Below, in pieces: positions 1-60,605 of a stretch of DNA of 60,605 bases. This DNA comes from a virus. Its lineage: Duplodnaviria > Caudoviricetes. The notes under the pieces are model-generated. The model ran no database searches and had not been told where the DNA came from. It saw only the letters and a list, made by a program, of their open reading frames with translations. Both the position numbers and the translations under genes were made by a program. The stretch's first letter is position 1; each line of letters opens with the position of its first letter. The DNA is taken from positions 1 through 60,605 of IMG/VR virus record IMGVR_UViG_3300036770_004227. One strand, written 5' to 3'.

Positions 1-31
1 CAAAAATGCATTAGAAGGAATTAAACTGATA

Positions 32-679
32 ATGAGTATACTGCAGGGTGAACAAGATGTTAAGAGTGTTATTGATAACAGCAAAAAGTTAGATTCTAAC
101 GTTAAAGCAAAACTTGACGCTATCATTGCTGGTGCTGCAAACTTCAAAGAACCCGATCAAGGTGTGGCGGAAGGTGAAGTAGTTCAACCTGATTTCAGCA
201 AACGATTTAAACCATCACTAGGTAGTACAGTAAATAAATCTCCCTACTATAAAAATCCAGACATAGCCGTACCAGCATTTGATAAACGACGAAAGTCAGT
301 GTGGCGTGATGGCGTAAGCAATCCAAAAGACAGAGAAGAATTTCATCACTTTGAAGTTGATTCATTTGGACGTTCATATCAAATTACAGGCATCACTAAA
401 TCAGGTGAAAGAGTTCAAACAAGTACTACACCATCAAAAGAATTAGCAGAAGTATTAGTTAACTCCTACAATCGTGGTGGTTTTACTGATGTAGATATAG
501 AGAAAGTGCCATTCTCAAAATCAAGCAAAGAAAAACCTAATCTCAAATTAGTGAAATCAGATGAAGTCAAAGAAAATACGGCTGGAAGTGTAGCCACCGT
601 AGTTAATCCTAAAGCAAAAGATAGATCAAAGGTTGGCACACTATTTGGCGGCACATATAAACAACGAAAAGATAAATAA
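32..679 (+). CDS. Hypothetical protein, probable head-packaged/internal virion protein (may begin upstream of the window)
   Basis: 215-aa ORF; hydrophilic, with QGVAE|G and VKE|N segments resembling prohead-protease (I/L/V-x-E) cleavage sites. Confidence 0.5.
   Translation: MSILQGEQDVKSVIDNSKKLDSNVKAKLDAIIAGAANFKEPDQGVAEGEVVQPDFSKRFKPSLGSTVNKSPYYKNPDIAVPAFDKRRKSVWRDGVSNPKDREEFHHFEVDSFGRSYQITGITKSGERVQTSTTPSKELAEVLVNSYNRGGFTDVDIEKVPFSKSSKEKPNLKLVKSDEVKENTAGSVATVVNPKAKDRSKVGTLFGGTYKQRKDK
673..678 (+). promoter_or_regulatory. T4-type late promoter (TAAATA)
   Basis: GATAAATA about 27 nt upstream of the ORF at 706; the same motif recurs before structural genes. Confidence 0.55.
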
Positions 680-705
680 AAGTATATTAAAGAGAAACCA
701 ACAAC

Positions 706-1929
706 ATGAGTGATATTAAAAACATTTTATCTAAACTAGATAATTTATCTAATCAAATAAAATCAATATCTGAATCAAATAAGTTTCCAGGTTATTGGAA
801 AGGAACAGATAGCGCCGACCAGGCTAAGAAAAAGATGGTAGGCACCGAGAATAAAAAAATATCAGAACAAATCATAGAAAGAAAGAAAATCAAAGTAAAA
901 GAAAACGATCTTGATTTCAAGGCCGGTAATCCAGGTCAATGGCCAACAGGACGTACTCCATCACCAACTCGCACTCCATTGCCAACTCGCACATCGTTGC
1001 CATCACCTACAACTAGTTTAGAACCCGATATAGTTTTAGATCCACCCATTAACAGAGAAAATATTCCTGCTGGAACTTCACCTAAAAAACCTACATCTGC
1101 TAAGACTCGCATTTCGTTAAAGCCAGGAGAAACAATGGATCAGGCGATTGCCAGATTAACACCAAAGTCACCAGAACAAATAAGAATGGAAAAACAGGCG
1201 GCTGCTGCTGCAAAGGCTCGGGCGGAAATGTCACCATCAGTATGGAGATCAGCAAGACCCGATTTCTCTAAAGTTCCAACTTTAACCACACCTATAGAAG
1301 AGCCTTCTAAACCATCAGGATGGAGATCAGCAAGACCAGGTGCGGCTAGAGGTCCAGCAGTTCCTTCAACTATTCCAAGTCTAACACCATTTAGTACTAT
1401 GGGTATACCACAAGGTGCTAAGAAGGCAAAGTTTGAGAGTATTAAATCAAAATCAAACAAAGTTAACTCTGAAAACAAAAAAGAAATAAATCGTTTATCT
1501 AGAAAATTTGAAAATTATTTAAACAATAAGTTTGGTCTCATAGAAAGTAACTATGTTCCAAAAAAAAAAGTTAAATTAGAAAATACATTATATCCAAATA
1601 CACAAGACCCAAATATACAGAAAACTAGCACGAATCAACAAAAAGAAAAAGCAGCACAGCAAAAAAATCAAGATCAACGTGTTGATATTGCCACTGCCAA
1701 AAATACTATGGCAGGTCTGAAAAATATATTAGGTCCTAGTTTGGATATAAATCAGGCAGCAAACGCAGTTGTAAAAATAAATGATCAAAAACCACTAACT
1801 GGTCCTGAACAACAAGCAATGAGTGCCATTACTCCGTTAATAGCAAAAGCAGCAGAAACACCACAAACAGCAACTAATTTAAAAACATCATTATCTAATG
1901 CTGGTTATTTGGCCAAGATAGGAAAATAA
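706..1929 (+). CDS. Hypothetical Pro/Thr/Lys-rich protein, probable internal head protein
   Basis: 407-aa ORF after a late promoter; low-complexity PTRT repeats, duplicated WRSARP motif, multiple I/L/V-x-E sites. Confidence 0.55.
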   Translation: MSDIKNILSKLDNLSNQIKSISESNKFPGYWKGTDSADQAKKKMVGTENKKISEQIIERKKIKVKENDLDFKAGNPGQWPTGRTPSPTRTPLPTRTSLPSPTTSLEPDIVLDPPINRENIPAGTSPKKPTSAKTRISLKPGETMDQAIARLTPKSPEQIRMEKQAAAAAKARAEMSPSVWRSARPDFSKVPTLTTPIEEPSKPSGWRSARPGAARGPAVPSTIPSLTPFSTMGIPQGAKKAKFESIKSKSNKVNSENKKEINRLSRKFENYLNNKFGLIESNYVPKKKVKLENTLYPNTQDPNIQKTSTNQQKEKAAQQKNQDQRVDIATAKNTMAGLKNILGPSLDINQAANAVVKINDQKPLTGPEQQAMSAITPLIAKAAETPQTATNLKTSLSNAGYLAKIGK

Positions 1930-1931
1930 AA

Positions 1932-4100
1932 ATGAATTTATACGATTTATACTCAAGTAAAAAAATAAATCTTATCGAAAATCCCATTTCTGCTAGTGAC
2001 GTTGAAAAACAAATCATAGATGAAAATCTACACAAATGGTTTAAAGAAAAATGGGTTCGTTTTGGACCAGATGGTAAAATACGAGGAGATTGCGCCAGAG
2101 ATGATGACAGTGAAGGCAAGCCAAAATGCTTACCTCAATCAAAAGCACATAGTTTAGGAAAAAAAGGACGTGCTAGTGCTGCTAGTAGAAAACGCAGAGA
2201 AGATCCTAATCCAGAACGCCGTGGCGCAGCAATAAATGTTGCTACGAAAAAAGAAAGTATCAGTGAAGAAGAATTCTATGAAAAACTGATTATGCTAGAA
2301 TACAAGTTAGCAGAAGCAGAAAAAGCTTCAGACATGGGTACATCTCAGCCTGCAAGTAAAAATCGTGCATCAGAATTAGACAATTTACCTCTGCCGTCTT
2401 CAGCAGTTGTAACTTCACCCATGCCTCGTACAACTCGTTCAGATAATCGTCCAGCAGTTCAAGCAACATCATTGCCACCAGTTGGTAGAGAAATGCCATC
2501 TGCATTGAATACTACTAGATCAGTCAGTTCAAAAAAACCTGCCACTAACGCTATTGCGTCGCCGCCAACACAATCGTCGTACACCGGGCAACGCGGAGAC
2601 ACGAAATATAAACCGAGATCTATATATGATAAAGAAAACGCTGAATGGGAACAAAAAACAAAAAATTTACCTAGACAAAATCCAAAAGATTTACCACAAC
2701 CTAGTAAATTGTCTCGTATCATGGGCGGTGAAAAAATATCTGATGTCTTTATGACTCAACAAGATAAAGAAGATAAAGCAAGACGCATTCGATCTTATGC
2801 TGCACCAGCAAATCCATCATCTTCCGGACGTGTAACTCCTGCTCCATCTGGTAGTATTACACCACCAGAAAAATCAGCACCAGTTGCAAAGCCAAAAAGT
2901 ATTGGTGCTGCACCAACAACTATTCCATCTCGCACCGTATCAAATGCTCCCACTCAGACCAGTACAACAAATTCAAAACAATCCTGGCAAGATATATACA
3001 ACATCAATAAACAAACTATAGGTAAAAATCCAAACCTAATTAAAATAGGTCAAAAATTAAAATTACCAAATGGCAAAATTTATACAGTCGGCAAGGGAGA
3101 TAATCTTTATAACATTGCACGAGGCATATATAAAGGCAAGTTAAGTGAAGATTTTCAATTTAGTCCTGAACAAGAAAAATGGATAGGTTCGGGAGACAAA
3201 CAAAATCCATATATTTTAGCCAGAATGCCTGGCGCTAAACCGCCACCTGAGTATTTCTCAGATCCAAAAAATCAAAAAATTGCACAACAAATATATCAAT
3301 CACAGGACTTAGCGAACAAATGGCAACAATTTCGTCAAAGTGGATCATTGACTAGCAATATATTAAGTAGAGTTCCAGGTGTAAATAAAGCGGCAAACGT
3401 AATAGATATAGGAGCAAACGTCGTTAAGGGAGATTTTGCTGCCGCAGGCAAGCAAGCATTAGGTATGATACCAGCAGCAAAGCCAATTAATTTAGCATTA
3501 CAACAATCTGATGATCTTATTGGAAATATAAAAAAAGGTAATTATATCGGCGCAACAGGTGATGCGTTACGTACTGCTGCCGTAAATAAAATATCAAACA
3601 AATTAAACTTACCAAATCAAATAAAAGAAACAGAAAATACCTGTCCTCAATGTGGCGGTGTCGCATTAGATGATAAAATCTTAGCAGAAAAGAAAGATGC
3701 ATGCTATCACAAAGTAAAAAGCAGATATAAAGTTTGGCCAAGTGCATATGCAAGTGGCGCTCTAGTTAAGTGTCGCAAAAAAGGCGCAAAGAATTGGGGT
3801 AAATCAAAGACAAACGAAGATACAAATCTGTATTTCAACGTGGTGGGAACAGATAAGAAAACATTAATCTCTGAGTTTAAATTACAACACAATGCACGAG
3901 GATGGTACCTAAACGAAAATTCACCATCATCTCTTAAATTAGATGCTGTTCGTGCTTTTGGTATGCCACTTAGCGAAGAAGAATTAAATCCAATCGCATA
4001 TGATGGCACTGCCGCGACCATTGGCACCGACAACGGTAAGAGTCCAGTAGGATCTATACCAAAAAGTCAACACATAAATAAAAGAAGAGGTAAAGTGTAA
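1932..4100 (+). CDS. Multi-module virion protein with LysM-like module and DUF5872-like halves
   Basis: 722 aa; LysM-type WQDIYNINK..NPNLIKIGQKLKLP..YTVGKGDNLYNIA; basic modules LHKWFKEKWV and KVWPSAYASGALVKCRK. Confidence 0.6.
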   Translation: MNLYDLYSSKKINLIENPISASDVEKQIIDENLHKWFKEKWVRFGPDGKIRGDCARDDDSEGKPKCLPQSKAHSLGKKGRASAASRKRREDPNPERRGAAINVATKKESISEEEFYEKLIMLEYKLAEAEKASDMGTSQPASKNRASELDNLPLPSSAVVTSPMPRTTRSDNRPAVQATSLPPVGREMPSALNTTRSVSSKKPATNAIASPPTQSSYTGQRGDTKYKPRSIYDKENAEWEQKTKNLPRQNPKDLPQPSKLSRIMGGEKISDVFMTQQDKEDKARRIRSYAAPANPSSSGRVTPAPSGSITPPEKSAPVAKPKSIGAAPTTIPSRTVSNAPTQTSTTNSKQSWQDIYNINKQTIGKNPNLIKIGQKLKLPNGKIYTVGKGDNLYNIARGIYKGKLSEDFQFSPEQEKWIGSGDKQNPYILARMPGAKPPPEYFSDPKNQKIAQQIYQSQDLANKWQQFRQSGSLTSNILSRVPGVNKAANVIDIGANVVKGDFAAAGKQALGMIPAAKPINLALQQSDDLIGNIKKGNYIGATGDALRTAAVNKISNKLNLPNQIKETENTCPQCGGVALDDKILAEKKDACYHKVKSRYKVWPSAYASGALVKCRKKGAKNWGKSKTNEDTNLYFNVVGTDKKTLISEFKLQHNARGWYLNENSPSSLKLDAVRAFGMPLSEEELNPIAYDGTAATIGTDNGKSPVGSIPKSQHINKRRGKV

Positions 4101-4543
4101 TGGACGAATTAGCAAAAGCAATGAAAATTGCATTCAGTACTGAATTCAGTTTTTATTTAAAATCTCATTTTTATCACTGGAACGTCGAAGGTCCAGACTT
4201 TGATCAATATCATAATTTGTTTAGTAAAATATACGAAGAAGTATATGAAAGCATAGACGCATTTGCCGAAAATATTAGAAAACTAGGAACATATACTCCT
4301 GGTAGTTATACCAGACTTAGTATGTTGTCTCAAATAGATGATGAGTTGACAGTTCCACCAGCATTGGATATGATAAACGATTTATTAAATGACAGTGAAA
4401 AGTGCATTAAAATATTCAAAATGGTATACGATCTTTCAGAACGTGAGGGCGAAGTGGGATTAAGTGACTTCCTAGCGAATAGAATATCGGCTCATAAAAA
4501 ACATAGTTGGATGTTAAAGGCTACATTAAATGAACGAGTCTAA
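4100..4543 (+). CDS. dps: Dps / ferritin-like DNA-protecting protein
   Basis: Ferroxidase signature HFYHWNVEGPDF..H..F..IYE....D..AE.IR.LG and C-terminal HKKHSWML. Confidence 0.92.
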   Translation: MDELAKAMKIAFSTEFSFYLKSHFYHWNVEGPDFDQYHNLFSKIYEEVYESIDAFAENIRKLGTYTPGSYTRLSMLSQIDDELTVPPALDMINDLLNDSEKCIKIFKMVYDLSEREGEVGLSDFLANRISAHKKHSWMLKATLNERV

Positions 4544-4679
4544 TATTGTCCCAGCATCAGAAGAAACTATAAATACTACAGAAAATCTAGTCAAAGAACT
4601 TATTGTAGAACAAGTTCAATTTACCGATGATCTGGAAAACACAAATATCAATTATTTAAACTATTTAATAATTGGTTAA
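4530..4679 (+). CDS. Possible 49-aa acidic small protein (MNESNIVPAS...YLIIG)
   Basis: Open ATG..TAA frame overlapping the dps end; below the ORF-track cutoff; no recognisable motif. Confidence 0.3.
   Translation: MNESNIVPASEETINTTENLVKELIVEQVQFTDDLENTNINYLNYLIIG
4568..4575 (+). promoter_or_regulatory. Perfect T4 late promoter TATAAATA
   Basis: Exact T4 gp55 consensus; the only plus-strand element downstream before the convergent endonuclease is the structured 4681-4745 segment. Confidence 0.45.
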
Positions 4680-4680
4680 C

Positions 4681-4745
4681 AGTCTTGGCCTTAGGACCGA
4701 GTAGGTCGCCCCATACCTCAATACGATGAATTCGCTACTCAGACT
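4681..4745. ncRNA. Candidate small structured RNA with 23S rRNA H69-H71 complementarity
   Basis: GC-rich intergenic island; stems AGTCT/AGACT and GAGTAG/CTACTC; CCTTAGGACCG (4689-4699) and TTCGCTAC (4731-4738) are reverse complements of 23S CGGUCCUAAGG and GUAGCGAA. Confidence 0.4.
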
Positions 4746-5535
4746 ATTCAAAATGGGGCTTTTTTATAATTTTCCATCTTTTAACATGTGATCTAGTCCC
4801 ATTAATATGAGAACTTAAATTACCTCCACAATTAAACTCTTTACGAAATTCAGAATAAGTTTTATGTATTATTTCTAATGTATCTATGTTTTGAAATGTA
4901 TATAAGGCATTATTATATTTCCAATGATTTTTACCTGAGAATTTTTCTTTAACTTTCGGTCTTGCCCTTGCTCTTGCTATCAACCCATCAGGTCCTTTTA
5001 ATTTTTCAACTATTATTGGATCTAACATTGGATTTTTACCATTGAACAATTTCTTATCTTTATTTTTTTCTCTTTTTGTCCAATGATTTTCTCCTCGCTG
5101 TCTATCTCCTATTTTCTTTTTAGTTTCATTTGTTCTATTAGAACTGGCATTGCCTATATTTTTCTTATGCTCCTCTGACAGTTTTCTTCCAGTTAATGAT
5201 TTCTTCGTATTTTTACTTATTAATTGTCTAACTTCATCAGAAGGATTACTTAGTCCATCGCCTCCATCTGTTGTATTACGAAGTATACCCGTTCCTAAAT
5301 CTTTTCTGCCCCACCATTTTATCAATCTTCTTTCAATAGCCAAGGCACCTATCTCTGTTAAATTTTGTTCCAAAATGTAAATTCTATGTAAATTATTTGG
5401 TAATTTGCCAGAACCTGTATGTTTTACCCATGCTCTTTTATTACTTCCTTTTCCTATGTAATACGGTGTACCGTCATTTCGCAAATAAGCGTAGACATAA
5501 AATCCCGAAGGAGTATAATTTTTACTAAATATCAT
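4744..5535 (-). CDS. Free-standing GIY-YIG-type homing endonuclease with NUMOD3 repeats
   Basis: [21 protein letters not shown]...E..LI...GR.D.GTG.L.N.TDGGDG, then [18 protein letters not shown]3 motif; start moved to ATG 5535 behind a GGAG SD; opposite orientation to neighbours. Confidence 0.85.
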
Positions 5536-5612
5536 TGCTGGTTGCTCCATTTTAGCAATTAGAGTAGATGGGCACCCGACCAAAGTTGCCGCGATCTACA
5601 CTTTTATTTATC
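5533..5612 (-). promoter_or_regulatory. Late promoter plus structured leader of the homing endonuclease
   Basis: TAAATA (5605-5610, minus) followed by a GTAGAT/ATCTAC stem and TTGCT/AGCAA stems overlapping the SD and ATG. Confidence 0.55.
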
Positions 5613-5670
5613 AAATTTCTTTCATAACAATCTTAAATTTAATAAAATGATATTTTTGAAAGGTAACAGT

Positions 5671-5961
5671 ATGAACAACAAACATACAACTAACGATTAT
5701 GACGGACCTATTACATTCAGCGGCGATCAAAAAATAAAACTTTCACAAATAATTACTGAAGGCATGAATACTTTACACGAAATAGAAACATTAAGAGATG
5801 GATTAAGTGATACTATAAAGGCAATTTCCGAAGAAATGTCCATACCTTCGTCAATTTTAAAAAAAGCAATCAAGGTAGCACACAAGGCAGAATTTCATAA
5901 AACTAAAAAAGATCAAGAATTACTAGAAACAATCTTGGAAACAGTTGGACGAACCCTATAA
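5671..5961 (+). CDS. DsbA/GapR-like double-stranded DNA-binding protein
   Basis: Helical L..I..EG.....EIE.L..GL.DTIKAI.EE..I....LKKAIK.AHK pattern; directly upstream of the polymerase; ATG 5671 after AAGGT. Confidence 0.6.
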   Translation: MNNKHTTNDYDGPITFSGDQKIKLSQIITEGMNTLHEIETLRDGLSDTIKAISEEMSIPSSILKKAIKVAHKAEFHKTKKDQELLETILETVGRTL

Positions 5962-8903
5962 TGAGTTATATAGACGCTTTTCTTGAAAGAGAAAAAGATG
6001 TTATTCACGTTATAGAACGTGATGAGCACGGCGTTAGGCGTTATATAGACTATCCAACAAACTACGTTTTGTACTACGAAGATCAAAAAGGCAAATACCG
6101 TAGTGTATTCGGTGATAGTTTGAGTAAATTTAGTACCAGAAAGCACAGTGAATTTCAAAAAGAAAAACGTATACTTTCAAACAAAAAGTTATTTGAAAGT
6201 GACGTAAATCCTGTATTCAGATGTCTGGCTGACAATTATCTAGAACGTCCTGCGCCTAAACTACATACGGCATTTTTTGACATTGAATCAGATATGCAAC
6301 CATACGCTTATCCGAACTCACATGTTGTAAAAATTAAATCCATTCAAACAAACGTAATCAAAAATATAACCGTACATGAACTAAGTCACTTACATGGCAA
6401 GGATAACTACGTAGTATATGACACTGACGAACTTCGGTGGGTGAGCATACACGAATCCGCATATCTAAAACTAGGTCCAGGCTTTGCATCTACGTCTGAT
6501 CCATTCAACAAAGTAACTGCTATTACTCTGTACTTGGATTGGCTAGAACAATTAGTTACGTTATGCATTCCGCCAGCACACATTAGCATTGATGAGGCAA
6601 AACTACTTGTCGAAGATATTGAAAATGTTTTTATTTTCGAAAATGAAGTGGAAATGTTTGAAACATTCTTCATGCTGATTGAAGATGCTGATGTTCTTAC
6701 TGGATGGAATAGCGAGAGTTACGATATACCTTATTTGGTAAATCGTGTTATCAGAGTAATGAGTAAGGACGACACTAGAAAGTTCTGTTTACTAGATCAA
6801 CTGCCTAGACAACGAACCATAAATAAGTTCGGAAAAACAGAAACCACATATGATCTTTCCGGACGTGTTCACATGGACTATTTGCAACTGTACAAGAAGT
6901 ACAACTATGAACAACGACACAGTTACAAATTAGACTACATTGGTGAAATGGAAGTCGGAGAAACCAAGACTGCCTACGAAGGAACACTAGATCAACTGTA
7001 CAATCGTGACTGGGCAACTTTCATCAAGTACAACCGTCAAGACACCCTACTAGTATACAAAATTCATGCAAAACTGAAATTTTTAGACTTAGCCAATCAA
7101 CTAGCACACGAAAACACCGTACTCCTAAAAACAGTTATGGGCAGTGTTGCAATGATTGAGCAGGCAGTTATCAACGAAGCACATCAACGAAATTTAATTG
7201 TTCAAAACAAACCCATTGATTATAAGGACGATGACCACTATGAAGATGATGAAGACGAAGAAGATATCACAGCCGCCGGTGCCTTTGTTGCTACGCCCAA
7301 AAGGGGCATGCACGAATGGGTCGCGGCGTGCGACATTAACAGTCTGTACCCATCAGTTATCCGCGCTCTTAACATGGCACCGGAAACCATCGTTGGACAA
7401 CTGCGACAAACTTTAACTGAACGATATATCGAAGACAAGAAGAAAAAATTAGCAAGAGAAAAGAAAAATAAAACAGCCAAAGATATCACTGGACCAGTTC
7501 TATGGGAAGGGTTATTCGGTTCATTAGAATACACAGCAGTAATGAATCAAGAGCGTGATACGCTGATAACGGTAGACTGGGAACGTGGTGGCAGTGACAC
7601 ATACAGCGCCGCTGAACTATGGCAACTAATCTTTGATAGCAATCAACAGTGGATGTTAAGTGCTAATGGAACAATATTCACATACTCACAGGAGGGAGTT
7701 ATTCCGGGTCTACTAAGCAGATGGTATCAAGAACGTAAACAAATTCAAGCAAAGTTGAAACAGGCTACCACAAAAGAAGATCAGGAATTCCTACACAAGC
7801 GTCAGTTAGTTCGAAAGATTTTGCTAAACTCAGCATATGGTGCACTATTAAATCGCCATTGCAAATTCTACGATTTGCGAATAGGCCAAAGCGTTACCTT
7901 GTCTGGACGTCAGATTGTAAAACACATGGGTTCAAAGTTAAATGAACTTATCACTGGCAAGTATGATATTACGGGCGAGTCAGTTATTTACGGCGACACC
8001 GATTCTATTTACTATACTGTATGGCCAATTATCAAGAACAGCGTAAAAGAAAATTCACTGGCATGGTCTAAAGAACGTGCGATTGAAATTTATGATGATC
8101 TTGCCAATGATACTAACGCTAGTTTCCCACAGTTCATGAAAGATGCATTTCACTGTCCATTAAAGAATGGAGAAATCATCAAAGCGGGTAGAGAACTGGT
8201 AGGCGATCGTGCTATTTTCATTACGAAAAAGCGTTATGCAGTTAACATTTACGATCAAGAAGGTAAACGGCTAGATGTAAACGGATCACGTGGCAAGATA
8301 AAGGCTATGGGTCTAGACCTAAAACGCAGTGATACTCCTAAATTTGTTCAAAAATTTCTCTACGATGTTCTAGACAATGTATTAGCAGGTAAAGATAGAG
8401 AATCGATCATTGAACAAATTAAGAAGTTCAAAGAAGAGTTGTCTAATATGGAAAGTTGGCAAAAGGGTAGTCCCAAATCGGTAAACAATTTAACACTGTA
8501 CGCCAACAAGGCCAAATCAAATTCACTGAAAGTTGACACACATCTGTTTCAAATGGCAGAACTACGCGGCGATGCTAATATGCCTGGGCATGTTCGTGCT
8601 AGTCTAAACTGGAATTATTTGCGTAGTATGAATAAAGATAACTACAGTATGCAGATAGTTGATGGTATGCGAGTTGTTATATGTAAGTTGAAATCGAATC
8701 AATACAACTTTACAAGTATAGCCTATCCAACTGATGAGCTGCGATTACCAGAATGGTTCTTATCACTACCATTTGATGATGAAGGCATGGAAAACACACT
8801 CGTAGACGAGAAGATAGATAATCTACTATCAGTATTGAATTGGAATCTCAAAGATGCCACAAAAATAAACGACGATTTTGCCGAATTATTTGAATTTGTA
8901 TAA
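5961..8903 (+). CDS. gp43: Family B DNA polymerase (T4 gp43-like)
   Basis: Exo I FFDIE, Exo II GWNSESYD, Exo III YNRQD; polymerase motifs DINSLYPS, KILLNSAYG, YGDTDS, KKRY. Confidence 0.97.
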   Translation: MSYIDAFLEREKDVIHVIERDEHGVRRYIDYPTNYVLYYEDQKGKYRSVFGDSLSKFSTRKHSEFQKEKRILSNKKLFESDVNPVFRCLADNYLERPAPKLHTAFFDIESDMQPYAYPNSHVVKIKSIQTNVIKNITVHELSHLHGKDNYVVYDTDELRWVSIHESAYLKLGPGFASTSDPFNKVTAITLYLDWLEQLVTLCIPPAHISIDEAKLLVEDIENVFIFENEVEMFETFFMLIEDADVLTGWNSESYDIPYLVNRVIRVMSKDDTRKFCLLDQLPRQRTINKFGKTETTYDLSGRVHMDYLQLYKKYNYEQRHSYKLDYIGEMEVGETKTAYEGTLDQLYNRDWATFIKYNRQDTLLVYKIHAKLKFLDLANQLAHENTVLLKTVMGSVAMIEQAVINEAHQRNLIVQNKPIDYKDDDHYEDDEDEEDITAAGAFVATPKRGMHEWVAACDINSLYPSVIRALNMAPETIVGQLRQTLTERYIEDKKKKLAREKKNKTAKDITGPVLWEGLFGSLEYTAVMNQERDTLITVDWERGGSDTYSAAELWQLIFDSNQQWMLSANGTIFTYSQEGVIPGLLSRWYQERKQIQAKLKQATTKEDQEFLHKRQLVRKILLNSAYGALLNRHCKFYDLRIGQSVTLSGRQIVKHMGSKLNELITGKYDITGESVIYGDTDSIYYTVWPIIKNSVKENSLAWSKERAIEIYDDLANDTNASFPQFMKDAFHCPLKNGEIIKAGRELVGDRAIFITKKRYAVNIYDQEGKRLDVNGSRGKIKAMGLDLKRSDTPKFVQKFLYDVLDNVLAGKDRESIIEQIKKFKEELSNMESWQKGSPKSVNNLTLYANKAKSNSLKVDTHLFQMAELRGDANMPGHVRASLNWNYLRSMNKDNYSMQIVDGMRVVICKLKSNQYNFTSIAYPTDELRLPEWFLSLPFDDEGMENTLVDEKIDNLLSVLNWNLKDATKINDDFAELFEFV

Positions 8904-8920
8904 ATTTATTGCTTTCAAAC

Positions 8921-8949
8921 TTGACATTCTGTCATTGTTTATCTAAAAT
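8921..8949 (+). promoter_or_regulatory. Sigma70-type early promoter
   Basis: TTGACA-17 bp-TAAAAT upstream of the ORF at 8974. Confidence 0.75.
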
Positions 8950-8973
8950 AATCCCAAACAACATAGGAAAAAT

Positions 8974-9702
8974 ATGAAAGATATTCTCAAAGATATTATT
9001 GAACATACATTGCCAACAAAGTCTCCTATCATAAAAGTTTCTGGCACAGACACAGAAACTAATATATCTTCAATTTCTGAAGATCGGTATGTAATCACGA
9101 ATGCTAAGTTGAAAACTCCATTACCGGAACTCAAGGGTGTTTTTGGCATTTCAGCGTTAAGTACACTACTTTCTATCGTCAAATCAGATGACGAATATGA
9201 AGAAGGCTCTAAGATTGTAATTACCAGTGAAGACAAGGACGGCGTATCTACACCATCAACGATTTACTTTAAAAGTAAAGACGGTGATTTTGAAAATACG
9301 TTCAGACTTGTTTCTAAATCATTCGCCGAAGAAGCGGTACCTGTAATGGTATTCAAGGGAGCAACATGGAATGTTGATTTCATCCCAACAAATCTAGGAA
9401 TTTCTAGACTTAAAAAGCAAGCAAGTATTTACAAAGATGAAGAAGTATTTTCAATATTTTCAGAAAATAACTCATTGATTATAACATTTGGCTTGCCTTC
9501 GTCTCACACTGGACGATTTGTATTTCATACAGGAGTCACAGGTAATCTAGGAAAAGCACTGAATATTCCAGTACAATCATTTATTTCTGTTATGGATTTA
9601 GTAGGTGACAAGAGAGTTTACATCACAAGCCAGGGCGCTATTCGTGTAACGTTAGACAGTGGTCTAGCCGATTACGAATATTTCATTCGTCCAGTAAAAT
9701 AA
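8974..9702 (+). CDS. Probable DNA polymerase sliding clamp (gp45-like)
   Basis: 242 aa, two-domain alternating beta/alpha pattern, clamp-like size, immediately after the polymerase; AGGA SD. Confidence 0.6.
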   Translation: MKDILKDIIEHTLPTKSPIIKVSGTDTETNISSISEDRYVITNAKLKTPLPELKGVFGISALSTLLSIVKSDDEYEEGSKIVITSEDKDGVSTPSTIYFKSKDGDFENTFRLVSKSFAEEAVPVMVFKGATWNVDFIPTNLGISRLKKQASIYKDEEVFSIFSENNSLIITFGLPSSHTGRFVFHTGVTGNLGKALNIPVQSFISVMDLVGDKRVYITSQGAIRVTLDSGLADYEYFIRPVK

Positions 9703-9713
9703 GAGGTAATAAC

Positions 9714-9974
9714 ATGAATTCCGATTCAAATGAAATCGATGATATCATTGAATGGCCACCAGAATTTTATGATAAACACTGGCAAAATATGCCTACCTAT
9801 AATCAACCAGACAATGGCGCTTATAGACAACTGATTATCAACTTTCAAAATGAAGAAGCAGTAAAAAACTTTGCTCAATTAGTTAACCAACCACTAACGA
9901 AAAAAACCAAAAGTATCTGGTTTCCTCACCGTGAACAAAATAACGTAAGTGATCTATTCTGGATTGAAGAATGA
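9714..9974 (+). CDS. Small partner protein of the glycosyltransferase
   Basis: WQNMP.Y.Q......LII.F.N......FA..V.Q.LT.KTKSIWFP pattern; ATGA overlap with the next gene. Confidence 0.6.
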   Translation: MNSDSNEIDDIIEWPPEFYDKHWQNMPTYNQPDNGAYRQLIINFQNEEAVKNFAQLVNQPLTKKTKSIWFPHREQNNVSDLFWIEE

Positions 9975-10867
9975 GTAATCCTCAATTTCCAATTTATATC
10001 GTCAGTAAAGGGCGTGCTGATAGTAGACTAACTAGTAAAGCACTTAATCTTATGAAAGTGCCACACTATATGGTGGTTGAACCACAAGAATATGACATCT
10101 ACTCTGAAGCATGCAAGGACACTACTGCCACTGTACTAACTCTTGACATGGACTATAAAAATCAGTATGATTGTTTTGACAATTTAGGCTTGACTAAGTC
10201 CACTGGCCCTGGGCCAGCAAGAAATTTTGCATGGGATCATAGTATTGCCAGTGGCTATGACTGGCATTGGGTAATGGATGACAATATTGCAGAATTTTTG
10301 AGGCTAACTGATAACAAAAAAATTCGTTTCGGTGATGGTACATGTTTCAGAATTATGGAAGATTTTGTACTACGATACGAAAACATCGGAATGGCGGGAC
10401 CCCAGTATCGTGCCTTTGCACCACAGAATTCTAAAATACCACCGTTCGTCGCTAATACACGAATTTATAGTTGCAATTTAATTCGTAATGATACACCTTT
10501 CAGGTGGCGTGGCAGATATAACGAAGACACTGATCTTAGTTTGCGTATGCTCAAGGCTGGCTGGGCTACTGTTCAGTTCAATGCATTTTTACAGGATAAA
10601 CTACGTACACAAGTACTAGGAGGTGGCAACACTGCTGAATTTTATGCAAAAGAAGGCACCGCTGCCAAGAGTCAAATGCAAGTAGATATGCATCCAGATG
10701 TTAGTCGTTTAACATGGAAGTTTGGACGAATACATCACGAAGTAAATTATAATCCATTCAAAAACATTCCGTTATTGTTTAAGTCCGACTACGTTAGAGT
10801 AGAAGGCGTAAATGATTACGGATTATCTCTTAAATCTGGATGGAAGAGAGTCAAAAATAATATATGA
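9971..10867 (+). CDS. TET/JBP-associated (TAGT, GREB1-like) GT-A glycosyltransferase, probable DNA base-modifying enzyme
   Basis: PIYIVSKGR, GPGPARN, HWVMDDNI, RIYSCNLI, WRGRYNEDTDLSLR, GGNT motifs; lies in the replication operon. Confidence 0.75.
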   Translation: MSNPQFPIYIVSKGRADSRLTSKALNLMKVPHYMVVEPQEYDIYSEACKDTTATVLTLDMDYKNQYDCFDNLGLTKSTGPGPARNFAWDHSIASGYDWHWVMDDNIAEFLRLTDNKKIRFGDGTCFRIMEDFVLRYENIGMAGPQYRAFAPQNSKIPPFVANTRIYSCNLIRNDTPFRWRGRYNEDTDLSLRMLKAGWATVQFNAFLQDKLRTQVLGGGNTAEFYAKEGTAAKSQMQVDMHPDVSRLTWKFGRIHHEVNYNPFKNIPLLFKSDYVRVEGVNDYGLSLKSGWKRVKNNI

Positions 10868-11157
10868 GATTATATCCTATTACTATAGACATAGAAAATC
10901 TCACAGATGATATGATAGTATGGGCCACCGCCCAGGGTGCGGATATTTTTTATCAACATTCAGAATTAAGAACCGTAATCAAGTTCCCACACAGCAAGCC
11001 ATCAGCACCAGTAGGTCGTACAGGAATGAGATTACATTTCAATAATACTCAACGAGGCCAAGCACTTTTGTTCTTACTATCCTTTTCCAATTATGTAATA
11101 AAACATAATATAGAAGAAATCAATAATGGAGTAAAAAACCTGTATGCTACAACGTGA
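10864..11157 (+). CDS. Hypothetical protein
   Basis: 97-aa ORF overlapping both neighbours in the operon. Confidence 0.6.
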   Translation: MRLYPITIDIENLTDDMIVWATAQGADIFYQHSELRTVIKFPHSKPSAPVGRTGMRLHFNNTQRGQALLFLLSFSNYVIKHNIEEINNGVKNLYATT

Positions 11158-11512
11158 ACAATCACTTTATGAACAACGTAAACGAATTATCAAAGCATCT
11201 GATAAGAAATTTTGGATTGAGATTGATAAGCAATTAAATAATCAAAAACTAAAATTCAAAATATGGATAGATATAAGTACTGTATCAATGAACGCTTCAC
11301 TATGTGAAGTAAAAGAATGGGTAGAGAATTTATATATTAGTGGTAAACTAACTCTGGAAAACAAGAAATATGAATTTTTAGCAGATGAGTTATACGAAGC
11401 AATCTCAGAAGAATATCCAGATAAAAATATATGGATAAGTATTAAGTCAGACGATCTTGGGCTTTTAGCAAAATACGAAACTAGAACACCAAGTACTTTT
11501 TTAAAAATTTAA
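11144..11512 (+). CDS. Hypothetical protein; possible degenerate QueD/PTPS-like T-fold protein
   Basis: F(K)IWID....K.W.E.LY....L.L.NK..E.LADELY..I...YP...WI.I..D recalls phage QueD-like proteins, but the protein has no His residues. Confidence 0.4.
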   Translation: MLQREQSLYEQRKRIIKASDKKFWIEIDKQLNNQKLKFKIWIDISTVSMNASLCEVKEWVENLYISGKLTLENKKYEFLADELYEAISEEYPDKNIWISIKSDDLGLLAKYETRTPSTFLKI

Positions 11513-11522
11513 AGGAAAAATA

Positions 11523-11702
11523 ATGGCAACTCCAAAATATATCGAACGTCATCTAACTATGAAACCAGAAGTAAAAAAGATTTTTGAAGATCTAGAGTCT
11601 TACAAGGACTATTGCAGGGATAATATGTTGAAGTTTGACGAACGTGATTTATACAAGTCAGATCAATACAAAAAGTTTGAAAAACATACATATCAACGTT
11701 GA
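11523..11702 (+). CDS. Small hypothetical protein, 59 aa (MATPKYIERHLTMKPEVKKIFEDLESYKDYC...)
   Basis: Not in the ORF track; AAGGA SD, ATG 11523, TGA 11700-11702; fills the operon gap. Confidence 0.7.
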   Translation: MATPKYIERHLTMKPEVKKIFEDLESYKDYCRDNMLKFDERDLYKSDQYKKFEKHTYQR

Positions 11703-11706
11703 AAAA

Positions 11707-11979
11707 ATGTTAAGTAAAATCAAAAATATATTTACCAAAAATATTCCTCAAATCAGAGAAGAAAAATTAGAGGTAGCCGTTTCAGACATTAATCACGAAT
11801 TTTCTCGTCATCCATTTCATATTACAGTACATTATGCCTCCGGTGGCATAATCATAAATACTCGACAATATAATAGAAAAATAGATGAGTATGAAATATC
11901 TAACTATGTTGTTCACGATGGCGACGAAATATCAAAAACAATAGAAAAAATCATATTCATTGAACAGTTAAAACAATAA
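11707..11979 (+). CDS. Hypothetical protein
   Basis: Start moved to ATG 11707, just after the preceding small ORF. Confidence 0.6.
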   Translation: MLSKIKNIFTKNIPQIREEKLEVAVSDINHEFSRHPFHITVHYASGGIIINTRQYNRKIDEYEISNYVVHDGDEISKTIEKIIFIEQLKQ

Positions 11980-11981
11980 AA

Positions 11982-12110
11982 ATGTTTGATAATTTAATTT
12001 ATCTATTAATACCTTCTTCAATATTATTAATTTCATACATACTTGGTACCAAAAAATTTCATAAATTTTTATTGAGAGTTTCTTCTAAAATAAATAGAAG
12101 CAATCAATAA
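11982..12110 (+). CDS. Possible 42-aa single-pass membrane peptide
   Basis: MFDNLIYLLIPSSILLISYILGTKKFHK...; fills the gap between two genes; very AT-rich, so may be spurious. Confidence 0.35.
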   Translation: MFDNLIYLLIPSSILLISYILGTKKFHKFLLRVSSKINRSNQ

Positions 12111-12121
12111 AAGTTATACAT

Positions 12122-12349
12122 ATGTTAGATCCAATGGCACTAGATTATATAGATTTAATAACTCCCTACTTAAAACATGTAAAAAATTGGAACTTGCATT
12201 TTTGCATACTACCAAGAAAATGCTATCTAACTAGTAAAATCATTTGGATGAATCATTGTTATTTTGGATCGAGGATCGTCGCTGATAATATTGTAGAAGA
12301 GTTCTATATTGATAAAAACGAATTTCTTATTTGGTCACTAAAAAACTAA
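12122..12349 (+). CDS. Hypothetical protein
   Basis: 75-aa ORF in operon orientation. Confidence 0.6.
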   Translation: MLDPMALDYIDLITPYLKHVKNWNLHFCILPRKCYLTSKIIWMNHCYFGSRIVADNIVEEFYIDKNEFLIWSLKN

Positions 12350-12353
12350 CATC

Positions 12354-12794
12354 ATGCTAGACATTATTAAAAAACTACTTAACAATCAACCTGCTGACGA
12401 ACCTGTGATTACTGAAAAGCCAGCACAAATAAAAGTTGAACCTAAAAAACCAGTAGAACGAAAGAAGAAACCTAAACCACCAGTGATCAAATCACAGAAA
12501 GATATCGCAACAGAAAAGCATGAACCATATGTCAATATCATCAAAGTTGATTTAGATCCAGAAAATATAGGGGCAGGCTCTTTCGAACTTGATTGGAATG
12601 AATATTTCATTGCTAAACTAATCAGGTCTGGATATAAAGGGGCGGATGATTCTCAAATCGTAGATCAATGGTTTCAAGATGTATGCAGGAACGTTGTGTT
12701 AGAAACGTTTGAACAATACGAGGCGAACAATCCTAGACCCGTTTCTGGTGTTCAACGTAAAGACATAGGTTCTGGTAGATCAGAAATTTCATGA
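12354..12794 (+). CDS. Hypothetical phage protein
   Basis: 146 aa; Lys/Pro-rich N-terminus followed by a globular FELDWN..F...L...GY.G.....IVDQWF domain. Confidence 0.7.
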   Translation: MLDIIKKLLNNQPADEPVITEKPAQIKVEPKKPVERKKKPKPPVIKSQKDIATEKHEPYVNIIKVDLDPENIGAGSFELDWNEYFIAKLIRSGYKGADDSQIVDQWFQDVCRNVVLETFEQYEANNPRPVSGVQRKDIGSGRSEIS

Positions 12795-12798
12795 ACAC

Positions 12799-12827
12799 TT
12801 GACATTTTTTAGGTTTGCTACTATAAT
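12799..12827 (+). promoter_or_regulatory. Consensus sigma70 promoter
   Basis: TTGACA-17 bp-TATAAT, a perfect consensus upstream of rnh. Confidence 0.85.
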
Positions 12828-12859
12828 TAGAGCGTATACCAACCAACTTCAATATAGAA

Positions 12860-13855
12860 ATGAAATACGCATTAATTGACACCGCAAACACTTTTTTTCG
12901 TGCCAGGTACATTGCATCAAAGAACAGCGATGTAAATGAAAAACTTGGCATGGCACTTCATATTACACTATCTTCAGTAAATCAGGTAGTCAGAAATCAC
13001 GGAATTAATCACGTGATTTTTTGTCTTGAGGGACGTAGTTGGCGTAAAGATTTTTACGAACCATATAAGAAAAATCGTGCTGTGGCTAAAGCAGCATTGA
13101 CTGAACGAGAACTTGAAGAAGACAAACTGTTTTGGGAAACATTTGAAAATCTGAAAGATTTTCTCATTGAAAAGACCAATTGCACCGTTCTACGTCACGA
13201 TAATCTAGAAGCAGATGATCTTATCAGTGGATGGATTCAATCTCATCCACAAGATCAACACGTAATTGTCAGCAGTGATACAGATTTTCATCAACTACTG
13301 GCTGACAATGTTTCACAGTACAACGGCATTACTGAAGAACTTCACACGATCAAAGGGATCTTGGATAAAAACAAGAAAATCGTGATCGATAAGAAAACCA
13401 AAGAACCTAAGACTATTCCTAACCCAGAATGGCTTCTGTTTGAAAAATGCATGCGAGGCGATAGTTCTGACAATGTTTTCAGTGCTTATCCTGGTGTTCG
13501 TACAAAAGGCTCAAAGACAAAAGTAGGACTGATTGAAGCGTTTGATGATAGAAATTCTCGTGGTTATTCATGGAACAATCTTATGCTTCAACGCTGGACT
13601 GATCATAATAACGTTGAACATCGAGTGATGGATGACTACGAACGTAATCGCACACTTATTGATTTGAAGGCTCAGCCGGAGCATGTAAAGGTATGGATTA
13701 ATGAAACCATCGATGCTGGCAAAACTCCAAAGAACAAGCAAATGATCGGCATTCAGTTTATGAAGTTCTGTGGCAAATATGACTTAGTTCGCCTTAGCGA
13801 AATGGCAAATAATTTCGCAGACATTTTTTCATCATCATATGAACTCAAAAAATAA
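12860..13855 (+). CDS. rnh: RNase H / 5'-3' exonuclease (T4 Rnh, FEN family)
   Basis: LIDTAN, WRKDFYEPYKKNR, EADDLI, SSDTDFHQL, GDSSDNV motifs. Confidence 0.92.
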   Translation: MKYALIDTANTFFRARYIASKNSDVNEKLGMALHITLSSVNQVVRNHGINHVIFCLEGRSWRKDFYEPYKKNRAVAKAALTERELEEDKLFWETFENLKDFLIEKTNCTVLRHDNLEADDLISGWIQSHPQDQHVIVSSDTDFHQLLADNVSQYNGITEELHTIKGILDKNKKIVIDKKTKEPKTIPNPEWLLFEKCMRGDSSDNVFSAYPGVRTKGSKTKVGLIEAFDDRNSRGYSWNNLMLQRWTDHNNVEHRVMDDYERNRTLIDLKAQPEHVKVWINETIDAGKTPKNKQMIGIQFMKFCGKYDLVRLSEMANNFADIFSSSYELKK

Positions 13856-14318
13856 CCAAGACGTTATCGCTAAACCACTTATTTCAAATAAGTATTGGAT
13901 ACTTGAATCGGATGGTAAGAAAGTAGGCACTATTCAGGCCATAGAGGCAGGTGGCTATTCTTTAGTCAAGAATCAAGAACGAAAGAGATATAGCACAATA
14001 AAGGTACTAGGTGAAGAGAACAACATAATTTTTGATAATAAAAAAATCAAAAAGCCATCTTCTACTAATAGTTTAATTGGCAAGTTTCCAATATCTGGCA
14101 AAGCATACAACATTATATGGAATGTCAGACATAAGTTCGCCGCTTACACTAAGACAAAAAACAGTAAGTGTCATTATTGTGCTGGTTATTTCTTAGTAAA
14201 GATTCAAAATACATGGAGTGTGATGTTCTGTCCTAAACTCATTCTGATTAATCGATATCAGTTTAAGGGTCCATTTACTTCCAAATCAGAAGCGGAAAAA
14301 CTTCAAAATGAATGTTAA
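13839..14318 (+). CDS. Hypothetical protein
   Basis: 159-aa basic ORF overlapping the rnh end. Confidence 0.7.
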   Translation: MNSKNNQDVIAKPLISNKYWILESDGKKVGTIQAIEAGGYSLVKNQERKRYSTIKVLGEENNIIFDNKKIKKPSSTNSLIGKFPISGKAYNIIWNVRHKFAAYTKTKNSKCHYCAGYFLVKIQNTWSVMFCPKLILINRYQFKGPFTSKSEAEKLQNEC

Positions 14319-14532
14319 TTTAACGCTTCACATCAAAAAGTTCAATGACAAACTCAAAATCATGAATCAATCCAGTGCAAGAGATTTAACTCTTACTGCA
14401 CAGGAAGCCCGTGGACTTCAATCAGATATATTTGAGTTACTTAACATGATAGCAAATCTTTCAAATAAGACTGTCAATATTGAAGAAGACAAACCAGTTC
14501 AGGTATTGATGTCTGGAGGCAGTTTCAAGTAA
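14308..14532 (+). CDS. Hypothetical protein
   Basis: 74-aa ORF, coupled to the previous gene. Confidence 0.65.
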   Translation: MNVNLTLHIKKFNDKLKIMNQSSARDLTLTAQEARGLQSDIFELLNMIANLSNKTVNIEEDKPVQVLMSGGSFK

Positions 14533-14554
14533 TTTTAATTTCTTTCAATTTTGA

Positions 14555-14560
14555 TAAATA
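14555..14560 (+). promoter_or_regulatory. Late promoter TAAATA
   Basis: GATAAATA in the intergenic gap before 14602. Confidence 0.5.
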
Positions 14561-14601
14561 TATTAGCACATTAAGATGAATTATCAAAATTGAGGAATGA
14601 A

Positions 14602-14901
14602 ATGAGTAGACCTAAGCCTAATATATTAACTGAATATGTAAATAAACATACATATAAAACTGAGCAGATTCTAAGTAGTGAGGGAATTTGGGCGGTTTTT
14701 TACGAGGGTCAGCCATTCAATTTAAAATCTAGCAATATGCTAGTTAATTATCCCGGGCCAAAGTACAAAAAAGTAGCCTTTTCAAATAAAGGACATGCTA
14801 TTAATTTGGCAAAAAAACTTAATGTTTTGTTTAAAACTGACAAGTTTGAGGTGTTATTATTGAAACATGGCGAAAAAATATACCCAAACTCAGTTGAATA
14901 A
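14602..14901 (+). CDS. Hypothetical phage protein (MSRPKP...)
   Basis: GAGGA SD and ATG 14602; PGPKYKK..FSN.GHA.NLAKKLN motif. Confidence 0.75.
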   Translation: MSRPKPNILTEYVNKHTYKTEQILSSEGIWAVFYEGQPFNLKSSNMLVNYPGPKYKKVAFSNKGHAINLAKKLNVLFKTDKFEVLLLKHGEKIYPNSVE

Positions 14902-15229
14902 GATATTTTCTATTCAATCAAATACACCAGTATCTAAATTTAAAAATATTATTTGGTATAACAATAGCAATAGTAATAGTTTACGATTGACTCTTGCTGG
15001 GTATAATTTTCTTGTAAAAGAGTGTAAATTACAATCATACTCTTTCAAATTAGGTAGTCCGATAACCAATAAACTGGTATTACAGTTGGAAAGATATTAT
15101 CCAACTTTTTACTTTTTATTGCCTGTAAATTACATTTTTACTGTCTTCGAGGACGAAACCACCACTATGCTAACTTTGCTTAATGGTGATTTAAAAAAAT
15201 TACTATCTGACTACGAAAATTTTTCTTAA
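14867..15229 (+). CDS. Hypothetical protein
   Basis: 120-aa ORF; SLRLT..GY motif. Confidence 0.65.
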   Translation: MAKKYTQTQLNKIFSIQSNTPVSKFKNIIWYNNSNSNSLRLTLAGYNFLVKECKLQSYSFKLGSPITNKLVLQLERYYPTFYFLLPVNYIFTVFEDETTTMLTLLNGDLKKLLSDYENFS

Positions 15230-15525
15230 TCTTTGCAGTTCTTTTTACCGTCGTCTTTGCCTCCAGACAGAATAAATCCGCTGAGTGTACCTGTTAAAAA
15301 CGTAGCGATAGGAATAATTAGTTCAAAAAACTTTGCATCTATTGGACTAATTGCATCAAGTGGCTGTGTGACAAATATTATACTGTAAAGCACTACGAAT
15401 ACGATTCCCATTAAAGTTAGTGCTAAACAACTTACAATAATTGCTTTAACTCTGGCATTTAACTCTTCTATAGTTAGTTTACTTTTAGATTTTACTTCTT
15501 GAGATTCTGCGGTATCTTCGGACAT
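15226..15525 (-). CDS. Two-TM membrane protein (holin-like topology)
   Basis: Two hydrophobic helices (AIIVSCLALTLMGIVFVVLYSIIFV; FFELIIPIATFLTGTLSGFIL) and a charged C-terminus. Confidence 0.65.
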   Translation of the reverse strand: MSEDTAESQEVKSKSKLTIEELNARVKAIIVSCLALTLMGIVFVVLYSIIFVTQPLDAISPIDAKFFELIIPIATFLTGTLSGFILSGGKDDGKKNCKD

Positions 15526-15671
15526 GTTCTAGTTTCCTCACAAATTTCTGGCTTGCATTCATCTGAGTGTATTTTTGCTGGGTCTTGACAAGGATATCTA
15601 TATCGTTCTTGACATCCAGAAAATACTATAATACTAAGCATCAATAATAAGTATTTAGTGATATTTTTCAT
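15492..15671 (-). CDS. Small Cys-rich lipoprotein, 59 aa
   Basis: Not in the ORF track; AAGGAG SD; MKNITKYLLLMLSIIVFSG|CQERYRYPCQDP...C....C.....C has a type II signal peptide and lipobox. Confidence 0.75.
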   Translation of the reverse strand: MKNITKYLLLMLSIIVFSGCQERYRYPCQDPAKIHSDECKPEICEETRTCPKIPQNLKK

Positions 15672-15689
15672 AGTTAAAAACTCCTTTAT

Positions 15690-16211
15690 TTACCATCTAC
15701 CAGATGTTATACCAGCATCATAAATCATTATTACAATTATATAAATTAAGTAGATTGATGGAATCAAGATCAAACTTGATAATATCAAATCTTTTACGGT
15801 CTTAATGAAATTCATTTTTGCTCTCATTTGTTCATATATCATTTTTTCTCTTTTTGCTTTAATGTTTCTACGCATTTGTATAAATTCTTTATAACCATCT
15901 GAACCCAAATGTTGCAATGCGCCATATGTAAACATATGATGAATTTCTTTTTCCATCTCAACTATTTTTTGTTTTGCAATAAATGTATCAAATGCCTCCT
16001 TTGTTTCGGATTTCTGAAATCCAATCTTCTCAAATAGTCCTGGCTTTTTATTCTCAATCTGAGATATGGATTCCTGCAAATCGCTTATCGCACCTGCCCA
16101 TTGACTAAGTTGTGAATAAACATCCTGCACTTCTCTACCAACTTCTACTACCTTTTTAATGCCATTAAACGCTGCGGTAGCAACAGAAAATGCTGTAAAT
16201 GGATCAATCAT
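15690..16211 (-). CDS. Coiled-coil protein with C-terminal transmembrane helix
   Basis: 173 aa; helical body, hydrophobic LILSSLILIPSIYLIYIIVIMI near the C-terminus. Confidence 0.7.
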   Translation of the reverse strand: MIDPFTAFSVATAAFNGIKKVVEVGREVQDVYSQLSQWAGAISDLQESISQIENKKPGLFEKIGFQKSETKEAFDTFIAKQKIVEMEKEIHHMFTYGALQHLGSDGYKEFIQMRRNIKAKREKMIYEQMRAKMNFIKTVKDLILSSLILIPSIYLIYIIVIMIYDAGITSGRW

Positions 16212-16324
16212 AAAATTTTCCCTATAAAAATGAGGATTTATGGAAAAACAATGTGATTGATAAAATAACCTTTCCTCTTTAACAGTTGTATTTACTTGAA
16301 AGTTGAAATTTTAAAGTGCTAGTT

Positions 16325-16353
16325 TTGACAAAAAATACGACCTGTCGTACAAT
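16325..16353 (+). promoter_or_regulatory. Sigma70-type early promoter
   Basis: TTGACA-17 bp-TACAAT. Confidence 0.8.
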
Positions 16354-16387
16354 CTTTTCATGCCTCAACAAAGGAACTTTTTCTAAA

Positions 16388-16585
16388 ATGAACTCTCTAA
16401 CCGTTCGGGTCAACACACTGATCAACAATTTTCCGCCTGAATACAGGATTCCTATCGTCAACGCACTACGTGCAAGTGATGGCACTTATCTTAGTTTTCA
16501 CAGTGAACTGATTGGAGCCACATGGGATTTTCCAGATCTACCCGTTGAGGAAATAATCGAAGAAATTTGTTGGGATGTTGCTTAA
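16388..16585 (+). CDS. Small early hypothetical protein
   Basis: ATG 16388 after AAGGA, downstream of the sigma70 promoter. Confidence 0.6.
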   Translation: MNSLTVRVNTLINNFPPEYRIPIVNALRASDGTYLSFHSELIGATWDFPDLPVEEIIEEICWDVA

Positions 16586-16654
16586 AAACAACACACAAAA
16601 ATCGTTCATAGTCTATAATTCATAAATCGCAATTCACTTTTATTGGAGAAAAAA

Positions 16655-17764
16655 ATGGCAAAAGAATCTATCACCGAACATCGTACCGTTACCGCACCAA
16701 CCGCCCGTCGTACTATCCTCGCCTGTTTCAAGCATAAGCGTCCCGTATTTCTGTGGGGTCCTCCTGGTATCGGCAAGAGTGAGGTTGTGGCTGATATCGC
16801 CACTGAACTAAATGGTGCATTCATTGACCTTCGCCTTGCGCAAATGGAACCTACTGATCTTCGTGGTATTCCATATTTCAACAAGGATCTGGGTAAGATG
16901 GACTGGGCACCACCAGTTGATCTACCAGACGAAGAATTTGCCAGTCAGCATCCAATTGTTGTTCTTTTTCTGGACGAAATGAATCAGGCTGCACCCAGCA
17001 TTCAGGCCGCGGCATACCAACTGATTCTTAATCGTAGGATTGGCAAGTATAAGTTGCCAGACAATGTGGTAGTGGTTGCTGCTGGTAATCGTGAAAGTGA
17101 TAAGGGTGTCACATTCCGTATGCCTGCACCTCTGGCTAATCGATTTATTCACATTGAAATGCGAGTTGATCATGCCAGTTGGGAAACATGGGCTACCAAG
17201 AATCGTATCCATAAGGACGTAGTTGGTTATGTCGGCTTCGCAAAGCAGGATCTAAACGACTTTGATCCACGTAGTTCTAGCCGTAGTTTCGCTACACCAC
17301 GTAGTTGGACCTTCGTCAGTGATCTACTCCATGACAATACTATCTCTGAAAGTGACCTTACCGATCTAATCGCCGGCACAGTAGGCGAGGGTATTGCTAT
17401 CAAGTTCATGGCACATCGGAAAATTTCTGAGCATCTGCCTCTTCCAGAAGATGTACTGTCTGGCAAAGTTACTACACTGAAGACAAAAGAAATCAGTGCT
17501 ATGTATTCACTGGCGGTATCATTGTGCTATACTCTACAGGATTCACTGAAGCATCTAAATAATAAGCCAAATGATGATTGGCATGCAATGCTTGACAATT
17601 TCCTCAAGTTTTGCATGGACAACTTTACTACCGAACTAACAGTTATGAGTGCCCGAATTGCAGTGGTAAACTACTCATTGCCCTTCATTACCAATAAATT
17701 GAAGAACTTCCAAGAGTTTTACAGCCGATTTGGTAAGTACATCATGAATGCAAACAACAACTGA
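16655..17764 (+). CDS. MoxR/dynein-related AAA+ ATPase
   Basis: Walker A GPPGIGKS, Walker B VLFLDE, AAGNR sensor, LANRF arginine finger, TPRSW; GGAG SD before ATG 16655. Confidence 0.92.
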   Translation: MAKESITEHRTVTAPTARRTILACFKHKRPVFLWGPPGIGKSEVVADIATELNGAFIDLRLAQMEPTDLRGIPYFNKDLGKMDWAPPVDLPDEEFASQHPIVVLFLDEMNQAAPSIQAAAYQLILNRRIGKYKLPDNVVVVAAGNRESDKGVTFRMPAPLANRFIHIEMRVDHASWETWATKNRIHKDVVGYVGFAKQDLNDFDPRSSSRSFATPRSWTFVSDLLHDNTISESDLTDLIAGTVGEGIAIKFMAHRKISEHLPLPEDVLSGKVTTLKTKEISAMYSLAVSLCYTLQDSLKHLNNKPNDDWHAMLDNFLKFCMDNFTTELTVMSARIAVVNYSLPFITNKLKNFQEFYSRFGKYIMNANNN

Positions 17765-17772
17765 GAATTATC

Positions 17773-19053
17773 ATGGCAACAACAAATTCATCAAAAAAGA
17801 AGACAGGTGGTAAACTTACGGAGACGGTAAATGCCGCTGCCGATGCGGCGGCACGTGAAAAGTTGATTACTGCCAGAATTTCTTTACTACTGAAGTCTCC
17901 ATTTTTCGGAAATCTTGCAACTAGGCTTAAACTAGTAAACGCAGATGAGTGGCTGCCTACCGCTGCCACGGATGGACGTAGTTTTTACTACAACTCCGAG
18001 TTCGTGAATAATCTTTCACCCGGAGAACTGCGTTTTCTATTTGGTCACGAAGTACTACACAATGTGTATGATCACATTGGACGAACAGGCGAACATCGTG
18101 ATAGGATGTTGTTTAATTGTGCTGCCGATTATTGTGTAAATGCTGACCTTATCAATCAGAACATCGGCACAAAAATTAATCCTTGCCTGTACGATAAGAA
18201 GTATGATGGCTGGAGTGCTGAAGAAGTTTATGACGATCTTTATCAAAATGCCAAAAAAATCGATATTCAATCGCTAATCGATCAGATGCTTGACGAGCAT
18301 CTGGAAAGTGATGAAACAAACTCAGATGGTGAAGGCTCTGGCTCCAAATCCGAGAGTGAAAAGTCGGCCAAGAGAAAAATGTCCGAGGAAGAACGCTCTC
18401 AGTTGCGTGACGAAATTCGACAGGCTGTTATGCAGGCTGCGCAGAATTCAAGCGCAGGAGACATTCCAGCAGGTGTCAAGCGTCTGATCAAAGATCTAAC
18501 TAAGCCCGTAGTCAACTGGAAAGAACTGCTACAGCAACAAATTCAATCTACAGTTAAAGATGATTTTAGTTGGCTAAAGCCAAATCGTCGTGGATGGCAC
18601 ATGGACGCAATTATGCCTGGGATGAAGCCAGGTACTCAAATTGATATCTGTGTAGCTATTGATACGTCTGGCAGTATTGGTGAAAGTGATATCAAGGCCT
18701 TCCTAAGTGAAATCAAAGGGATCATGGAATCCTACGATGAATATCGTATTCAAGTTTGGAGTTTTGATACCAGTATCTATAATCATGCCACATTCACTAG
18801 TGAGAATGGTGAAGACATTTCTGAATACACCCCGATGGGTGGCGGCGGCACTGACTTCATGTCCAATTGGAAATACATGAAAGAAAACAATATTGAGCCA
18901 AAGAAGTTCATTATGTTCACTGATGGCTACCCGTATTCATCATGGGGCGATCCTGATTACTGTGATACCGTATTCGTTATCAAGGGAAATGAAAATGCAG
19001 AGCCACCATTTGGTGTCTGGGCGATCTATGAACAGGCAGCGGCACTAGCATAA
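17773..19053 (+). CDS. HExxH metallopeptidase-like plus VWA domain protein (DUF2201-like), partner of the AAA+ ATPase
   Basis: TAATDG, HEVLH, MIDAS DTSGS, GGGGTDF, FTDGY. Confidence 0.88.
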   Translation: MATTNSSKKKTGGKLTETVNAAADAAAREKLITARISLLLKSPFFGNLATRLKLVNADEWLPTAATDGRSFYYNSEFVNNLSPGELRFLFGHEVLHNVYDHIGRTGEHRDRMLFNCAADYCVNADLINQNIGTKINPCLYDKKYDGWSAEEVYDDLYQNAKKIDIQSLIDQMLDEHLESDETNSDGEGSGSKSESEKSAKRKMSEEERSQLRDEIRQAVMQAAQNSSAGDIPAGVKRLIKDLTKPVVNWKELLQQQIQSTVKDDFSWLKPNRRGWHMDAIMPGMKPGTQIDICVAIDTSGSIGESDIKAFLSEIKGIMESYDEYRIQVWSFDTSIYNHATFTSENGEDISEYTPMGGGGTDFMSNWKYMKENNIEPKKFIMFTDGYPYSSWGDPDYCDTVFVIKGNENAEPPFGVWAIYEQAAALA

Positions 19054-19057
19054 AGCC

Positions 19058-19336
19058 ATGTTAAAATACGGAATTATTAATCCGCTGAATGTTCATGGTT
19101 TGCGTCAAGTAAAATTTTGTCCTCCACACTTTACAAAGTTTTACTTTGACGCTAAAACTACTGATGATCGTTACATCATATGCTGGATTCTAGAAAATCT
19201 AGAAAGTAGATTTTTCATCGAGTCGTTAGCATCTGATTCACACATTAGAAAATGTGTGGCTTTTGAAGATTCATCTGAAGCAGCATTATTTGCTCTTCAG
19301 TTGGACAAAATTAACGTTCAAGAGAATTTTTTTTAA
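19058..19336 (+). CDS. Hypothetical protein
   Basis: 92 aa; INPLNV.G.R....CPPHF motif. Confidence 0.65.
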   Translation: MLKYGIINPLNVHGLRQVKFCPPHFTKFYFDAKTTDDRYIICWILENLESRFFIESLASDSHIRKCVAFEDSSEAALFALQLDKINVQENFF

Positions 19337-19374
19337 TGACTTCTCTTTTACGTAAATAAGTAAAAGGAGAAAAA

Positions 19375-19569
19375 ATGCCAGACACCGAAGAAAGTAATCA
19401 AATACAACTTCCAGCGGCAGAAATAGTAAATCTACTTAGTGCTATTCAACTAGCAAGCACTAGGGGAGCATTTAGGCCAGAAGAATTTGTAGGCATAGGT
19501 ACTGCATATGAAAGAGTATTTTCATTTCTGGCAGACATGGGCGTATTAAAAAACAATAACGCTCAATAA
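19375..19569 (+). CDS. Hypothetical protein
   Basis: AAGGAG SD, TAAATA at 19353-19358; A..RGAFR.EE...IG..Y motif. Confidence 0.7.
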   Translation: MPDTEESNQIQLPAAEIVNLLSAIQLASTRGAFRPEEFVGIGTAYERVFSFLADMGVLKNNNAQ

Positions 19570-19589
19570 CAATTTTAAGGAAAACTCTA

Positions 19590-20267
19590 ATGATAAAACA
19601 TGTGGGAAAACACAATAACAAACGTGTAGTAGTTCTATTCAAAACGGTACCTGGCGAAGATCATATGTGTCTTGTACTATATCCAGAAGTTTTACCAAAG
19701 CATATTCATGACGACGTGATGAAGGCATTGGAAAGCGAAGCCGGACAGCAAGCCAAGGAATTTAGTGATTATCTGTTCAGATATACACTAAGCGATGGCA
19801 ACAATGCACTAGAAACATTGCACAAAGAAGGAATGATTAAGAAAGTTCCTACTAATCAAGTGATCATCACTCCAAACGCAAAAAGCACTGTTAGATTGGA
19901 TGAACTAAATGGTATTCTACTGAAATTAGATCAAGGCGAAGAAGCAATTAAAGAACTAGCAGAGTTGGATGCTGCTGCTGGGTTGAGTGGCAAAAGACGG
20001 ATTAGAGAACGTGATTTAGGCGAAGTTCGTGCTCCTAAAGAAAGCAGAAGTCAACCAGCAGAAGTCAATACATCGGTAAATATGTCGGATGTACTATCTG
20101 ACGAGGATTTGGCAAAACAACGCTTGGTTCAAGCCAAACGTATGCAGGATGAAGCAAAGGCATTACTGGCTGAAGCACAAAGATTAGAAAAAGAAGCCAA
20201 CGAACTAGGCGGAGTAGTTAAAGAAAATGCCATCAAATCCAAGAAAAGCAAAGTCAAAGAAACTTAA
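19590..20267 (+). CDS. Hypothetical phage protein with C-terminal coiled coil
   Basis: 225 aa, AAGGA SD; MIKHVGKH start. Confidence 0.75.
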   Translation: MIKHVGKHNNKRVVVLFKTVPGEDHMCLVLYPEVLPKHIHDDVMKALESEAGQQAKEFSDYLFRYTLSDGNNALETLHKEGMIKKVPTNQVIITPNAKSTVRLDELNGILLKLDQGEEAIKELAELDAAAGLSGKRRIRERDLGEVRAPKESRSQPAEVNTSVNMSDVLSDEDLAKQRLVQAKRMQDEAKALLAEAQRLEKEANELGGVVKENAIKSKKSKVKET

Positions 20268-20559
20268 TATTAGTTCTAAGAAAAGGTGGCAGGAAATTCT
20301 AAAAGACGTAGAGAAGCAAGAAGTTCCTATACATGTACTTGATCGTCTGGTAATAAATCTGACTGACGGAACTTCCATAGTAATTGAAATCAAAAACTTG
20401 ATTGAAGACGGTATAGACCCAGAAGTAATAGAAGATCAAATTTCAGAACATCTTGAAAATCTTTCGGAAAATGTCTACAATGTAGACTTTTTCGTTGATG
20501 TAAAATTAGTAGAAAAAACTGTTCAACCAGAAACTGACAAACTCTTATCAAAACTATGA
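20227..20559 (+). CDS. Hypothetical protein
   Basis: 110-aa ORF coupled to DHFR by an ATGA overlap. Confidence 0.65.
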   Translation: MPSNPRKAKSKKLNISSKKRWQEILKDVEKQEVPIHVLDRLVINLTDGTSIVIEIKNLIEDGIDPEVIEDQISEHLENLSENVYNVDFFVDVKLVEKTVQPETDKLLSKL

Positions 20560-21062
20560 TTAAATCGATTTTTGCAGTAGATTACTGGGGTAATCTAGGC
20601 TACAAAGGATCATTGCCATGGCCTCATCTAAAAGAAGACATGAAGTATTTCAAAGAACTAACAACAGGTCACGTAGTTGTTATGGGCCGAAAAACATGGG
20701 ATGATCCAAAATTTCCTAAACCACTTCCAGATAGAATTAACTATGTAATAACAAGTAAGCCACTACATGGCTACGATACAGTGAGAACAATCAGTGGCGA
20801 TATCAACGCCGAGATAAAGAAATTAGAACAAATTCATCCATCAAAAATCATATGGATTATAGGCGGTGCTAAAATCATAGAGGACACTAAAGATTTAGTT
20901 GATGAGGCACATATTACACATATCAAAGGACAATATCGTGCGGATACCAGAGTTGATTTAAAAACTTATCTGCGATGGTTTAGGGCAACCAGTGCATGTC
21001 CATCAACTGATGGAAGATGTAATTGGACTAGTTACAAGAACATTGATATTTTTAGAAAATAA
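20556..21062 (+). CDS. frd: Dihydrofolate reductase
   Basis: LPWPHLKEDM..FK..T....VVMGRKTW, PLPDR.N.V, IIGGA motifs. Confidence 0.93.
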   Translation: MIKSIFAVDYWGNLGYKGSLPWPHLKEDMKYFKELTTGHVVVMGRKTWDDPKFPKPLPDRINYVITSKPLHGYDTVRTISGDINAEIKKLEQIHPSKIIWIIGGAKIIEDTKDLVDEAHITHIKGQYRADTRVDLKTYLRWFRATSACPSTDGRCNWTSYKNIDIFRK

Positions 21063-21063
21063 C

Positions 21064-21987
21064 ATGAAGCAATATCACGACGCACTTGAATATGTACTAA
21101 AAAATGGTACTACCGCAGTAGATCGTACAGGTGTAGGTACCATAAGAACATTTGGGCAACAATTAACTTTTGATTTATCAGAAGGATTCCCAGCAGTAAC
21201 TACTAAAAAGTTAGCATGGAAATCAGTAGTCAGTGAACTTCTATGGTTTATCGAAGGCAGTGATGATGATAAGCGATTGAAAGAAATCCTACACGGCGAT
21301 CGTAATAGTACAAAAAATACCATATGGACTGCCAATGCTAATGCCCCGTACTGGAAAAGTAAAAGTAAGTTTGAGGGCGATCTTGGTAGAATTTATGGTG
21401 TACAGTGGAGACACTGGCGAAAGTATATCCCAAGAGATTTAGACATATATAAAGACGAGTTTGGTAATGTGTATCATCGTACTAGTACCACTCAAGTGGT
21501 GGAAATAGATCAACTGAAACAACTTGTTTTCAATCTACAAAACGATCCATTCAGTAGACGACATATCCTAACTGCATGGAATGTAGGTGAACTAGACCAG
21601 ATGGCATTACCTCCATGTCATTGTTTTGCTCAATTTTTCGTAGAGCAAGACGGCGACGATTACAAACTGAGTTGTCAGATGTATCAACGTAGTTGTGATC
21701 TATTTCTAGGTGTTCCATTCAATATTGCCAGTTATAGTCTTCTCACGCATATGATTGCTCAAGTATGTGATATGAAAGTTGGCAAATTTATTCACATACT
21801 AGGCGATTCTCACATTTATCTTAATCACGTTGATCAAGTAAAAGAACAACTATCAAGAGAACACTATAACTTGCCAACATTAAAATTAAATCCTGATATC
21901 AAAGATATTGATAAATTCAAGATGTCAGATATAGAACTCGTAAATTATGTGAGTCACCCATCTATATCCGCGGCAATGGCTGTTTAA
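21064..21987 (+). CDS. thyA: Thymidylate synthase (ThyA, dUMP-specific)
   Basis: DRTGVGT, ELLWF, YGVQWR, ALPPCH, QRSCD.FLGVPFN, HIYLNH; Asn in the PFN specificity position; start at ATG 21064. Confidence 0.96.
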   Translation: MKQYHDALEYVLKNGTTAVDRTGVGTIRTFGQQLTFDLSEGFPAVTTKKLAWKSVVSELLWFIEGSDDDKRLKEILHGDRNSTKNTIWTANANAPYWKSKSKFEGDLGRIYGVQWRHWRKYIPRDLDIYKDEFGNVYHRTSTTQVVEIDQLKQLVFNLQNDPFSRRHILTAWNVGELDQMALPPCHCFAQFFVEQDGDDYKLSCQMYQRSCDLFLGVPFNIASYSLLTHMIAQVCDMKVGKFIHILGDSHIYLNHVDQVKEQLSREHYNLPTLKLNPDIKDIDKFKMSDIELVNYVSHPSISAAMAV

Positions 21988-22478
21988 ACTTTAGTGACTT
22001 TGATATTACAGCGATTTAAGAAGTTTACACCATCAACAGTTCTATACTCTGATTTGTAGAAAACTTCTTTAATACCTGCACCAAAGATACTTTTAGCACA
22101 CTCTAAACATGGCGCATGTGTTATGAACATATATGCGCCATTTCCACCATCTGTACCTTTTGCTAATTTGTCTAATGCATTACGTTCAGCATGCATTACT
22201 TCTGGCTTAGTCTTTAATTGATATCTGCCATTTTCGTCAGTGAATGGGAATTGCTTTTCAAATTCATCTGGATGTTGTTCAAAATCTCCAAGTAATGCAT
22301 CTGGATATACCTTATCCTCACAGAGATTGTCCCAACCGGCGGGTGTGCCGTTATATCCAATAGAAATTATTCTACTGTCTTTAACAACGATAGCCCCAAC
22401 TTTTAATTTTTTAGCAGTGCTTAATTCCGCAAAAATGCCTGCGGTTTTCATGTAAGCATCAATAAACTTTTCTTTCAT
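21984..22478 (-). CDS. cd: dCMP deaminase
   Basis: VGA.VV...RIIS.GYNG, HAE.NA, PCLEC zinc motifs. Confidence 0.93.
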   Translation of the reverse strand: MKEKFIDAYMKTAGIFAELSTAKKLKVGAIVVKDSRIISIGYNGTPAGWDNLCEDKVYPDALLGDFEQHPDEFEKQFPFTDENGRYQLKTKPEVMHAERNALDKLAKGTDGGNGAYMFITHAPCLECAKSIFGAGIKEVFYKSEYRTVDGVNFLNRCNIKVTKV

Positions 22479-22534
22479 ATGTTAGTATCCATCAAAATTG
22501 CGTGGATACTAACATACATACTCAAAAATGTCAA
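22478..22534 (-). promoter_or_regulatory. Sigma70 promoter embedded in a 14-bp inverted repeat upstream of dCMP deaminase
   Basis: Minus-strand TTGACA (22534-22529)-17 bp-TAGTAT (22511-22506); inverted repeat TATGTTAGTATCCA (22478-22491) / TGGATACTAACATA (22503-22516). Confidence 0.7.
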
Positions 22535-24264
22535 CTGTTAATTATAACTAATGCCTTAACTTGACCTATATCTGGTGTTTCTTTATCTTCTAAGGCTCTG
22601 CCTATCACGGTGAATGGTTTAATCTCATCAATGTTTGCTGATCTTGCCATTCCATTGCCAGCACTAACTAAGCGATCATGTTTCTTGATCTTGCCAACAA
22701 CTTTAACGGGAACCCTACCGCTGATGGCAACTGCTGGATGTGTTGCATTTGACCCTGCACCAGCGTTCATTAAATACGCGGCTGAATCTGATATTACTCC
22801 AAAAACATCAGTGCTTAACTCATCTCTTACTGCGGTTATTTCTTTATCTCCACCGAACTGTACTACCGTACCAGCATCGTACATTTGATCGGCTTCAAAT
22901 CTTTCCGCCAAGTCGGCGTATGTCGCTTGAAGTTTTGAACCAGCAGTTAACGTCCAATTTCCAGTAATTGATCCTACTGTACTAGAACTTCCAGTAGTTA
23001 TTACAACTCCTGTTAAATTTCCTGTGACGTTACCGATGACATTACCGTTTATGTTACCGTAAAATCCTTGTGTTGCTATTACATTACCCGATGTCCATAC
23101 ATTACCGCCTAGACCCATGCCACCACTTACTACAATGTCGCCAGTTGCAGCACTGGTTGCTTGTACACCACCGGTAGCACGTATTTGTCTGGATATACTT
23201 ATGTTGCCAGCAGTGATGTTGGAGGTAGTAATAACATTTCCAGAATAAACGTTTGCAGTAGTAAACACGTTACCAGATAAACCAATACCACCGACTACTC
23301 TTATTGCTCCAGTAGTCGTACTGGTGGCAGCATCTCCTTGTGACGTACTGATAAATCCTGTTGTCTGAAATGCTCCAGATGTTTGTAAATTTGCTATAAT
23401 GGTACTACCATAATTACCATCTATGGTAACGGCAGTAGTTAATGACCCAGCAACGTTTGCTATTATCGCAATATTAGCATTGTTAACATTGTTAACCAAT
23501 CTGGTCAATGATCCACTGTGGCCTACTGTGAAATTGTTACTTGTTCCAACAGTTAAGCCAGCAGCACTTGCAACATTTACTGTGTTGTTAAAAGTGGTTC
23601 CAGTATCTGTTCTAGCATAACTAGCCGCAGCGACTGATCCTAATGCATCAGCATTAGTAGCAGATCCAACAAATTTATTGTTACTGATCGCAGTTGATAG
23701 ATTAAATCCTGGTTTGACATTAGCAAAGCCAGAAATCACAGACTGAGGAGTATACTCTGTATCTTTACTTATTATACCAACTAGTGTGTTTTCTACATAC
23801 ACATTAACTGCCACATGACTTGCGGCTAAATTATCTATAATCGTGCCAACAATTGTTCCACTCTGACCTGTACTACTAGTAAATGCTGGCCCAACTAAAA
23901 CCCAACTAGATCCATTATATACATTTAATTGTTGATTGAATGTATCCCACCATGAACTGCCAGTTACGGATGATGTAGGGGCAGATGAACTAGACGTCAT
24001 TGTACTTAAAGTTTGCCATATGGAACCGGTATAAACCTTTAAGTTACCTGCACTGTCCCACCACAATTGACCAGTGAGAGGAGTAGTGGGCGCACTACTA
24101 TCTGCGAAATTTTCGATTGTATGAATGAAATTTTCATTCAAGAAGTCGCCGTAGCCAGCGTAATTTTTTCCTATCAACGTTAAACTAGATGCAGTACTGT
24201 TTACTGTACCGTCAGCCACCGTTGTCAGAATTGTGCCATTTGTTAAATTTATTGTATAAGCCAT
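22531..24264 (-). CDS. Tail fibre / baseplate-attached spike protein with C-terminal chaperone-like domain
   Basis: N-terminal LIGKNYAGYG..LNENF..P..GQLWWD attachment module; Gly/Thr/Asn-rich repeats; YADLAE...GRVPVKV C-terminal domain; TAAATA at 24285-24290. Confidence 0.75.
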   Translation of the reverse strand: MAYTINLTNGTILTTVADGTVNSTASSLTLIGKNYAGYGDFLNENFIHTIENFADSSAPTTPLTGQLWWDSAGNLKVYTGSIWQTLSTMTSSSSAPTSSVTGSSWWDTFNQQLNVYNGSSWVLVGPAFTSSTGQSGTIVGTIIDNLAASHVAVNVYVENTLVGIISKDTEYTPQSVISGFANVKPGFNLSTAISNNKFVGSATNADALGSVAAASYARTDTGTTFNNTVNVASAAGLTVGTSNNFTVGHSGSLTRLVNNVNNANIAIIANVAGSLTTAVTIDGNYGSTIIANLQTSGAFQTTGFISTSQGDAATSTTTGAIRVVGGIGLSGNVFTTANVYSGNVITTSNITAGNISISRQIRATGGVQATSAATGDIVVSGGMGLGGNVWTSGNVIATQGFYGNINGNVIGNVTGNLTGVVITTGSSSTVGSITGNWTLTAGSKLQATYADLAERFEADQMYDAGTVVQFGGDKEITAVRDELSTDVFGVISDSAAYLMNAGAGSNATHPAVAISGRVPVKVVGKIKKHDRLVSAGNGMARSANIDEIKPFTVIGRALEDKETPDIGQVKALVIINS

Positions 24265-24292
24265 TGTTAATTATCCGTTTTAACTATTTATC

Positions 24293-24886
24293 TTATAAGT
24301 TAGTACTAAGATTGGTAAGTGTTTGAATTCGTATGGTATAATCTATCTGAATCAAACGATTAAGTGATTTTTGAATTGGATGAAATATAACATGAGTTAA
24401 CAATCTACCAGTCTCACTAATTAATCCTAATTCATCAAATACGAAAGTACCTGACATCGTAGCACTATTATCAAATGCTTGTTGTCCAGATGGCTCAGTG
24501 TAATTGAGCAAACAACTTACATATATATCGGTATAAATTACACCAGGAGTATGTCTAACTTCTATGAAATTCTTAGAAGGATCAGTATTTAATGCACTGG
24601 TATTATCTACGATTTTACTATATGTTTGATTATACAAACTAGCATTCTGCCCGAAAGTATTTGTAGGTAAATATGTGATAACACCAGTACTATCGACCGC
24701 TGTTGCACCATTACCAAAAGCCATACGTTCTATGTAACCAGATCCTTTATTTGATATACTCTGAGCCAATGCTTCACTCATATTTTCATAGTGAATTGCA
24801 TTATATTTATCAAGTAACACCTGACCATTTTCTGGGTCATAGATTTTAACATGTCCCTTAATAAAAGTATTATTTTTATCTATCAT
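24293..24886 (-). CDS. Baseplate/tail-associated structural protein
   Basis: 197 aa beta-rich; FDELGL...LLTHVIFHP.QKSLNR motif; located in the baseplate block. Confidence 0.65.
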   Translation of the reverse strand: MIDKNNTFIKGHVKIYDPENGQVLLDKYNAIHYENMSEALAQSISNKGSGYIERMAFGNGATAVDSTGVITYLPTNTFGQNASLYNQTYSKIVDNTSALNTDPSKNFIEVRHTPGVIYTDIYVSCLLNYTEPSGQQAFDNSATMSGTFVFDELGLISETGRLLTHVIFHPIQKSLNRLIQIDYTIRIQTLTNLSTNL

Positions 24887-24896
24887 ATATTACCTA

Positions 24897-25019
24897 TCAA
24901 TCAGCCGTATGTAACAGAACGTCACCACTTTCTGGATCAATTATCTTCACGAATCCTCTAATGTAGATTCCAGAAGACTCATTAACTAGAGGTTTATCGT
25001 TATTTAAGTTCTTATTCAT
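24897..25019 (-). CDS. 40-aa mini-protein paralogous to the N-terminus of the downstream gene
   Basis: Not in the ORF track; IRGFVKIIDPESGDVLL vs IKGHVKIYDPENGQVLL; late promoter TAAATA at 25043-25048. Confidence 0.6.
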   Translation of the reverse strand: MNKNLNNDKPLVNESSGIYIRGFVKIIDPESGDVLLHTAD

Positions 25020-25071
25020 TTGGCTTTGCTGACTATCTTTAGTATTTATCATGTTCATAAAATGCTCACTT

Positions 25072-28000
25072 TTATATGCCTTCCTTCAAGAATTGAACTT
25101 GTATGGTGTTAGCCATAAACAAACCTCTTCCGTCAGTTGCTGTACCTGTTCCAGTAGAATACCACAAATTACTACGCAAATATGAAGTATTAGAGTAGAA
25201 GGTATAAGAAACATTTGGCGAATATTCAAATGTTGAATTCGTTGCATTTATTCCTGGCGTAGATACGACAGATACGTTAGTATCAGAATTAATCGCACTT
25301 ACTACTCCGGTATATATGTTATCAATTAATATATTACCACCAATATATAGTTCAGAAGTGAATAGTGTATTAGTGCCTATAATATGATTACTACTTGTTG
25401 ATACATTTATCGTTCCAGTACCTATTGCATTATACCATTTGCTTATAATTATATTTGCGGAATATTCAAACTCAGCATCTAACGCATTTACAGCAGAATT
25501 TTGCTCTAATGTTACGTCAGTGTCTGTATTGATAACACTTACAACACCAACATATCTTCCATCACTAAGGAAAATATTACCACCGATTGTTAGTTCGGTT
25601 TCAAATGAAGTTCCTGTTCCTATGACCGTAGTACTGTTCATTGACACATTGATAGTTCCAGTTCCAACATTACCTGCATACCACTCTCTTACATCACTGT
25701 TAATAACTATTTGAGATTGGCTGCCATCAACTACAGTGTCTCCTATAGTGTGATTTTTTATACCTGTTCCACCAGTGCCTCTGCGCAGTTGTCCCAATAT
25801 GTTACTAGTGTTATTCTTATAGAAGTAAACTATTCGTTCACCATTGATATAAACCACACCAGGCTGAGCTCCGCTAGGCGCTGGCTCAGGCAACTTGGAT
25901 GCATCAGTTACATATATAACGGTATCATTATATGACACATTTGCATTTAGTGTAGTTGTTGCACTAGAATCCAATCTCAAGAATGTATAATTATCATTCA
26001 TGTCTTTGAATACTCTGTACGACATCAATGCGTATGGATCAGAAGATGATGGTGCATCTGTAGGAGTCATGACTGCTACTGCTACAATTGGCTCAATATT
26101 AGCACCAGTTACTATCACATTTGGAGTTGTTGTATAGCCTTCTCCAGCATTGACTATCGTCGCTGAAATTGCTGAACCATTTGTATTAAGTGTTATCTGT
26201 GCTTCGGCTTGAGTTGAAGGAGAACCTCCATCTATGAGTACAGAAATAGTATTACCAGAATAGCCAAGACCAGAAGAAACAAATACGATTTCACCTACTT
26301 TGAATGCCGAAGTATCGACCCAATCAGTGTACTCTGATCCATCTCCTCTTACCGCAAATGTTGATACCGTTATGTCTAATGTATCGTAGACTCTACCCGT
26401 TACTAATTCTTCTGGACCATGACTTGCGTATGGCCCAATATTGTAAATAGAAAGATTTGAAGTTGTAAATGTATTTCCAGAAGTGTATGGCACTACAGTG
26501 TACCATATACGATTGTTGTAGTATACTAAATCTCCTTTATTGTATACGGTGTTCGCTGTCCACTCACGATACGTATCGTATACATAAGGTCCGCCATCTA
26601 CAATGATATCTTCCGGCTTTATTCCTAATGTGTTATCACCGAACGAACTTGTAATCTTCGTGTCAAGTAAACTTTCACTTAACAAGAAAGTGCCATCAGA
26701 ATCTATTTCAGTAGGATCAAACACAGTTGCATCAAACCCGATACCGTCGAAGCCTGTACTTGCACCATAGTCTGCACCTTCTATTTTTACTCCAGGATAA
26801 TCAATACCTTTCTGTAGTAAGGAAAATTCCTTATCTGGCATTTGATCAGTAGGCTGATAATATGCCTGAATTCTGTCATTTGCGGTATTGAAATTGTTAA
26901 CAGAATACGGTGTCAAATTGTTTTCATTAAACACAGCATTAGACTTAAAATCGGTGTTAACTACATACGCTTTACCTTGTTGTGCTATAATTGTTCCTTG
27001 CACAAACGCGGTTTTCGGCTGCCATTCAACCACATTTGATCCGTATGTAATACGATCGTAAACTATAGAAGTTTTGAAACTTCTTATCAGTTTGTTAGAC
27101 AAGTTTACTTTTAATTGCAATCCCGTGCCGTTTCCACCGTTAATAGTTAAAACTGGATCAGTGATGTAATTTGTGCCACCATACAATAATATTGCTCTGG
27201 TTACTACACCGGCATTTACTAAAACTCTTATTATTGCGTCGTTACCAGTGGTGCTACCTGTAACTTTTATATCTGGTGCCACAGTATATCCAGATCCACC
27301 AGATAATATCTGCACGGATTCAATACTATAACTATAGTTGGTTAACCAATCTAAGTATTCAGGCCTAGTCAATGCATTTGCATCATTTAAGAATTCTCCA
27401 CTAGGACTACGTGAAAGTTTTAATACTTCATCGTAGTACGGTGGTACATCAAAGTCGGTAACATATCCAGTATAATTATCTACATAGTTATAACCTACTA
27501 TATAATCACGCAATGTTGTTTTATAAGGTTTAACCTCCTGTATGTACTGTAAGTAAAAATCTTGATTTTCTTTATAGTAAATTTGAGGCTTAATTGTTCC
27601 ACTGAATTTCTGCAAAACATCAATGAAACTTGTCTTGAACAACCAATCGACACTCTTTTGTTCGCTAAGGACGTAATTAACAAATACAAAGAATAATTTT
27701 AAGAATTCTCCATCAAGATCATTTACGAATATGTCATTCTTTAATGAATTAATTATCTGTCTGATTTCTATACTTGGATTCTGATCGTAACGTAAACTAT
27801 CAAAGTTATCATTATCGAATCCCATACCATATGCTGGCAAATCATAAAGATTATCTCTGAACTCTATCGTGCCGTCCTGGATTGCTATGGTATTCACTGT
27901 GTTTGAAAACACTTGAATAATGTACCATTTGCCTTGACCATTATTAAGTATTTTAACAGTATCACCATTTCTTAAACGAAGATTAGTTATTTGACTATTA

Positions 28001-31000
28001 TTGTCAATTACATATCTAGGTTTTATAGTGCTATCATATCCGTCAGCATACCAATCTTTGAATTGCCAATATTCTGGCACACTGTAACTCTGAACTCTAA
28101 TTAATTTCCATTCATTAGTAGAAACAAATATTGTTATATTACTGTTGTTGAACTCAGCACCACTGGTGAATGTATTTGTGACTACATACGCAATATCATT
28201 TCTAATAATGTACTGACCACGTTTATAGAGTGTATTTGGACTCCATTGAACTACTTCAGTATCCTTTACATATATTGTCCACAAATTGTTTACAGTTGAG
28301 TCATTCAATACCAATATCTTATATCCTGTAGGTAATACCTCGATATTAATAAACGACAACTCTTCTAAATTATTGACTATTTCATTGTAATTCTGTGAAT
28401 CATTGACTGGTATTGGCTCTCCGCCTAATAAAGTCGATAGATTGAATCCTCTAGAAACTACGAATTTCGATAGAATTTGATTTACATATACGATTATTTC
28501 CTTCAATGCTTGTATACGATCAACCACCATTGTTTGGCGTGGTCTGATGTCTATACCATAACGTGATTGTGGTGGCAGTGTAGCATCAGGAACTTGATTG
28601 CCAAATAGATCAACACCACTCAAACTGTCAACAAGTTTTGCAAATATTGTATTAGGAATTTCTCGTGATTTACTTCCTTGTTCAGATAGTATCGCATATT
28701 CATTGTGAATGATATTGCTATCTAGAACTTTCTTGTAATTCAAATGCAATACAACTTCACTGGCAACAACATCCTCCACTACATTGTACACTGTTAATGC
28801 AGATGAGCTTATCGCAGCAAAATATTTTATGCCACTGGATTTAGGATTTCTTATATAATTCGCAATAGATACAACAGGCACAGTTCTTTCATCTAGACTT
28901 ACATCTAACGTTATTTTATTCTTTACCCAGAAATAGTACTTTACTACTGCAAAGTTAGTATTAGGATCTATATAACTTTCCGTTACAAATGCTTCGTTAT
29001 TTGTGTACTTAGGAATTCCATCTCCGCCAGAAGATACATACTGACTAGGTGGATACAAACTTTCAACCCACTCGTATACATCAATACTGCTACCAGGGAA
29101 GGTATTACCCCAATTAGTTGAACGATATTTTGTAGATCCTTGTTCGTACTCTATATATCGAACAGTACTCAAATCCCACCAAACTTTTCCTACTTTATCA
29201 CTACCCCAGCACAAATCACTATTGTTTGCTACATCCGCTATAGTGGTATTGTTATATACTGCTGGATCATAATCTACCTTGTAAGAAATATTTTGTTCTG
29301 CAATTCCTAATATCTTACCTTTCACAGGATCTATATAATCAAAATAATCTAATATATTTTGGGTTTTAGTATCATATGTATAACAATTGATTATGCCGTT
29401 GATATCAACTTTCGGTGTTTCACTACGATATGTATCCCATCCTATCAGATTGTCCTGATTAACAAAACGATATACAGCACCTGCATTTATATTCAGTGCT
29501 GCATTATTCTTGGCACCAACGTATAATTCAAAATCGTTAATTGCGATACTGCTTCCGAATCCATCATTTGTTTTTATAGATGACCCTACTAGTACCGAGT
29601 TCAATTGCTGAATGTATACAAAATTGCCTGGATTTTGTATATTAGAAATGTTACTAGGCAAATAACCATAAATCCAAACAGCACCACTATTATCTATCGG
29701 CTCAACAAAACTAGTAGATTGTGAATCAAAAGTAGTAGTGTCACTATCAAAAATGGTCTTTTCAAGTGTGGCTGCTATATCACTGGCAACAATTAGTACA
29801 TCACTTGAGTTGTTTATCTTTACAACTTTTCCAAAATAATCATATGCTTTTTCATAAGCATTATTAATTATTTCAACTTGCTTGAATACTTCTAATCCAA
29901 GATCACTTATAGCAGTACCATTTCCAGGCAAAATTCTTAATTTATCAGAATTTATTTCAGAGTTACTGACTATACGCAAATAATTGTTGAAATTAGATGC
30001 GGTGACGCCTGGTATATTTGCATCGTTAATCGCTTTAATTATGTTTGTTAAATTCGTATCAGCAAATGTGATCAAGAAATTATTAATACGTATTTGATCA
30101 CCCGAGTTAACTGTTGGGTTCAATACTGTACCGGTTATTTCACCATAAACACGTCCTTGATTCAAATATCTATACACCGCTCCGCTGAATGTATTCGTTA
30201 CACTCTGATATGGCGCACCTACAAAAATGCTACAGTTATATCTACAGATATCGGCACTATATCCAAACAATTGATCAGTGTAGGGCAATGCCGGAGATAA
30301 ATCTTGTAATTTTTGAAACTGATTAGTTTCTATTTTTACAATTTTTCCCTTGCCTGGAGGCGTTAAGAATCGTACTATTTTCTCCGTAAATGCTATCCAA
30401 TCTTCATCTACTCCACGAACTTGTTCACTGTTGTCAATGTATACTCTTGTGAATTCGGTTATGTCTGTAGTCAATTCAAAGTAAACCTGCGCATCATCTT
30501 TGGCTATGAACGAATCAATCGAACGATTGTAGATAGATATATTTCCAGATGAAGTATATGTATCTGAGTTTACTGTGACATTTGCATATGGAGATGATAT
30601 CAATATTTGTTCACCATCTGATGTACATGTTACGTTATAACCAAATTTACCCTGGGCATTGCCTTGAATTATATCATAAAGTTTATAGCCCGGTAGTTGT
30701 TGAACAACAATACTACCAGCAGTAGGAGTAACCGCAAAAGTTATTTGATCGCCGCTTAGTGTATAGTCTTGATGCGGCATCAATATTTCCGAGTTAGAGG
30801 CGAATCTAACAAAAATATTTTCCTCGCTCACCGGAGTAAAATTTAATGTGTATGATGATTCGATTCCATCGGCAACAACGACATTTGAAAATGTGTCAAT
30901 CGTGCTACTTAGAGCATACACATACACATTACCCGCATCTGGTGCACCTATATACAGCCATCTGCCGTCGTTACTCATCGCAATACTGCTACCGAATGAT

Positions 31001-34000
31001 GCAGATGAAGTAACGTTAGGAGCAAGAATCTGCACATCAGACAGTGTGCCACCGCCTAAGTTTCGTTTATACACATATGCATAGCCTATATTTCCATAAC
31101 TTGTAGGCGCACCTACAACCGCATATGTATTAGTAGTCGCTAGGGCTGATCCGAAACCAGAAGATGCGTTTACTAATGAAATCAACGTTACATCTTCTAC
31201 CAAATCGTTATTGAAGTTAAGAACAAAGTTGCTTACTGAACCTTCGTTATTGTTAAACGTAGGCTGACCTATGAGTGCAAAATTGTTATCCGCAGTCACA
31301 GATATAGAACTGCCGAATCTACTATTCGCTGATATACTGCCTATGCGTAATTTGTCAGAAAAATCCCATGGCTCAGATTTGTTATATACTTCCCACAAGC
31401 CAGTTGTGCTTGTATTTTCAATCCATACTTTGTTATTATTTTTCCACTGAGTTTGTGTTTTCAGTGTTAAAATATTACTAGGTGAATCAACCTTCAATGA
31501 TTTTAACTTGTATATGCTACCCATGAAATCTTGACTGTTGAATCCACTCAAGCGTGAAGATACATCAATAGTAAATGTATTAAGCGATGTTACGCTAACT
31601 ATTTTATAGAATCCGTCGAATCTATCTACCATGGACAGCATGACAACATCACTGGTTGTAAGTCCATGGAATTTGTCGGTAGTAACGCTTACACGTTGAT
31701 TTAGTGCGTTTGCTATTTTTATTACTACACATCTAATATCTTCAAGTGTATAGATATTCCACTCTAGATTGTAATCTTTAGCAACCCATATTGTGCTGTT
31801 GGTTCCTATATTTGATATACTATCATTTAGAGTACTTATGTCGTTAATGTCAAATACAGTGTAATCAACATCTTCAACGTTAACGAACCCTGCTGTTTTT
31901 ATATCCTGTGTTGTATCGCTATTTTCATTTCTTGTTAACAAAAATGGTGCAGTCCAATTAGGCGTAGAAGTCTTATATAAGCCATTTGAAATAAATTGTG
32001 ATTCATATGAAACACTATTATTAGGCAATACTTCTATACTAGAAGGATTACTAATCATATATCTTTCGTCTAAAACTATCTCTACGTATCTATTAGTATC
32101 GGTACTACCATAAGATGCTATTCTAAATGCCCAGTCTTCATACATTGATAACTGAGATTGTTGCTGATTAACAATAACATTTCCTAGTGCATTTATAGCA
32201 TTGATTGTGCCCTTTTCTTTAATAAACCCTTGATAGAATTTTACTTGCGAAACGTCGTCTAAGCCTATGTTTTTCAAATAATCTCTATTCTTGTATCCTA
32301 TCAAAGACAGAGCATACAAATCAAAATCATTTTCTAGATTTATTTGATTTACATCGTAGAATGTTTCAAGTATCTCTGCGTTTCTTGAGAAACTGTTTAA
32401 TAAACCAGTTTTTATTCTATTTTTATCGACTGGTTTCCAGTCACTGAATTGAAACTCAGTGGTTGCTGGTAGATCACTTATTGCACTATAATAAAAACCT
32501 TTGTAGTCAACTAGGTCGCCCTTGCGATAATCAACACCGGATAACCATTGATCAACTCTTTCTGTATTGAACATGAATCCAGGAGCGTATACTGATCCAT
32601 TCCATTCTGCTGTTCTTGAACCAACAATCTTCAATCTATATTGTCTTTGTCCCATGACTGGATTGTAAATAACATCATTGAAAACTGTGTTGTTATTGAA
32701 TATCAAAGAATGTTCGTTTTGTACTAAATCAATCTCTAAGTAACCTATCAAATCTTTTTGATTCAATATTCTAATAGAAAAATTGTTACCATCACGCATT
32801 ACAGAATATCTATCAGAATTTAGTATTTTTCCATCTTTGTTTATTATCTTGCTGCCATAGAAAGAATTCTGTATCTTATCTGCAATAGCAACAGAATTGA
32901 AATACTTGATAGAACTACCTACCGGACTTAATGCAATTATATTGTTGATTTTCCAACCTTGTTGAATCCAGGTTAAAAACTCTCTTACGCTTAATTCCCA
33001 ATTTTTTACTTGTTGTAAATTGCCATCGTATTCGTCAAATACAAATCCCTGAAATTCTAGATATCTACCATAACCAGACAAAAAGTTAGACACTTGCTGT
33101 GTATTTGAAAATACAGTATTGTACGGTATATTAATTTTATATCTGGTATACTCTGTATAATAATTTACAACACCATCAAGTATTTTTATTGTTATAAATT
33201 TACCAGTGGTATCAGGTGGTATTACACTAAAGTATGGCTTATTTTTATCATATCCAGATATCTTAAAGCCTGCGTCCACACGCTCTATTATTACACCGCT
33301 ATATCTAGCATTCAATATAGGGGTTGATTTATTGATAACTAAATTATAATCATTATCTGGTATCAAAACACTTTCGTTAGTACTGTTTGGACTGTATTGT
33401 TCTGCTAGAACTTTAATAAAGTTCTTATCAGTATAACCAGCCATGCGATAACTTAACTGAACATTATAGTATCTAATGAAATTATATAATTCAGACTTAT
33501 CTAAAATTCCAAGACCAGTAAGATAATCACTAATGTAATTCAAATATCCAGTTGCCCTGACTACTTGACCATTAACAGTATGGCCATTTATATCTATATC
33601 ATTCTGTGTTATTCTGTTATTTGTGCCATAAATTAAATACTGATCTAATTCAGCATTATAGCGATACTTGTTAGTGTTTATTCCATATGAGAAGTACTTG
33701 GCTGGCTTGAATATAGCCATTACCAACTGCAATGCATATGGATAATCACTGCTGTTGCGCCAGGCAGTTTCTGTTGGGCTGTACTGGCCTATGTTCCAAG
33801 TACGACTGAATGTGTTTGCATCAAACTTGTTAGTTAACAATGAAAGTGGTGGTATCAATTTTCCATTTTCGTTTGCTGGTATGATGCCACTCAATCCTGG
33901 ACGTGCAAATAGCGGATCAAATCCTGCTCTAGGACCACGTGCTATATATCCATTTTCTAAATCAGTCCAAAGTATGGTATTACCAGATGTATATGGCGCT

Positions 34001-37000
34001 GGACCGTAAACTTCTTCCCACCAGTCAGGCTTTATCGTGAAGCCTAACATTTTCCAAGGACTTAGATGCGGATCTTGACAATCGTAAAAATACTGATAGC
34101 AGGCACGCCATGATCCAGGCAGTAACTCATTATTGATCTTGTCGTATGCTAATGCATAGTTATAAGAAAATGCATTATCATTTTCAAAAGTATCATTTTT
34201 TATGTAATCTAGGTTGTTTTGAGATGTCCAACGCAAGTAAGACGCCGCTAACGCTGCATTGAACTCTGATAATCTGAATCCAGTATCTCTGAATTTACCT
34301 GGTATAGTTTCAAAAATATTAACTAACTTATCGCTATATTCAACTTTTAGATTGTTGTAAATACGCTTCTCAAGTTCTAACAGTAGATTATCTCTATAAT
34401 CACCAAAAACGGGCATTACGCTGCCATCATGTCCGCGTAACATTGTTTGTGGTGTGTTGTAGGTACGATCTACGAAAATCTCTGGTATAAATTTAGGATA
34501 CAGTCCCAACTTCGTAGGTGTTTCCGGTATGTAACAACCGTCTGTGCTATCATATTCAACAATAGTTAATGTATCGTTAGTCTGTAGAGTTACAGCATCC
34601 GTAATTCTAACACCAGTTGAATCAGTTAAGAAAACATAATCTCTGCCAACAACTAATTGATTTCTATTCAAGTAGATCAGTATCGCTTTACTTGATAGTT
34701 CAGATAAACTGAAAATAGAAGTAATTTCATAGTCACGTTGAAAAACGTTGAATATTGTATATGTTATTACATTCTTTGTTCCTTGATATGGAACCATATC
34801 ACTATAATACCAAGGAAACTTTATGGTTTTAACTTGATTAATGATCTGAAGAATACTGTTTACTGAATTTTCTATATTTGATACATTTGTTGCTGGAACA
34901 GTTCCAGCAAGATTTAAGAATTTGCTCTTAAATTTATTGTATTCACTTTGAGCATACAATATACTGTTTATCGCACTGAACTTTTCACTGTTAAGGAACA
35001 TATTGGAAAATGTTACCGGAGCACTGTGTTGCAGCATTATTCCAGATTGATTTTCAATTTGTAAATCTCTGAGATTACTTCTACCAGGGTAATTACCTGC
35101 AAAAAATAAACTATTTTGAGCAACAGTTCCGATATGATTTCGTAATTCTCCAAGTGTAGGATTATCAAGAATTAAATTCTGTGAATTATAATTCAAATTA
35201 TCAGGTATCTGATAAAATCCTATGTTACTTGTTTTTGTACTATTATACACTAATATATCTATACGATCATTTTTATTGATTTCAGTTTTATCTATTGTTA
35301 TTAATAGAAAATCATTAGGTATATTGTATAATTGGAATTTATTAATGTCTAATTTTCTATAATTTACATAAACTATAAAATTTGGTTTAATCGTTGCTAA
35401 GTCTGGTTTTATATCTATTCTAAATGAATTATCAACACCATCGTAAACAAATGAAATGTCTTGCATTTGACGTGTTGGTGTGTTTGTATTTGTCCAAACA
35501 TTCAATTTTTGGAATGTTCCATCAGCATTGTTTTTATGCAAGAAACCAGAATTTATTTTTTTATCAATAACTCTATTATCAGATGAATATTGGAAATTAT
35601 CTACATCAAAATAATTCGTAAATTGTATATCACCTATATTATTGAGATTTTTGTATGCTAATGGGAATCCAAGTACTGGATCACTTGCTCCTGTGCCTAA
35701 TTTATATCCAAATAATTTTGTTCCTGCGAATCTAGTACTTGTTTTTACGGATGGATATTTTGTTAAATCAGAAAAACTATTATCAGTATCATCAAAGACA
35801 TCAAAGTAAGGCGTTTGATTTATAGTGGTTTTTGCCTGTCCCTCACGCCATACGTTATCCAGCAACCAAAAACTTTTGCCTACATTCGTTACACCGTTAA
35901 ACGCAGATACAACATCATAATCGCTAATATCGGCGTCTTCGGCTTCTACCAGATGTATAATCTTGTCAGTGGATGTACTATCGTCCTGATCTATGAAAGT
36001 TACTTGCCAAATTTTATTTCTTGTAAGCGGATCATTGTCCAGGCTGAATACAACACGCATTCCTTCTACTAGCAGTCTACCGTCAATATAAAAGCCCAGT
36101 TTTCCTTGAACATCTAAAAACGGTTTAGATATCAATGTATCGAATAAGTCTACTGGACGTTTTGCTTTTTTGCCAAAATTTAACAATTGCAAATCCGCAT
36201 CAAATTCGATGATAGGACGCTTGGCTCTAGAATCCGAATCAAGTATCAATGGCGTATTGTTGTATGCACTAGATATCTCTAAAACATTTTGATGGAACCA
36301 ACGATTACGTCTGGTCCAAGGATTCAAATCTTGACTTGCTCTGTTAATTACTATATAATCGGGATCACTCAAACTGCTATTTGTATCCACTGTAGTGTCG
36401 CCATAATATGACGGACCAATTATATATGGATATGTCTCAGTTATAAAATATGCATATGTTCCATTAGGAAATTCCGGCGTGACGCAATATCTTCCATTGT
36501 ACTGATCCAATCTTCCTAGACCAGGAACATATTCATAATCTTCAATAAATGATCCATATAAAAATTCAAATTTAAGTGAATCACCCACATTTACTGTAAC
36601 ATTTGAACTCAACTTGATTTGATTTATTGATCCAGAAAATTCAGGCAGTCCATTAACTGTTTTAAGAGAATTATCAATCACCCAAACGTTGCCTGAAGTT
36701 ATGCCAGCAGTGTTTAAAGTTATTCTCATTCCTGGATTGATACCGAAAGAACTATTAACCGTTATAAGATTAAAAGAACTTACGTTAGATGTAACTGTAC
36801 GTATTACGTACTTAGGTCTTGAAGGAGAAGTAATTTCTGACGAGAACTGATAAGAACTAGTCATTGGCACTGCTCCGCTACCAGCGTCAGTAGGATTTAG
36901 ATATCCGAATGGTCCATATATAGGATATCCATCAGCACTGAATCCTATTAACTTACTATGCCCGGTTGCTGGATCTATGTAACCAGATGAAAAGCCAGAT

Positions 37001-38868
37001 ACATTTCCCCATGCATTCGCTGTTATGAATTTACCATTCGTGTAAACATAATTACCATCGTCTATTGTCTGACCACCATACTGATCTTGTCCATTTATCA
37101 ACGTTTGATTAGTGTCGTAATGCCAAACGGTATCATTGATACCATTGATTGTTACACCATTTCCAACACCGTTAATCAATATTCCAGGTAGTGTTACACC
37201 TATCGTCTCTCCGCTAAAACGTATACTTTGATGTATACCAGATAAGTTGCCACCAGCACGATATGGATACTTAAATGTCAAATCTTGCTGTGATATAGCG
37301 ATGTCGTTATATTGATTAGGAAAATTCCCAGTTAGTACAGTCTGTCCATCTGGAAAATTAGTAGTAGAGATGGTAATTTGATCGGCTGCTTGATTTAATC
37401 TAGCATTAGCATAAACACTGAATGTTTCTTGAGGTCGATAGTTATTTTTTTCAACTGGTGCATTAATAACTAAATCATCTACGCTGATTAATTTAATACT
37501 AGTTCCAACACCTTCTACATAAAATTCTTTATTGCTATATGATTCAGGTAATACCGCAGTATCAAATGCTATCTTTAATCCATTTGTAAATGTAATGCCA
37601 TTTGGGCTAACATAATTAGTTTTACCTATAATCTCTGTATCAACGTTTATAACGTTGTTATCTGGCTCAACTAATCGTATAACTCCATACTGTTCTGCAT
37701 TCACACCATCTTGATAGTACAATGTATTCAGTGTGGCAGTTATTACTGGTATTTGCTCTAATTGTTGATTGCTGTTAGTATACCATTCAGTATTGCCGTA
37801 CTCAACACCAGATAGTATTATAACTTTGTTATTTACTGGGATAGATATATACGGAACTAAGTTTATAGTAAAATCTGATCCAGTAGAAACTAACAATATC
37901 TGCCATATGCCATAACGTTGTGATACTGGAACTACGGTACTACCACTTGTCCAATCCGCGGTGTTAGTAGAATATGATCCAAATATTAAATATTTTCCGC
38001 CTAAGTTTGATACCTGTCCATCTATTCCGTTGTATTGACTAGTGATTTCTGATAGGAGTTTACCTTGTAGATTTGCATAACTTATAGTTGATACTAAATC
38101 AACTGTTTGCAATACAGGCATTGTTATGTAAAAATCTTGTGCTATAGTAGTTGGCACATTGAAAGTAATTACACCAACATCTATACCGTTGTTTGTTACA
38201 CCTAGAATTTGTCTAGAACTAAGATTAGTTCTAGAACTTTTGCCGTTCAAACCTGGTTCCGTTTGTATCCAAAATGGCTTGCCTGGTTGATTTACAACGA
38301 ATTGATACGATCCTTTTCTTCCCAAAACTATATCTGGACTGGGAGTTATTCCATAACTACTAACGTTGTATGTTTTTACATTGTTGTCTGGATAGATATA
38401 GAACTTTTTTTCTAACTCTATATTCCCTGCAAACACATTTACTGCGTCTGGACCATTTGGTACCCAGTAATACTGACTGAAGTTTATGAAAGCATCTGCA
38501 TTAAATCTTGGATTATAACTGTAGTAATCACTTTGCCATAAGTTATTTTGATTTACTACGTTACCGCCGAAATATGCTATTTTTTGTAGAGTTTCCGGAT
38601 ATGTTTTTGAAAATTCTACTGTTTCAGTATCTGGATTTTTGTAAACTACAGTTGGCTCTAACTGATAATCAGCACGATATGCTGAATTTTCTTTTACGTA
38701 AGTATCTATGCCACTATAACCAGGAGCAAATTTTCTACCAACATATCCATTAATAGGAGACAGATTGGATTCGGTCGTCAATTGATCCAGTGTTGCTCCT
38801 AAGAATTTTTTATTTGCATCCGTTTGAAATACGGTAGGTAAAAAATTTGATGTTTTAGTTACTGCCAT
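25072..38868 (-). CDS. Giant (4598 aa) baseplate wedge / receptor-binding structural protein
   Basis: Follows gp6-like gene (gp7 position); YHYH-like domain (GFSADGYPIYGPFGY..FIEDYEY..LDQYNGR..TPEFPNGTYAYF), FG-GAP-like propeller repeats, W...T.Y..GD.V.Y carbohydrate-binding-type repeats. Confidence 0.75.
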   Translation of the reverse strand: MAVTKTSNFLPTVFQTDANKKFLGATLDQLTTESNLSPINGYVGRKFAPGYSGIDTYVKENSAYRADYQLEPTVVYKNPDTETVEFSKTYPETLQKIAYFGGNVVNQNNLWQSDYYSYNPRFNADAFINFSQYYWVPNGPDAVNVFAGNIELEKKFYIYPDNNVKTYNVSSYGITPSPDIVLGRKGSYQFVVNQPGKPFWIQTEPGLNGKSSRTNLSSRQILGVTNNGIDVGVITFNVPTTIAQDFYITMPVLQTVDLVSTISYANLQGKLLSEITSQYNGIDGQVSNLGGKYLIFGSYSTNTADWTSGSTVVPVSQRYGIWQILLVSTGSDFTINLVPYISIPVNNKVIILSGVEYGNTEWYTNSNQQLEQIPVITATLNTLYYQDGVNAEQYGVIRLVEPDNNVINVDTEIIGKTNYVSPNGITFTNGLKIAFDTAVLPESYSNKEFYVEGVGTSIKLISVDDLVINAPVEKNNYRPQETFSVYANARLNQAADQITISTTNFPDGQTVLTGNFPNQYNDIAISQQDLTFKYPYRAGGNLSGIHQSIRFSGETIGVTLPGILINGVGNGVTINGINDTVWHYDTNQTLINGQDQYGGQTIDDGNYVYTNGKFITANAWGNVSGFSSGYIDPATGHSKLIGFSADGYPIYGPFGYLNPTDAGSGAVPMTSSYQFSSEITSPSRPKYVIRTVTSNVSSFNLITVNSSFGINPGMRITLNTAGITSGNVWVIDNSLKTVNGLPEFSGSINQIKLSSNVTVNVGDSLKFEFLYGSFIEDYEYVPGLGRLDQYNGRYCVTPEFPNGTYAYFITETYPYIIGPSYYGDTTVDTNSSLSDPDYIVINRASQDLNPWTRRNRWFHQNVLEISSAYNNTPLILDSDSRAKRPIIEFDADLQLLNFGKKAKRPVDLFDTLISKPFLDVQGKLGFYIDGRLLVEGMRVVFSLDNDPLTRNKIWQVTFIDQDDSTSTDKIIHLVEAEDADISDYDVVSAFNGVTNVGKSFWLLDNVWREGQAKTTINQTPYFDVFDDTDNSFSDLTKYPSVKTSTRFAGTKLFGYKLGTGASDPVLGFPLAYKNLNNIGDIQFTNYFDVDNFQYSSDNRVIDKKINSGFLHKNNADGTFQKLNVWTNTNTPTRQMQDISFVYDGVDNSFRIDIKPDLATIKPNFIVYVNYRKLDINKFQLYNIPNDFLLITIDKTEINKNDRIDILVYNSTKTSNIGFYQIPDNLNYNSQNLILDNPTLGELRNHIGTVAQNSLFFAGNYPGRSNLRDLQIENQSGIMLQHSAPVTFSNMFLNSEKFSAINSILYAQSEYNKFKSKFLNLAGTVPATNVSNIENSVNSILQIINQVKTIKFPWYYSDMVPYQGTKNVITYTIFNVFQRDYEITSIFSLSELSSKAILIYLNRNQLVVGRDYVFLTDSTGVRITDAVTLQTNDTLTIVEYDSTDGCYIPETPTKLGLYPKFIPEIFVDRTYNTPQTMLRGHDGSVMPVFGDYRDNLLLELEKRIYNNLKVEYSDKLVNIFETIPGKFRDTGFRLSEFNAALAASYLRWTSQNNLDYIKNDTFENDNAFSYNYALAYDKINNELLPGSWRACYQYFYDCQDPHLSPWKMLGFTIKPDWWEEVYGPAPYTSGNTILWTDLENGYIARGPRAGFDPLFARPGLSGIIPANENGKLIPPLSLLTNKFDANTFSRTWNIGQYSPTETAWRNSSDYPYALQLVMAIFKPAKYFSYGINTNKYRYNAELDQYLIYGTNNRITQNDIDINGHTVNGQVVRATGYLNYISDYLTGLGILDKSELYNFIRYYNVQLSYRMAGYTDKNFIKVLAEQYSPNSTNESVLIPDNDYNLVINKSTPILNARYSGVIIERVDAGFKISGYDKNKPYFSVIPPDTTGKFITIKILDGVVNYYTEYTRYKINIPYNTVFSNTQQVSNFLSGYGRYLEFQGFVFDEYDGNLQQVKNWELSVREFLTWIQQGWKINNIIALSPVGSSIKYFNSVAIADKIQNSFYGSKIINKDGKILNSDRYSVMRDGNNFSIRILNQKDLIGYLEIDLVQNEHSLIFNNNTVFNDVIYNPVMGQRQYRLKIVGSRTAEWNGSVYAPGFMFNTERVDQWLSGVDYRKGDLVDYKGFYYSAISDLPATTEFQFSDWKPVDKNRIKTGLLNSFSRNAEILETFYDVNQINLENDFDLYALSLIGYKNRDYLKNIGLDDVSQVKFYQGFIKEKGTINAINALGNVIVNQQQSQLSMYEDWAFRIASYGSTDTNRYVEIVLDERYMISNPSSIEVLPNNSVSYESQFISNGLYKTSTPNWTAPFLLTRNENSDTTQDIKTAGFVNVEDVDYTVFDINDISTLNDSISNIGTNSTIWVAKDYNLEWNIYTLEDIRCVVIKIANALNQRVSVTTDKFHGLTTSDVVMLSMVDRFDGFYKIVSVTSLNTFTIDVSSRLSGFNSQDFMGSIYKLKSLKVDSPSNILTLKTQTQWKNNNKVWIENTSTTGLWEVYNKSEPWDFSDKLRIGSISANSRFGSSISVTADNNFALIGQPTFNNNEGSVSNFVLNFNNDLVEDVTLISLVNASSGFGSALATTNTYAVVGAPTSYGNIGYAYVYKRNLGGGTLSDVQILAPNVTSSASFGSSIAMSNDGRWLYIGAPDAGNVYVYALSSTIDTFSNVVVADGIESSYTLNFTPVSEENIFVRFASNSEILMPHQDYTLSGDQITFAVTPTAGSIVVQQLPGYKLYDIIQGNAQGKFGYNVTCTSDGEQILISSPYANVTVNSDTYTSSGNISIYNRSIDSFIAKDDAQVYFELTTDITEFTRVYIDNSEQVRGVDEDWIAFTEKIVRFLTPPGKGKIVKIETNQFQKLQDLSPALPYTDQLFGYSADICRYNCSIFVGAPYQSVTNTFSGAVYRYLNQGRVYGEITGTVLNPTVNSGDQIRINNFLITFADTNLTNIIKAINDANIPGVTASNFNNYLRIVSNSEINSDKLRILPGNGTAISDLGLEVFKQVEIINNAYEKAYDYFGKVVKINNSSDVLIVASDIAATLEKTIFDSDTTTFDSQSTSFVEPIDNSGAVWIYGYLPSNISNIQNPGNFVYIQQLNSVLVGSSIKTNDGFGSSIAINDFELYVGAKNNAALNINAGAVYRFVNQDNLIGWDTYRSETPKVDINGIINCYTYDTKTQNILDYFDYIDPVKGKILGIAEQNISYKVDYDPAVYNNTTIADVANNSDLCWGSDKVGKVWWDLSTVRYIEYEQGSTKYRSTNWGNTFPGSSIDVYEWVESLYPPSQYVSSGGDGIPKYTNNEAFVTESYIDPNTNFAVVKYYFWVKNKITLDVSLDERTVPVVSIANYIRNPKSSGIKYFAAISSSALTVYNVVEDVVASEVVLHLNYKKVLDSNIIHNEYAILSEQGSKSREIPNTIFAKLVDSLSGVDLFGNQVPDATLPPQSRYGIDIRPRQTMVVDRIQALKEIIVYVNQILSKFVVSRGFNLSTLLGGEPIPVNDSQNYNEIVNNLEELSFINIEVLPTGYKILVLNDSTVNNLWTIYVKDTEVVQWSPNTLYKRGQYIIRNDIAYVVTNTFTSGAEFNNSNITIFVSTNEWKLIRVQSYSVPEYWQFKDWYADGYDSTIKPRYVIDNNSQITNLRLRNGDTVKILNNGQGKWYIIQVFSNTVNTIAIQDGTIEFRDNLYDLPAYGMGFDNDNFDSLRYDQNPSIEIRQIINSLKNDIFVNDLDGEFLKLFFVFVNYVLSEQKSVDWLFKTSFIDVLQKFSGTIKPQIYYKENQDFYLQYIQEVKPYKTTLRDYIVGYNYVDNYTGYVTDFDVPPYYDEVLKLSRSPSGEFLNDANALTRPEYLDWLTNYSYSIESVQILSGGSGYTVAPDIKVTGSTTGNDAIIRVLVNAGVVTRAILLYGGTNYITDPVLTINGGNGTGLQLKVNLSNKLIRSFKTSIVYDRITYGSNVVEWQPKTAFVQGTIIAQQGKAYVVNTDFKSNAVFNENNLTPYSVNNFNTANDRIQAYYQPTDQMPDKEFSLLQKGIDYPGVKIEGADYGASTGFDGIGFDATVFDPTEIDSDGTFLLSESLLDTKITSSFGDNTLGIKPEDIIVDGGPYVYDTYREWTANTVYNKGDLVYYNNRIWYTVVPYTSGNTFTTSNLSIYNIGPYASHGPEELVTGRVYDTLDITVSTFAVRGDGSEYTDWVDTSAFKVGEIVFVSSGLGYSGNTISVLIDGGSPSTQAEAQITLNTNGSAISATIVNAGEGYTTTPNVIVTGANIEPIVAVAVMTPTDAPSSSDPYALMSYRVFKDMNDNYTFLRLDSSATTTLNANVSYNDTVIYVTDASKLPEPAPSGAQPGVVYINGERIVYFYKNNTSNILGQLRRGTGGTGIKNHTIGDTVVDGSQSQIVINSDVREWYAGNVGTGTINVSMNSTTVIGTGTSFETELTIGGNIFLSDGRYVGVVSVINTDTDVTLEQNSAVNALDAEFEYSANIIISKWYNAIGTGTINVSTSSNHIIGTNTLFTSELYIGGNILIDNIYTGVVSAINSDTNVSVVSTPGINATNSTFEYSPNVSYTFYSNTSYLRSNLWYSTGTGTATDGRGLFMANTIQVQFLKEGI

Positions 38869-38882
38869 AGTATTATCTTCTG

Positions 38883-41800
38883 TTAAATTAAAGTATCAAT
38901 AGTTAGTGCCTGTAAATTTAATTGCGACGCTGTTATAGATGATATTATTTGAATATTATCTACGGTAGCGCAACTTATTAAAATTTCATTTGGTTCACTG
39001 CCTATTTGTTGTAATGAACCATATGCTTGTCCAACACTATTTGGAACTATGATTATACTTGATATGTTTGGTGCTAGACTTTGTTGTATAAATGTGGCCA
39101 ATTCTGTAAAATAAAATGTTTCTCCGAAGTCCCAATTTCCTGAAGAGAAAAATACATTTATGAAAGAAATAACTCTACTCTTTATCTCCGTGTCTGATAA
39201 ATTTATATTCTGATTCTTAATAACTTTGAATGTTGCTTGTAATTCAGGTGCTGCTTTATTTCCAAATAGAGGCTTAAATTTAGCAGAGTTATAGATTATA
39301 GAATCACTTACTGATTTAAATTGCTCAATGTCTGAGAATGATATCTTTAACTGCGTAGCAGTAGGCATTTCTGGCTCAGATACTGTGCCAGTATTATCCA
39401 ATATCCATGCTCTGTAACTTGTTTCGTACTCTTTAGTTAATATGTACATGTCTATCAAGTTACTTGGACTTGGATCTATTCTTCTACTGCCAGGGGCATT
39501 ATGTCTATACTGAAAATATAGATCATTTCTTCCAATTCTGACCAAATACTGATCGCTAACCACTAGATTTCTAATGCCTTCTTGAACAGTTATTACGTAA
39601 AATATTGATTCATCGTAAGCATAGAAAATTTGGCCGTCAACGTAATTGTTAATATTTTGTAGTATATCCGTTCTTGTAGCAAAACTATCATTTACAATGC
39701 CATCCTCAAGTGGATCATATGTAACAAAGTTATTGTATGAAAAATTTTTAACGAAATAAACAAACTTATTACCTGGATAAGATATAGATTGCAATGTTTT
39801 ATTTCCAGAACTCAAAACTATCTCATAGTATATAGTAGAAGGTGGAGTTGTAGTGTTATCTACAATTGAAAATGTTTGTCCTACTTCAAAAGTGTTTATA
39901 ATACTTTTAATAGCATCAACACTGGTGTATGTGTCTATTATAGGCTGCACAATAGTATTGAAAATATCAGGATCGTCTGGAATATCATTTACGTTATCAT
40001 CACTATATGAAACTAAAACTTTTCGTGGATCTATATATCCGTCTGATTCTGGTGTTTGACTGTATATGTTGAGTATTAAATCGTTGGTTAATGGTATACC
40101 TGTATTGGCATTGCCATTAACTTTAAGAATTTTTACATTGTCATTAATTGTTTTACCCGTAACTGGATCATATATTTTAGTCTGTTCATCAAAGTAGAAA
40201 CTAGTTTCCTCTGTGCTTTCAAAAATATAGTTTAATCCACGAACATCAACTGTATATACAAGATTACTTACAGTGAATAGCACTAACCAACTTGAGTTTT
40301 TACTTGTTCCATCTGTATTTTCTTCGGATGCTTGGCTAAATTCACCTGTAGATATATCCTGTGAATTAATTATTTTCCAATTACGTGATTTTTGATCATA
40401 GCGTATACCGAAATTATTATAATTACTAATTAACGTAATTAATTGTGTGATAAACTCAGTAGAAAATTGATTACTAAATGCTGGTATTACCGCTATTACT
40501 TCTGTACCTGATGGTAGATTTACGCTAAGATTTACGGAACCCTGTCCGTTAGACAATCGAGTCTGACTACCATTGCCCACCAAGTTAGTCACTGACACGT
40601 AAATTAAAGTTTTTCCGTTTTGTGGTACTTGACCATTACTTGGTAATGATAGTATTTCATTTGATGAATTAAAATATTTTCCGCTACCTGGACTTAGAAT
40701 CAATATAGATCCCTCGTTAATGTATTGGCGATTGTCTACCTGTCCAACACCTACTGATGCAGCAGTGCCAGCAGTAGTAGAAGTTGAAAAATATCCAGAA
40801 CTTGATCCAGAGCCAGATGTTACACGAATCCAATATAAGTTAGATATTGAAAATCTTTTAAAATAGTAGTAGTAATAGTGTAATAGTGGATTACCTCTGA
40901 TGTATGTTAATACTTGATTTTGAATTATTCTATTAATATCAGCAGTGGTATTAAAAGTAAAACTGAAACTACTTGACCCGTCTTCTTTGTAAAATATTCC
41001 ATCCTGTGCGAATATATTTGTACTGCTATATCTACCGGTAGTGTCATTGACGTCTAAATATCTGCTTACACCACTGCTGGTACGATTCACTGCTTTAACT
41101 TTGCTTATTGAACTGTAGTTAGCGTATGGAAATATATTGTAGTCTTCGCCTGTTATCATACGATTTTGTGTATAATACAGTTGTGGCGCCTTTGTTTTTA
41201 TTTCTGCCAAACTTTCACGTGGCAATGAATTTGCAACGGTGTACTTTAAACTAGCCACTACCGTTAGTGTTTCAAGACGTCCTAATCTGCTTACGTATGG
41301 AATTCCAAACGTGATATTGCTCATTTCGTCTGGTGTTATTCTATAGTTAAGTCCTACGCTGGTTCTGTAGTATGTTCTGAACGTACCGGTTGGTATTTGA
41401 GCGTAAGTACCGTCTCCGAAAATTAAATCTATTTGATCGCCAGCACGTGTACTTACTTGAAAACTTTTTCTAGCGGCGTTATCGTTGTATATGATGTTCG
41501 TGCCGTTGACACTTGGTATTTTTGTCCATTGTTCTATCGCTTGACCTATACTGTTGAGTTCATACAGCCAAACGTCACTGTTGTTTATATTGTTTATGTT
41601 TATATTTGCAATATTGTTAGGTATACTCTCAGGAAATGAGAACGTGGTATTACCTAGCGAACCCTGCTTGAAATACAAAAAGAACCCAGTATTGTTACTA
41701 GCATTACCTAGATTGTCATTACGATACAATATGTTCAGTGGTCTACCTGGCAGTGGAGATGCTTCATACACAAAATCTTGATTTGCTATAGTAGGACTTA

Positions 41801-42443
41801 CTATTTCAAAATTCAAAGATGTATTATCTATTTGAACTGAAAATGGCAGTATAGGCAATGTACCTTGAACAGAGTTTAAATTGTATTCACTTACCTCAAT
41901 TCCATCTATTGTTTTTGATCCAGCAGGATTACCTACACTTTGATTAGATGCCAGTGCAGAGTTTAGTACTATGGTGAACTGCTCGTACCAGTCTGGGTTG
42001 GTCGAATCATTCCAAGTAATAATAGAGTTTGTGATATCATTACCAACAATATCACGAAGTGACTGTGTTGATTGTACACTTTCTATTTTTAGATAACCCG
42101 TGGCCGCTATATTTCTACTTGAATTATAACTAATTAAGCGTGCTAGTTTTAAAACACTGTCACGACGTTCTGCGGTATCAATGAAGTTTTCTCTAGCATT
42201 CAAATCGGTTCTGAATGCTAAACTTTGACCCAAAAATGCAATTAAATCTATTAACGCTATGTATTCGCTAGACTCGATAAAATCATTGAAATTTTCTGGA
42301 TAATAGATTTTTAAATAATCTATCATTGTTTTTCTTAACGTCTGAAAATCATAACTTTGAAAATCAGCGTTTCTAAAACTTTGATATATTTTTGTCCAGT
42401 CCTGATTAATAATCAGATTATTTTGTCGTTCAGTAATAGCCAT
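38883..42443 (-). CDS. gp6: Baseplate wedge subunit (gp6-like)
   Basis: DF..L......YL....PE.FNDF.ESS...LIDL.A.......FR.D....E.F..TA..R.SV..LA....Y; FGDG; Q.RMIT..DY motifs; TAAATA at 42460-42465. Confidence 0.85.
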   Translation of the reverse strand: MAITERQNNLIINQDWTKIYQSFRNADFQSYDFQTLRKTMIDYLKIYYPENFNDFIESSEYIALIDLIAFLGQSLAFRTDLNARENFIDTAERRDSVLKLARLISYNSSRNIAATGYLKIESVQSTQSLRDIVGNDITNSIITWNDSTNPDWYEQFTIVLNSALASNQSVGNPAGSKTIDGIEVSEYNLNSVQGTLPILPFSVQIDNTSLNFEIVSPTIANQDFVYEASPLPGRPLNILYRNDNLGNASNNTGFFLYFKQGSLGNTTFSFPESIPNNIANININNINNSDVWLYELNSIGQAIEQWTKIPSVNGTNIIYNDNAARKSFQVSTRAGDQIDLIFGDGTYAQIPTGTFRTYYRTSVGLNYRITPDEMSNITFGIPYVSRLGRLETLTVVASLKYTVANSLPRESLAEIKTKAPQLYYTQNRMITGEDYNIFPYANYSSISKVKAVNRTSSGVSRYLDVNDTTGRYSSTNIFAQDGIFYKEDGSSSFSFTFNTTADINRIIQNQVLTYIRGNPLLHYYYYYFKRFSISNLYWIRVTSGSGSSSGYFSTSTTAGTAASVGVGQVDNRQYINEGSILILSPGSGKYFNSSNEILSLPSNGQVPQNGKTLIYVSVTNLVGNGSQTRLSNGQGSVNLSVNLPSGTEVIAVIPAFSNQFSTEFITQLITLISNYNNFGIRYDQKSRNWKIINSQDISTGEFSQASEENTDGTSKNSSWLVLFTVSNLVYTVDVRGLNYIFESTEETSFYFDEQTKIYDPVTGKTINDNVKILKVNGNANTGIPLTNDLILNIYSQTPESDGYIDPRKVLVSYSDDNVNDIPDDPDIFNTIVQPIIDTYTSVDAIKSIINTFEVGQTFSIVDNTTTPPSTIYYEIVLSSGNKTLQSISYPGNKFVYFVKNFSYNNFVTYDPLEDGIVNDSFATRTDILQNINNYVDGQIFYAYDESIFYVITVQEGIRNLVVSDQYLVRIGRNDLYFQYRHNAPGSRRIDPSPSNLIDMYILTKEYETSYRAWILDNTGTVSEPEMPTATQLKISFSDIEQFKSVSDSIIYNSAKFKPLFGNKAAPELQATFKVIKNQNINLSDTEIKSRVISFINVFFSSGNWDFGETFYFTELATFIQQSLAPNISSIIIVPNSVGQAYGSLQQIGSEPNEILISCATVDNIQIISSITASQLNLQALTIDTLI

Positions 42444-42486
42444 AAATGTCTCTTTTTGTTATTTATCAAAAAAATATATGCTACTA

Positions 42487-42858
42487 TTAAAGATTTGTAG
42501 TTGATGTTTGGCTATTTCTTTCGAATTGCAGTTCTAGTGTATCTACTTTTCCAGTTGAAATATATATTAATTCCAATTCTATTTGTATTCCACGATCATA
42601 TTGAGTTACTATTACATTTTTGGCAGATATTCTAGGATCATTCGCCACTATCTTTTTTATATCTTGGACTATTAAATTTTTTGTTTCCTGCGTGAGAGGT
42701 TCAAATAACATGTCCCAAATTATTGTACCAAAATTTGGGTTCATTAATTTTTCACCCTTTCTAATATAGAAATGATTCTGCAAATCTCGTTTAACTAATT
42801 CAAAATCAGTTAAACTAAATTTTTTGCCAGTGGTTATGGAACTAAAACCTTTGTACAT
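42487..42858 (-). CDS. gp25: Baseplate wedge subunit (gp25-like)
   Basis: D..LVK.DL.N....RKGE....P.FG..IW..LFEP.....DPR motif. Confidence 0.88.
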   Translation of the reverse strand: MYKGFSSITTGKKFSLTDFELVKRDLQNHFYIRKGEKLMNPNFGTIIWDMLFEPLTQETKNLIVQDIKKIVANDPRISAKNVIVTQYDRGIQIELELIYISTGKVDTLELQFERNSQTSTTNL

Positions 42859-42868
42859 AATATAGTAT

Positions 42869-45007
42869 TTATTGCTCGTCGGTATATAAGTCAGTTTGCG
42901 TTAAACTAAATTTACCACGATTAAAATAATCTGTAGCACTAAATCCAGGAGCATCTGTACCAAATCTGCCTGTTTTAAACCATGTGGTTGCTCCTGCTGC
43001 GCCGGCTAAATGAGCGACTGACAACAGTCCAGATATGACATCTTTGGGTGTGCTCTTTGTTATGGCACCAGTTGCTTGTAAAGTAGCATAGTTATCTTTG
43101 GCTAAATTAAATATGGCCTGCTCCTGTAACTCAGGTGAACTAAGAAACTCATCTAGATTCGCTATATTGTCTTTGCTGATCCAATTGTTTGGATTACTAA
43201 GTGTTTCAATAGTCGAATCGAGACCTTCCTTGATATAGCCTAATTTTTGAAGATCCTCCGCACTGAATTGATATTTACCGACGAAGCCTGCTTCTTCTAT
43301 CTTACTGTACAGACCACCACTTTCAGCATCTCCTAGTTGTGCAAACATTGCTCTTACTTCGGTTGATGCTAACTCTCCGATGCCATCAACTGGTATTGGT
43401 TGACTTATAAATGCAGCAGGTGTCGCAGCATTTACTAGATCCGCTGCCTCGGCTATCTTAGGTCCTTCTGGATTAACTATCGTTTGTGGAGATATAGGAT
43501 TACCATCTATGTCAATATCAAATACATCCGCTTGTGCTTGTAATTCTTCTATCGCCTGTTCAATTCCCTGTCTAAAGTATGGTTCATGTGTTGGCACTTT
43601 GTAGTTAGTAGTGAACAATGCTCCATCAAATACTACTTGTTGTACCACTGATCCATTGGGAACTGCTGCTACATCAGGCAAAGTGTATTTCTGCAATAAA
43701 ACTGGATTTTCTATGTTCGGACTATTTCCACTGCCATTAAGAGCAATGGTACTACCGTTAATAGCCATTTTACCAGATGCTTTTATTCGCATAGCAGATG
43801 AAGCCACCATGTCTAGCGTACTTGCACTTTTTGTTTCTATCTTCTTGCCAAACGATTTCAGTTTAACCAATGCTGTATGATTTATTTCCTGTGCCTCTAC
43901 GTTGAAATTTTTGGTAGTAGCAAAGTTTATATTTTCTCTAGCAAAAAAACTTATGTTCTTGTCACTGTGCATCATCAAATTACCAGATGTTCGCACTGAC
44001 ATATCTCTGGCTCCGTAAATTAGTATGTCGCCTTCCTTTGTTAATTCAACCCAGGCTGACCCAGCAGCATTACTAATGTAAATAATGCCTTCAGTGTCAT
44101 GTAATAGCACTTGATGGCCAGCAGAGGATTTAAGACGAACTAGATTATCTTTGCCGTAAATATCTCCATCGTCCATGATTAGGCTATGTCCGCCAACCCT
44201 AGTACTGACTATATAATTATTGGCATTAAAATTGCCCGTTGCTAACTTTGTTGCTAGATTGCTATCCAATGCTGGATCTTGAGGTGGTATAGGTCGTCCT
44301 GGAGTACTGACGCCAAACACTGAACTAGTTGGGTCTCGTTGACTACTACTCGTAATAGTACCACGAACTTCATCTCCATCTAAACCCTGTATCAATAGTT
44401 GTGCAGTTTTATATACGTGAAGTGGCTTTTTTACTTCCTTTACTGGTTGTGAATACCCAGATTTCAAATTTTCATTCCACTCACCAACGGGATATTTTTT
44501 GTTAGGATCTAATATAAATCCAGATTGTTCTATACTGTATTGATCAATGTACTTATAGTCAGTAGCACCTATTGCAGGTGTCATGTATATACTGGCACTT
44601 TTGTTAATACATGCAAACCAATAACCCTCAACCGATCCCTCTAAAAAGCAACATAAAACTTGATTGCCTACATCAGGTGGGATCATAAAAAACCCATAAG
44701 TTTGTGTGGTTTTCAAGAATGTATTAGCATCACGTGTTTCTGCCGGCGAGAATTCTGACCCTCTGATACCACTAGTTTGTCCGAAATATGGGCTAGCATA
44801 TGACACTAATTTCCAATTAACTGAATTATCAGGTTCTGGTCCGCCTAATTGTTTTATGTACACCCATAAACGTCCTGTTCTTGTGGACGTATCAAGTTTT
44901 TTTACAATACCAACGTAAATTCCAGATTGTGATGGTATTTCTTGACCAGATTTATCAAGAATGGATGGAGTTCTTGATCCAATAATAGGTCTACTTAATG
45001 AAGTCAA
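42869..45007 (-). CDS. gp5: Baseplate hub/spike protein (gp5-like) with C-terminal lysozyme-like domain
   Basis: OB-fold GR..V.I...PPDVG.QV...F; GH...MDD/GH....HD beta-helix entry; HEPY; C-terminal ESGG.Y......GKYQF; probable TTG start at 45007 after AGGA. Confidence 0.75.
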   Translation of the reverse strand: MTSLSRPIIGSRTPSILDKSGQEIPSQSGIYVGIVKKLDTSTRTGRLWVYIKQLGGPEPDNSVNWKLVSYASPYFGQTSGIRGSEFSPAETRDANTFLKTTQTYGFFMIPPDVGNQVLCCFLEGSVEGYWFACINKSASIYMTPAIGATDYKYIDQYSIEQSGFILDPNKKYPVGEWNENLKSGYSQPVKEVKKPLHVYKTAQLLIQGLDGDEVRGTITSSSQRDPTSSVFGVSTPGRPIPPQDPALDSNLATKLATGNFNANNYIVSTRVGGHSLIMDDGDIYGKDNLVRLKSSAGHQVLLHDTEGIIYISNAAGSAWVELTKEGDILIYGARDMSVRTSGNLMMHSDKNISFFARENINFATTKNFNVEAQEINHTALVKLKSFGKKIETKSASTLDMVASSAMRIKASGKMAINGSTIALNGSGNSPNIENPVLLQKYTLPDVAAVPNGSVVQQVVFDGALFTTNYKVPTHEPYFRQGIEQAIEELQAQADVFDIDIDGNPISPQTIVNPEGPKIAEAADLVNAATPAAFISQPIPVDGIGELASTEVRAMFAQLGDAESGGLYSKIEEAGFVGKYQFSAEDLQKLGYIKEGLDSTIETLSNPNNWISKDNIANLDEFLSSPELQEQAIFNLAKDNYATLQATGAITKSTPKDVISGLLSVAHLAGAAGATTWFKTGRFGTDAPGFSATDYFNRGKFSLTQTDLYTDEQ

Positions 45008-45017
45008 TTTATATTTC

Positions 45018-47864
45018 CTATATTCCAGAGCCGGGCAATACACCCCAATCAACGTCTAAAACTTGCTGCGCCACTTGTGTGGGCGCCTGAGTATTTGTTT
45101 GCCCAACTGTACTTATATTGTCAAAAAGACCTCCAACATTTCTTCTGATTACACTTACACCTTGATTCACGGCATCAGAGGTTAATCTACCAGCAGTTTG
45201 TGTTACAGTATTTAATCCAAAATTCAACAAGTCACTTCCACTGCCACTGCCTAATCCAAAGTTGGTAAGTAGTTGTGCATTTACTGAGTTTGCGTCAGCA
45301 AGAAATTCTGTTTGAGATGGTACATTAAATCTAAATGAACGTTGTTGAGCGACAACAAGAGAAGTAGATATACTTTTTACTTGTTCTTGACGTAATGCAC
45401 TGTACTCTATGCCTATCTGATCAAACAATACTTTTGCCATTCTCAACGTTTGTTCAAATTTACCTCTACTGAATACGGAATCGACCGTAATTAGTTTGTA
45501 TACTCCACTGAAATTGCTATAGCCTAGCGATTTTGCTTCAATGAGAGATTCTGGTCCTAGTATCTCATTTGCTTTTATTGGTGCCAATCCTAGCGTTTCG
45601 TCGTAATCTGTCGGACTCAAAAAGTTAACAAATATATACAATTCACCAGTGTCCATGAATAGACTTTTATTAGCGGTCAATGCGGAATCTTGACCACCAG
45701 TGGGGCGATTATAAAAAAAGTCATCTTGTTTGATAAATAGCGGGTCACCTAGTATTCTTAGTTCCAGTTCAATCATGTCGGCACGTGCATCAATTAGCAG
45801 AGAATTTTTTAAGTCACCTGATGCTATTGCTTTCTGGGTATTACCACCGATCAAGGTAGTAGTATTCGAATTTCCAGTCACAGGGGCGACGCCAGGCGTA
45901 GCCACTGGATCGCCCGTAACAGGCAATGCTTGAGTAACCTTTGTATTGATAGGATCTGCGGCCGGACCTGCTGGATTTAATCCACTGCCAGTTGATCCTT
46001 GCACTGATTTGTTTAATGCAGCAGTTACTGCTAGAAGATATAAAGTATTGAAAGAGATATTCCAATCAAGTATATCACGATTTCTACCAGTGAACATATA
46101 ATCATATTTCTTTACATAACCCTCAACTCTGCCTCTAGGAGCGTATGGATATTTTGAAGAGATGGTGAATTTTTTAACGTGAAAAATTATTTGCTCTGGT
46201 ACATATCTTCCTAATGAATCATCCCATGATCCGATTTTTAGTGTAGGGACTATTTTGTACCAATTAAGAGGTCTACTAAACTTTTGAACTATTGTTTCAA
46301 TATTGGAACCACTCTGTACATCATTTTTTATTTGAGTAGCCAATTGTTGTTGATCAGGCAATACTATCTGATCTAGAATATAGTCACTCTGACGAACTAT
46401 GAAATCAATCAAACTAGTCATTGATGAGCCAGCAGGAACATTAATTACCCCAGATCTATAAGATAGACTATTTCCTTTTGCTGCGCCTCCCGCTGTCTGA
46501 GCATCCGTAGATGAATTTGATGCATTTGGATTAGAGCCAGCGATTGATGCGTCTGTTGGTTGAGGACCACTGAATAACTTTGCTCTACCTATTTCCTCAT
46601 CAAAAATTACAGCGTATTTAGTTGCATATTTTATATCGCCTTTATCCTTCAATGCGCTATAATAATCGTTAAATGCCTTAGAAATAGAATTTACATCTAC
46701 CGTAGTACTGGTTATTTTTTTAAGATTTGCAGCAGCAGTTGCTAAACGTGTATCTACATCACTTAGATTAGTTATACTGTCTACATCTTGTCCACCTGTT
46801 TGCACTATTTGCTCACGTAATCTAGTTAATTGACTAACTTCACGTTGAGCACTTGTTTGCTCATCTATTATGTTGGTAAAGGCATTAGCAGTTTCATAAT
46901 CATTAACATCTGGATTAAAAGCAGATGCAACTGTACTTGCATTAATTGTAGTACCAAAAGGCAAAGTAGAATTTAACTCAGATAATGCTTGATGATTGTA
47001 CGGCACTGCCTCTACTCTATATTCTGCACCTGACTGTTTTACTTGAGTTTCCACATTTATGATTCTTATAGGTATAATTTTCGTCAGATCGGTTATTTTT
47101 TCAGGTTTTGAATCTGCCGTATCTTTATAGCCAAAGAAATCTATCTGTAATACGTATGCCATTTGTATATATGCACCAGGTGCATTAACACTTCTTGAGT
47201 TAATCTCATCTGCCGCTGCAATCATCCGGTTAATTAATGTGAAGCCGTTTGGCTCTATTATAGTAAAAGAACACTCTATTAGATTTGAGTTAGTGTTACG
47301 TTTAGTCGGCAAAATGACGGTTTGCATTTTAAAGTCTTCAAAATAGAAGTCCTCTTTAAAATGTCTATTTCTCTTGAAATTTTCGTCATTATATCTACCA
47401 GCACTACTTATGATAACGTTTTTAGCAACATACGGTGATGGATTAGAATTAAAGTAATTTGCATTAATAACATTATTGTAATCTTCATTGGATAGCATAT
47501 GAAGACTGAGATTGTATGTGTATGAAGCGTATGCATGTAATGGATTATCAACAGGTTTTTGTATTTTCGGAGCGCCATTAATTTCGTAACTAAGTGGTCC
47601 AGTATATCCCTCAGTTCCCTGTTTATTTGGATTATATGCACTGGTTGTTGCAAGTAACACACTTTCATCTATATATGTCGATTCATCTAACGTTTGTCGC
47701 ACCCTCTGTGTTTCTGTTTGTATATCTACTAAACGCTGTCTGTCTTCTGCTGACAGTGGAGCACTAGTGTCAGATAATTGACCAGTTAATGCAGGTATAC
47801 CATCACCCAACGGGGTGGTAAGAGGATCTACAGCGAATGGTAATATATTTCCATCAACACTCAT
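45018..47864 (-). CDS. Baseplate hub protein (gp27-like position)
   Basis: NPL..YASYTY, F.I.EP.G, K.Y.Y.FTG.N.DI, L.I.GDP, FSG.Y....V...F..GKF.Q.L motifs; lies between gp53-like and gp5-like genes. Confidence 0.6.
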   Translation of the reverse strand: MSVDGNILPFAVDPLTTPLGDGIPALTGQLSDTSAPLSAEDRQRLVDIQTETQRVRQTLDESTYIDESVLLATTSAYNPNKQGTEGYTGPLSYEINGAPKIQKPVDNPLHAYASYTYNLSLHMLSNEDYNNVINANYFNSNPSPYVAKNVIISSAGRYNDENFKRNRHFKEDFYFEDFKMQTVILPTKRNTNSNLIECSFTIIEPNGFTLINRMIAAADEINSRSVNAPGAYIQMAYVLQIDFFGYKDTADSKPEKITDLTKIIPIRIINVETQVKQSGAEYRVEAVPYNHQALSELNSTLPFGTTINASTVASAFNPDVNDYETANAFTNIIDEQTSAQREVSQLTRLREQIVQTGGQDVDSITNLSDVDTRLATAAANLKKITSTTVDVNSISKAFNDYYSALKDKGDIKYATKYAVIFDEEIGRAKLFSGPQPTDASIAGSNPNASNSSTDAQTAGGAAKGNSLSYRSGVINVPAGSSMTSLIDFIVRQSDYILDQIVLPDQQQLATQIKNDVQSGSNIETIVQKFSRPLNWYKIVPTLKIGSWDDSLGRYVPEQIIFHVKKFTISSKYPYAPRGRVEGYVKKYDYMFTGRNRDILDWNISFNTLYLLAVTAALNKSVQGSTGSGLNPAGPAADPINTKVTQALPVTGDPVATPGVAPVTGNSNTTTLIGGNTQKAIASGDLKNSLLIDARADMIELELRILGDPLFIKQDDFFYNRPTGGQDSALTANKSLFMDTGELYIFVNFLSPTDYDETLGLAPIKANEILGPESLIEAKSLGYSNFSGVYKLITVDSVFSRGKFEQTLRMAKVLFDQIGIEYSALRQEQVKSISTSLVVAQQRSFRFNVPSQTEFLADANSVNAQLLTNFGLGSGSGSDLLNFGLNTVTQTAGRLTSDAVNQGVSVIRRNVGGLFDNISTVGQTNTQAPTQVAQQVLDVDWGVLPGSGI

Positions 47865-47868
47865 CGTA

Positions 47869-48171
47869 TTAACCTATTATTCCAGTGAGTGTTGATTTTT
47901 TAGGTAAGTAGATTTTTGAGCCTATCCGCATATCAAATATTGGATCCCGAACAGAATTGGGATTTCGTAGAGCAAATACCCACCATAAGTTTGCATCACC
48001 ATACAAGTCATATGCTAGTAAGTCTGGACGATACTGATAAGTCCTGTTAATTTCAAAAATCACATCATCTGCATTTTTTGGTATATCTGGAAAATTTGCT
48101 AAGTCTAAGAAATTTCCGTAAAATTGTGTTTTGCCGTATGGACTATTTCTAGCGTATGTAACTTGTGCCAT
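47869..48171 (-). CDS. gp53: Baseplate wedge subunit (gp53-like, LysM-type)
   Basis: Y.YRPDLLAYDLYG...LWWVF..RN....DPI motif. Confidence 0.85.
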   Translation of the reverse strand: MAQVTYARNSPYGKTQFYGNFLDLANFPDIPKNADDVIFEINRTYQYRPDLLAYDLYGDANLWWVFALRNPNSVRDPIFDMRIGSKIYLPKKSTLTGIIG

Positions 48172-49085
48172 TATATGAATCCTCCTTCAGGACTATTTCC
48201 ACCTCGTATTGTTTCTCCTCTCGCATATTTCTCCAACGTGAACTTGGCTACGTTACTTCTACTATAGACTGGTTGCAGACTCACTGAAATAGTGCTACTC
48301 GTAGGCAAACGAACAACACCGCCATACGAATCTTTAGGTGACGGAGGACCAACCGGTAACTGCCCGCTTGAACCTATATCAACTCCTATCGGTACTTGAA
48401 CATAGTCAACGTCACCTGACATCGTGTGTGAAAACTGTGTCACTACACATGGAATATGAGGCAAGTAAGCATCGCCATATCCATCCAAGAAAACAAGTGG
48501 CGGTGGACTGCCCGCATATTCGTCAGCACCAAAAAACATTTTTGTACATATTCTAAAGAACTGAATTGCTGCCATTAGATACTGGCCTTCTTTAACATTC
48601 TGAACAGTAAACTCACCATTTATTTGTATTGATCCAATTTCACTGCCTTCGTAAAAATAACTATTGTAGTTAGAATGGGTTAAAACTTGAGAACCATATC
48701 GTGCTGTATGACTCAATGTTATTGTTGGCGTATATGGAAATACTACCCCAGAAGTACCTGTTCTACTGTTTAATGCTCTAAGTAATGCGTTTGCAGGATT
48801 ATCATAAAACATGTTAGCAACAGTATTACTCATGCTAATTCTGACTCGCCAATCATTCTCTGGGCTTATTTCAGATCCATCAGAACTTTGAAAATTTATG
48901 TTAAATACACTACCGGCTATATCTTTAAGTAACCCATTTGCACCAGCAGTTAATCCTGCTTGCGCTAAACGTGCTCCACTTGAATCAGCGAAACTTAAAT
49001 TGTTAGCCAGTGCAGGTATACCAGATGAAGATGATATGTTTCTAGCAACACCCCCTTCTTCAAAATCACTTTCAAGGCCAGTCAT
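48171..49085 (-). CDS. Baseplate-tail tube junction protein (gp48/gp54-like)
   Basis: FPYTP.I....A.Y......HSNY, GSPPP...L..YG....P.V...F motif; first gene of the block; TAAATA at 49108-49113. Confidence 0.6.
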   Translation of the reverse strand: MTGLESDFEEGGVARNISSSSGIPALANNLSFADSSGARLAQAGLTAGANGLLKDIAGSVFNINFQSSDGSEISPENDWRVRISMSNTVANMFYDNPANALLRALNSRTGTSGVVFPYTPTITLSHTARYGSQVLTHSNYNSYFYEGSEIGSIQINGEFTVQNVKEGQYLMAAIQFFRICTKMFFGADEYAGSPPPLVFLDGYGDAYLPHIPCVVTQFSHTMSGDVDYVQVPIGVDIGSSGQLPVGPPSPKDSYGGVVRLPTSSTISVSLQPVYSRSNVAKFTLEKYARGETIRGGNSPEGGFI

Positions 49086-49142
49086 AATAATCCATAGTTA
49101 ATAAAATTATTTATCATATAATAATATGTGTTTATTATGTTG

Positions 49143-49172
49143 TTGACTTTCAATCACATTTTATGCTATTAT
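49143..49172 (+). promoter_or_regulatory. Sigma70-type promoter for the late sigma factor gene
   Basis: TTGACT-18 bp-TATTAT with TG extended -10. Confidence 0.55.
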
Positions 49173-49194
49173 ATTTTATCAAAGGAGAATAGCC

Positions 49195-50058
49195 ATTAAA
49201 ACAAACTATCTAAACAATAAAGACATTTTGAAAGAAATTCATAAAAGCAAAAATTCATATTGCTGCTATTTGGATTCCAGTTGCGAAGATTATGACATAA
49301 TATTAACAAGTGTTGATGCGATTGACGAAAATATAATTGCAGAGGCAACCAAGAATCGTGCAGAACGATTGTGTAAGATCGAATACGATCGTAGTTTACT
49401 AGAATCAGGCGAGAAGAAAAAATTAGATGATTTCAGTATTGACGAATCTGAGATATCATATACCGATTTAGTTTTTCGTGTAATGTCGTGGGAACATGTA
49501 CCGTCAGACTTATCTAAGTCGGCTAAAGCAAAAGAGCCTCAATTAGATGAGGATGCCGAGATTATACACACAGAATACGACGAGGAAGATGTAAAGCCTA
49601 ACAAATATATCAAAGTAAATTTCCCACCATTTTTACACTACAAGTTAGATGCTAATAAGACACCATACGTAGTCGGTAAAAGTCATTGGAAAGGGTCACT
49701 GGACAACGGATATTTCAGCAAAGATCATGGGAAAATGACTAATAAACTGGCTCATATGTTCATAAAATTGTGTGAACGATATGCTACTCGTAGCAACTGG
49801 CGTGGCTATACATACAACGATGAAATGCGTAGCCAAGCATTACTTCAGTTAAGTCAAATAGGACTTCAGTTTGACGAGAGTAAGAGTCTAAATCCATTTG
49901 CGTACTATACAGCGGCAATAACAAACGCTTTCACCAGAGTGTTAAATATAGAAAAACGAAATCAAAATTTACGGGATGACATCTTAGAATTGAACAACTT
50001 GAATCCAAGTTATACCCGACAGAATATGTTCACTGGCGGTGGTGGTTACGAAGAATGA
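49195..50058 (+). CDS. gp55: Late-transcription sigma factor (gp55-like), probable ATT start
   Basis: NYLNNKDIL (cf. T4 gp55 NYVNNKEL), NWRGYTY.DEM, FD..KS.NPFAY.T....NAF..L..EK; lies upstream of gp47/gp46 as in T4. Confidence 0.85.
   Translation: MKTNYLNNKDILKEIHKSKNSYCCYLDSSCEDYDIILTSVDAIDENIIAEATKNRAERLCKIEYDRSLLESGEKKKLDDFSIDESEISYTDLVFRVMSWEHVPSDLSKSAKAKEPQLDEDAEIIHTEYDEEDVKPNKYIKVNFPPFLHYKLDANKTPYVVGKSHWKGSLDNGYFSKDHGKMTNKLAHMFIKLCERYATRSNWRGYTYNDEMRSQALLQLSQIGLQFDESKSLNPFAYYTAAITNAFTRVLNIEKRNQNLRDDILELNNLNPSYTRQNMFTGGGGYEE
49991..50058 (+). repeat. Direct repeat copy 1 (3' end of the sigma factor gene)
   Basis: 57/68 identical to 50690-50757, ungapped. Confidence 0.9.
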
Positions 50059-50633
50059 ACCTTTAATTCATCAGCAAATGAAAATATAGGCAATTTACTT
50101 TTATTCAATAGAAATTCAGACCATGTTTTTATGGATTTTTCCATAAGAACTGGTTCCTGAAATCCCTTACGAACTACTCCAACACCGTAATCTTCTTTGT
50201 ATATCTTGAATGTTATATCACTACGTTTAATTAAATCAAAACCTAACTTCCATACATCGCCTGTCCACGGTCCTCTCATAAACGGAGTTAATGGAACTAT
50301 TTGTTCTATTTCGTTATTTGGAAGCATATCATGTATTAAAATCGTTCCATTATCATTTAAGAATCTTAATGAATTTTTTAAATCCAATGATACTTGATCA
50401 TAGTAGTGAAGACCATCTATAAATATTAGATCAAAACGCTGAGTGTTATACTTAAAAAATTCATCACTAGTTAATCTGATATTTCCTCCACTATTTGGAT
50501 CAACTCCTATTTTGAATGGACAAGATACGTAATTGAAAGTTTCGTTATTTTCACATCCTATTTCCAAATATGTTTTATAGTTGTGTTTTTTAGCAAAATG
50601 CTGAATTATGTCTTTATGTTTAATGTCTATCAT
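50046..50633 (-). CDS. Class I SAM-dependent methyltransferase (Methyltransf_24-like)
   Basis: YLEIG, GVDP, FDLIFIDGLH, GTILIHD motifs; TATAAATA directly upstream (50639-50646). Confidence 0.85.
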   Translation of the reverse strand: MIDIKHKDIIQHFAKKHNYKTYLEIGCENNETFNYVSCPFKIGVDPNSGGNIRLTSDEFFKYNTQRFDLIFIDGLHYYDQVSLDLKNSLRFLNDNGTILIHDMLPNNEIEQIVPLTPFMRGPWTGDVWKLGFDLIKRSDITFKIYKEDYGVGVVRKGFQEPVLMEKSIKTWSEFLLNKSKLPIFSFADELKVHSS

Positions 50634-50689
50634 GGAAATATTTATATTTAAGATAAGTGTTTTATTTTTTATCCGTTGTCTACGCTGTC

Positions 50690-50757
50690 TGAACGACTTT
50701 AATTTTAGTTATTTACGACAGAACATGTTCACTGACGGTGGTGGTTACGAAGAATAA
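50690..50757 (+). repeat. Direct repeat copy 2 (orphan copy of the sigma factor 3' end)
   Basis: Translates ...NDFNFSYLRQNMFTDGGGYEE* vs ...NNLNPSYTRQNMFTGGGGYEE*. Confidence 0.9.
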
Positions 50758-50795
50758 TCGTATTTTTGTTACTCTGGTCTGTTTGATCAAAAAAA

Positions 50796-50824
50796 TTTAC
50801 AAATCTCCAGTGAATTGATAAAAT
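50796..50824 (+). promoter_or_regulatory. Sigma70-type promoter for gp47/gp46
   Basis: TTTACA-17 bp-TAAAAT with TG extended -10. Confidence 0.55.
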
Positions 50825-50858
50825 AGTAAACCACATAATCATATCATTGGAGATTTAA

Positions 50859-51872
50859 TTGAATTTGTTCAAAAAAGCAATAGTATTCACTGACCTCCAT
50901 TTCGGCCTAAAGTCCAACAGTCAACTTCATAACGAGGATTGTTTGTCGTTCATTAAATGGGCTACCGAAATGGGCAAGAAAAATGGCTGTGACACCGCAT
51001 TATTTTTGGGTGATTGGAACAACAATCGTGCATCAATAAACATCCTGACACTAAACTATAGCATTAAAGCCCTAGAACATCTTAATGCTAATTTTGACCG
51101 GGTGTTTTTCATACCTGGCAATCACGATCTTTACTATCGTGATAAGCGTGACGTTCAAAGTGTAGAGTGGGCAAAACATCTAAAGAATGTCACTATCTGT
51201 AATGATTGGGTTAACGAGGGTGACGTCATCATTGCACCTTGGTTAGTAGGTGATGATCATAAGAAAATATCAAAACTTCGTGGTCGGTATACATTCGGTC
51301 ATTTTGAACTACCGCACTTCTTAATGAATGCTATGGTAGCCATGCCTGATCATAGCGAAATCAAGCGTGAACATTTTTCACATTTTGATCATGTGTTCAG
51401 CGGACATTTTCATAAACGACAAACTTCTAACAACATAACCTATATCGGTAATTGTTTCCCACATAATTATGCTGACGCAGGTGATGATGAACGTGGAGCA
51501 ATGATTCTTGAATGGGGTGGTAAACCAGAATATCATTCGTGGCCAGATCAACCAACATATCGTGTGCTATCTCTTAGCGATCTACTGAATCGCACTGACG
51601 AAGTTCTGAAGCCAAAGATGCATGTTAGAGTAAACATTGATATTGACATTTCTTACGAAGAGGCCAACTTCATCAAAGAGACTTTCGTCAAGTCTCATGA
51701 TTTGCGAGAAATTTCTATTCTACGAAACAAAAACACAGACATGGATCAATACGAAATGAAGGGCAATGTAAACTTCCAGACCGTTGATCAGATTGTTACT
51801 AATCAACTTAACTTAATAACCAGTGAACAGTATGACTCATCACTATTGTTGGATCTATATCGAGGACTATAA
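50859..51872 (+). CDS. gp47: Recombination nuclease subunit (gp47 / Mre11 / SbcD)
   Basis: DLHFG, GD, GNHD, GHFE, SGHFH metallophosphoesterase motifs; GGAG SD and TTG start. Confidence 0.93.
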   Translation: MNLFKKAIVFTDLHFGLKSNSQLHNEDCLSFIKWATEMGKKNGCDTALFLGDWNNNRASINILTLNYSIKALEHLNANFDRVFFIPGNHDLYYRDKRDVQSVEWAKHLKNVTICNDWVNEGDVIIAPWLVGDDHKKISKLRGRYTFGHFELPHFLMNAMVAMPDHSEIKREHFSHFDHVFSGHFHKRQTSNNITYIGNCFPHNYADAGDDERGAMILEWGGKPEYHSWPDQPTYRVLSLSDLLNRTDEVLKPKMHVRVNIDIDISYEEANFIKETFVKSHDLREISILRNKNTDMDQYEMKGNVNFQTVDQIVTNQLNLITSEQYDSSLLLDLYRGL

Positions 51873-51879
51873 GTAATCT

Positions 51880-53658
51880 ATGTTGAAAATAAAAAATATC
51901 ACTGCGAAGAACTTCTTATCTATTGGCAATCAAACGCAGGCAGTTAACTTTGACAGAGAAAATTTAACATTAGTTCTAGGTAGCAACATAGACTTAGGCG
52001 GCGATGATGCTGGTAGTAGAAATGGCACTGGAAAGACTGCTATCATCAATGCTATAAGTTATGCTTTCTACGGGCAAGCCCTGACTAACATCAAGAAAGA
52101 TAACCTAATTAACAAAACTAACGGTAAAAACATGTTAGTTACAGTTGATTTTGAATGCGGTAATATCTCATATCGTATTGAGCGCGGCAGAAAGCCCAAT
52201 GTGTTGAAGTTTTTTGTCAATAATCAAGAGGTAGAGAGTTCGGACGATAATAGCCAGGGTGATAGCAGAGAAACCCAGCATGAGATAGAAAAACTCATCA
52301 ACATGAAGCACGATATGTTCAAGCATATTGTAGCACTTAACACATACACTGAACCATTCTTGAGTTTACGGGCAAATGATCAGCGAACAATCATTGAACA
52401 ACTTTTGGGTATTACCCTATTGAGTGAGAAGGCAGAATCTCTTAAGGAACAGGTACGAATCACAAAAGATGCCATACAGCAAGAAGAATTTAGGATCAAA
52501 GCAGTCAAGGATGCTAACACCCGTATCCAGGATCAGATTGATTCTACAAAGCGACGTCAGAAATTGTGGCTACAAAAGCATAAAGAAGATCTACAGGCAC
52601 TGACTACTGCATACGAAGAGTTATTAAAGTTAGACATTGATGAAGAGTTGGCAGCACATAAGTCCCTACAACTCTATACTGACAAGTCTAAAAAGTTAAA
52701 AGATCTAGAAAAGACCAAGAAGTCTCATGATAAAGATTTACTTCGTGAACAAAAATCACTGAAGCAATTGAATGTTGACATCAAAGCAATCAAAGATCAC
52801 AAGTGCCATAGTTGTGGTCAAGCACTACATGATGATAATCACGAAAAATTACTACAATCTAAGTCCGAGGAACTAGCAAAAGTAGAGAAGGCCATAGAGA
52901 AAATTGAATCTGAAATCAGTGATATAAATCAAAAAATTGAAAAGATCGGTGATTTAGGTGATGAACCTACTGTTTTTTACAGCAAAGAAAGTGAAGCGGT
53001 AACTCATAAGAGTAGCCTAGATCATCTACTTACGCAGATAGAAACTAAAAAGTCTGAGTCTGATCCTTATGCTGATCAGATTGCCGAGATGGAAAAGGAT
53101 GGTATAGAGGAAATTTCCTATGACTTGATTAATGGATTAGTGAAAGTACGTGATCATCAAGAATTTTTGCTTAAACTGTTAACCAACAAGGATAGTTTCA
53201 TCCGTAAGCAGATTATAGATCAGAATTTGAACTTCCTGAATGCCAGACTGGCTTTTTATCTAAACGACATTGAACTACCACACACTGTCAAGTTCAACAA
53301 CGATTTGTCTGTCAGTATTGAGGAGTTGGGACGAGAGCTAGACTTTGATTCACTGAGTCGTGGTGAACGGAACAGGCTTATTTTAAGTTTAAGTTGGGCA
53401 TTCCGTGATGTATGGGAAAGTTTATATCAACCAATCAATTTGTTATTCATTGATGAATTAGTTGACTCTGGTATGGACAGTGCAGGTGTAGAAAACTCAT
53501 TAAAGATTTTGAAAAAAATGTCACGTGCTGGTGGTAAATCTGTATGGTTAATTAGCCATAAAGATGAATTATTGAGTAGAGTTAATAATATAATGTACGT
53601 AGTAAAAGAAAGTGGCTTCACACGATATAGTTCTGACGTTGAGGTGGTAAAAAATTAA
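51880..53658 (+). CDS. gp46: Recombination ATPase subunit (gp46 / Rad50 / SbcC)
   Basis: Walker A NGTGKT, coiled coil, zinc hook CHSC, signature LSRGE, Walker B LFIDE, ISH. Confidence 0.95.
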   Translation: MLKIKNITAKNFLSIGNQTQAVNFDRENLTLVLGSNIDLGGDDAGSRNGTGKTAIINAISYAFYGQALTNIKKDNLINKTNGKNMLVTVDFECGNISYRIERGRKPNVLKFFVNNQEVESSDDNSQGDSRETQHEIEKLINMKHDMFKHIVALNTYTEPFLSLRANDQRTIIEQLLGITLLSEKAESLKEQVRITKDAIQQEEFRIKAVKDANTRIQDQIDSTKRRQKLWLQKHKEDLQALTTAYEELLKLDIDEELAAHKSLQLYTDKSKKLKDLEKTKKSHDKDLLREQKSLKQLNVDIKAIKDHKCHSCGQALHDDNHEKLLQSKSEELAKVEKAIEKIESEISDINQKIEKIGDLGDEPTVFYSKESEAVTHKSSLDHLLTQIETKKSESDPYADQIAEMEKDGIEEISYDLINGLVKVRDHQEFLLKLLTNKDSFIRKQIIDQNLNFLNARLAFYLNDIELPHTVKFNNDLSVSIEELGRELDFDSLSRGERNRLILSLSWAFRDVWESLYQPINLLFIDELVDSGMDSAGVENSLKILKKMSRAGGKSVWLISHKDELLSRVNNIMYVVKESGFTRYSSDVEVVKN

Positions 53659-53686
53659 TTGATCATTTTACCGTCATAAATACAAT

Positions 53687-54103
53687 GTGACGTGGCTTTT
53701 TGAAGACAAAATTATTGAGACACTACCAGACGATGTAGTTGGGTTTGTATATATAATAACCAACAAGTTGTCTGGACGAAAATATATAGGCAAAAAATTA
53801 TCTAAATTCAAGAAAATAAGACTAAAAACATCAAGGTTAAAAAACGGCACTAAAAAGAAATCAAAAATTAGATATGAAATCGATAGTGACTGGCAAATTT
53901 ATTATGGTTCAAACTCGGTATTATCAGAAGAAGTAAAAAATTTAGGCTCAGAAAATTTTAAAAGAGAAATATTAAGGTATTGTTATTCAAAAAATGAATT
54001 AAATTATTACGAAGCAAAGTATCAATTTGATTATGGTGTTTTGCTTAGTGGTGACTGGTACAACGAATGGATATCGGTCAAAGTACGTAAACTAAAGATT
54101 TAA
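53687..54103 (+). CDS. Minimal GIY-YIG family nuclease (catalytic domain only)
   Basis: GFVY.ITN..SGRKYIGKK, YYGS, F.REIL, E...Q, YN; 138 aa with no NUMOD/HTH tail; TAAATA at 53677-53682. Confidence 0.8.
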   Translation: MTWLFEDKIIETLPDDVVGFVYIITNKLSGRKYIGKKLSKFKKIRLKTSRLKNGTKKKSKIRYEIDSDWQIYYGSNSVLSEEVKNLGSENFKREILRYCYSKNELNYYEAKYQFDYGVLLSGDWYNEWISVKVRKLKI

Positions 54104-54119
54104 TTCACATCAAGGTTAT

Positions 54120-54700
54120 TATAGCGACGCACCGCAAACTGCGACATCTACAGGCAAAATCTCAAACAGTGTATGGCTAGCATCGGCCTAAATTCGGATG
54201 CTCTAAACCTGGACCTCGGGTCGCAGGGACGAAAACCTTGGCGCTGTACCAAGAACTCAATCACTATCCTTTACAGGACGAAGATCGCCAATCCCGCGGT
54301 TTGATTGTTTGAACAGGTTTTATGGGTAAAAAGACGTGATAGCGATATCACACGGTTATATCAAAGGACAGCATCATTGATATAGCCCGCCGTTGTAAGA
54401 AAGACTGGATGAGTAGGTACCGGATAACCGCCTGCGTTACATTTCCTGTGTGTCAAAACACAGATGTTGTTGTAGTCCTGATGCTGTGTGGTTGTCAACT
54501 CAGATGAAAACACCACTTCATAGTAGAAATACTATGATTTTTTTCGCCCTTCGTGGGCGAAAGAGAGGCAGTAATCTAGATGAATGGTATCTCTTCTGAT
54601 TGGTTAATAATTATTCTTTAAGAAAAGATCGTCTAGTTAATTGAAGGAGCGATAGCGACTGAAAATTAACGACGACGATATGGGTGCGCCGCACCCATCA
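54120..54700 (+). ncRNA. Candidate large structured non-coding RNA (~580 nt)
   Basis: No ORF in the track; GC higher than flanks; more than 10 stems incl. GNRA-capped GTGATA-GCGA-TATCAC and TCATAGTA-GAAA-TACTATGA; 9-bp loop/distal pairing ACAGCATCA/TGATGCTGT; strand inferred from GNRA loops and G-U pairs. Confidence 0.7.
54680..54698. terminator. GC-rich hairpin between convergent units
   Basis: ATGGGTGC-GCC-GCACCCAT; no long U tract. Confidence 0.45.
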
Positions 54701-54701
54701 A

Positions 54702-54920
54702 TTATATGAATAACAATCCAGATTTATTGGTCTTTTCAATATTCTCTTCAATTATCTTATTGATAATTTCTCTATCCTGATAACCTATTTCAAATGCTTG
54801 ATCTAGTGTTACTCCACCTCGCATATACCAAACCAATTTATATATGTATGATCTTAACGCCTTTGACTCTTTTTCGTATGAATTTATTAATTCAACTACT
54901 TCTTCATTTGTTAGAGTCAA
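54702..54920 (-). CDS. Baseplate hub assembly factor (gp51-like); probably translated as a -1 frameshift extension of the upstream gene
   Basis: WYMRGG.T......L...DR..I motif; no start ATG or SD; frame open back through a T TTT TTC slippery site. Confidence 0.6.
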   Translation of the reverse strand: MTLTNEEVVELINSYEKESKALRSYIYKLVWYMRGGVTLDQAFEIGYQDREIINKIIEENIEKTNKSGLLFI

Positions 54921-54925
54921 AAGCG

Positions 54926-55768
54926 TTAAACGAAAAAATTAGACATCTCAAATGTTAAGGGTGTTTCAAATTCCTTCTTACATGATTCACATGTTAAAGA
55001 AAGCAAATTTGCTTTATTTTCTTTTATTATGTTATTAATTTCTTCCTTAACGGCGTTCCATATTTTTCTATCGCAGTTTTTAAAAAAATCATTTATGAAA
55101 AGTTCGTTTTCCACTACTACATTATTATCTAATTTTATGTAAGAAATATTGCCAGATATTTCTCCTACTTTTAGTGTTAGTAGTTTATTAAATAGATCTT
55201 TGAACTTAGTAAATTTTTCTTCTTCTGGTAAATTATTTTGATTTAAAAGTTGTAATGTTCTTTGTTCCTCGAACATTATTATTGCCTTTTTATTAAACGA
55301 TTTATAATTTTCGGCTTTTAAACATATCTCAAGATTTTCAACATTAATTATTCTATGATAGTTTGGAATGTTATGATATCTTTCCATCAACATTTGTAAA
55401 TCAAGGGTCATTTCGTTTTTATGATTACAATGCGGACAAACACTTATAAAATCCATTTTATTACCGTATGTTGCCAAACGTATTGCCAATAATATTAGGT
55501 CAATATCACATATAGGTGTGTCCCATGCATCTTTGATATTAGGTATACAACTTTGTATTACTTCAACAGTGGACTGGCCATTTAATAATGCGTCTGGAGT
55601 TTTAAGCATCAACTCGTCTTTTGCGGTCATTGCGAAAACAGGATATTCTTCCGTTACAGTACGTTGCAAAGATCCCTCTGGCCACCATTGCCCATTACTT
55701 GGAAATTTTATGTATAGTTGAGGCTGACGATAGAATTTTGATAGTGGATTTTCTGTTTCTTTGTTCAT
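54926..55768 (-). CDS. Baseplate hub assembly chaperone (gp26-like)
   Basis: MTAKDE..L, D.D.IL.AIR..TYG, two CxxC pairs (CPHC, CESC), ends ...SNFFV. Confidence 0.75.
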   Translation of the reverse strand: MNKETENPLSKFYRQPQLYIKFPSNGQWWPEGSLQRTVTEEYPVFAMTAKDELMLKTPDALLNGQSTVEVIQSCIPNIKDAWDTPICDIDLILLAIRLATYGNKMDFISVCPHCNHKNEMTLDLQMLMERYHNIPNYHRIINVENLEICLKAENYKSFNKKAIIMFEEQRTLQLLNQNNLPEEEKFTKFKDLFNKLLTLKVGEISGNISYIKLDNNVVVENELFINDFFKNCDRKIWNAVKEEINNIIKENKANLLSLTCESCKKEFETPLTFEMSNFFV

Positions 55769-55780
55769 AATAGTTATTGA

Positions 55781-55800
55781 TAAATATCTTATAGTATTTA
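55781..55800. promoter_or_regulatory. Overlapping divergent late promoters
   Basis: TAAATA on + (55781-55786) and on - (55795-55800) in the 59-bp gap between divergent genes. Confidence 0.6.
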
Positions 55801-55827
55801 GTGAATTTTTATAACTAGTTAGAATAT

Positions 55828-57909
55828 ATGATTAACGCTGCCACAGAAGAATTAACGGAATTTGCATCCAGAATGGGTATTACTAATGCCGCTGCCGCTG
55901 ATTTGATAAACAGGCTAAGCGAATTAAGTAGGACTTCGGATCGTACATCCAATGCTATCGACGTTAATAGAACTGCAACAGAGAGAATAGCAAATAGTCA
56001 AAATTCTGCGGCTGATTCAGCGATAAATTTTGGTAAAAGTTTATATTCAACCACTAAAAGTTTGGCTAGTGTTCCTCAGCAAATTGCTAATTCTACAGCA
56101 GCAGTTACTTCCATATCTCCAATAATAACTGGCATTACTCAAATGGGTGCTAGTTTGGCGCAAGTGGGTGGACCATTGGCAGCATTGATGGGCACTGCTG
56201 CCGGCGGACCATTGGCTGGTTTGGTTGCTGGTGTGCTTGGTTCAGTCGTCAGCGATATCACGGCAGAAGCAATAACTGCTGTTGGTAGCACAGTAAATTT
56301 TTTCTTACAACAAGTTCAGGTAGTTATTGACTCATTCACACAACTCAGTAGTGTTGGTGCAACTTTCGGAGGTAGTTTAGAATCACTTAAAGATCTTTCC
56401 AAAGATACTGGGTTAAGTCTTGAAACTTTGTCTAAAATTGCCGTCAATAATGCTGAAAACATGGCACTATTAGGTGGTGGCACCCAGGGTGCATTAAAAC
56501 TAGTAACCAGAACATCAAGAGATTTAGGCAATACCTTATTGGCATTATATGGAGGGTTTGAAAATCTTAATAAAGAAACAGCAGAATATATGGCATTGCG
56601 TAGACTTCAAGGCGTGTCAGAAATGGCTACAGGTCAAGCCTTAACTAATCAAACTGCTGAATATCTATACATGATTAAAGAGTTAAGTGCGTTAACTGGA
56701 AAAAATGCCAGTCAGTTAAAAAATGAAATGGCTGAGAGAGCAAAAAATGCTGCTGCTCAGTATGCAATAGATAGCATGAGCGAAGAAGAACGTTTGAAAT
56801 TTCAATATCAACTTAGTTTGCTGCCAGAATATTTGAAGGGAGCATTTATGGAAAAAGTTGTCAACAAAAAAATTGGAAGTGATTTACTTAGTAGAGAAAC
56901 TTTGATGCTTGAGGCAACATTGCCCGGCATAGGAAATAAATTAAGTCGTGCTGTCGATACGATGACTCAGCCAATGGAAACTATGAAAGAAAATTTTGGC
57001 AAAGAATTGACGGGATTAGCTGCTGACACCAAGAGATATAGAGAAACAAACAAAGATTTAATGAATGTGTATGCTAAGGGATATGCACAAAATCCAGTTT
57101 TAAAAGTAATTAATGACACATTAGTAAGTGCAGGCACTGAATTAGGCAGACTTAGCACAATAGCAAAAGATATAAAAACTTTTTCAGAACAAACAACTGC
57201 GTTAAAAGACAATGCAGGTACGTTCGTTGATGAAGTTGGCAAAATTAATAAAGAGCAAGAAAAAATTAGAATGGCACTGAACAGATTTGCCACGGAGGGA
57301 GAACGATTTGCTCTGGCATTAGATGTAACATCTTTTGTGTTGGAAGTTACAGAGGAATTAATAGAAGGGGTAAATAGAATATTACCTAACTTTCAAAAGA
57401 ATCGCCGTGAAACCAATATGCAAACAGAGCCTGTTGAGAATACACGGGCTGGAGCACAATTAAAAATACTTGAAGAACAACGAGAAAGATTTTTGCGCAG
57501 AGAGTTAAATTTAGATTTGTCTAGAGAAGATATACAAAATCTTAGATCAGAACAATTACAATTGAACGAAACGCAGCGAAGAAAACTTGAATTTTTAGAG
57601 AATAGAATTAAAGAACAACAAGAAAGAATTAATCAAATAAATAACCCATCGCAAAATAACAATACTAGTAATCAGCAGCCCGTTAGTGAAACGGATGTAT
57701 CAAAATTAGATTCAACAGATCTAGCAATGGCATCTAGGGGAATATTCATAAAAACTGATGCTGATACTAAATTAAACATAAATTTATCTGAATTTATGGA
57801 TATTTTAACGATGATGTTTAATGATCAAAAAAGAACAAATAATTATCTCGCTGATGCAATGAAAGATAATGCATACAATTTTAAAAGACTTTTGGATAGA
57901 ATTACATAG
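55828..57909 (+). CDS. Tape-measure-like protein (gp29-like)
   Basis: 693 aa, almost entirely helical, Ala/Gly-rich hydrophobic segment; adjacent to hub chaperones. Confidence 0.6.
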   Translation: MINAATEELTEFASRMGITNAAAADLINRLSELSRTSDRTSNAIDVNRTATERIANSQNSAADSAINFGKSLYSTTKSLASVPQQIANSTAAVTSISPIITGITQMGASLAQVGGPLAALMGTAAGGPLAGLVAGVLGSVVSDITAEAITAVGSTVNFFLQQVQVVIDSFTQLSSVGATFGGSLESLKDLSKDTGLSLETLSKIAVNNAENMALLGGGTQGALKLVTRTSRDLGNTLLALYGGFENLNKETAEYMALRRLQGVSEMATGQALTNQTAEYLYMIKELSALTGKNASQLKNEMAERAKNAAAQYAIDSMSEEERLKFQYQLSLLPEYLKGAFMEKVVNKKIGSDLLSRETLMLEATLPGIGNKLSRAVDTMTQPMETMKENFGKELTGLAADTKRYRETNKDLMNVYAKGYAQNPVLKVINDTLVSAGTELGRLSTIAKDIKTFSEQTTALKDNAGTFVDEVGKINKEQEKIRMALNRFATEGERFALALDVTSFVLEVTEELIEGVNRILPNFQKNRRETNMQTEPVENTRAGAQLKILEEQRERFLRRELNLDLSREDIQNLRSEQLQLNETQRRKLEFLENRIKEQQERINQINNPSQNNNTSNQQPVSETDVSKLDSTDLAMASRGIFIKTDADTKLNINLSEFMDILTMMFNDQKRTNNYLADAMKDNAYNFKRLLDRIT

Positions 57910-57917
57910 TATAAATA
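57910..57917 (+). promoter_or_regulatory. Perfect T4 late promoter TATAAATA
   Basis: Directly upstream of the GAGGA SD and portal ATG. Confidence 0.75.
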
Positions 57918-57932
57918 TACAGAGGATTATTC

Positions 57933-59651
57933 ATGACCTGGAAAAAATATTTTCGTGTTGCTAATTTATCTGGATCTGTTAGTCCGATAAATGGATCTAC
58001 TGGCAACCATTTTACATATAGAAATTATCAAAGTAATTTACCTGAAGTTTATATAGGCCATCCAAATCGTGTTGAACGTTACAATCAATATGAACAAATG
58101 GATCAAGACAGTGAAGTTAATGCCGCCCTTGATATATTAAGTGAGTTCAGTACACAAATAAATGAAGAAAACGGTACTGCTTTTAAGTTTGTATGGAAAG
58201 AAAAACCAACCGACAACGAAATAAATATAATCAAAGAACAACTAAATCAATGGGTTAGTTTGAATGAACTTAACAAACGTATATTTAAAATATTTAGAAA
58301 CACCATAAAGTATGGTGATCAGGTCTTTATTCGTGATCCAGAAACATTCAAGTTATTCTGGGTAGAGATGAGTAAGGTTGTCAAAGTTATCGTAAACGAA
58401 GCCGAAGGCAAAAAACCAGAACAATACATCGTCAAAGAACTTGCGCCTAACTTTGAAAACTTGACCGCCACTGCGTTAAACAGCAGTGATGTAAGTGTCA
58501 ATCATCCACAAGTAGGTGGACCAAATGGAGCCTACATACAGCCAAAAACACCATACAGCGGTGGTTCAAGATTCAGCAAAGCACAGAATGAACAGGCAAT
58601 TAATGCTGAACATATAGTTCATTTGAGTTTGACTGAAGGTCTTGATTTCAGTTGGCCATTCGGTAACAGTGTACTTGAAAATGTCTTCAAAGTATTCAAA
58701 CAAAAGGAATTACTAGAGGATGCTATCATCATTTATCGTGTGCAACGTGCACCAGAACGTAGAATTTTCTACATAGATGTTGGTAACATGCCTAGTCATA
58801 TGGCTATGGCTTTCGTTGAGCGAGTCAAAAACGAAGTACATCAACGTAGAATTCCAACACAGGCAGGTGGTGGTCAGAATATGATGGATGCTACCTATAA
58901 TCCATTGTCAACCAATGAAGACTATTTCTTCCCTCAAACGGCTGATGGCAGAGGAAGTAAAGTTGATACCCTGGCAGGTGGTTCAAATCTAGGTGAAATA
59001 ACTGACTTGCATTTCTTTACTAATAAGTTGTTTAGAGGTTTGAGAATTCCTGCTAGTTATTTACCTACTGGATTAGATGACGGCACAAGTAATCCGAATA
59101 CTTTCAGTGACGGCAGAGTAGGTACAGCACTAATACAGGAATGGCGTTTCAATCAGTATTGTATCAGATTACAGAGATCCGTTGCTGAAAAATTAGATCA
59201 AGAATTTAAGATGTTTATGCGTTGGCGCGGCATAAACATAGATGGTGGATTATTTGAACTTCAATTTAATGAACCACAAAACTTTGCTAGTTATCGTCAA
59301 GCGGAAGTTGACAGTGCTCGTATAACAAGTTTCACACAATTAGAGGCATATCCTTATTTGAGTAAGAGGTTTTTGTTATCTAGATTCTTGGGTCTTACAG
59401 AAGAAGAGATGTCTGAAAATGAAATGTTGTGGACTCAAGAACAGGGTGATGCACAAACATCTAAACCAGATCAGGTTGGATTGCGTAGTGTAGGTATTAG
59501 TCCAGGTGGGTTAGACATGGGTATTGAAGCAGCGGATGCAGCAGCATTGCCACCTGGTGGTGAAGCAGGTGCACTGGGCGCAGAGATGCCAGCAACACCG
59601 GCTCCAGGTCCTATTACAGCATCTCCGGCTGGCGCTGGTCCAGCATTATAA
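57933..59651 (+). CDS. gp20: Portal vertex protein (gp20-like)
   Basis: LLEDA..IYR..RAPERRIFYIDVGNMP, EDYFFP....GRG..V.TL.GG.NLGEI.D..F..KL..GL.IP. Confidence 0.95.
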   Translation: MTWKKYFRVANLSGSVSPINGSTGNHFTYRNYQSNLPEVYIGHPNRVERYNQYEQMDQDSEVNAALDILSEFSTQINEENGTAFKFVWKEKPTDNEINIIKEQLNQWVSLNELNKRIFKIFRNTIKYGDQVFIRDPETFKLFWVEMSKVVKVIVNEAEGKKPEQYIVKELAPNFENLTATALNSSDVSVNHPQVGGPNGAYIQPKTPYSGGSRFSKAQNEQAINAEHIVHLSLTEGLDFSWPFGNSVLENVFKVFKQKELLEDAIIIYRVQRAPERRIFYIDVGNMPSHMAMAFVERVKNEVHQRRIPTQAGGGQNMMDATYNPLSTNEDYFFPQTADGRGSKVDTLAGGSNLGEITDLHFFTNKLFRGLRIPASYLPTGLDDGTSNPNTFSDGRVGTALIQEWRFNQYCIRLQRSVAEKLDQEFKMFMRWRGINIDGGLFELQFNEPQNFASYRQAEVDSARITSFTQLEAYPYLSKRFLLSRFLGLTEEEMSENEMLWTQEQGDAQTSKPDQVGLRSVGISPGGLDMGIEAADAAALPPGGEAGALGAEMPATPAPGPITASPAGAGPAL

Positions 59652-59664
59652 GATAAATAAAATC

Positions 59665-59895
59665 ATGAACTTGATGGAATTATTAGAACCAACACCTAGT
59701 GGCTATAGAACCGAAAAAGAGGATAATACCTCTATAAAGTTATCTGATACTAGAAAACTTCGTTTATCATTGGATCGTCTTAATAAATTAAGAAAAATGA
59801 ATGATACACGAAAACTTGAACATGAACTAAAACTAGAAAAATTATCTAAGCAATATAAACCAGCCGCTGCTCCTGGTGGTCTGCCTGGATTATAA
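59665..59895 (+). CDS. Small basic protein downstream of the portal
   Basis: ATG 59665 just after TAAATA (59654-59659); DTRK.RL.L..LNKLRKM motif. Confidence 0.7.
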   Translation: MNLMELLEPTPSGYRTEKEDNTSIKLSDTRKLRLSLDRLNKLRKMNDTRKLEHELKLEKLSKQYKPAAAPGGLPGL

Positions 59896-59916
59896 ATTAT
59901 ATACACATAAATCATC

Positions 59917-59945
59917 AAAAAGTGCTCATTATGAGCACTTTTTTT
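59917..59945. terminator. Rho-independent terminator (bidirectional form)
   Basis: AAAAAGTGCTCA-TTA-TGAGCACTTTTTTT. Confidence 0.85.
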
Positions 59946-59999
59946 ATTATTGTCTTAAATAATTATACTTAATTAGATATTTTTATAAAGGAATAAAAA

Positions 60000-60605
60000 A
60001 TGTCAAAATACGAAAAATTAATTGAATATATCGTTAATGAACAAGACGAGAAAGCACGTGAACTTTTCCACCAATTAGTTGTTGAACGTTCACGCCAGAT
60101 TTATGAGTCATTAATTGACGAAGAAGATCTTGCTGAAATTGGCGGCGATGAAGTAGAAGACTTAGTTGACGAAATTTCAACTGATGAAGAAGGCATGTTG
60201 GAAGCAGAAGACGAGGATGAAGATGCTGAAATGGACATGGATGATGCCGAAGATGACATGGACGACGCTGAAATGGACATGGATGATGCCGAAGATGACA
60301 TGGACGACGCTGAAATGGACATGGATGACCATCATGCTGACATGGGTGGCAACGAAGAATTAGAAGATCGTATCATGGATCTAGAAGATTCTTTGGATGA
60401 ACTTAAGCGTGAATTCGAAGAATTAATGGGTCAAGGCGATGACGACATGGGCGGTGACATGGACATGGACATGGATGCAGACGCTGACATGGGCGGTGAC
60501 ATGGACATGGATGCAGACGCTGACATGGGTGATGATGAAATGAATCCAATGCCAGAAGAAATGCAAATGTACGAAGCCAAGAAAGTCAAAAAAGAAGAAA
60601 TGCTT
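60000..60605 (+). CDS. Highly acidic prohead core/scaffold-type protein (truncated by the window end)
   Basis: AAGGA SD, ATG 60000, TAAATA at 59956-59961; MSKYEKLIEYIVNE..KARELFH..VVE.SR.IYE then Asp/Glu/Met-rich; open to the window end; follows the portal like T4 gp67/gp68. Confidence 0.75.
   Translation, partial: MSKYEKLIEYIVNEQDEKARELFHQLVVERSRQIYESLIDEEDLAEIGGDEVEDLVDEISTDEEGMLEAEDEDEDAEMDMDDAEDDMDDAEMDMDDAEDDMDDAEMDMDDHHADMGGNEELEDRIMDLEDSLDELKREFEELMGQGDDDMGGDMDMDMDADADMGGDMDMDADADMGDDEMNPMPEEMQMYEAKKVKKEEML
60225..60328 (+). repeat. 42-bp coding tandem repeat, ~2.5 copies (AEMDMDDAEDDMDD)
   Basis: GCTGAAATGGACATGGATGATGCCGAAGATGACATGGACGAC repeated; a second GACATGGGCGGT... repeat lies at ~60444-60529. 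Confidence 0.9.

What the first reader, a model, noticed from the sequence alone, without database searches (positions are those of the whole stretch)
4681..4745. Small structured element with two segments complementary to the 23S rRNA H69-H71 junction (I-CeuI site)
Seen: CCTTAGGACCG (4689-4699) and TTCGCTAC (4731-4738) lie in a 65-nt GC-rich intergenic fold (AGTCT/AGACT outer stem, GAGTAG/CTACTC inner stem), downstream of dps and a perfect TATAAATA. Established: bacterial 23S rRNA reads CGGUCCUAAGGUAGCGAA at E. coli ~1920-1937, the H69/H70/H71 intersubunit-bridge region and also the I-CeuI and group I intron insertion region. The two phage segments are reverse complements of its adjacent halves, in permuted order. 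Inference: a late phage RNA that base-pairs with host 50S, or, on the minus strand, an rRNA mimic or decoy. Caveat: an 11-mer rRNA match alone is expected by chance in 60 kb; the signal is the second adjacent match in the same intergenic fold.
Basis: partly seen in the sequence, partly recalled or inferred. Interest (0 to 1): 0.75.

Follow-up and report, generated by a model that had tools for sequence, protein, structure and literature searches.

The report
Phage RNA complementary to 23S rRNA
A small folded RNA gene, found once per genome in a group of giant uncultured phages, displays loops that exactly complement a universally conserved junction of bacterial large-subunit ribosomal RNA, which suggests these viruses use an antisense RNA against host ribosomes.

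Summary
Window 4683-4765 (+) belongs to a previously undescribed structured RNA family with no Rfam match. I collected 202 distinct sequences. It occurs once per ~300-355 kb phage genome and always lies between dps and the ORF104/DNA-polymerase genes.

Covariation supports three hairpins (P1, P2, P3) plus a pseudoknot between the P2 loop and the 3' tail.

The two flagged motifs are the P1 and P3 loops. They complement E. coli 23S 1921-1930 and 1930-1937.

The key result is that sister lineages replaced the P3 loop with different sequences that complement other strands of the same domain IV junction: 1968-1976, 1971-1978, and an added segment for 1825-1834. The P1 complementarity also lengthens in either direction along the rRNA, from 8 to 15 nt. 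Reversed, shuffled and opposite-strand controls sit at chance.

Best reading: an antisense RNA that base-pairs with the H67/H69/H70 junction strands of 23S rRNA, probably on immature or free 50S. Binding, expression and effect are untested. One common loop class (29 of 202) does not clearly fit.

The parts
4684..4701 (+). P1 hairpin. Stem C4684-G4701, U4685-A4700, U4686-G4699, G4687-C4698. The loop carries L1, CCUUAGGACC (4689-4698).
   Evidence: CM match. All five P1 pairs show changes on both sides across 100 homologues. RNAalifold predicts it independently. L1 complements 23S 1921-1930.
4703..4718 (+). P2 hairpin. Stem A4703-U4718, G4704-C4717, G4705-C4716, U4706-A4715. Loop 4707-4714.
   Evidence: 99.5% of cells paired, and all 4 pairs have compensatory changes.
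4708..4759 (+). Pseudoknot: P2 loop GCCCCAU (4708-4714) pairs with AUGGGGC (4753-4759).
   Evidence: The pseudoknot was not in the CM, yet 94.9% of cells pair and 3 of 4 pairs change on both sides. Examples: L001 GUCCCAU/AUGGGAC, L008 GAACCCUA/UAGGGUUC, GGGUGCU/AGUGACC.
4720..4748 (+). P3 hairpin. Outer stem 4720-4723/4745-4748, inner stem 4727-4729/4739-4741. The loop is L3, AUUCGCUAC (4730-4738).
   Evidence: Covariation in both stems. UUCGCUAC complements 23S 1930-1937.
4760..4765 (+). U run after the pseudoknot 3' strand; a possible 3' end. Homology with relatives stops at 4764/4765.
   Evidence: A run of 4 or more T within 12 nt follows the element in 41 of 201 family members.
4744..5583 (-). 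Free-standing homing-endonuclease gene inserted just after the element. It is not part of the RNA family.
   Evidence: Pfam NUMOD3 and phrog_314 homing endonuclease. It is absent from L001, L002, L004 and L007, where homology resumes inside ORF104.
4100..4543 (+). dps-like ferritin gene; conserved upstream neighbour.
   Evidence: Pfam PF00210. The element is found in 51 of 80 dps-selected loci, always on the same strand.
5647..8903 (+). ORF104 (phrog_639, transcriptional regulator) and family B DNA polymerase; conserved downstream neighbours.
   Evidence: Downstream on the same strand in 98 (ORF104) and 92 (polymerase) of 120 pattern-selected loci. Annotation.

Best explanation
Window 4683-4765 (+) encodes one member of a new family of phage structured RNAs of about 85-115 nt.

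Its architecture is P1 with loop L1, then P2, then P3 with loop L3. The P2 loop pairs with the 3' tail to form a pseudoknot.

The conserved unpaired segments are antisense to strands that meet at the central junction of 23S rRNA domain IV:
- L1 pairs with the 3' strand of H69 and the H69-H70 linker (core 1924-1930, extending to 1917-1933 in some lineages).
- L3 pairs, depending on lineage, with 1929-1937, 1968-1976 or 1971-1978.
- One lineage adds a segment for 1825-1834, the 5' strand of H67.

I infer that the RNA base-pairs with 23S rRNA when these strands are not yet, or not stably, folded: in nascent rRNA, in late 50S precursors, or possibly in free 50S. By clamping the junction strands it would hinder formation of H67/H69/H70-71, and so 50S maturation or subunit joining during infection.

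Shown here: the family, its fold, single copy, synteny, strand, and non-random, lineage-shifting complementarity.

Inferred: transcription, physical pairing, and the consequence for ribosomes.
For: 1. A real RNA family.
- I collected 202 distinct sequences.
- The CM hit in the window scores 58.1 bits, E 1.4e-16, and is the only hit in 60.6 kb.
- There is one strong hit in each of 5 of 5 phage genomes of 300-355 kb.

2. The fold.
- On 100 homologues, 89.0% of cells pair against 61.6% in shuffles.
- The covariation score is 0.673 against 0.201, reached by 0 of 500 shuffles. Slid controls give at most 0.095. 20 of 21 pairs change on both sides.
- RNAalifold recovers P1, P2 and P3: 14 pairs, all with compensatory changes.

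3. Complementarity, checked on the fetched E. coli rrlH.
- L1 10-mer matches 1921-1930. Shuffles found a match this long anywhere in the rRNAs 20 times in 2000.
- Class 1 L3 8-mer matches 1930-1937. Shuffles matched inside 23S 1815-1985 16 times in 2000.
- Class 3 L3 8-mer matches 1971-1978 (9 in 2000).
- Class 3 extra segment, a 10-mer, matches 1825-1834 (6 in 2000 anywhere, 0 in that region).
- Class 4 L3 9-mer matches 1968-1976 (3 in 2000). L469 extends this to a 10-mer.
- Classes 3 and 4 were retrieved with a pattern containing neither L1 nor L3.

4. The L1 block slides and lengthens only along the rRNA sequence: 1920-1930, 1920-1931, 1921-1933, 1919-1933, 1917-1931, 1924-1933 and others, 8-15 nt.

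5. Controls. Complementary 8-mers falling in 23S 1815-1980 number 1274 and occur in 202 of 202 sequences. Reversed sequences give 19, the opposite strand 40, and shuffles a mean of 45 with a maximum of 70.

6. Targets.
- In the Rfam LSU consensus, 1930-1934 and 1963-1971 are single strands of the domain IV multiloop, and 1830-1833/1972-1975 form H67.
- The 17-mer is also exact in an Endozoicomonas genome and in a cyanobacterial MAG.
- No equivalent target exists in the phage genomes beyond control level.

7. Plausibility.
- In immature 45S/44.5S particles, H68 and H71 lack density and H69 is non-native (PMC5041480, passages).
- A PNA against H69 inhibits E. coli growth, as reported in a review (PMC7038079, passages).
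Against: - No transcript, binding or phenotype data exist, and no cultured phage carries the element.
- Class 2, the second commonest L3 class (AGUCGUGC, 29 of 202), has only a 6-mer complement (1964-1969), which is not significant (150 of 2000 shuffles).
- The best match of the class 5 loop lies elsewhere in the rRNAs and is not significant.
- 3 of 202 sequences lack L3 altogether.
- Some L1 variants mismatch the rRNA: CCCUAGG, CCUCAGG..GGUCC..GGAAC. In two of them the changed bases covary with an internal partner (CCCU/GGGG, CCUC/GAGG), so part of L1 can be paired within the RNA.
- Closed 9-10 nt hairpin loops cannot pair along their whole length without strain.
- The L1 and L3 targets overlap at 1929-1933 in many members, so both cannot pair fully at once.
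- In mature ribosomes the target is folded.
- The family sequences are related to each other, and two retrieval patterns contained the motifs. The 202-sequence counts therefore overstate independence; only the class-level tests are roughly independent.
- The class 3 and class 4 loops share ACGCCA.
- Classes were matched to the rRNA after they were seen.
- E. coli rRNA stands in for an unknown host.
Confidence: 0.6

Rival explanations
1. The pairing with 23S rRNA is real but helps the phage's use of ribosomes rather than blocking them. The RNA could shield the H69-H70 linker of unassembled rRNA from host rRNA-cleaving abortive-infection toxins. Alternatively it could tether 50S or 70S particles to the phage transcript that carries it.
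For: The complementarity evidence is the same as for the main explanation. The element is embedded in a gene-dense, co-oriented operon, directly after a stop codon in 95 of 130 instances and upstream of ORF104/polymerase, so an action in cis is possible. That MazF-type toxins cut 23S in the H70 loop is recalled, not checked here.
Against: Bacterial initiation starts on 30S, so a 50S tether has no obvious benefit. No toxin or defence gene was linked to the element. Its position next to a stop codon is expected in any compact phage genome.
Confidence: 0.15
2. The RNA is self-contained (protein-binding sRNA, ribozyme, ligand sensor, or 3'-end stabiliser/terminator), and its loops resemble rRNA complements by coincidence.
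For: The fold is compact and includes a pseudoknot. Class 2 and the loop-less members keep P1, P2 and the pseudoknot without a convincing second rRNA match. L1's CCUU can pair internally. A T run follows 41 of 201 members. The whole scan covers many windows, so rare coincidences will surface.
Against: At least four separately defined segments (L1, class 1 L3, class 3/4 L3, class 3 extra segment) all map to one 160-nt rRNA region, each with shuffle frequencies of 0-1%. The L1 extensions follow the rRNA sequence in both directions. Reversed, sense and shuffled controls are at chance. 119 of 201 members have no T run, late-promoter-like or TTGAC motif after the tail, so this is not a generic terminator. 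There is no Rfam match.
Confidence: 0.15
3. A DNA-level element (promoter or upstream element of ORF104/polymerase, or homing-endonuclease target), or a minus-strand transcript that mimics rRNA.
For: A TTGAC or late-promoter-like motif follows some copies. L017, L020 and L021 contain TTGACA-17-TATAAT/TATACT inside P3. A homing endonuclease sits beside the window's copy.
Against: Compensatory changes with G-U 107 against A-C 41 point to plus-strand RNA. The endonuclease gene is absent from close relatives. Promoter-like motifs are present in a minority only. Sense identity to rRNA is at chance.
Confidence: 0.04

Closest known systems
Eukaryotic and archaeal rRNA-pairing small RNAs (U3, snR30, box C/D and H/ACA guides)
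   Same: Small structured RNAs that use several short antisense segments to pair with conserved pre-rRNA strands during ribosome assembly.
   Different: No box C motif in 0 of 202 sequences. No known partner proteins. Encoded by a phage and directed at bacterial 23S rRNA. Probably obstructive rather than needed for assembly. The comparison is recalled from general knowledge.
Synthetic antisense PNA or oligomers against 23S helix 69
   Same: Antisense pairing to the H69 region of 23S rRNA. A PNA against H69 inhibits E. coli growth (PMC7038079, passages seen).
   Different: Those are man-made linear oligomers. This is a natural, folded, multi-pronged RNA aimed at the 3' strand of H69 and the adjoining junction strands.
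Group II intron EBS1/EBS2 loops pairing with IBS1/IBS2
   Same: Two separate loops of one folded RNA pair with adjacent target segments, and the loops lie in the same 5'-to-3' order as their targets.
   Different: No intron domains, no Rfam intron match, about 85 nt, no reverse transcriptase nearby. The comparison is recalled.
Trans-acting antisense sRNAs of bacteria and phages
   Same: Hairpin-loop-presented antisense segments, small size, compact gene.
   Different: Known targets are mRNAs or plasmid/phage RNAs. My literature searches found no natural phage or bacterial RNA described as antisense to rRNA.
Ribosome-binding 3' elements of plant RNA viruses (tRNA-shaped structures) and rRNA-complementary TURBS motifs
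   Same: Viral hairpin-plus-pseudoknot elements, or short motifs, that contact ribosomal subunits or rRNA.
   Different: Eukaryotic systems that act in cis to promote translation. No sequence or fold similarity was tested. Recalled only.

Membership tests
Any Rfam 15 family | Covariance-model match at or near the gathering score | tested here: not met
   No match over the element in the window at the gathering threshold or at E up to 10. None in 12 loci with typical variants, nor in L068 at E up to 10 apart from a 17-nt miRNA chance hit.
tRNA / tmRNA | Cloverleaf or tmRNA detected by ARAGORN | tested here: not met
   0 genes in the window.
Intrinsic terminator | G+C-rich hairpin with a 3-8 nt loop followed directly by a U run | tested here: not met
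   The terminator scan finds none at the element. Only 41 of 201 family members have a T run within 12 nt of the tail. In the window, the pseudoknot 3' strand is followed by U6.
Box C/D guide RNA | Box C (RUGAUGA) and box D (CUGA) flanking the antisense segment | tested here: not met
   RUGAUGA is present in 0 of 202 sequences.
H/ACA guide RNA | Pseudouridylation pocket with the antisense halves in reversed order, and ACA 3 nt from the 3' end | tested here: inconclusive
   The antisense segments lie in the same order as their targets, unlike a pocket. The 3' end is unknown, so the ACA box cannot be judged.
Riboswitch / cis-regulatory leader | Sits in the 5' UTR of a consistent downstream gene, with an expression platform | tested here: inconclusive
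   ORF104/polymerase is consistently downstream (98 of 120). However, promoter-like motifs lie between the element and the gene in some copies, and distances range from about 40 to over 5000 nt.
Trans-acting antisense RNA (generic kind) | Conserved unpaired segments complementary to a defined target RNA; demonstrated pairing | tested here: inconclusive
   Complementarity is met and exceeds chance. Pairing itself cannot be tested with these tools.
Self-cleaving ribozyme classes (twister, pistol, hatchet, hammerhead, HDV-like) | Match to the class consensus | tested here: not met
   No Rfam match. A new ribozyme class cannot be excluded by computation.

The most novel reading that the evidence does not exclude
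Giant T4-like phages carry a dedicated antisense 'staple' RNA against the host ribosome. Its modular loops have been retargeted repeatedly in evolution among the strands of the 23S domain IV junction (1825-1834, 1917-1937, 1968-1978). It traps the late-folding H67-H71 region and so halts or redirects 50S maturation and subunit joining. This would be a natural, RNA-only way of taking over the ribosome, and the first rRNA-directed regulatory RNA known in bacteria or their viruses.
Probability: 0.4. Interest if true: 0.95.

Novelty: categorically new. Interest (0 to 1): 0.88.

Why it matters
If the pairing is real, this is the first natural RNA from a bacterial virus known to target ribosomal RNA itself. 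The target site is universal across bacteria.

It would:
- add an RNA-based mechanism to phage takeover of translation;
- provide a natural tool for probing late folding of 23S domain IV;
- show which junction strands evolution finds accessible, which matters for antisense antibacterial design.

The prediction can be tested directly with an 85-nt transcript and E. coli ribosomes. Even without the function, the work defines a widespread, well-supported structured RNA family that is absent from Rfam.

Tried and rejected
- **Single-sequence folding.** It gave no signal: z = +0.47 for the 65 nt, -1.0 and -1.6 for 100 nt on the two strands.
They failed the comparative test.
- **Cultured phages.** blastn of the locus and of two family members against cultured phages found nothing relevant.
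- **Bacterial genomes.** The pattern scan gave 6 hits. Three are chance matches inside coding sequence. Three look like phage contigs inside MAGs.
- **Expression.** No RNA holder was listed for the window.
- **Target inside the phages.** None was found beyond control level.
- **RNAduplex-style scan.** Whole RNAs scanned against rRNA windows gave noisy results. 23S 1901-1930 ranked first to third for 8 of 9 representatives and was outside the top five for L255, and unrelated sites scored similarly. I do not rely on it.
- **P2 hairpin and 16S.** CGGCUGCUG is a 9-mer complement of 16S 519-527. Variant P2 loops scatter over the rRNAs at chance level, so I do not claim a 16S target.
- **Tail and 23S 1099-1105.** The 7-mer match is not significant.
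- **Class 2 and class 5 loops.** They gave no significant rRNA match.
- **Two later pattern scans.** They were unspecific. The class 3 pattern added no new members. The class 4 pattern added 7, after I dropped 2 of 9 filtered rows (L429, L536) as chance matches.
- **Other ideas.** I considered and dropped a tRNA-like reading, an RNA-repair splint and a group I guide sequence, on topology and the absence of defining features.
- **Tools.** Supplementary files of papers were not consulted.

Full report
**1. The observation**

CCTTAGGACCG is at 4689-4699 and TTCGCTAC at 4731-4738, within ATTCGCTAC 4730-4738. The stretch has about 0.48 G+C against roughly 0.3 around it.

Gene context:
- Upstream on the plus strand are a 722-aa protein, a dps-like ferritin gene (4100-4543, PF00210) and a 49-codon ORF ending at 4679.
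- Downstream on the minus strand is a NUMOD3/homing-endonuclease ORF (4744-5583).
- Then follow ORF104 (5647-5961, phrog_639) and a family B DNA polymerase.

TATAAATA is at 4568-4575.

I fetched the E. coli K-12 rrnH operon to check the rRNA claim from data rather than memory. GGTCCTAAGG is 23S 1921-1930 and GTAGCGAA is 1930-1937, which makes 17 contiguous nucleotides sharing G1930.

Within the window alone nothing is significant. The motifs occur about as often as in shuffles. The 65-nt fold is no more stable than shuffles (z = +0.47). ARAGORN and Rfam find nothing at the site.

**2. A conserved RNA family**

The window is a 17%-complete fragment of a large phage. Loci fetched through the dps protein showed both motifs at the same relative position in close relatives. 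They also appear in distant ones with only 55-75% Dps identity, and the sequence between the motifs differs there.

Distribution:
That gave 143 instances and 130 distinct sequences.
- A covariance model built from 25 short-type members finds a single hit in the window: 4680-4763, 58.1 bits, E 1.4e-16.
- It finds one strong hit in each of five phage genomes of 300-355 kb. Two of them have terminal repeats and are 100% complete. One also has a weak, degenerate second copy.
- It finds 51 hits at E of 5.6e-5 or better in 80 dps-selected loci, all on the dps strand.

Synteny in 120 pattern-selected loci: an ORF104 homologue lies downstream on the same strand in 98, the polymerase in 92, and dps upstream in 41. 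The conserved order is therefore (722-aa gene)-dps-element-ORF104-polymerase.

An ORF of at least 60 open codons ends 3-38 nt before L1 in 95 of 130 distinct instances, and 35 have none.

No cultured phage in the collection carries the element by blastn. Of 6 pattern hits in 185,579 species genomes, 3 are chance hits in coding sequence and 3 look like phage contigs in MAGs. Rfam has no family for it.

**3. The fold**

On 100 homologues they pair in 53.9% of cells against 52.0% in shuffles, with a covariation score of 0.124 against 0.111.

The supported structure is as follows:
- **P1** encloses L1. Many members have an extra hairpin inserted after L1.
- **P2** is a 4-bp stem.
- **P3** has an outer and an inner stem and encloses L3.
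- **Pseudoknot:** the P2 loop pairs with the 3' tail.

Support on the same 100 sequences:
- 89.0% of cells pair against 61.6% in shuffles.
- The score is 0.673 against 0.201, reached by 0 of 500 shuffles. Slid controls give at most 0.095.
- 20 of 21 pairs change on both sides.
- The alignment was fitted to P1-P3, which favours those helices. The pseudoknot was not in the model, yet 94.9% of its cells pair and 3 of 4 pairs change on both sides.

RNAalifold independently returns P1, P2 and P3: 14 pairs, all with compensatory changes. G-U pairs outnumber A-C 107 to 41 in the helices, so the plus strand is the RNA strand.

In the window:
- P1 is 4684-4687/4698-4701.
- P2 is 4703-4706/4715-4718.
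- The pseudoknot is 4708-4714 with 4753-4759. L001 has the double change GUCCCAU/AUGGGAC.
- P3 is 4720-4723/4745-4748 and 4727-4729/4739-4741.
- A U6 run follows.

**4. Is the rRNA complementarity more than chance?**

To sample variation without requiring L1 or L3, I scanned for the P2 loop plus tail, then for the L1 core plus tail. Pooled, this gave 202 distinct family sequences. Seven further class 4 members came from a later scan.

*L1.* Its core is CCUUAGG. Its perfect complementary block on 23S varies by lineage: 1920-1930, 1920-1931, 1921-1933, 1919-1933, 1917-1931, 1924-1933 and others, 8-15 nt. When extra loop or flanking bases are present, they follow the rRNA sequence in either direction.

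*L3 classes* (for counts; for matches):

| Class | Loop | Count (of 202) | Best complement on 23S |
|---|---|---|---|
| 1 | (A/C/U)UCGCUAC | 155 (+2 with CCGCUAC) | 1930-1937; often 1929-1937 |
| 2 | AGUCGUGC | 29 | 6-mer 1964-1969, not significant |
| 3 | UUACGCCAG | 7 | 1971-1978 |
| 4 | (A)ACGCCAUUC | 3 (+7) | 1968-1976; L469 1968-1977 |
| 5 | CCGGGAAU | 3 | none significant |
| none | no L3 | 3 | not applicable |

Class 3 members also carry AGGCGUCA(CA) before P2, which complements 1825/1827-1834.

In class 4 the P3 stems differ from member to member while the loop stays fixed.

*Shuffle tests of each motif against 16S, 23S and 5S* (2000 shuffles each):
- L1 10-mer: a match this long anywhere in 20.
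- Class 1 L3: inside 23S 1815-1985 in 16.
- Class 3 L3: 9.
- Class 3 extra segment: 6 anywhere, 0 in the region.
- Class 4 L3: 3.
- Class 2: 150, not significant.
- Class 5: best match elsewhere, not significant.

*Family-wide 8-mer test*: 1274 complementary hits fall in 23S 1815-1980, and 202 of 202 sequences have at least one. Reversed sequences give 19. The opposite strand, which tests sense identity and hence the mimic idea, gives 40. Shuffles give a mean of 45 and a maximum of 70.

*Complement or mimic?* For class 3, the complement reading beats a mimic reading. The extra segment matches the complement of 1825-1834 at 10 of 10 positions. By my own count, it matches the sense of 1971-1980 at only 6 of 10.

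*Caveats:*
- The 202 sequences are related to each other, and two retrieval patterns contained the motifs.
- Class 3 and class 4 loops share ACGCCA.
- Within class 3, the extra segment and the loop can also pair with each other over 5 bp.
- The classes were compared with the rRNA after I had seen them.

Even counting only L1, class 1 L3, the class 3/4 loop with its two different extensions, and the non-palindromic flanks of the class 3 segment, several roughly independent 0.1-1% events fall in one 160-nt region. I consider coincidence unlikely.

**5. What the targets are**

In the Rfam LSU consensus aligned to E. coli:
- H69 is 1906-1911/1919-1924.
- C1925-G1929 forms a minimal hairpin.
- 1930-1934 and 1963-1971 are single strands of the domain IV multiloop.
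- G1935 pairs with C1962.
- H67 is 1830-1833/1972-1975.

All targeted segments therefore meet at one junction (H67/H68/H69/H70-71).

The consensus is upper-case, meaning highly conserved, through CCUAAGGUAGCGAAAUUCCUUG. The 17-mer is exact in E. coli, in an Endozoicomonas genome (2 copies) and in a cyanobacterial MAG. Three other MAGs gave no match, and those genomes may be incomplete. The phage genomes contain no such target beyond control level.

**6. Mechanism**

*Shown:* a single-copy, plus-strand structured RNA whose exposed segments are selected to complement junction strands of 23S domain IV.

*Inferred:* the RNA pairs with these strands while they are unfolded.

*Supporting context from papers (passages only):*
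- In immature 45S/44.5S particles, H68 and H71 have no density and H69 is displaced (PMC5041480).
- Extra pseudouridines at 1940 and 1944 interfere with assembly (PMC5449589).
- A PNA against H69 inhibits E. coli growth, as reported in a review (PMC7038079).

I therefore favour a clamp that hinders H67/H69/H70 formation, and so 50S maturation or subunit joining.

*Unresolved:*
- Loop sterics limit full pairing of a closed 9-10 nt loop.
- The L1 and L3 targets overlap at 1929-1933.
- Class 2 has no clear target.
- It is unknown whether the RNA acts in trans or as part of the upstream mRNA.
- Features after the tail vary across 201 members: T run 41, late-promoter-like 26, TTGAC 20, none of these 119. 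The first three counts may overlap. TATAAATA lies upstream in only 8 of 197.

**7. Comparison and novelty**

Functionally the nearest analogues are snoRNA-type pre-rRNA binders and man-made antisense oligomers against H69. Topologically, the nearest analogue is the two-loop EBS/IBS recognition of group II introns. None passes a membership test here.

Four full-text searches found no natural phage or bacterial RNA described as antisense to rRNA. Those searches cover open-access papers and bioRxiv only.

**8. Verdict**

- The fold is corrected.
- The central interpretation is supported comparatively but untested experimentally.
- Interest is high.

Noticed in passing
window 54175-54310 (+): Full-length match to Rfam RF01718, Polynucleobacter-1 RNA (114.7 bits against a gathering score of 37, E 3.5e-24). 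This is a second structured RNA in the same phage fragment.
   Followed up: no
window 4744-5583 (-), insertion about 4765-5640: A NUMOD3/GIY-YIG-like homing-endonuclease gene sits directly after the RNA element. Its last codons read into the element's pseudoknot/U-run region. Relatives L001, L002, L004 and L007 lack it, so homology stops at 4764/4765 and resumes inside ORF104. A 56-nt stretch of it (window about 5255-5310) matches Synechococcus phage S-SRM01 at 85.7% identity, under a gene annotated there as translation initiation factor 2.
   Followed up: partly
family-wide; P2 hairpin (window equivalent 4706-4715, where the sequence differs): The consensus P2 hairpin CGGCUGCUG is a perfect 9-mer complement of 16S rRNA 519-527, in the 530-loop region. 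The consensus tail AGUGAGC complements 23S 1099-1105. Variant P2 loops scatter at chance level, so the meaning is unclear.
   Followed up: partly
L207 (G004:C1:76955-77020): One complete 353-kb phage genome has a second, degenerate copy (30.3 bits). It keeps P2, the tail and a UCGCUAC loop but lacks an intact L1.
   Followed up: no
L212, L213 (Haliscomenobacter MAG) and L209 (MAG labelled Bifidobacterium): Typical family members occur on contigs binned into bacterial MAGs. These are probably mis-binned phage contigs, though the Haliscomenobacter case could hint at a host.
   Followed up: no
window 4530-4679 (+): The 49-codon ORF between dps and the element has homologues only in the closest relatives (1 of 120 pattern loci by tblastn). 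It contains the TATAAATA at 4568-4575. It may not be a gene.
   Followed up: partly
L017, L020, L021 (P3 region): In three members the P3 hairpin doubles as a near-perfect sigma-70 promoter, TTGACA/T-17 nt-TATAAT or TATACT, with the conserved L3 loop in the spacer.
   Followed up: no
window, both strands: TATAAATA occurs only 4 times in 60.6 kb, fewer than in shuffles (mean 10.4). This fragment is not rich in T4-type late promoters.
   Followed up: no

What the first reader, a model, noticed from the sequence alone, without database searches (positions are those of the whole stretch)
53677..54700. Large pseudoknotted ncRNA candidate directly behind a minimal GIY-YIG nuclease: possible nuclease-RNA system or new ribozyme
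Seen: in an otherwise tightly packed genome, ~600 bp with no listed ORF follow a 138-aa GIY-YIG protein that has only a catalytic domain. The segment is GC-richer than its flanks and almost fully paired: AGCATC/GATGCT (54179-54202), CCTG-GACC/GGTC-CAGG (54208-54227), CTTGG/CCAAG (54237-54253), CAATCA/TGATTG, a GCGA tetraloop stem (54336-54351), an 11-bp stem (54354-54387) whose loop ACAGCATCA (54368-54376) is perfectly complementary to TGATGCTGT (54479-54487), a GAAA tetraloop stem (54518-54537) and TTTCGCCC/GGGCGAAA (54542-54562). Two similar loops read AACTCAGATGAA and AATCTAGATGAA. GACTG...TAGTCC faintly recalls group I intron P7, but no gene is interrupted. A late promoter precedes the nuclease and no terminator separates it from the RNA. 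Established: large phage RNAs (GOLLD, ROOL) and nuclease-associated RNAs (HEARO/OMEGA) exist; I see no tRNA, tmRNA or RNase P signature. Inference: an undescribed structured RNA, possibly the scaffold or specificity partner of the nuclease, or catalytic itself. A replication-origin role is an alternative.
Basis: partly seen in the sequence, partly recalled or inferred. Interest (0 to 1): 0.88.

Follow-up and report, generated by a model that had tools for sequence, protein, structure and literature searches.

The report
Large phage RNA beside a nuclease
The gene-free gap holds a roughly 550-base, heavily knotted RNA found in many freshwater T4-like phages; only its first quarter was catalogued before, and it nearly always sits behind a small DNA-cutting enzyme gene that most likely just travels with it.

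Summary

It is only partly new. Positions 54175-54310 are Rfam Polynucleobacter-1 (RF01718, 114.7 bits). The other ~400 nt match no Rfam family.

On 57 non-redundant phage copies:
- 95.9% of cells pair.
- 63 of 90 pairs show compensatory change.
- I found two further pseudoknots.

The two similar loops carry the same hexamer in 57 of 57 RNAs across 8 haplotypes. No known motif explains this.

Linkage to the SegE-type GIY-YIG gene is strong:
- 97 of 105 RNA loci have the gene directly upstream.
- 72 of 76 assessable close nuclease homologues have the RNA downstream.

The link is not obligate:
- Burkholderiales islands carry the RNA with no GIY-YIG found.
- Two phage loci have a PD-(D/E)XK nuclease in that place.
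- Distant nuclease homologues in cultured phages lack the RNA.

Best reading (0.5): an independent large non-coding RNA with a resident homing-type endonuclease. An RNA-nuclease particle remains possible (0.17). Expression is untested.

The parts
53687..54103 (+). SegE-type GIY-YIG nuclease gene, 138 aa, catalytic domain plus a basic beta-hairpin arm
   Evidence: Pfam PF19835, E 1.7e-28. AlphaFold2 model with pLDDT 85.2. Best fold matches are the I-TevI catalytic domain, prob 0.93-0.98 but E 0.1. dN/dS median 0.14 among homologues.
54150..54698 (+). The whole conserved structured RNA. Ends are inferred from conservation and the terminal hairpin, not mapped.
   Evidence: Conservation profile, alignment A1, pair counts, fold z = -4.89.
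54152..54156 (+). Conserved leader word AGGCA. It recurs at 54325-29 as GGGUA in the window, and is tandemly repeated in some relatives.
54166..54170 (+). 5' strand of pseudoknot PK-0 (ACAGU). It pairs with 54243-54247.
   Evidence: A1 columns 36-40/120-124: 97.3% paired, 3 of 5 pairs compensatory.
54175..54310 (+). 5' domain, equal to Rfam Polynucleobacter-1 (RF01718)
   Evidence: cmscan 114.7 bits, E 3.5e-24, gathering score 37, model positions 1-141.
54243..54247 (+). 3' strand of PK-0 (GCUGU), in the loop of the third hairpin of the RF01718 domain
   Evidence: helix 1.
54336..54351 (+). Hairpin H1 (GUGAUA-GCGA-UAUCAC)
   Evidence: A1 columns 233-236/252-256: 4 of 4 pairs compensatory, 82.9% paired.
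54354..54387 (+). Hairpin H2, 11 bp. Its loop forms PK-B.
   Evidence: 8 of 8 counted pairs compensatory (helix 10).
54368..54376 (+). PK-B 5' strand (the H2 loop). It pairs with 54479-54487.
   Evidence: A1 columns 281-287/436-442: 7 of 7 pairs compensatory, 96.2% paired.
54392..54396 (+). PK-A 5' strand (GUUGU). It pairs with 54424-54428 (AUAAC), which lies inside the loop of helix D.
   Evidence: 3 of 5 pairs compensatory, 97.9% paired (helix 12).
54407..54410 (+). Helix C 5' strand. It pairs with 54475-54478.
   Evidence: 5 of 5 pairs compensatory (helix 13).
54413..54435 (+). Helix D (GUAGGU/GCCUGC). It encloses the near-invariant GGUACCGGnnnACCGCC core.
   Evidence: helix 14. Invariant columns are listed.
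54446..54463 (+). Hairpin inserted in only some lineages, absent from most relatives
   Evidence: Gap columns in A1.
54479..54487 (+). PK-B 3' strand (UGAUGCUGU)
   Evidence: helix 11.
54497..54508 (+). Twin loop 1 (AACUC-AGAUGA-A), in the hairpin closed by 54488-92/54512-16
54518..54537 (+). GAAA-loop hairpin specific to this lineage
   Evidence: Gap columns in A1.
54542..54562 (+). Hairpin H5 (UUUCGCCC/GGGCGAAA) between the twin loops
   Evidence: 4 of 8 pairs compensatory, 97.1% paired (helix 15).
54573..54584 (+). Twin loop 2 (AAUCU-AGAUGA-A)
   Evidence: It carries the same hexamer as loop 1 in 57 of 57 RNAs.
54628..54679 (+). 3' stem (AUCGUC/GACGAU) enclosing the conserved loop word GAGCGAUAGCGA (54647-58)
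   Evidence: The stem is read from the window sequence. In the family, 5 of 5 pairs are compensatory (helix 16). The loop word is also conserved in bacterial copies.
54680..54698 (+). Terminal hairpin, the likely 3' end. It also sits at the 3' end of the convergent minus-strand gene.
   Evidence: 6 of 7 pairs compensatory (helix 17). In relatives it is followed by TATAAATA and the next gene.

Best explanation
The gap encodes a stand-alone large non-coding RNA of about 550 nt here and 430-510 nt in most relatives.

Shown:
- It has a 5' domain equal to Rfam Polynucleobacter-1.
- It has a core locked by three pseudoknots.
- It has a 3' domain with two hairpin loops that display the same 12-nt word (CUC before the hexamer in the first loop, UCU in the second), a conserved GAGCGnnAGCGAA loop and a terminal hairpin.
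- The RNA family lives in T4-like freshwater phages at a fixed place, after gp47-gp46 and before a baseplate gene.
- With the same architecture, it also lives in integrase-bearing islands of Burkholderiales.

Inferred:
- The GIY-YIG gene in front of it is a resident free-standing homing-type endonuclease. It has settled at this conserved RNA locus as T4 SegB has in the tRNA cluster. It is kept because it favours inheritance of the locus. It is not a subunit of the RNA.
- The RNA is made by read-through from the nuclease gene, because its conserved leader overlaps the end of that ORF in most loci, and it ends at the terminal hairpin.
- It acts in trans as a rigid scaffold that offers two identical loops to two copies of one base-discriminating partner. 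That partner could be a dimeric protein, a repeated nucleic-acid site, or a neighbouring copy of the RNA in an assembly.
For: RNA reality and structure:
- RF01718 hit.
- 95.9% of cells paired against 81.8% in shuffles; 63 of 90 pairs compensatory; covariation 0.442 against 0.177 in shuffles and 0.047-0.085 with partners slid.
- Fold z = -4.89.

The RNA does not need the GIY-YIG:
- Of four bacterial loci with the motif, the three chromosomal ones (L155, L179, L230) gave no significant GIY-YIG match by tblastn. L155 and L179 carry the full architecture with twin loops. L230 is cut off after about 150 nt.
- Further full copies (L243, L246, L330, L331) were read for architecture only. No GIY-like ORF appears in the ORF lists of the regions holding L243 and L246.
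- A DUF6641 gene lies upstream and a Phage_integrase gene downstream where tested.
- RF01718 is over its cut-off in only 4 of 151 sampled genomes of the order. This fits an accessory, mobile gene.

Nuclease turnover at the site:
- In L378 and L405 the gene directly before the RNA is a PDDEXK_15 phage endonuclease, E 2.5e-29 and 1.4e-26.
- L361 has a MazG-like gene there.
- At least 8 of the 80 loci, plus L008, L020, L029 and L093 (some on the same contigs), have 0.8-1.2 kb between nuclease and RNA. Six of these gaps hold a 238-335 aa orphan ORF.

The nuclease family exists without the RNA:
- Homologues of 35-46% identity in Methylophilales phage Melnitz, Sinorhizobium phage phiN3 and Stenotrophomonas phage Moby lie at other loci.
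- The next gene follows within 29-207 nt, leaving no room for the RNA.

The nuclease is functional and under selection:
- 98 of 98 assessable frames are open.
- dN/dS median is 0.14 over 451 pairs.

Precedents in print:
- T4 SegB is a GIY-YIG homing endonuclease in the tRNA cluster (PMC2330249, listing abstract).
- SegB can benefit the phage (PMC13096335, listing abstract).

Twin loops:
- The hexamer is identical in 57 of 57 RNAs across 8 haplotypes.
- At least 13 joint changes at hexamer position 1 occur on a tree built from the rest of the RNA.
Against: - Homing endonuclease genes are usually patchy. Here 97 of 105 RNA loci have the GIY-YIG directly upstream, and 63 of 67 assessable new RNA loci in a second scan do too. 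None of 98 is a pseudogene.
- The RNA leader overlaps the ORF end: the stop codon lies -2 to +27 nt from the RF01718 start in most loci. No promoter-like word was found between the two. This is what a two-part unit would look like.
- The protein has no separate DNA-binding domain.
- No cleavage site, no nuclease-free target allele and no transcript have been seen.
- The partner of the twin loops is unknown. No covarying partner was found in the RNA or in the flanks.
Confidence: 0.5

Rival explanations
1. The nuclease and the RNA form one ribonucleoprotein. The minimal GIY-YIG domain uses the RNA as scaffold or specificity element, with the twin loops reading the target. This would resemble IscB or TnpB with their omega RNAs.
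For: - Two-way linkage within the clade: 97 of 105, 72 of 76 assessable close nuclease homologues and 63 of 67.
- The RNA leader overlaps the ORF end.
- The protein has no DNA-binding domain and carries a basic beta-hairpin arm.
- Purifying selection is strong and there are no pseudogenes.
- The loops vary in concert, like a specificity code.
Against: - The same RNA architecture occurs in bacterial loci where no GIY-YIG was found.
- An unrelated PDDEXK nuclease occupies the position in 2 loci.
- Other ORFs are inserted between the two in about 10% of loci.
- Equally small SegE-like proteins in cultured phages work without such an RNA next door.
- Loop variation is only three positions, mostly transitions.
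- No complementary site was found in the flanks.
Confidence: 0.17
2. The RNA works on its own as a homo-oligomeric assembly, like ROOL, GOLLD or OLE. The twin loops would be contacts between or within subunits that need like-with-like bases.
For: - Its size, ornate pseudoknotted build and phage or island habitat match that class.
- GOLLD, ROOL and OLE form homo-oligomers (PMC12286853, listing abstract).
- Identity covariation between two loops is what symmetric same-base contacts would give.
- Loop 2, AUCURGAU, is self-complementary if G.U pairs are allowed (read).
Against: - There is no Rfam match to those families at E up to 10.
- Antiparallel pairing of loop 1 with loop 2 is poor and does not explain the identity (worked by hand).
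- No structural or biochemical data exist.
Confidence: 0.15
3. It is a cis-acting 3' untranslated region that controls stability, processing or translation of the nuclease mRNA, or a 5' leader regulating the next gene as Rfam's authors guessed for the 141-nt motif.
For: - Co-transcription with the nuclease gene is likely.
- Weinberg 2010 lists the motif as probably cis-regulatory (table in PMC2864571).
Against: - In the window no plus-strand gene follows; the next genes converge on the minus strand.
- A terminal hairpin and then a late-promoter word separate the RNA from the next gene in relatives.
- About 500 nt with three pseudoknots is far beyond known leaders.
- The bacterial copies have different neighbours.
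Confidence: 0.08
4. It is a self-splicing intron, another ribozyme, or a replication-origin transcript.
Against: - No intron or ribozyme family matches at E up to 10.
- No gene is interrupted.
- Selection acts on RNA pairing, which an R-loop primer does not need.
Confidence: 0.03

Closest known systems
Polynucleobacter-1 RNA motif (Rfam RF01718; Weinberg et al. 2010, PMC2864571)
   Same: Window 54175-54310 matches the whole model at 114.7 bits. The habitat is the same: Burkholderiales and fresh water, per the table in the paper.
   Different: - The Rfam model is 141 nt. Here it is only the 5' quarter of a conserved ~450-550-nt RNA.
- The 5' leader pairs into the third hairpin's loop of the motif (PK-0), outside the model.
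- The motif was listed as probably cis-regulatory, which the window's gene order contradicts.
- Some relatives keep the 3' domains with a different 5' domain.
GOLLD, ROOL and OLE large ornate RNAs
   Same: Large, pseudoknotted RNAs of unknown function, found in phages, prophages and islands.
   Different: No sequence or structure match in Rfam. Twin identical loops and nuclease linkage are not features I know of for those families (recalled, not tested).
HEARO / omega RNA with IscB, and TnpB with its RNA
   Same: A structured RNA next to, and overlapping the end of, a small nuclease gene.
   Different: - The nuclease fold is different (GIY-YIG).
- There is no variable guide segment at an element boundary.
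- The locus is syntenic, not transposed.
- The RNA occurs without the nuclease, and with an unrelated one.
T4 SegB in the tRNA gene cluster (PMC2330249)
   Same: A free-standing GIY-YIG endonuclease gene parked beside conserved RNA genes of a T4-type phage.
   Different: The protein here is about 140 aa; T4 Seg proteins are roughly 200 aa (recalled). It is near-fixed rather than patchy, and the ORF end overlaps the RNA leader.
T4 SegE / Pfam SegE_GIY-YIG (PF19835)
   Same: Full-length match to the domain model.
   Different: Nothing follows the domain, so there is no separate DNA-binding region. RefSeq phage records label these homologues 'NAD synthetase'.

Membership tests
Polynucleobacter-1 (RF01718) | Covariance-model score at or above the curated gathering score (37 bits) over the full model | tested here: met
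   114.7 bits, model positions 1-141 of 141.
Polynucleobacter-1 (RF01718) | The model's helices are kept by compensatory change | tested here: met
   Compensatory pairs: first hairpin 4 of 5, outer stem 4 of 6, last hairpin 4 of 6 (helices 3, 6, 8).
Polynucleobacter-1 (RF01718) | Lies in the 5' untranslated region of a downstream gene (the authors' tentative cis-regulatory reading) | tested here: not met
   About 390 nt of further conserved RNA follow, and then convergent minus-strand genes.
GIY-YIG nuclease superfamily (SegE type) | Match to the family profile | tested here: met
   PF19835, E 1.7e-28, residues 3-129 on profile positions 1-123.
GIY-YIG nuclease superfamily (SegE type) | GIY-YIG fold | tested here: inconclusive
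   Top three Foldseek hits are the I-TevI catalytic domain (prob 0.93-0.98, TM 0.62-0.64 on the target), but E is 0.1-0.2. The PDB sequence search found nothing below E 0.2.
GIY-YIG nuclease superfamily (SegE type) | Conserved catalytic residues (Tyr of GIY, Tyr of YIG, Arg, Glu, Asn) | tested here: inconclusive
   Y22, Y33, G35, R93, E94 and N126 are invariant in 16 homologues. Which of them equal the I-TevI catalytic residues is recalled, not aligned here.
Homing endonuclease gene | Patchy presence among otherwise alike genomes | tested here: inconclusive
   Near-fixed beside this RNA (97 of 105). Distant homologues are scattered at other loci, and PDDEXK replaces it in 2 loci.
Homing endonuclease gene | Site-specific cleavage of the allele that lacks the gene | not testable with these tools
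   Needs enzyme assays.
RNA-guided nuclease system (OMEGA-like) | Obligate co-occurrence of the nuclease and its RNA | tested here: not met
   The RNA occurs without the nuclease in bacterial loci and in 4 of 67 assessable phage loci. The nuclease family occurs without the RNA.
RNA-guided nuclease system (OMEGA-like) | A variable guide segment matching target DNA | tested here: inconclusive
   Only 3 variable loop positions. No complementary 9-mers recur in the flanks. The rest of the phage genomes and the hosts were not searched.
Group I intron | Match to the intron model and an interrupted host gene | tested here: not met
   No match at E up to 10. gp46 is complete, and the downstream genes are on the other strand.
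tRNA, tmRNA, RNase P, GOLLD, ROOL, HEARO, OLE, raiA | Match to the family model | tested here: not met
   ARAGORN finds 0 genes. Rfam finds only RF01718 at gathering scores and nothing relevant at E up to 10.

The most novel reading that the evidence does not exclude
The RNA is the working partner of a minimal GIY-YIG nuclease, a new kind of RNA-dependent DNA endonuclease. The rigid pseudoknotted core would hold the protein's basic arm. The two identical loops would read a repeated or two-stranded target, so that changing three loop bases retargets the enzyme. The bacterial copies and the PDDEXK loci would then be the same scaffold recruited by other effectors.
Probability: 0.15. Interest if true: 0.92.

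Novelty: new member of a known kind. Interest (0 to 1): 0.66.

Why it matters
- A 16-year-old orphan Rfam motif turns out to be the front end of one of the larger structured RNAs known from phages.
- It now has a testable architecture of three pseudoknots.
- It shows an unusual signal: two distant loops forced to stay identical through at least 13 joint changes. That points to a bivalent, base-reading partner still to be found.
- Its near-constant company of an endonuclease gene makes it a clean natural case for one question. Do nucleases beside RNA genes merely hitch-hike, as SegB does, or do they use the RNA, as IscB does?
- Either answer is informative for phage competition biology and for the search for new RNA-dependent enzymes.

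Tried and rejected
Expression:
- No RNA holder was listed by the look-up of sequencing runs.
- The four runs laid are contigs of relatives, in libraries that are probably DNA. They say nothing about transcription.

That step was dropped. So DUF6641 was profile-tested for one protein only and the integrase for one only. The other neighbours are judged by eye.

Searches for a partner of the twin loops:
- Within the RNA, the only recurrent candidate is the invariant linker UUGUUUGA (54305-12). It pairs through G.U and A-U alike, so it cannot enforce identity, and it does not compensate in the GCAUAA haplotype.
- In the flanks held for each locus, no recurrent 9-mer or reverse complement was found.
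- Antiparallel loop 1 to loop 2 pairing was worked by hand and is not conserved.
- Readings as a tRNA anticodon mimic, CsrA site, -10 box or start-codon mimic each fail on some haplotypes.

Method limits:
- mafft-qinsi was not installed.
- RNAalifold on the raw MAFFT alignment gave a partly wrong fold. I replaced it by helix finding from pair statistics. The structure was therefore derived from the same alignment on which it was counted.

Protein and database searches:
- The PDB sequence search with the nuclease profile found nothing significant.
- The orphan ORFs between nuclease and RNA gave no Pfam or PHROG hit.
- blastn of the region against cultured phages gave only a 49-nt match inside the nuclease gene.

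Literature:
- 'Polynucleobacter-1' occurs in 1 paper.
- 'DUF6641' occurs in 0 papers.
- 'GIY-YIG' with 'structured RNA' and 'phage' gives 6 papers, none on this by title or abstract.
- The main text of Fremin 2023 has no GIY or Polynucleobacter.
- Supplements of Weinberg 2010 and Fremin 2023 could not be seen. They may hold alignments or candidates that bear on novelty.
Full report
WHAT IS THERE

The window is a 60.6-kb viral contig, estimated at about 17% of a genome, and it carries T4-type genes. Around the finding lie:
- a gp47-like phosphoesterase (50859-51872);
- a gp46-like SMC/AAA protein (51880-53658);
- a 138-aa SegE-type GIY-YIG protein (53687-54103; PF19835, E 1.7e-28);
- about 600 nt with no ORF over 51 aa;
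- convergent minus-strand genes, one of them a T4_baseplate protein.

The gap is richer in G+C than its flanks (0.42-0.49 against 0.25-0.33). It folds far better than shuffles (z = -4.89, 0 of 100). No tRNA or tmRNA is found.

PARTLY KNOWN

Rfam's Polynucleobacter-1 (RF01718) matches 54175-54310 over its whole length at 114.7 bits, against a gathering score of 37.
- The only paper in the library that names it is Weinberg et al. 2010. Its table lists the motif as a likely RNA, probably cis-regulatory, from Burkholderiales and fresh water or estuary (PMC2864571, passages). The supplement that describes it could not be read.
- Nothing in Rfam matches 54311-54700, even at E up to 10.

THE RNA IS MUCH LARGER THAN THE MOTIF

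- 105 of the 121 loci held, window included, carry a true copy.
- The window's downstream 390 nt find homologous sequence right behind the motif in many of them.
- In 58 non-redundant copies, conservation runs from about 54150 to about 54600, with further blocks up to the hairpin at 54680-98.

I aligned 57 of them (A1). L074 was left out because its 3' part is divergent. I then derived helices from pair statistics.

Counted on A1, the 90-pair, 17-helix structure gives:
- 95.9% of cells paired (shuffles 81.8 +/- 0.3; 0 of 500 reach it);
- 63 of 90 pairs with changes on both sides (shuffles 46.1);
- covariation score 0.442 (shuffles 0.177; partners slid by 1-3 columns 0.047-0.085, with 35-40% paired).

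The structure was derived from this same alignment. That inflates the paired percentage, but not the count of compensatory pairs.

The pseudoknots:
- PK-A is new. GUUGU at 54392-96 pairs with AUAAC at 54424-28, inside the loop of the helix that encloses the near-invariant GGUACCGGnnnACCGCC. 3 of 5 pairs are compensatory.
- PK-0 is new. Leader ACAGU at 54166-70 pairs with GCUGU at 54243-47, in the loop of the motif's third hairpin. 3 of 5 pairs are compensatory. This puts the 5' end upstream of the Rfam model.

Two hairpins (54446-63 and 54518-37) are insertions that most relatives lack.

THE TWIN LOOPS

Mutual information put several non-pairing column pairs among the strongest signals. In each, the same base occurs at matching positions of the two similar loops.
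- In 57 of 57 RNAs the hexamer after CUC (loop 1) equals the hexamer after UCU (loop 2). One apparent exception was a regex artefact.
- There are 8 haplotypes: GGAUAA 19, AGAUGA 14, AGAUAA 8, GCAUAA 7, GGAUGA 6, and GAAUGA, GAAUAA and ACAUAA once each.
- On a tree built from the rest of the RNA, hexamer position 1 changed at least 13 times, always in both loops, and the haplotype changed at least 16 times. Block recombination could lower these numbers, but not below the number of haplotypes.
- Bacterial copies show the same rule with other words: AUCGAA/AUCGAA, AGCGAA/AGCGAA and GGCGAA/GGCGAA. One copy has a single difference, AGCAAA/UGCAAA.
- CUC against UCU is kept everywhere.
- I found no covarying partner in the RNA or in the flanks held for each locus.

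So two loops about 50-75 nt apart are read by something that tells G from A, and that something is the same for both. I cannot name it.

LINKAGE TO THE NUCLEASE

From the RNA side:
- 97 of the 105 loci have a homologue of the window's nuclease (42-61% identity) ending directly upstream on the same strand.
- Of the other 8, three lack upstream DNA, four have the nuclease 0.8-0.9 kb upstream, and one (L028) has none.
- All 98 assessable frames are open, at 138-162 aa.
- In most loci the stop codon lies -2 to +27 nt from the Rfam start, so the conserved leader overlaps the ORF end. The window, with a 71-nt gap, is an outlier.
- dN/dS is 0.14 (median of 451 pairs, 75 distinct genes).

From the nuclease side, I took the best 80 of at least 583 relatives in the viral contigs (51-63% identity).
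- 68 have the RNA downstream by nhmmer.
- 4 more have a variant RNA seen by eye.
- 4 have under 180 nt of downstream DNA.
- 4 have no RNA downstream, though L272 has the RNA's 3' domain upstream on the other strand.
- That makes 72 of 76 assessable.

Many nhmmer hits cover only the 3' domains. Some RNAs therefore combine the conserved core and twin-loop part with other 5' domains.

The sets overlap in contigs and are not independent.

The module sits at one syntenic place: gp47, gp46, 0-2 small ORFs, nuclease, RNA, then a variable gene or the baseplate gene. The late-promoter word TATAAATA is enriched only just after the RNA (11 exact and 37 NATAAATA occurrences at +350 to +450, across 54 loci). 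It is not enriched before the nuclease.

WHY I DO NOT READ THIS AS ONE MACHINE

1. The RNA exists without the nuclease.
   - Bacterial contigs (Comamonadaceae and 'Nitrospira lenta' MAG contigs, Limnohabitans) and three small Burkholderiales genomes hold copies with the 5' domain, the ACCGCC core, twin loops, the GAGCG..AGCGAA loop and a terminal hairpin. The first Limnohabitans copy (L230) is cut off after about 150 nt. The second one (L246) is full.
   - tblastn found no significant GIY-YIG match in the three chromosomal loci it was run on (L155, L179, L230). No GIY-like ORF appears in the ORF lists of three larger regions. The three small genomes were read for RNA architecture only.
   - Upstream and divergent lies a DUF6641 gene (profile-tested once, E 5e-13). 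Downstream in some lies a short tyrosine recombinase (profile-tested once, E 1.5e-24).
   - Only 4 of 151 sampled genomes of the order score above the Rfam cut-off. Two genomes hold two copies each.
2. In a second viral scan with a 3'-core pattern I fetched 110 new loci.
   - 63 have RNA plus GIY-YIG.
   - 4 have RNA without it.
   - 7 lack upstream DNA.
   - 5 are cut at the 3' end.
   - 31 lack twin loops. Of these I inspected three: two are chance hits in ORFs and one is a single-loop RNA (L342).
   - In two of the four RNA-only loci, the gene directly before the RNA is an unrelated PDDEXK phage endonuclease (E 2.5e-29 and 1.4e-26). A third has a MazG-like gene there.
3. About one locus in ten has a 238-335-aa orphan ORF between nuclease and RNA.
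4. Equally small SegE-like proteins (35-46% identity) in Melnitz, phiN3 and Moby lie at other loci, with the next gene 29-207 nt away. The Variovorax phage locus was not analysed further.

Different nuclease families taking turns at one conserved locus, and one nuclease family scattered over other loci, is the pattern of free-standing homing endonucleases. T4 SegB in the tRNA cluster is the textbook case (PMC2330249), and a recent paper reports a benefit of SegB to the phage (PMC13096335). For both I saw only the listing abstracts.

WHAT SPEAKS THE OTHER WAY

- The gene is near-fixed.
- There are no pseudogenes.
- Selection is strong.
- The ORF overlaps the RNA leader.
- The protein is just a catalytic domain plus a basic beta-hairpin. 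The AlphaFold2 model has pLDDT 85.2. Its closest folds are the I-TevI catalytic domain, at weak E-values.

These facts keep an RNA-nuclease particle alive at about one chance in six.

VERDICT

- The RNA is real and large, and three quarters of it are undescribed in any source I could search. Its first quarter is a known Rfam family.
- Function is unknown.
- My best reading is an independent trans-acting scaffold RNA with two identical reading loops, accompanied by a resident homing-type endonuclease.
- Transcription has not been shown.

Noticed in passing
L260, L307, L322, L327 (variant B); L261, L264, L361, L405 (variant C): Relatives keep the 3' part (twin loops, GAGCG..AGCGAA-type loop, terminal hairpin) but carry other 5' domains. 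Variant B begins with GGUUGGCGGGCCAGUUU... Variant C begins with GUUUGGUCGAGGCnGCUCGAC... The family therefore looks modular and wider than RF01718.
   Followed up: partly
L155/L247, L179/L249, L230, L246/L248, L243, L330, L331: In Burkholderiales the RNA lies next to a divergent DUF6641 gene and often a short tyrosine recombinase. Two genomes hold two copies. One Limnohabitans copy (L230) is cut off after about 150 nt, inside a hairpin, as if something had integrated there.
   Followed up: partly
L378:3963-4481, L405:9348-9851: A PDDEXK_15 phage endonuclease (PF24608) occupies the place of the GIY-YIG gene directly before the RNA.
   Followed up: yes
L262, L276, L279, L281, L293, L305 (between nuclease and RNA): An ORF of 238-335 aa with no Pfam or PHROG match is inserted between the nuclease gene and the RNA in about 10% of loci. 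Whether these ORFs are related to each other was not tested.
   Followed up: partly
L342: One RNA lacks the first twin loop and the hairpin between the loops, so only loop 2 is left. It still follows a GIY-YIG gene.
   Followed up: no
L361, L405 leaders; window 54152-56 and 54325-29: The leader word AGGCA is repeated in tandem (UAGGCACA several times) before some variant RNAs. It recurs after the 5' domain as AAGGCAAAAAGA. It may be a processing or protein-binding site.
   Followed up: no
A1 columns 144, 156, 188 (window 54267, 54279, 54299): Three columns covary as C/U/A against U/C/G. The small CC/GG hairpin of the 5' domain switches between a GAAA-type loop and a UUUACA-type loop with a shifted closing pair. 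This may simply mark two clades.
   Followed up: no
Phage records: Many RefSeq phage records name this small GIY-YIG protein 'NAD synthetase' (also phrog_447). This looks like a propagated mis-annotation.
   Followed up: no
L062: A 6.9-kb viral contig from another sample is 100% identical to the window over the 72 nt before the Rfam motif and the 390 nt after it (54104-54175 and 54311-54700).
   Followed up: no
window 54702-54920 (-): A 72-aa minus-strand ORF ends 3 nt from the RNA's terminal hairpin and has no Pfam family. ORFs of 72-73 aa in the same position recur in several relatives (L012, L018, L019, L044).
   Followed up: no
Upstream of the nuclease start in L009, L012, L014, L017, L018, L036: A word (G/C)ATAACTA(T/C) lies 6-14 nt before the ATG in one sub-clade. 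In another sub-clade the GTG start abuts the stop codon of the previous ORF (TGAGTG), which suggests translational coupling.
   Followed up: no
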